Source of the DNA: a virus
Taxonomy: Duplodnaviria > Heunggongvirae > Uroviricota > Caudoviricetes
Length of the DNA: 5,662 nt
Strand: one strand, 5' to 3'
IMG/VR virus record: IMGVR_UViG_2651869781_000001
The notes beneath the pieces were generated by a model. The model saw only the letters and a program-made list of their open reading frames with translations, did not search any database and had not been told where the DNA came from. Positions 1 to 5,662 of this stretch are shown here, in pieces. The translations under genes were made by a program, and so were the position numbers. Position 1 is the stretch's first letter; each line of letters begins with the position of its first letter.

Positions 1-1621
1 CTCAGCGGATATGCTCGCCAGTGCGCAGAAGGCATTTGATGAGGCGGATAAAAAATGGCAGTGGTACCAGAGCCGGAGCCAGCGCCGCGGTAAAACCTCC
101 TCTTTCCGGGCCAACCTTCAGGGCGCATGGAATGACCGGGAAAATGCCCGTCTGGGGCTGGCAGCGGCCACGCTGCAGTCGGATATGGAAAAAGCCGGTG
201 AACTGGCCGCCAGGGACCGGGCCGAACGGGACGCATCACAGCTGAAGTATACCGGAGAGGCGCAGAAGGCGTATGAGCGTCTGCTGACGCCGCTGGAGAA
301 ATATACCGCCCGTCAGGAAGAACTGAATAAGGCACTGAAAGACGGGAAAATCCTGCAGGCAGATTACAACACGCTGATGGCGGCGGCGAAAAAGGACTAT
401 GAAGCGACGCTGAAAAAGCCGAAACAGTCCGGCGTGAAGGTGTCTGCGGGCGATCGTCAGGAAGACAGTGCTCATGCTGCCCTGCTGACGCTTCAGGCAG
501 AACTCCGGATGCTGGAGAAGCATGCCGGAGCGAATGAGAAAATCAGCCAGCAGCGTCGCGATTTATGGAAAGCGGAAAATCAGTATGCGGTCCTGAAAGA
601 GGCAGCCACGAAACGGCAGTTATCTGAGCAGGAAAAATCCCTGCTGGCCCATGAGAAAGAGACGCTGGAGTACAAACGCCAGCTGGCTGAGCTGGGAGAC
701 AAAGTTGAACACCAGAAACGGCTGAATCAGCTGGCACAGCAGGCTGCGCGGTTTGAGCAGCAGCAGGGCGCGAAGCAGGCGGCAATCAGTGCCCAGGCGC
801 GGGGCCTCACCGACCGTCAGGCGCAGCGGGAGTCGGAAGAGCAGCGCCTTCGTGACGTGTACGGTGATAATCCGGATGCGCTGGCGAAGGCCACATCTGC
901 ACTGAAGAACACCTGGTCTGCGGAGGAGCAGCTTCGTGGAAGCTGGATGGCCGGTCTGAAGTCCGGCTGGGGCGAGTGGGCAGAAAGTGCGACGGACAGT
1001 TTTTCGCAGGTTAAAAGCGTGGCCACGCAGACCTTTGACGGTATTGCACAGAATATGGCAGCGATGCTGACCGGCAGCGAACAGAACTGGCGTGGTTTCA
1101 CCCGTTCTGTGCTCTCCATGCTGACAGAGATTTTTCTGAAGCAGGCGATGGTGGGGATAGTCGGGAGTATCGGCAGCGCCATTGGCGGTGCTTTCGGTGG
1201 TGGTGCGTCTGCCTCCACGGGGACGGCCATTCAGGCTGCGGCGGCGAACTTCCATTTCGCGACCGGGGGATTTACGGGGACGGGGGGTAAATATGAACCT
1301 GCGGGAATTGTTCATCGCGGGGAGTTTGTCTTCACGAAGGAAGCAACCAGCCGGATTGGCGTCGGCAACCTGTACCGCCTGATGCGGGGCTATGCGGAAG
1401 GTGGTTATGTGGGCGGTGCCGGAAGTCCGGCGCAGATGCGGCGGGCTGAAGGCATTAATTTTAATCAGAACAATCACGTGGTGATTCAGAACGACGGCAC
1501 CAACGGACAGGCGGGGCCACAGATGATGAAGGCAGTGTATGACATGGCCCGCAAGGGGGCGCAGGATGAAATTCAGACACAGATGCGTGATGGTGGCCTG
1601 TTCTCCGGAGGTGGACGATGA
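1..1621 (+). CDS. H: Tail tape measure protein, C-terminal ~540 codons (5'-partial; the frame is open from position 2 and continues upstream of the window)
   Basis: Frame-2 ORF open from the window edge (codons tca gcg gat atg...) to TGA at 1619-1621. Translation ends ...QMRDGGLFSGGGR and has the coiled-coil-like Ala/Gln/Lys/Glu-rich body and Gly-rich C-terminal segment I recall for lambda gpH. Stop overlaps the next ATG as ATGA. Gene order H-M-L-K-I-J. Confidence 0.9.
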   Translation, partial: SADMLASAQKAFDEADKKWQWYQSRSQRRGKTSSFRANLQGAWNDRENARLGLAAATLQSDMEKAGELAARDRAERDASQLKYTGEAQKAYERLLTPLEKYTARQEELNKALKDGKILQADYNTLMAAAKKDYEATLKKPKQSGVKVSAGDRQEDSAHAALLTLQAELRMLEKHAGANEKISQQRRDLWKAENQYAVLKEAATKRQLSEQEKSLLAHEKETLEYKRQLAELGDKVEHQKRLNQLAQQAARFEQQQGAKQAAISAQARGLTDRQAQRESEEQRLRDVYGDNPDALAKATSALKNTWSAEEQLRGSWMAGLKSGWGEWAESATDSFSQVKSVATQTFDGIAQNMAAMLTGSEQNWRGFTRSVLSMLTEIFLKQAMVGIVGSIGSAIGGAFGGGASASTGTAIQAAAANFHFATGGFTGTGGKYEPAGIVHRGEFVFTKEATSRIGVGNLYRLMRGYAEGGYVGGAGSPAQMRRAEGINFNQNNHVVIQNDGTNGQAGPQMMKAVYDMARKGAQDEIQTQMRDGGLFSGGGR

Positions 1622-1947
1622 AAACCTTCCGCTGGAAAGTGAAACCCGGTATGGATGTGGCTTCGGCCCCTTCTGTAAGAAAGGTGCGCTTTGGTGATGG
1701 TTATTCCCAGCGAGCGCCTGCCGGGCTGAATGCCAACCTGAAAACGTACAGCGTGACGTTTTCTGTTCCCCGTTGGGAGGCCACGGCGCTTGAGTCGTTT
1801 CTGGCTGAGCACGGGGGCTGGAAATCCTTTCTGTGGACGCCGCCTTATGACTGGCGGCAGATAAAGGTGACCTGCGCAAAATGGTCGTCACGGGTCAGTA
1901 TGCTGCGTGTTGAGTTCAGCGCAGAGTTTGAACAGGTGGTGAACTGA
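1618..1947 (+). CDS. M: Tail tip assembly protein M (109 aa)
   Basis: ORF 1618-1947, 109 aa (MKTFRWKVKPGMDV...FEQVVN), matching the size and sequence I recall for lambda gpM. GGAGGTGG at 1607-1614 a few nt upstream of the ATG. Start overlaps the H stop (ATGA); stop overlaps the L start (TGATG). Confidence 0.9.
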   Translation: MKTFRWKVKPGMDVASAPSVRKVRFGDGYSQRAPAGLNANLKTYSVTFSVPRWEATALESFLAEHGGWKSFLWTPPYDWRQIKVTCAKWSSRVSMLRVEFSAEFEQVVN

Positions 1948-2645
1948 TGCAGGATATCCGGCAGGAAACACTGAATGAATGCACCCGTGCGGAGCAGTCG
2001 GTCAGCGTGGTGCTCTGGGAAATCGACCTGACAGAGGTCGGTGGAGAACGTTATTTTTTCTGTAATGAGCAGAACGAAAAAGGTGAGCCGGTCACCTGGC
2101 AGGGGCGACAGTATCAGCCGTATCCCATTCAGGGGAGTGGTTTTGAACTGAATGGCAAAGGCACCAGTACGCGCCCCACGCTGACGGTTTCTAACCTGTA
2201 CGGTATGGTCACCGGGATGGCGGAAGATATGCAGAGTCTGGTCGGCGGAACGGTGGTCCGGCGTAAGGTTTACGCCCGTTTTCTGGATGCGGTGAACTTC
2301 GTTAACGGAAACAGTGACGCCGATCCGGAGCAGGAGGTGATCAGCCGCTGGCGCATCGAGCAGTGCAGCGAACTGAGCGCGGTGAGTGCCTCCTTTGTAC
2401 TGTCCACGCCGACGGAAACAGATGGCGCTGTTTTTCCGGGACGTATCATGCTGGCCAACACCTGCACCTGGACCTATCGCGGCGATGAGTGCGGTTATCA
2501 CGGTCCGGCGGTCGCGGATGAATATGACCAGCCAACGTCCGATATCACGAAGGATAAATGCAGCAAATGCCTGAGCGGTTGTAAGTTTCGCAATAACGTC
2601 GGCAACTTTGGCGGCTTCCTTTCCATTAACAAACTTTCGCAGTAA
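1947..2645 (+). CDS. L: Tail tip protein L (232 aa), with C-terminal cysteine cluster
   Basis: ORF 1947-2645, 232 aa (MQDIRQETLNECTRAEQ...SINKLSQ), same length and sequence as recalled for lambda gpL. AGGTGG at 1934-1939, 7 nt upstream of the ATG. C-terminal Cys at residues 173, 182, 205, 208 and 212. Confidence 0.9.
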   Translation: MQDIRQETLNECTRAEQSVSVVLWEIDLTEVGGERYFFCNEQNEKGEPVTWQGRQYQPYPIQGSGFELNGKGTSTRPTLTVSNLYGMVTGMAEDMQSLVGGTVVRRKVYARFLDAVNFVNGNSDADPEQEVISRWRIEQCSELSAVSASFVLSTPTETDGAVFPGRIMLANTCTWTYRGDECGYHGPAVADEYDQPTSDITKDKCSKCLSGCKFRNNVGNFGGFLSINKLSQ

Positions 2646-2650
2646 ATCCC

Positions 2651-3394
2651 ATGACAGAGACAGAATCAGCGATTCTGGCGCACGCCCGGCGATGTGCGCC
2701 AGCGGAGTCGTGCGGCTTCGTGGTGAGAACGCCGGAGGGGGAAAGATATTTTCCCTGCGTGAATATCTCCGGTGAGCCGGAGGATTATTTCCGGATGTCG
2801 CCGGAGGACTGGCTGCAGGCAGAGATGCAGGGTGAGATTGTGGCGCTGGTCCACAGTCATCCCGGTGGTCTGCCCTGGCTGAGTGAGGCCGACCGGCGGC
2901 TGCAGGTGCAGAGTGATTTGCCGTGGTGGCTGGTCTGCCGGGGGACGATTCACAAGTTCCGCTGTGTGCCGCATCTCACCGGGCGGCGCTTTGAGCACGG
3001 GGTGACGGACTGTTACACGCTGTTCCGGGACGCTTACCATCTGGCGGGGATTGAGATGCCGGATTTTACGCGGGAGGATGACTGGTGGCGTCACGGTCAG
3101 AATCTCTATCTGGATAATCTGGAGGCAACGGGGCTGTATCAGGTGCCGTTGTCAGCGGCGCAGCCGGGCGATGTGCTGCTGTGCTGCTTTGGTTCATCGG
3201 TGCCGAATCATGCCGCTATTTACTGTGGTGACGGCGAGCTGCTGCACCATATTCCTGAACAACTGAGCAAACGAGAGAGGTATACCGACAAATGGCAGCG
3301 ACGCACACACTCCCTCTGGCGTCACCGGGCATGGCACGCATCTGCCTTTACGGGGATTTACAACGATTTGGCCGCCGCATCGACCTTCGTGTGA
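2651..3394 (+). CDS. K: Tail tip assembly protein K, JAB/MPN (JAMM) metallopeptidase-like N-terminal domain plus NlpC/P60-like C-terminal domain. Long form 247 aa from ATG 2651; the lambda reference annotation as I recall it is 199 aa, corresponding to the internal ATG at 2795.
   Basis: ORF 2651-3394 has no stop from 6 nt after the L stop. A complete JAMM signature is visible: Glu19 in an ESCGF context (2705-2707) and His68-x-His70-x7-Ser78-x2-Asp81 (VHSHPGGLPWLSEAD, 2852-2893). A downstream Cys (VTDCYTLF) and His-rich stretch (PNHAAIYCGDGELLHH) are consistent with an NlpC/P60 fold. The internal ATG at 2795 has GGAGG at 2779-2783; the ATG at 2651 has no obvious Shine-Dalgarno sequence but sits 5 nt after the L stop. 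Confidence 0.85.
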   Translation: MTETESAILAHARRCAPAESCGFVVRTPEGERYFPCVNISGEPEDYFRMSPEDWLQAEMQGEIVALVHSHPGGLPWLSEADRRLQVQSDLPWWLVCRGTIHKFRCVPHLTGRRFEHGVTDCYTLFRDAYHLAGIEMPDFTREDDWWRHGQNLYLDNLEATGLYQVPLSAAQPGDVLLCCFGSSVPNHAAIYCGDGELLHHIPEQLSKRERYTDKWQRRTHSLWRHRAWHASAFTGIYNDLAAASTFV

Positions 3395-3963
3395 AAACGG
3401 GTGCTGAAGCCATCCGGGCGCTGGCCACACAGCTTCCGGCGTTTCGTCAGAAACTGAGCGACGGTTGGTATCAGGTACGGATTGCCGGGCGGGACGTCAG
3501 CACGTCCGGGTTAACGGCGCAGTTACATGATACTCTGCCTGATGGCGCTGTGATTCATATTGTTCCCAGAGTCGCCGGGGCCAAGTCAGGTGGCGTATTC
3601 CAGATTGTCCTGGGGGCTGCCGCCATTGCCGGATCATTCTTTACCGCCGGAGCCACCCTTGCAGCATGGGGGGCAGCCATTGGGGCCGGTGGTATGACCG
3701 GCATCCTGTTTTCTCTCGGTGCCAGTATGGTGCTCGGTGGTGTGGCGCAAATGCTGGCACCGAAAGCCAGAACTCCCCGTACACAGACAACGGATAACGG
3801 CAAACAAAACACCTATTTCTCCTCACTGGATAACATGGTTGCCCAGGGCAATGTTCTGCCGGTTCTGTACGGTGAAATGCGCGTGGGGTCACGCGTGGTT
3901 TCTCAGGAGATCAGCACGGCAGACGAAGGGGACGGTGGTCAGGTTGTGGTGATTGGCCGCTGA
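3292..3963 (+). CDS. I: Tail tip assembly protein I (223 aa): N-terminal ubiquitin-like (beta-grasp) region ending in Gly-Gly, followed by a Gly/Ala-rich hydrophobic C-terminal segment
   Basis: ORF 3292-3963, 223 aa (MAATHTLPLASPGMARICLYG...QVVVIGR), same length and sequence as recalled for lambda gpI. Overlaps the 3' end of K by 103 nt in a different frame. Purine-rich GAGAGAGG at 3273-3280 upstream of the ATG. Confidence 0.88.
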   Translation: MAATHTLPLASPGMARICLYGDLQRFGRRIDLRVKTGAEAIRALATQLPAFRQKLSDGWYQVRIAGRDVSTSGLTAQLHDTLPDGAVIHIVPRVAGAKSGGVFQIVLGAAAIAGSFFTAGATLAAWGAAIGAGGMTGILFSLGASMVLGGVAQMLAPKARTPRTQTTDNGKQNTYFSSLDNMVAQGNVLPVLYGEMRVGSRVVSQEISTADEGDGGQVVVIGR

Positions 3964-3981
3964 TGCAAAATATTTCATGTG

Positions 3982-4009
3982 AAACCGCCTCCGGGCGGTT
4001 TTGTCGTTT
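3982..4009 (+). terminator. Perfect 8-bp inverted repeat (AAACCGCC / GGCGGTTT) with 4-nt loop, followed by a T-rich tract (TGTCGTTT); terminator-like or mRNA stem-loop in the I-J intergenic spacer
   Basis: Read directly: AAACCGCC at 3982-3989, loop TCCG at 3990-3993, GGCGGTTT at 3994-4001, then TGTCGTTT. The GC core of the stem is short (5 bp), so terminator function is uncertain. Confidence 0.3.
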
Positions 4010-4011
4010 AT

Positions 4012-4015
4012 GGAG
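4012..4015 (+). promoter_or_regulatory. Shine-Dalgarno sequence (GGAG) for J, 8 nt upstream of ATG 4024
   Basis: GGAG at 4012-4015 with canonical spacing to the ATG at 4024. Confidence 0.5.
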
Positions 4016-4023
4016 CATGACGA

Positions 4024-5662
4024 ATGGGCAAAGGAAGCAGTAAGGGGCATACCCCGCGCGAAGCGAAGGACAACCTGAAGTCCACGCAACTGCTGAGTGT
4101 GATTGATGCCATCAGCGAAGGGCCGGTTGAAGGTCCGGTGGATGGATTAAAAAGCGTGCTGCTGAATAGTACGCCGGTGCTGGACAGTGAGGGGAATACC
4201 AATATATCCGGCGTCACGGTGGTGTTCCGGGCCGGTGAGCAGGAGCAGACACCGCCGGAGGGATTTGAATCCTCCGGCTCCGAGACGGTGCTCGGTACAG
4301 AAGTGAAATATGACACGCCGATCACCCGGACCATCACGTCGGCAAACATCGACCGTCTGCGCCTGACCTTCGGTGTGCAGGCACTGGTGGAAACCACTTC
4401 AAAGGGGGACCGGAATCCGTCGGAAGTCCGCCTGCTGGTTCAGATACAACGTAATGGTGGCTGGGTGACGGAAAAAGACATCACCATTAAGGGCAAAACC
4501 ACCTCGCAGTATCTGGCCTCGGTAGTGGTGGGTAACCTGCCGCCGCGCCCGTTCAACATCCGGATGCGCAGGATGACGCCGGACAGCACTACAGACCAGC
4601 TGCAGAACAAAACGCTCTGGTCGTCATACACCGAAATCATCGATGTGAAACAGGGCTACCCGAACACGGCACTGGTCGGTGTACAGGTGGACCCGGAGCA
4701 GTTCGGCAGCCAGCAGGTGAGTCGTAATTATCATCTTCGCGGGCGTATTCTGCAGGTGCCGTCGAACTATAACCCGCAGACGCGGCAATACAGCGGTATC
4801 TGGGATGGAACGTTTAAACCAGCATACAGCAACAACATGGCCTGGTGTCTGTGGGATATGCTGACCCATCCGCGCTACGGCATGGGGAAACGTCTTGGTG
4901 CGGCGGATGTGGATAAATGGGCGCTGTATGTCATCGGCCAGTACTGCGACCAGTCAGTGCCGGACGGCTCTGGCGGCACGGAGCCGCGCATCACCTGTAA
5001 TGCGTACCTGACCACACAGCGCAAGGCGTGGGATGTGCTCAGTGATTTCTGCTCGGCGATGCGCTGTATGCCGGTATGGAACGGGCAGACGCTGACGTTC
5101 GTGCAGGACCGACCATCAGATAAGGTGTGGACCTATAACCGCAGTAATGTGGTGATGCCGGATGATGGCGCGCCGTTCCGCTACAGCTTCAGCGCCCTGA
5201 AGGACCGCCATAATGCCGTTGAGGTGAACTGGACTGACCCGGACAACGGCTGGGAGACGGCGACAGAGCTGGTTGAAGATACGCAGGCCATTGCCCGTTA
5301 CGGTCGTAACGTCACGAAGATGGATGCCTTTGGCTGTACCAGTCGGGGGCAGGCACACCGAGCCGGGCTGTGGCTGATTAAAACGGAACTGCTGGAAACG
5401 CAGACCGTGGACTTCAGCGTGGGTGCAGAAGGGCTTCGCCATGTGCCGGGAGACGTCATTGAAATCTGCGATGATGACTATGCGGGTATCAGCACCGGTG
5501 GTCGCGTGCTGGCGGTGAACAGCCAGACCCGGACGCTGACGCTCGACCGTGAAATCACGCTGCCAGCCTCCGGCACCACACTGATAAGCCTGGTTGACGG
5601 GACGGGGAGTCCGGTCAGCGTGGAGGTCCAGTCTGTCACCGACGGCGTGCAGGTGAAAGTGA
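4024..5662 (+). CDS. J: Central tail fibre / tip attachment protein J, N-terminal ~546 codons (3'-partial; continues beyond the window)
   Basis: Manual translation from ATG 4024 gives MGKGSSKGHTPREAKDNLKSTQLLSVIDAISEGPVEGPVDGLKSVLLNSTPVLD... and stays open to the window end. It matches my recollection of the lambda gpJ N-terminus. It is not in the ORF track because there is no stop within the window. Preceded by GGAG and located 60 nt after the I stop, as in lambda. Confidence 0.9.
   Translation, partial: MGKGSSKGHTPREAKDNLKSTQLLSVIDAISEGPVEGPVDGLKSVLLNSTPVLDSEGNTNISGVTVVFRAGEQEQTPPEGFESSGSETVLGTEVKYDTPITRTITSANIDRLRLTFGVQALVETTSKGDRNPSEVRLLVQIQRNGGWVTEKDITIKGKTTSQYLASVVVGNLPPRPFNIRMRRMTPDSTTDQLQNKTLWSSYTEIIDVKQGYPNTALVGVQVDPEQFGSQQVSRNYHLRGRILQVPSNYNPQTRQYSGIWDGTFKPAYSNNMAWCLWDMLTHPRYGMGKRLGAADVDKWALYVIGQYCDQSVPDGSGGTEPRITCNAYLTTQRKAWDVLSDFCSAMRCMPVWNGQTLTFVQDRPSDKVWTYNRSNVVMPDDGAPFRYSFSALKDRHNAVEVNWTDPDNGWETATELVEDTQAIARYGRNVTKMDAFGCTSRGQAHRAGLWLIKTELLETQTVDFSVGAEGLRHVPGDVIEICDDDYAGISTGGRVLAVNSQTRTLTLDREITLPASGTTLISLVDGTGSPVSVEVQSVTDGVQVKV

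Follow-up and report, generated by a model that had tools for sequence, protein, structure and literature searches.

The product of gene K in a lambda-like phage very probably has 247 residues and a complete JAB domain, and is shortened in the lambda reference by one missing base

In the lambda reference record NC_001416, the tail gene K is annotated as a protein of 199 aa whose start is equivalent to ATG 2795 of the DNA analysed here, as the original prediction had stated. In this DNA the reading frame of K is open further upstream, which raises the question of where K begins and of what the additional codons encode. The whole stretch that was analysed (the window, 5662 bases) comes from a lambda-like phage of E. 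coli, holds its tail-tip module (H'-M-L-K-I-J'), and contains the following features around K:

11-1621: gene H, 3' part (ORF list)
1618-1947: gene M (ORF list)
1947-2645, plus strand: gene L, minor tail or tail tip protein L, 232 aa (Pfam Phage_tail_L, 337.8 bits; ORF list)
2646-2650, plus strand: spacer between L and K, 5 nt, ATCCC (sequence)
2651-3394, plus strand: gene K at full length, 247 aa, predicted JAB/JAMM and NlpC/P60 domains (ORF list, Pfam, AlphaFold2)
3292-3963, plus strand: gene I, ORF of 223 aa (ORF list; Pfam Lambda_tail_I)

The stop codon of L is the TAA at 2643-2645, gene I and the 3' end of K overlap in different frames, and the region downstream of I is where lambda has J. 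Several lambda-like phages share 98.3% identity with positions 2400-3500, a stretch that matches 269 phage records. The K product matches phrog_30 over residues 1-247 (3.4e-163), which places it in the lambda gpK / tail tip assembly protein K family, and it has the position of that family between L and I, both in the window and in distant loci. A 423-aa ORF on the minus strand (620-1891), antisense to H and M, was taken as a chance open frame.

The first start codon past the upstream in-frame stop is ATG 2651-2653, from which the frame is open to TGA 3392-3394. The original prediction, that K is open for 48 codons upstream of its conventional start, back to an ATG lying 5 nt past the L stop, was therefore right in its coordinates. 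The discussion below turns on two features:

2651-2794, plus strand: 48 N-terminal codons that are missing from the 199-aa lambda annotation (Pfam, conservation, AlphaFold2, profile search)
2795-2797, plus strand: internal ATG, Met49, the annotated lambda K start at 14276 (homologue alignment)

By themselves, 48 open codons are weak evidence of coding, with (61/64)^48 at about 0.1. The stop or frameshift in related phages that would speak against the long frame is not seen in 86 of 88 related loci, where the 247-aa ORF from the ATG is intact. These 86 close loci represent 71 distinct coding sequences, in which the variable sites of nt 1-144 are distributed 8/1/21 over codon positions 1/2/3 (chi-square ~20.6, 2 df, against an even split), the pattern of a translated frame. 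The 80 closest viral-contig loci are all 97-100% identical, a range fit for the codon-position test and not for deep conservation, which was assessed with 50%-identity cluster representatives instead.

Close homologues of K (15 proteins of 242-249 aa with 68-97% identity, from Escherichia, Shigella, Salmonella, Citrobacter, Edwardsiella and Yersinia) can be aligned from residue ~5 onward and are strongly conserved over residues 8-47. Across these 15, down to 68% identity, 17 of the 48 N-terminal residues are invariant, E19-S20-C21-G22 included. The deeper alignment comprises 94 homologues that cover most of the protein length, mostly 50%-identity cluster representatives, with identities down to 32%. 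Here Glu19 is conserved in 93 of the 94, and Gly22 and Asn38 in all of them; the upstream codons are thus conserved among K homologues, a point on which the original prediction had staked its reading. A median of 20 residues lies ahead of the Glu, so that the N-termini of the homologues match the long form, a match that is partly due to selection because the set was limited to homologues of 228-271 aa. Among the best 150 hits, nearly all matches below 60% identity begin at query residues 2-15. The gene order M-L-K-I is retained in the loci of homologues with 51, 37 and 35% identity, where the start of K overlaps the stop of L by 4, 4 and 1 nt, respectively, which places the beginning of K at the end of L throughout the family.

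The N-terminal part of K, with the 48 codons, matches a known domain:

2660-2962, plus strand: JAB / Prok-JAB domain (PF14464), residues 4-104 (Pfam, 53.1 bits; profile search; Foldseek)
2852-2893, plus strand: zinc-ligand part of the JAMM motif, H68-S69-H70-x7-S78-x2-D81, HSHPGGLPWLSEAD, residues 68-81 (sequence)

The JAMM motif is E-x(n)-H-[ST]-H-x7-S-x2-D, and K contains it as E19, H68-S69-H70, S78 and D81. That Glu19, in an E-S-C-G context, completes this signature had been proposed beforehand, and the residue was found as described, encoded by GAG 2705-2707 within A-E-S-C-G. His68, His70 and Asp81 are conserved in 94 of 94 homologues, Ser78 in 89, with Thr in the other 5. Against Pfam Prok-JAB, which has a gathering cut-off of 25 bits, the 247-aa protein scores 53.1 bits (residues 4-104 on profile positions 4-112 of 114). 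The 199-aa form reaches 23.3 bits, below the cut-off and on profile positions 63-112 only, and the 48 N-terminal residues alone 24.3 bits, on positions 3-51. The expectation that the short form lacks the Glu and holds an incomplete JAB domain is borne out by these scores. In a profile search of PDB sequences K matched 2KKS (1.5e-14), 2KCQ (2.9e-13) and PfJAMM1 (~5e-12), and the K family stretch “prEaCG”, with Glu19, aligns to PNEACG in 2KKS, PEEGCG in 2KCQ and SVEVCG in PfJAMM1.

An AlphaFold2 model of K, computed from the 94-sequence alignment, has a mean pLDDT of 97.3. The N-terminal elements of the model are a helix (3-15) and two strands (21-27 and 30-36), corresponding to helix 1 and strands 1-2 of JAB. 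They are followed by a helix (51-60), a strand that ends at His68 (62-69), a helix that follows Ser78 and holds Asp81 (79-88), and a further pair of strands. The 48 residues would thus provide 3 of about 9 JAB secondary-structure elements as well as the glutamate, and in the model the JAB fold includes them as an integral part. With this predicted structure as the query, the top solved matches in Foldseek are PfJAMM1 (5LD9/5LDA), 2KKS, AMSH, CSN5 and Rpn11, the match to PfJAMM1 having a probability of 1.00, a TM of 0.66-0.67 normalised to the target, and an rmsd of 2.7-2.8 A. Model and structural matches together point to a JAB/MPN fold.

On five independent grounds (domain, close homologues, distant homologues, codon positions and synteny), the 48 upstream codons are, by the sequence evidence, coding. 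The JAMM motif and the role of its Glu were defined by Ambroggio et al. (2003): in AfJAMM this residue holds the catalytic water and is the proposed acid-base catalyst, and mutation of the motif Glu in Csn5 abolished activity. From residues E19, H68, H70, S78 and D81 we infer that the N-terminal domain of K is a putative JAB/JAMM zinc (iso)peptidase. The NCBIfam desampylase model NF041370 scores 28.3 bits on K, against 130 bits for the equivalog, so that K has a related JAB domain and is not a member of the desampylase equivalog.

Upstream of ATG 2651 there is no Shine-Dalgarno-like purine run, and initiation is therefore probably coupled to termination of L. Such termination-reinitiation coupling is also suggested by the 5-nt distance between the two genes, together with the stop/start overlap in distant relatives. 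Translation of K would thus begin at ATG 2651, with initiation probably coupled to the end of L 5 nt before it. The search for promoters between L and K gave no promoter-like sites. Further downstream, ahead of the internal ATG, the coding sequence contains a structural element:

2766-2783, plus strand: GC-rich hairpin TCTCCGG-TGAG-CCGGAGG, 7 bp, which contains the GGAGG at 2779-2783 (terminator-type search, fold)

The surrounding 51-nt region (2755-2805) folds at -21.4 kcal/mol (z = -2.5). A terminator at 2766-2783 was considered and rejected, as the site lies inside conserved coding sequence; it is better read as an mRNA hairpin.

The original prediction had pointed to GGAGG 2779-2783 as the better Shine-Dalgarno sequence and suggested that both products could exist. 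The 247-aa protein would then be accompanied by a 199-aa, NlpC/P60-only form started at Met49, with separate roles for the two. In favour of this, the GGAGG is present, 11 nt upstream of ATG 2795, 84 of 86 close relatives have ATG at the codon of Met49, and phage versions of K with the NlpC/P60 domain only have been described (Iyer et al. 2006). Other observations do not support it. In the distant homologues position 49 is Ile in 60 of 94 and Met in 15, the GGAGG is accounted for by the codons of Pro43-Glu44 (CCG GAG G), Pro43 being conserved, and the 11-nt spacing exceeds the optimum. In addition, the GGAGG lies within the 7-bp hairpin, in a strongly folded region, and the hairpin would mask it. 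Judged from the model, a 199-aa form would also carry half to two-thirds of a JAB domain, a piece predicted to be non-foldable. No evidence of a conserved short isoform was found among the 94 homologues, and we consider a pair of products unlikely. A literature search, with the lambda ribosome-profiling paper outside its coverage, found no experimental N-terminus or size of gpK, and a CRISPRi essentiality paper (PMC10695390) makes no statement on the start of K.

With translation of K from ATG 2651 as the preferred reading, the shorter lambda annotation has to be explained. In NC_001416/J02459, K is located at 14276-14875, and 148 unannotated bases follow L. An alignment to lambda, recommended earlier as a check for a 1-nt indel, revealed that the reference is out of frame, with a single G missing after base 14266, 9 nt ahead of the annotated start of lambda K:

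2785, plus strand: equivalent of the G that is missing from J02459/NC_001416 (alignments; MutaMouse variant)

Here the lambda reference reads GGAGGC-TATT versus GGAGGCGTATT, and in the alignment it has GGAGGC-TATTTCC where relatives have 14 bases. In the form without the G the lambda stretch is GGAGGCTATT; the form GGAGGCGTATTTCC is present in four separately deposited lambdas, LC730321 (Lambda_AGU), PV340536, KT232076 and OM418626 (imm434), each of which has an uninterrupted 247-aa ORF. Over 1.6 kb, the additional G after 14266 is the sole difference between NC_001416 and these four records. In OM418626, genes M and L are numbered 1 lower than in NC_001416, and the coordinates of K are the same. 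A 202-base stretch of the reference aligns to 203 bases at 99.5% identity in DE3, lambda imm21, lambda h434 imm21, HK629, HK630 and others, as would be expected if they all had this additional base. At least 30 complete E. coli genomes contain the corrected 203-base stretch at 100% identity. For the MutaMouse lambda-gt10 transgene, in which variants were called against a manually assembled lambda-gt10 reference, “14266 C>CG” is listed without comment as a constitutional variant (PMC6760142, Table 5). The same table also has 137 AG>A, in line with the lower numbering of M and L in OM418626, and the reference may have a further single-base discrepancy at lambda position 137.

In the lambda reference the ATG adjacent to L opens a frame-shifted ORF of 76 aa. 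The 199-aa annotation arose because the missing G splits the ORF and the next in-frame ATG (Met49) was taken as the start. The missing G is a property of the J02459/NC_001416 record, not of the phage. A programmed frameshift in lambda K was considered and rejected, as the frame of resequenced lambda is continuous. Residues 1-48 of K also match positions 1-48 of phrog_7305, a family of ‘unknown function’ with 76 positions; as this is the length of the frame-shifted lambda ORF, the family probably derives from split or mis-sequenced K genes. Gel compressions are common at GC-rich hairpins. The hairpin at 2766-2783 lies directly 5' of the missing base, and we infer a reading error of 1982 caused by gel compression. 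No explicit discussion of a 247-aa lambda K, or of a reference error at 14266, was found in the literature search.

The missing G might instead be a true mutation of the 1982 lambda cI857 Sam7 stock or of some lambda lineages, which would mean that some lambda stocks make a split K yet assemble tails. Laboratory lambda is known to carry an stf frameshift, and two ‘lambda’ records of 2023, OR974322 and OR474059, also lack the G. However, OR974322, from chicken cloacal swabs, is identical to NC_001416 over 1602 bases, which suggests a reference-guided consensus, and the gap in both records may reflect reference-guided assembly or carry-over of control DNA. Moreover, K is an essential tail gene, the G is present in imm434, imm21, DE3, lambda-gt10, Lambda_AGU, PV340536 and KT232076, and the position of the gap, directly 3' of a GC hairpin, would be typical of gel compression. 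A true mutation therefore appears very unlikely. That the 199-aa form is the real K, with the upstream 48 codons a chance frame or an untranslated leader, agrees with the historical lambda annotation and with the better-looking Shine-Dalgarno sequence of the internal ATG, but is improbable in the extreme given the strong purifying selection and domain homology over the 48 codons, the start of distant homologues at the L stop, and the dependence of the lambda annotation on a 1-nt gap that is not found in resequenced lambda. Confidence is high in a product of 247 aa whose JAB domain is complete and in the explanation of the reference gap, a judgement that does not extend to the enzymatic role.

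The 247-aa protein is already known from databases, and its JAB-NlpC/P60 architecture, with the predicted action on gpI, from the literature of 2003-2006. Lambda K was listed among proteins with a JAMM motif in 2003 (Ambroggio et al. 2003), and K (“TAPK”) was described as a JAB plus NlpC/P60 protein that adjoins gpI (Iyer, Burroughs & Aravind 2006). The K protein of the window is an exact match to RefSeq WP_052931951.1, a “C40 family peptidase” of 247 aa. Corrected lambda K, also 247 aa and sharing a 90% cluster with the K protein of the window, is found on at least 1000 contigs, and the 199-aa K (AAA96551 / TIPK_LAMBD) on 194. The annotations differ between phage records: K has 247 aa in phage 434 (OL657226) and in lambda PV340536, and 199 aa in NC_001416, OM418626 and OR974322. 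In NC_049955.1 (RefSeq), K is a 223-aa protein (824-1495) with a start equivalent to GTG 2723 of the window, and in KT232076.1 a 211-aa protein (814-1449) with a start equivalent to GTG 2759. Both GTG codons are downstream of Glu19, so that these annotations also lack the JAMM glutamate.

What remains is a matter of curation, since NC_001416 and UniProt TIPK_LAMBD still give 199 aa and some RefSeq phages 223 aa. Users of NC_001416, J02459 or UniProt P03729 in cloning, structure prediction, interaction screens or proteomics work with a gpK that lacks one-third of the JAB domain and the Glu. For functional work on gpK the 247-aa protein should be used, and it is a precondition for any test of processing of the ubiquitin-like gpI by K.

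The second domain of K lies within the part that is common to both annotations:

2981-3322, plus strand: NlpC/P60 (C40) peptidase domain (PF00877), residues 111-224 (Pfam, 50.5 bits)

The match extends over the whole profile (1-105 of 105), with a cut-off of 23 bits. The putative catalytic residues are Cys121 (3011-3013), His187 (3209-3211) and His199 (3245-3247), each of which is conserved in 93 of 94 homologues. In Foldseek and profile searches the C-terminal half of K matches MepS/Spr, CwlO and other NlpC/P60 enzymes.

A candidate substrate is encoded by the adjacent gene. gpI consists of a ubiquitin-like N-terminal domain, a Gly-rich linker and a C-terminal plug domain, and the ubiquitin-like Pfam family Lambda_tail_I matches residues 14-97 (profile 2-83 of 83). 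The N-terminus was described as a ThiS/MoaD-like ubiquitin fold with a conserved terminal glycine (Iyer et al. 2006). In the window the domain ends in AGAKSGG, with Gly100-Gly101 at 3589-3594. The annotated starts of gpI differ, being ATG 3292 in the style of the lambda reference (223 aa) or the equivalent of GTG 3391 (190 aa; NC_049955, PV340536). The 190-aa form matches only positions 26-83 of the Lambda_tail_I profile, an indication that this annotation truncates the beta-grasp domain. From the sequence, the true start of gene I would be ATG 3292 or ATG 3331 (Met14), both of which are within the 3' end of K in the other frame.

gpK is necessary for assembly of the lambda tail and was detected in virions neither by mass spectrometry nor by cryo-EM; its F-pyocin counterpart was also undetected in particles. 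A protein that is required for assembly and absent from the virion is likely to act during assembly. We suggest that K serves in assembly without entering the virion, as a protein of 247 residues with two predicted peptidase domains, and that the N-terminal, ubiquitin-like domain of gpI would most likely be its substrate, the cut falling behind the C-terminal Gly-Gly. Release of this domain by the JAB domain of K was predicted by Iyer et al. (2006). In published tail-tip structures gpI is visible from residue 101 in one map and from residue 134-135 in others, and the ubiquitin-like domain has never been seen. The start at 101 is just past Gly100 of the G100-G101 pair. It is possible, and put forward here tentatively, that the JAMM domain of K is active in the manner of a deubiquitinase and matures the tail tip by removing the ubiquitin-like domain of gpI at G100-G101. 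Such removal would account for the starts of gpI at 101 or 134-135 in the cryo-EM maps. The missing domain fits cleavage by the JAMM site of K; disorder explains it equally well. A literature search found neither an experimental test of gpI cleavage by K nor biochemical data on gpK (zinc binding, isopeptidase activity). It is speculation that the peptidase domains of K account for the cleavage of gpH to gpH*. If K does process gpI, the two proteins would be a virus-encoded pair of ubiquitin-like protein and JAMM enzyme acting in virion assembly.

Among known systems, lambda gpK (TIPK_LAMBD / NP_040598; TAPK) is the closest. Its DNA is ~95% identical to the window over the whole K gene, and the position between L and I and the JAB plus NlpC/P60 architecture are the same. 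The reference entries for lambda gpK comprise residues 49-247 only (199 aa), with one G missing, whereas the window has no such gap. MepS/Spr-type C40 peptidases share the Cys-His-His residues and the fold of the C-terminal domain of K. In contrast to this type, K lacks both a signal peptide and a cell-wall-binding module and was not found in virions, which makes a role of K on peptidoglycan during entry unlikely.

The prokaryotic JAMM/MPN+ proteins (PfJAMM1, 5LD9/5LDA; HvJAMM1, the ‘desampylase’; 2KKS; 2KCQ) have the same E...HSH-x7-S-x2-D motif and fold as the N-terminal domain of K, and like it are compact, with a domain of ~105 residues. PfJAMM1 is a Pyrococcus enzyme that removes the ubiquitin-like SAMP2 (5LD9/5LDA). 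In common with JAMM enzymes that remove ubiquitin-like proteins, K has a partner of this kind, since the neighbouring gene encodes a beta-grasp ubiquitin-like domain with a terminal Gly-Gly (gpI). Unlike PfJAMM1 and HvJAMM1, K has its JAB domain fused to NlpC/P60 and works in virion assembly. Its putative ubiquitin-like substrate is part of a cis fusion with a structural plug domain, whereas that of the PfJAMM1/HvJAMM1 type is conjugated.

What the first reader, a model, noticed from the sequence alone, without database searches (positions are those of the whole stretch)
2651..3963. Adjacent JAB/MPN-NlpC/P60 protein (K) and ubiquitin-like protein with internal Gly-Gly (I): a ubiquitin-like processing pair
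I has an N-terminal region that ends in ...IHIVPRVAGAKSGG (Gly100-Gly101, nt 3589-3594), reminiscent of a ubiquitin C-terminal diglycine, followed by a hydrophobic tail. K upstream carries a JAMM-type peptidase signature plus a Cys/His papain-like domain. To my recollection, comparative-genomics work has proposed that the K JAB domain processes or conjugates the I ubiquitin-like domain during tail tip assembly, but I do not think this has been biochemically settled. The sequence features here fit that hypothesis.
Basis: partly seen in the sequence, partly recalled or inferred. Interest (0 to 1): 0.5.

Follow-up and report, generated by a model that had tools for sequence, protein, structure and literature searches.

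The report
Lambda tail-tip protease and plug precursor
These are the classic tail-tip assembly genes K and I of a lambda-like phage: K carries two conserved protease domains, and I starts with a ubiquitin-like domain that is missing from finished tails, so K probably clips it off, an idea published in 2006 and still unproven at the bench.

Summary

It gains indirect support: lambda virions show only the C-terminal part of gpI and no gpK, and in F-pyocin the N-terminal part of the homologous plug protein is removed by an unidentified protease.

One correction is needed. Gly100-Gly101 is present in only 41 of 90 motif variants, and the F-pyocin protein lacks it. The near-invariant element is P92-x3-G96-[A/S]97, which aligns with the terminal Gly-Gly of MoaD and SAMP1. 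I therefore predict cleavage at or next to A97.

Cleavage by K is inferred, not shown. Conjugation has no support.

The parts
2651..3394 (+). Gene K, full-length 247-aa form: tail-tip assembly protein with two peptidase domains
   Evidence: ORF list. The 247-aa form is the majority form in databases. 97-98% identical to lambdoid K proteins.
2660..2962 (+). K JAB/MPN+ domain (residues 4-104)
2705..2707 (+). Glu19 of the JAMM motif (E-x-C-G)
   Evidence: Invariant in 30 K relatives down to 31% identity.
2852..2893 (+). JAMM zinc-site motif H68-S-H70-x7-S78-x2-D81
   Evidence: Regex match. H68, H70 and D81 are invariant and S78 is at least 90% conserved.
2981..3322 (+). K NlpC/P60 (papain-like) domain, residues 111-224, with C121 (3011-3013), H187 (3209-3211) and H199 (3245-3247)
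3292..3394 (+). K/I overlap (103 nt; 64 nt if I starts at 3331); I is in the -1 frame relative to K
3292..3963 (+). Gene I (223 aa as annotated in lambda; alternative start at 3331, Met14): precursor of the tail-tip plug protein
   Evidence: 221 of 223 residues identical to lambda gpI (PDB 8iyk chain I). Pfam Lambda_tail_I.
3331..3582 (+). I ubiquitin-like beta-grasp domain (residues 14-97), MoaD/ThiS/SAMP class
3565..3582 (+). Near-invariant end of the Ubl: P92-R-V-A-G96-A97. Predicted recognition and cleavage element, equivalent to PPV[ST]GG of MoaD and SAMP1
   Evidence: P92 in 78 of 81 and G96 in 76 of 81 representatives. 111 of 113 Ubl-bearing homologues have P-x3-G, and position 97 is A or S in 83 of 90 variants. 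hhalign aligns G96 with the penultimate Gly of MoaD and SAMP1, with weak statistics.
3583..3594 (+).
   Evidence: pLDDT below 50 in both AF2 models. G100 in 50 of 81 and G101 in 60 of 81 representatives. Exact GG in 41 of 90 variants.
3595..3747 (+). Two hydrophobic helices (about residues 102-152; H1 and H2 in the lambda tail structure)
   Evidence: Hydropathy 1.2-1.6. AF2 helices at I residues 102-118 and 123-147. Described as putative transmembrane helices that surround the gpH C-terminus (PMC11101478).
3748..3960 (+). C-terminal plug / beta-augmentation domain that stays in the virion
   Evidence: Lambda cryo-EM models cover gpI 134/135-223 or 101-223. PDB 9e7m chains match residues 133-222.

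Best explanation
This is the K-I gene pair of a lambda-type siphophage.

gpI is made as a precursor. An N-terminal MoaD/SAMP-like ubiquitin-fold domain (residues about 14-97) is joined by a short flexible linker to a hydrophobic helical hairpin and a C-terminal plug domain.

Inferred role of the Ubl: it keeps the hydrophobic part soluble or assembly-competent, and it blocks premature joining of the tip to the tape measure and tube.

Once gpI is seated in the J-L tip complex, the Ubl is cut off. Only the C-terminal fragment remains in the virion. There it forms a trimer that plugs the tip lumen and holds the C-terminus of gpH.

gpK is the most likely protease. It is an essential, non-structural assembly factor. 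Its JAMM metalloprotease domain, closest to archaeal desampylases, would bind the Ubl body and cut at the end of the conserved P-x3-G96-A97 tail. The predicted scissile bond is A97|K98, by register with MoaD and SAMP1. G101|V102 is the alternative.

The NlpC/P60 domain is also catalytically intact, but its substrate is unknown.

What is shown here: domain identities, active-site conservation, the predicted Ubl fold, and gene linkage.
What is inferred: K is the protease, JAB is the acting domain, and the exact cleavage site.
For: (1) K domains and motifs: Pfam JAB plus NlpC/P60. E19, H68, H70, D81, C121, H187 and H199 are invariant in 30 relatives down to 31% identity.

(3) Linkage: in 58 of 60 related loci a K with both domains lies upstream of an I that carries the Ubl. 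One exception has no upstream sequence. In most loci the I start codon overlaps or abuts the K stop. All 120 listed K-profile hits carry both Pfam domains.

(4) The linker, residues 96/97-102/103, is predicted disordered and therefore accessible.

(5) Lambda virions: gpI is modelled only from residue 134/135 or 101. gpK was not detected by mass spectrometry. The single gpI peptide reported (9.87% coverage) can only be residues 202-223.

(6) F-pyocin: the N-terminal region of PA0640 is absent from mature particles but present in assembly-stalled mutants. Deletion of PA0639 gives tubes without tips. The PA0639 homologue has intact JAMM and NlpC motifs directly upstream of the plug gene.

(7) The same proposal was made from comparative genomics in 2006.
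Against: No experiment links K to the cleavage. The F-pyocin authors state that the protease is unknown, and that recombinant PA0640 expressed alone loses its N-terminus to host proteases.

Missing cryo-EM density and a single mass-spectrometry peptide are weak evidence that the Ubl is absent from lambda virions.

The residue at the predicted P1 position is Ala or Ser rather than the canonical Gly.

An AF2 model of a natural K-I frameshift fusion showed no ordering of the linker, that is, no docking signal. This test has little power.

The loci sampled are not independent, because many are close relatives.
Confidence: 0.55

Rival explanations
1. The Ubl is removed, but not by the JAB domain. 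Either K's papain-like NlpC/P60 domain acts as the Ubl-specific protease, as cysteine DUBs do, or a host protease trims an intrinsically unstable N-terminal domain. In that case JAB has another substrate or a non-catalytic role.
For: The NlpC/P60 triad is as strictly conserved as the JAMM site. Iyer et al. raised this option. PA0640 expressed alone in E. coli loses its N-terminus to host proteases.
Against: The structural neighbours of the NlpC/P60 domain are peptidoglycan DL-endopeptidases, not DUBs. The nearest relatives of the JAB domain are enzymes that cut MoaD/SAMP-type Ubls after their C-terminal Gly. The near-invariant G-[A/S] at the Ubl end suggests a specific recognition site rather than non-specific trimming.
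Confidence: 0.17
2. There is no cleavage. The Ubl stays attached in the virion but is flexible and invisible to cryo-EM, and K is a chaperone whose peptidase motifs serve another purpose.
For: Ge and Wang treat the N-terminal domain as 'unresolved' and speculate that it has a role at infection. Lambda virion mass spectrometry found only one gpI peptide, so the absence of Ubl peptides is weak evidence.
Against: In F-pyocin, N-terminal peptides are found in stalled precursors but not in mature particles. No lambda reconstruction reports density for three extra 10-kDa domains, and the tip lumen where gpI sits is described as holding only the gpI C-terminal trimer and the gpH coiled coil (the argument from space is my inference). 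Strict conservation of two catalytic sites argues for catalysis.
Confidence: 0.1
3. K's deubiquitinase-like domains are mainly a counter-defence. They would strip host Ubl (Bil-type) conjugates from the central tail fibre.
Against: K is required for tail assembly in lambda. Its homologue is required in F-pyocin, where the paper reports the defect without reference to any Bil system. K is linked to an I that carries its own Ubl in cis in 58 of 60 loci, which is unlike the sporadic distribution expected of anti-defence genes.
Confidence: 0.05
4. Conjugation: after release, the I Ubl is covalently attached to another tail protein, as ubiquitin or SAMP would be.
For: The fold is the MoaD/SAMP class, and some members of that class are conjugated.
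Against: The window and related loci contain tail genes only, with no E1 or E2. The predicted new C-terminus would be G-A or G-S in most homologues, not G-G. No Ubl density or mass was reported on lambda tail proteins.
Confidence: 0.03
5. K is a virion-associated cell-wall hydrolase that is used during DNA injection.
For: The NlpC/P60 domain resembles peptidoglycan endopeptidases. NCBIfam gives a weak match to 'putative phage cell wall peptidase'.
Against: gpK was not detected in virions by mass spectrometry or cryo-EM in three independent studies, and the homologue is absent from F-pyocin particles.
Confidence: 0.04

Closest known systems
Phage lambda gpK (tail tip assembly protein K) and gpI (tail tip assembly protein I)
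   Same: Same genes. The gene order is H-M-L-K-I-J. gpI is 221/223 identical to lambda gpI, and K is 97-98% identical to common lambdoid K proteins. The K/I overlap is the same.
   Different: The window as a whole is only about 92% identical in DNA to the nearest deposited phages, so this is a lambdoid mosaic or prophage rather than lambda itself. RefSeq annotates lambda K as 199 aa, which lacks the first 48 residues of the JAB domain.
TAPI/TAPK 'phage tail assembly associated Ub' system of Iyer, Burroughs and Aravind 2006 (PMC1779556)
   Same: Exactly the proposed system: a Ubl with a conserved C-terminal glycine, next to a JAB plus NlpC/P60 protein predicted to release it.
   Different: Nothing differs in kind.
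Archaeal SAMP1 / JAMM desampylase pairs (HvJAMM1; P. furiosus JAMM1-SAMP2)
   Same: A MoaD-type beta-grasp Ubl paired with a minimal JAMM/MPN+ protease. HvJAMM1 cleaves a linear Ubl-protein fusion just after the terminal Gly. These are the closest structural neighbours of both K-JAB and I-Ubl.
   Different: SAMPs end in Gly-Gly, are activated by an E1 and are conjugated. gpI has G-A followed in cis by its own cargo, and there is no E1. K also carries an NlpC/P60 domain. Sequence similarity is below the NCBIfam cut-off, so this is an analogue or distant homologue, not a member.
Bacterial sulfur-carrier processing pairs Mec+/CysO and QbsD/QbsE (from my own knowledge; discussed in PMC1779556)
   Different: Those reactions expose a Gly-Gly for thiocarboxylate chemistry. 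Here the released C-terminal fragment, not the Ubl, is the functional product.
F-pyocin PA0639 / PA0640 (tip plug protein)
   Same: Homologous pair. The plug protein has the Ubl, the hydrophobic helices and the plug domain. Its N-terminus is removed during maturation, and the K homologue is essential and non-structural. The K homologue has JAMM and NlpC motifs.
   Different: This is a tailocin, not a phage. The linker reads G-S-K-Q-S-G, with no Gly-Gly.
[quoted passage not shown]
   Same: It occupies the same lumenal position and has the same plug role as the gpI C-terminal trimer.
   Different: It is an insertion within the hub protein, and the paper mentions no Ubl pro-domain for it. I did not check whether T5 has a K-type protease.

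Membership tests
JAMM/MPN+ metalloproteases (Pfam Prok-JAB, PF14464) | Significant match to the family profile | tested here: met
   E 3.4e-14, 53.1 bits against a cut-off of 25, residues 4-104.
JAMM/MPN+ metalloproteases (Pfam Prok-JAB, PF14464) | Catalytic motif E-x(n)-H-[ST]-H-x7-S-x2-D | tested here: met
   E19 and H68-S-H70-x7-S78-x2-D81. E19, H68, H70 and D81 are invariant in 30 relatives.
JAMM/MPN+ metalloproteases (Pfam Prok-JAB, PF14464) | MPN fold | tested here: met
JAMM/MPN+ metalloproteases (Pfam Prok-JAB, PF14464) | Zn2+-dependent (iso)peptidase activity on a Ubl C-terminus | not testable with these tools
   This needs biochemistry with purified gpK and gpI.
NlpC/P60 (C40) papain-like peptidases | Profile match and fold | tested here: met
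NlpC/P60 (C40) papain-like peptidases | Cys-His-(His/polar) catalytic triad | tested here: met
   C121, H187 and H199 are invariant and H200 is at least 90% conserved.
ThiS/MoaD/SAMP-type ubiquitin-like beta-grasp proteins | Beta-grasp fold | tested here: met
ThiS/MoaD/SAMP-type ubiquitin-like beta-grasp proteins | C-terminal Gly-Gly at the end of the last strand's tail | tested here: inconclusive
   The aligned positions are G96-A97. G96 is near-invariant, and position 97 is A or S in 83 of 90 variants and G in 3. The G100-G101 dipeptide is four residues further on and is present in only 41 of 90 variants.
ThiS/MoaD/SAMP-type ubiquitin-like beta-grasp proteins | Free C-terminus activated by an E1-like adenylyltransferase | tested here: not met
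   The Ubl is internal, with 126 residues following it. No E1-like gene is present in the window or in the related tail loci. I therefore describe it as a Ubl domain, not as a sulfur carrier or a modifier.
Pfam Lambda_tail_I (PF06805) / PHROG 32 tail assembly protein | Profile match | tested here: met
   E 4.4e-28. phrog_32, E 2.4e-83.
Ubiquitin-like conjugation systems (Bil, Bub, type II CBASS, SAMP) | E1 and E2 enzymes encoded with the Ubl and the DUB | tested here: not met
   The locus contains only tail structural and assembly genes (H, M, L, K, I, J).

The most novel reading that the evidence does not exclude
gpK may be a two-headed maturation protease with two different substrates. Its JAMM domain would release the Ubl from gpI. 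Its equally conserved NlpC/P60 domain would carry out a second, still unassigned cleavage in tail maturation. The obvious candidate is the gpH-to-gpH* cut in the glycine-rich C-terminal region of the tape measure, for which no protease is known. My evidence neither supports nor excludes this. K is absent from finished virions. From my own knowledge of the lambda tail assembly pathway, K is thought to act before H joins the tip, which argues against the idea.
Probability: 0.07. Interest if true: 0.65.

Novelty: already known. Interest (0 to 1): 0.3.

Why it matters
gpK and gpI are among the last lambda tail proteins without a demonstrated biochemical role.

If K's JAMM domain does remove a ubiquitin-fold pro-domain from the plug protein, two things follow. 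It would be a proteolytic checkpoint in siphophage and F-tailocin tail-tip assembly. It would also be a clear case of a Ubl/JAMM pair working without any conjugation machinery, which bears on how ubiquitin-type systems arose.

For this window nothing new is at stake: the genes are essentially lambda's and the idea dates from 2006.

The useful output is a sharper prediction. The conserved determinant is P92-x3-G96-A97, not Gly100-Gly101. The expected mature N-terminus is K98. A set of mutants follows directly from this.

Tried and rejected
(1) In-silico docking of the I tail into the K active site. No multimer tool was available, so I folded a natural frameshift K-I fusion (P0151). The first two block alignments were misaligned by MAFFT (A3 and A4). 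The usable one (A6) gave pTM 0.38, and the linker stayed below pLDDT 50. The result is uninformative, and coordinates are not returned.

(3) The search for related loci with diverse I alignments failed because no stretch was conserved enough. Two single-seed scans found nothing. Context sampling therefore rests on 60 loci that are partly redundant.

(4) A programmed -1 frameshift from K into I was considered, because I lies in the -1 frame and overlaps K by 103 nt. I rejected it for two reasons. The database K-I fusions are singletons with different junctions, some carrying extra frameshifts or deletions. By eye I saw no slippery heptamer in the overlap.

(5) Literature searches for a direct biochemical test of gpK on gpI found none. 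One promising title, on phage proteases activating CBASS, concerns prohead proteases.

(6) Rfam found no RNA family in the window.

(7) P0288, a 2783-aa 'homologue' with 23 matched stretches, is a spurious repetitive protein.

Full report
**What the window is.** The 5662-base window carries, on the + strand, the end of a tape-measure gene (11-1621; Pfam Tape_meas_lam_C), M (1618-1947), L (1947-2645), K (2651-3394), I (3292-3963) and the start of J at about 4026. The whole window is about 92% identical in DNA to lambdoid Escherichia phages. The I product is 221/223 identical to lambda gpI as deposited in PDB 8iyk. The finding therefore concerns the lambda K and I genes in a lambdoid mosaic.

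**Checking the observation.**
- K is 247 aa. It matches Pfam Prok-JAB at residues 4-104 (E 3.4e-14) and NLPC_P60 at residues 111-224 (E 2.3e-13).
- The JAMM signature is complete: E19 (in A-E-S-C-G) and H68-S-H70-x7-S78-x2-D81. The papain-like nucleophile is C121.
- I contains ...IHIVPRVAGAKSGG, with G100-G101 encoded by nt 3589-3594, followed by a hydrophobic stretch.
- K and I overlap by 103 nt, and I lies in the -1 frame.
- gpI has four GG dipeptides, so the dipeptide alone is not beyond chance. The evidence lies in fold, conservation and context.

**K in detail.** I aligned 30 K relatives reaching 31% identity, drawn from Enterobacteria, Pseudomonas, Burkholderia, Acinetobacter, Moraxella, Psychrobacter and T1-like phages.
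- The invariant residues are E19, C21, G22, H68, H70 and D81 in the JAB half, and D120, C121, H187 and H199 in the NlpC/P60 half. S78 and H200 are at least 90% conserved. Both active sites are therefore under selection.
- A profile search returned 1273 relatives, and all 120 listed carry both Pfam domains.
- The NlpC/P60 half resembles the peptidoglycan DL-endopeptidases CwlO, LytE and MepS.
- The best NCBIfam match to the JAB half is 'desampylase', below its curated cut-off.

**I in detail.** AF2 of residues 14-103 with a 64-sequence alignment gave pLDDT 85.7 and pTM 0.73. The strand and helix order fits a beta-grasp, and the tail is disordered from residue 97.
More precisely, the domain belongs to the ThiS/MoaD/SAMP class, as Iyer et al. 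inferred from sequence.
- Downstream come two hydrophobic helices (about 102-152) and the C-terminal domain.

- Among 81 representatives of 50%-identity clusters, P92 is present in 78, G96 in 76, G100 in 50, G101 in 60 and G108 in 77.
- Among 113 homologues with a complete Ubl, 111 have P-x3-G. These give 90 distinct variants of the motif region.
- In those variants the residue after G96 is A (63), S (20), G (3) or other (4). Exact GG at positions 100-101 occurs in 41 of 90. Any GG within six residues occurs in 54 of 90.
- Phages whose K has an intact JAMM motif can have AG (HK75, Pseudomonas CF121c), SG (Klebsiella HJK1), EG (Moraxella Mcat15) or NS at these positions. ES18-like phages have no linker glycine at all (PVVEGA-LTAAAAAW).
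- Profile alignment to E. coli MoaD and H. volcanii SAMP1 puts gpI G96 opposite the penultimate glycine of their terminal GG (DG..I.IVPRVAG against DGDEVAFFPPVTGG).
- The structural equivalent of ubiquitin's diglycine is therefore G96-A97, not G100-G101. The predicted scissile bond is A97|K98, with G101|V102 as the alternative.

**Gene context.** Of 60 related loci, 58 have a K with both domains upstream of an I that carries the Ubl. The loci comprise IMG/VR contigs, ten annotated phages and eight bacterial genomes. They are partly redundant.
- The exceptions are a locus that begins inside I, and a Holophagaceae MAG in which the tape-measure gene directly precedes I.
- In most loci the I start codon overlaps or abuts the K stop. 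Lambda-like and ES18-like phages overlap by 49-64 nt or more. HK97-like, Mcat15-like and Pseudomonas phages carry a small inserted ORF between the two genes.

**What the literature adds.**
- The hypothesis is that of Iyer, Burroughs and Aravind (2006). [quoted passage not shown]
- Cryo-EM of lambda models gpI only from residue 135 (PMC10721106), from 134 (PMC12617516), or from 101 in the closed tail (PMC11101478). It forms a trimer that plugs the tip lumen and holds the gpH C-terminus.
- gpK was not found in virions.
- The virion mass-spectrometry table lists one gpI peptide with 9.87% coverage. The only tryptic product of that length is residues 202-223.
- A 2026 preprint on F-pyocin gives the strongest evidence. 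[quoted passage not shown] The authors call this a proteolytic checkpoint and state that the cleavage mechanism is unknown. Deleting the gpK homologue PA0639 gives tubes without tips (10.64898/2026.02.24.707460).
- I found that the PA0639 homologue has intact JAMM and NlpC/P60 motifs immediately upstream of a plug gene identical to the PDB chain. That plug protein reads PLVIGSKQSG, with no Gly-Gly.
- A direct precedent for the chemistry exists. HvJAMM1 cleaves a linear SAMP1-MoaE fusion exactly after the terminal Gly of SAMP1, in vitro and in vivo (PMC4443979).

**Most likely mechanism and its standing.** gpI is a precursor. Its MoaD/SAMP-like Ubl is removed once the protein is built into the tip, most probably by the JAMM domain of the non-structural assembly factor gpK, at the conserved G96-A97 tail. 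The retained fragment is the plug.
- My rough confidence in each step: removal of the Ubl about 0.8; K as the protease about 0.6; JAB rather than NlpC/P60 as the acting domain, and the exact site, are less certain. Overall confidence is 0.55.
- The rivals are cleavage by the NlpC/P60 domain or by host proteases, no cleavage at all, an anti-Bil counter-defence role (speculated by Hör et al.), conjugation, and a virion cell-wall hydrolase role. Each is listed with its evidence in the rivals section.
- The counter-defence and hydrolase readings are weakened by K being essential for assembly and absent from virions. Conjugation is weakened by the lack of E1 and E2 genes and by the G-A terminus.

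**Verdict.** Novelty: already known. Interest: modest.

Noticed in passing
window 2651-2794 (K residues 1-48): RefSeq lambda annotates K as 14276..14875 (199 aa). That start corresponds to window 2795 (Met49) and leaves a 148-nt gap after L. It removes the first 48 residues of the JAB domain, including the catalytic Glu19. The 247-aa ORF is the majority form in protein databases.
   Followed up: yes
window 3292-3333: The start of I is ambiguous. Nearly all distant homologues begin at the equivalent of Met14 (3331), and one close relative (L001) has only that start. The annotated start at 3292 adds 13 residues and has a GAGAGG Shine-Dalgarno-like element 12 nt upstream. I saw no Shine-Dalgarno element before 3331.
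   Followed up: partly
proteins P0151, P0210, P0135, P0234, P0017, P0014, P0029; PHROGs 28576 and 35166: K-I and JAB-I 'fusion proteins' in public databases are singletons with different junctions. Some carry additional frameshifts, and one is a deletion that destroys both domains. They look like sequencing errors or decaying prophages rather than true domain fusions. Two PHROG families appear to be built on such fusions.
   Followed up: partly
window 3981-4008: A GC-rich hairpin (GAAACCGCC-UCCG-GGCGGUUUU) followed by a U-rich run lies between the I stop (3963) and the J start (about 4026). Its energy is -17.2 kcal/mol, z -2.8 against shuffles. The simple terminator scan did not list it. The HK75 record annotates terminators on both sides of its I gene.
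   Followed up: partly
L045, L047, L052 and L028-L038 (between K and I): HK97-like (HK75), Pseudomonas and Moraxella Mcat15-like phages have a 170-770 nt insertion between K and I. The annotated records show a small ORF of unknown function there. This breaks the otherwise tight K-I coupling.
   Followed up: no
window 11-1621 (gpH C-terminus), glycine-rich stretch at roughly 1170-1330: This is the glycine-rich region (…GGAFGGGASAS…ATGGFTGTGGKYEPAG…) in which gpH is reported to be cut to gpH*. The 2025 Ur-lambda paper states that the site and the protease are unknown. K, with two conserved peptidase domains, is an untested candidate.
   Followed up: no
window 2400-2645 (gpL C-terminus): A cluster of five cysteines (CTWTYRGDEC…CSKCLSGC) corresponds to the region of the 4Fe-4S site reported for lambda gpL.
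   Followed up: no
L060 775-3642 (Holophagaceae MAG): An I homologue with a Ubl directly follows the tape-measure gene. No K, L or M lies within 3 kb upstream. Its motif reads PVMVAAGG, with G96 replaced by Ala. This is a possible natural case of I without an adjacent K.
   Followed up: partly

Follow-up and report, generated by a model that had tools for sequence, protein, structure and literature searches.

A predicted intrinsic terminator between the tail genes I and J in a lambda-like late operon

The window analysed here, a single stretch of 5,662 nucleotides, contains the tail-tip part of a lambda-like late operon, as recognized from its open reading frames (ORFs) and their translations, and raises the question of why a perfect hairpin should stand between genes I and J, and what it may do there. 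The first-pass annotation had described this I-J spacer as the only sizeable non-coding gap of the window, and the ORF list agrees, given that all the other junctions are tight or overlapping. The H and M genes overlap by 4 nt, and M and L by 1 nt, L and K are 5 nt apart, and K and I overlap by 103 nt, whereas I and J are separated by 60 nt. The genes are arranged as follows, with H, M, L, and K taken from the ORF list:

Up to 1621: end of gene H
1618-1947: M
1947-2645: L
2651-3394: K
3292-3963, + strand: I, tail tip assembly protein I, with its TGA stop at 3961-3963 (from the ORF list, the translation, and gpI in the matching phage records)
3964-4023, + strand: I-J spacer of 60 nt, formed by a leader, the predicted terminator hairpin, a U-tract, and the ribosome-binding site of J
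4024-5662, + strand: 5' part of J, the central tail fibre or host-specificity protein, with its ATG at 4024 (from the translation), running off the window

The first 546 codons of J lie inside the window, and the protein is 97-99% identical to the N-termini of lambda-type J. The identity of the window is 92-93% to many lambdoid phages and 96% at best to the chromosomes of Escherichia coli, which points to a mosaic lambdoid prophage or phage. Mosaicism is also visible in the comparison with phage cdtI (L003), in which gpI has a protein identity of only 78%, but the DNA is 99.5% identical from the last 64 nt of I through the spacer into the start of J, which places a mosaic recombination junction inside I, upstream of the hairpin. 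The K/I overlap (3292-3394) is read in different frames, and the start of K in the lambda RefSeq record (14276) is later than that of the 247-codon K ORF of the window, which begins directly after the 5 nt that follow L.

The hairpin of the I-J spacer

The spacer contains the following elements, all on the strand of the late operon:

3982-3989, + strand: 5' arm AAACCGCC, with the GC core CCGCC at 3985-3989
3990-3993, + strand: tetraloop UCCG (TCCG in the DNA)
3994-4001, + strand: 3' arm GGCGGTTT, with the GC core GGCGG at 3994-3998
3999-4009, + strand: U-rich tract UUUUGUCGUUU, 3' of the GC core, the first three U of which also pair with the upstream AAA
4002-4009, + strand: tail after the 3' arm, TGTCGTTT
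4012-4015, + strand: Shine-Dalgarno (SD) motif GGAG of J, 8 nt ahead of the ATG; the records of phages 21 and 434 list it as a ribosome-binding site

When checked against the letters of the window, the coordinates and sequence of the perfect hairpin given in the first-pass annotation proved to be exact (3982-4001, with an 8-bp stem and a 4-nt loop), and the GGAG motif at 4012-4015 was found where it had been placed, with the hairpin just upstream, on the late-operon strand. In a repeat search, the arms were recovered as 8 nt each, 100% complementary, and separated by 4 nt, and the hairpin was present as a single copy in the window, even when up to three mismatches were allowed. The stem is composed of a 5-bp GC core (CCGCC/GGCGG, 3985-3998) and three A-U pairs, and is flanked by an A-run and a U-run. 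Its UCCG tetraloop, which is closed by a C-G pair, fits the UNCG pattern. The stem begins 18 nt past the stop of I, and ends 10 nt ahead of the SD motif and 22 nt ahead of J. The footprint of a ribosome at a stop codon would not reach a stem 18 nt downstream, and the hairpin would therefore not be covered by the terminating ribosome.

The calculation of RNA folding energy, which had been proposed as a check, gave -13.2 kcal/mol for the 20-nt hairpin, and -15.3 kcal/mol with one more G·U pair. The locus has the parts of an intrinsic terminator, that is, a GC-rich stem with a 4-nt loop at this energy, a moderate, interrupted U-tract directly 3' of the GC core (UUUUGUCGUUU), and a position in non-coding sequence, beyond the reach of the terminating ribosome. 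The predicted strength is moderate, because the U-tract (UUUUGUCG) is interrupted, with 5 U in its first 8 nt, and the GC core is only 5 bp long, so the earlier description of a "weak" terminator is a fair one, although "moderate" would serve equally well. The antisense flank (UUUCACAU) is poor, and no terminator motif was called on the antisense strand at the hairpin.

Perfect hairpins of at least 8 bp arose in only 64 of 20000 shuffles of the 60-nt gap (0.3%). A strict terminator motif was defined by a stem with a GC core no shorter than 5 bp, 3-8 nt in the loop, and 5 or more T within the 8 nt past the core, with dinucleotide shuffles of the window as the background. On the sense strand, this motif matched once in the whole window, at the I-J hairpin, with an expectation of 0.14 for each strand of 5662 nt, and of 0.0015 for 60 nt. 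The shuffles and the motif expectation together exclude a chance origin of the hairpin. An earlier, permissive detector, based on RNAfold windows and a tail score, was discarded, as it made dozens of calls in coding sequence. Energy alone is unremarkable here, given that the 91 nt around the hairpin have an ordinary total folding energy (z = -0.98) and that the hairpin comes only about ninth among the bare 26-nt folds of this GC-rich window, and the case thus rests on anatomy, location, and the comparison with relatives. A standard scan for promoters and terminators missed the hairpin, because the greedy extension of the stem through G·U pairs consumes the T-run, and found no promoter match near or in the spacer. 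A search of the whole window against Rfam at E <= 10 returned no match overlapping the hairpin.

The strict detector was also checked against the lambda genome, where sense-strand motifs were found in four late gaps of approximately 55-64 nt, that is, D|E (6101-6114), I|J (15466-15479), J|lom (18920-18935), and lom|orf401, or lom|stf (19613-19632), while the 41-nt E|FI gap has no motif. It also found hairpins at 40597-40618 (+), between ren and ninB, and at 38606-38625 (-), which presumably correspond to tR2 and to the oop terminator, respectively.

Other structures were recorded elsewhere in the window. The only Rfam match was a sub-threshold hit to Twister-P5 at 930-966 (+) in H (18.6 bits, against a gathering threshold of 37.6; E = 2), which is probably due to chance, as is another perfect hairpin (8-bp stem, 8-nt loop) at 1740-1763 (+) inside M. 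A terminator-like hairpin lies antisense to the tape-measure gene H at 418-433 (-), with the form GCCGGA-CTGT-TTCGGC followed by TTTTTCAG; its sequence is identical in phage 21 (12088-12103), and it may represent either chance or an antisense signal.

Selection on the stem and recurrence at the I-J boundary

The same 60-nt spacer is found in lambda (15445-15504), 21, 434, and cdtI, in which the stem, the U-tract, the SD motif, and the 60-nt spacing are identical to those of the window, or nearly so. The loop of lambda is UGCG, in place of UCCG, and the window otherwise differs at few flanking positions of the spacer. The hairpin is annotated as a "terminator" in the records of phage 21 (OL657228) and phage 434 (OL657226), annotations that come from a computational platform and have no experimental reference attached, while the lambda RefSeq record (NC_001416) has no feature at this site. 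In phage 21, only two terminators are annotated from cos to the side tail fibre gene (stf), that is, the I-J hairpin and one directly past J. The hairpin is real, conserved, and of a familiar type, and the records of close relatives already list it as a predicted terminator. Among 5426 complete genomes of E. coli, 4153 contain a match to the region that runs from the end of I through the hairpin into the start of J, often in several copies.

The first-pass annotation had held that a lack of conservation in related phages would count against the hairpin; it is, in fact, retained in relatives, with a constrained stem, and a similar architecture recurs at the I-J boundary. Selection was evaluated in 99 lambda-type loci, which were reduced to 60 haplotypes of a 240-nt segment. 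Only one of the 16 stem sites varies, in a single haplotype, through a C->U change in the 5' arm that maintains the pairing as G·U, and none of the eight sites of the 3' arm is variable. By comparison, variation was found at three of the four loop sites and 13 of the 28 other spacer sites (16 of 32 together), and at 41 of the 59 third-codon sites. The stem differs significantly from the loop and other spacer sites (Fisher's test, p = 0.0034) and from the third-codon sites (p = 5e-6). The GGAG motif of J is invariant in these haplotypes, and the loop variants found among close relatives include TCCG, TGCG, TCAG, TCTG, and TGCA. This pattern of variability indicates that the stem is under purifying selection, and is unlike that produced by hitch-hiking with a conserved start of J.

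The boundary was also compared across approximately 230 loci in which the stop of I and the start of J could be resolved, taken from viral contigs, from annotated records of phages, and from a single genome for each bacterial species. I and J are 0-14 nt apart or overlap, with no hairpin, in Proteus, Morganella, Providencia, Xanthomonas, Stenotrophomonas, and others. Many prophages in which I and J are homologous thus lack a spacer altogether, and a terminator hairpin is therefore not needed for a working tail operon. Where a spacer of 48-77 nt is present, it contains the terminator motif and the ribosome-binding site of J alone, with stems that are unrelated between lineages, while other terminator-like hairpins are found in longer spacers:

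48-77-nt class, stem CCGCC/GGCGG: lambda-type, Gifsy-1, Gifsy-2, and Citrobacter
48-77-nt class, stem CCTCAGC/GCTGAGG: Enterobacteriaceae B14
48-77-nt class, stem CCCGC-TTCG-GCGGG: L250
48-77-nt class, stem GGCCCCGC/GCGGGGCC: Ralstonia
48-77-nt class, stem GGCGCT/AGCGCC: Acinetobacter
234-260-nt class, Stx-type prophages: predicted sense terminator CAGGCAYCC-UCCG-GGRUGCCUG-UUGUUUUU, 42-52 nt ahead of J
336-344-nt class (the 342-nt class): hairpin CCCCGGTATC/GATACCGGGG, 102-106 nt ahead of J

Seven unrelated stems are thus found at the same boundary (lambda-type, Stx-type, Enterobacteriaceae B14, L250, Ralstonia, Acinetobacter, and the 342-nt class), and all seven families have 5-7 T in the 8 nt past the core on the late-operon strand. 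These T-rich tails persist when the strongest hairpin is chosen by energy alone, ignoring the tail. In the distinct gaps of 40-110 nt, the motif is on the sense strand in 41 of 50, and on the antisense strand in 2 of 50. The role of a bidirectional terminator was rejected, considering the poor antisense flank in the window and the fact that only these two short gaps score on the antisense strand.

The evidence of compensatory change is more limited. In the Stx-type stem, one pair is U-A in four sequences, C-G in five, U·G in one, and mismatched in one. Formal covariation within the homologous classes is thin, with one pair altered on both sides and a score that is equalled or exceeded in 35 of 500 shuffles. 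Considering the wobble pairs, four haplotype groups of the stem pair only in the RNA of the sense strand, as against one that pairs only in the antisense RNA. The pairs were counted per class, because a combined MAFFT alignment set the stem classes out of register, and these counts are statistically weak. Structure rather than sequence is maintained, with a constrained stem, one compensatory pair, and seven unrelated stems, alongside weak covariation statistics, and the strength of the argument lies in this recurrence and in the site-specific constraint, rather than in covariation.

Several other features were noted in the loci compared. The 336-344-nt class is common, and its hairpin scores as bidirectional in one locus (L205). 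The Stx-type spacer has an extra hairpin past I, which has the form of a terminator with a T-run when read on the opposite strand. Apparent gaps of 65-104 nt in several beta- and gamma-proteobacterial loci were left out of the count of real spacers, as at least those of 65-68 nt look like the result of mis-called GTG or TTG starts of J, being Gly-rich and coding-like. In addition, short contigs that match lambda-type J with 97-98% protein identity are present in many assemblies of unrelated bacteria (L012-L020, L027-L030, L046, L047, L051, and others), such as Neobacillus, Kitasatospora, Shewanella, Bradyrhizobium, and Paenibacillus. Many of these contigs have a spacer identical to that of lambda, and the names of several give a coverage of approximately 1-2x; contamination with lambda DNA is the most likely explanation.

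Cargo genes in the I-J spacer

In some relatives, the spacer has been expanded by an inserted gene, in two arrangements:

477-nt class (L091, L095, and L122): a forward lipoprotein gene (phrog_914, E = 1.3e-30) preceded by an AT-rich leader, with the homologous hairpin directly 3' of the gene
851-nt class: a reverse-strand sodC gene, encoding a Cu/Zn superoxide dismutase (Pfam Sod_Cu, E = 3.9e-32), with its own predicted terminator on the antisense strand

The hairpin of the 477-nt class, GCCGCC/GGCGGC, has a G-C pair in place of the A-U pair of lambda, with its stem ending 24 nt ahead of the ATG of J. No sense-strand terminator was found ahead of J in the 851-nt class, which bears sodC. The relatives with loci of this type have J proteins that are 75-99% identical, and include L091:1024-1500 (also L095 and L122), the I-J gaps of L037, L183, and L226, and the 342-nt gaps of the L172 type.

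Morons have been defined as bearing their own promoter and terminator (PMC3594210). The hairpin of the L091 type resembles moron terminators, such as those of the HK97 gp15 moron and lambda lom, in its location at the 3' end of an AT-rich region and lipoprotein gene, and this position, directly 3' of a forward cargo gene, is as would be expected of a moron terminator. The window, by contrast, has no cargo gene or promoter upstream, and its 60-nt spacer contains no ORF and no promoter match; the terminator motif stands alone, between two essential late genes. The source of the non-antiterminated transcription that would call for blocking is hypothetical here, given that most lambda-type phages, including that of the window, have no upstream moron.

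Possible roles of the hairpin

The first-pass annotation had proposed a stem-loop of the intrinsic-terminator type on the late-operon strand, and this structural reading is upheld by the motif, the U-tract, the constrained stem, and the recurrence at the I-J boundary. With moderate confidence, we interpret the hairpin as a module for intrinsic (Rho-independent) termination that is placed at the I-J boundary, on the sense strand, and that would act on polymerase lacking Q. RNA polymerase carrying the lambdoid antiterminator Q resists such terminators and reads through them. The module would be made up of the GC-core stem (CCGCC/GGCGG) with its three A-U pairs, the stable tetraloop, and the U-tract. 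During lytic growth, the polymerase carrying Q would pass the hairpin, which would leave the late operon intact, and the action of the terminator would thus fall on polymerase lacking Q. In the lysogen, unprogrammed or moron-driven transcription would be halted ahead of J and the downstream surface and fibre genes, and the hairpin would also supply a 3' end for cargo genes inserted in the I-J slot. As a secondary role, the hairpin may block 3'-exonucleases in the read-through RNA. The structure, its strand specificity, the selection on the stem, the recurrence with unrelated stems, and the position 3' of a cargo gene are observed; that transcripts would end here, how efficiently, and to what benefit for the phage, is inferred.

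Elements of this kind are known from other parts of the lambdoid late operon. The tR' element is an intrinsic terminator of the late transcription unit, which is overridden by the Q-modified polymerase (PMC7547250). The I-J hairpin is similar to tR' as a terminator of the intrinsic type within the late unit, but tR' lies just downstream of pR', where it forms a regulatory switch point with mapped 3' ends (6S RNA and StxS), whereas the I-J hairpin lies much farther downstream, among the structural genes. No 3'-end mapping, in vitro termination assay, or mutational study of the I-J site was found in the searchable literature. Term-seq data for EHEC Sakai are reported as deposited at GEO (PMC7547250). 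Internal terminators have been recognized in the late operons of lambdoid phages of the phage L or P22 type, where their role was described as unknown, and partial termination or the stopping of spurious, non-antiterminated transcription was proposed for the intra-operon terminators of the P22-like phages (PMC8022706). The likeness to these elements lies in the presence of sense-strand motifs within a late operon that has a single promoter and is antiterminated; the differences are that the position and sequence at I|J are specific to lambda-like tails, and that evidence of selection and independent recurrence is added here.

A more far-reaching form of this interpretation, which is put forward tentatively, is that the I|J terminator is a maintained, Q-bypassable insulator that defines a reusable slot for cargo, such as phrog_914 and sodC, in the tail operon. 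Selection might, in this case, keep a terminator ahead of J so that non-antiterminated transcription, including that of morons in the slot, cannot express J and the downstream surface genes in lysogens, a possibility that we hold no more firmly. On the same tentative footing, the architecture may have emerged, or been exchanged, on seven or more occasions, with sequences that are unrelated.

The hairpin may, alternatively, act chiefly by stabilizing the RNA, in which case it would be read through, and would then form a barrier to 3'-to-5' exonucleases after cleavage in the 3.4-kb J segment. This is considered unlikely, as is its variant, to which we give the same low weight, in which the upstream head and tail message is protected, or the segments differ in stability. 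The stable stem, its purifying selection, and the wobble changes that maintain pairing only in the sense-strand RNA would all be consistent with a stabilizer, as would the location between cistrons, which is that of the known stabilizer hairpins, and the similar sense-strand hairpins in the D|E, J|lom, and lom|stf gaps of lambda. It is also established that an antiterminated polymerase would leave a terminator without a purpose during lytic growth. A barrier to exonucleases, on the other hand, can do without a U-tract, but each of the seven independent stems has kept a T-rich 3' flank on the sense strand, and, in one relative, the hairpin stands directly 3' of an inserted cargo gene, as a moron terminator would. 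REP elements, such as that of malE-malF, are multi-copy intercistronic stabilizer hairpins without a U-tract. The I-J hairpin resembles them as a stable stem-loop between cistrons, but differs in being single in the window and in retaining its U-tract, and neither a second copy in the window (with up to three mismatches) nor an overlapping Rfam family (at E <= 10) was found. True termination in the absence of Q is favoured over a pure stability element because the 3' U-tract is consistent, the motif is biased to one strand, and the hairpin stands at the 3' end of an inserted, putative moron.

A partial attenuator, at which some polymerases would stop even in the presence of Q, reducing the transcription of J, lom, and the side-fibre genes in relation to the upstream tail genes, is rather improbable. 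It would agree with the partial termination that was put forward, as one of two roles, for the intra-operon terminators of the P22-like phages (PMC8022706), and the only two terminators annotated in the structural region of phage 21 flank J. There is, however, no obvious stoichiometric step at I|J, because the products of M, L, K, and I are also needed in few copies, and many relatives in which I and J abut function without any spacer.

Still less probable is the control of the translation of J, whether through an extended helix that hides the SD motif, or through a hairpin and U-run that keep the site open or enhance its use by the binding of ribosomal protein S1. The SD motif of lambda and 21 is paired in an outer helix, formed by spacer positions 7-15 and 47-55, and has a predicted unpaired probability of 0.12-0.15, below that of 97-98% of the upstream shuffles. 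Across 31 haplotypes, this helix is 94.6% paired. In the window, however, the unpaired probability of the SD motif is 0.43, compared with 0.39 in the shuffles, and occlusion is absent from Gifsy-1, Gifsy-2, Citrobacter, the Stx-type, and most of the other lineages. The covariation of the outer helix is also not above that of the shuffles (164/500). In the Stx-type, the hairpin is 42-52 nt from the ATG, so its adjacency to the ribosome-binding site is not conserved. An SD-sequestering operator was rejected for the window, where the SD motif is no different from the shuffles, and there is no significant covariation. In window coordinates, the outer helix corresponds to 3970-3978 with 4010-4018, the occlusion of the SD motif is predicted in lambda, 21, and 434, and the ATATTTC haplotype of the window weakens it.

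Least probable of all is a neutral relic, that is, the leftover terminator of a lost moron, a recombination scar, or a chance palindrome, which would fit a slot that gains and loses cargo and the many tail operons with no spacer, but not a stem that is far less variable than the neighbouring spacer and synonymous sites while its loop and flanks vary freely, nor the matches to the spacer region in over four thousand E. coli genomes, nor the shuffles and motif expectation that exclude chance.

Terminators within antiterminated late operons are widely predicted, and that of the I-J boundary is present in lambda itself, with matches in approximately three-quarters of the complete E. coli genomes. 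What is new here is the selection on the stem at the population level, the repeated, independent terminator motifs at I|J, and the spacer as a slot for cargo. The selection on the stem, its recurrence with unrelated stems, and the link to cargo make the locus a convenient and genetically tractable test case for three roles, that is, the insulation of late genes in the prophage, the setting of transcript levels, and the stabilization of the mRNA. In practical terms, the engineering of host range through J, or the insertion of payloads between I and J, would need to consider that a predicted terminator of functional appearance directly abuts the ribosome-binding site of J. If the tentative interpretation as an insulator is correct, the I-J boundary would provide a design rule for how temperate phages tolerate cargo within their essential late operons.
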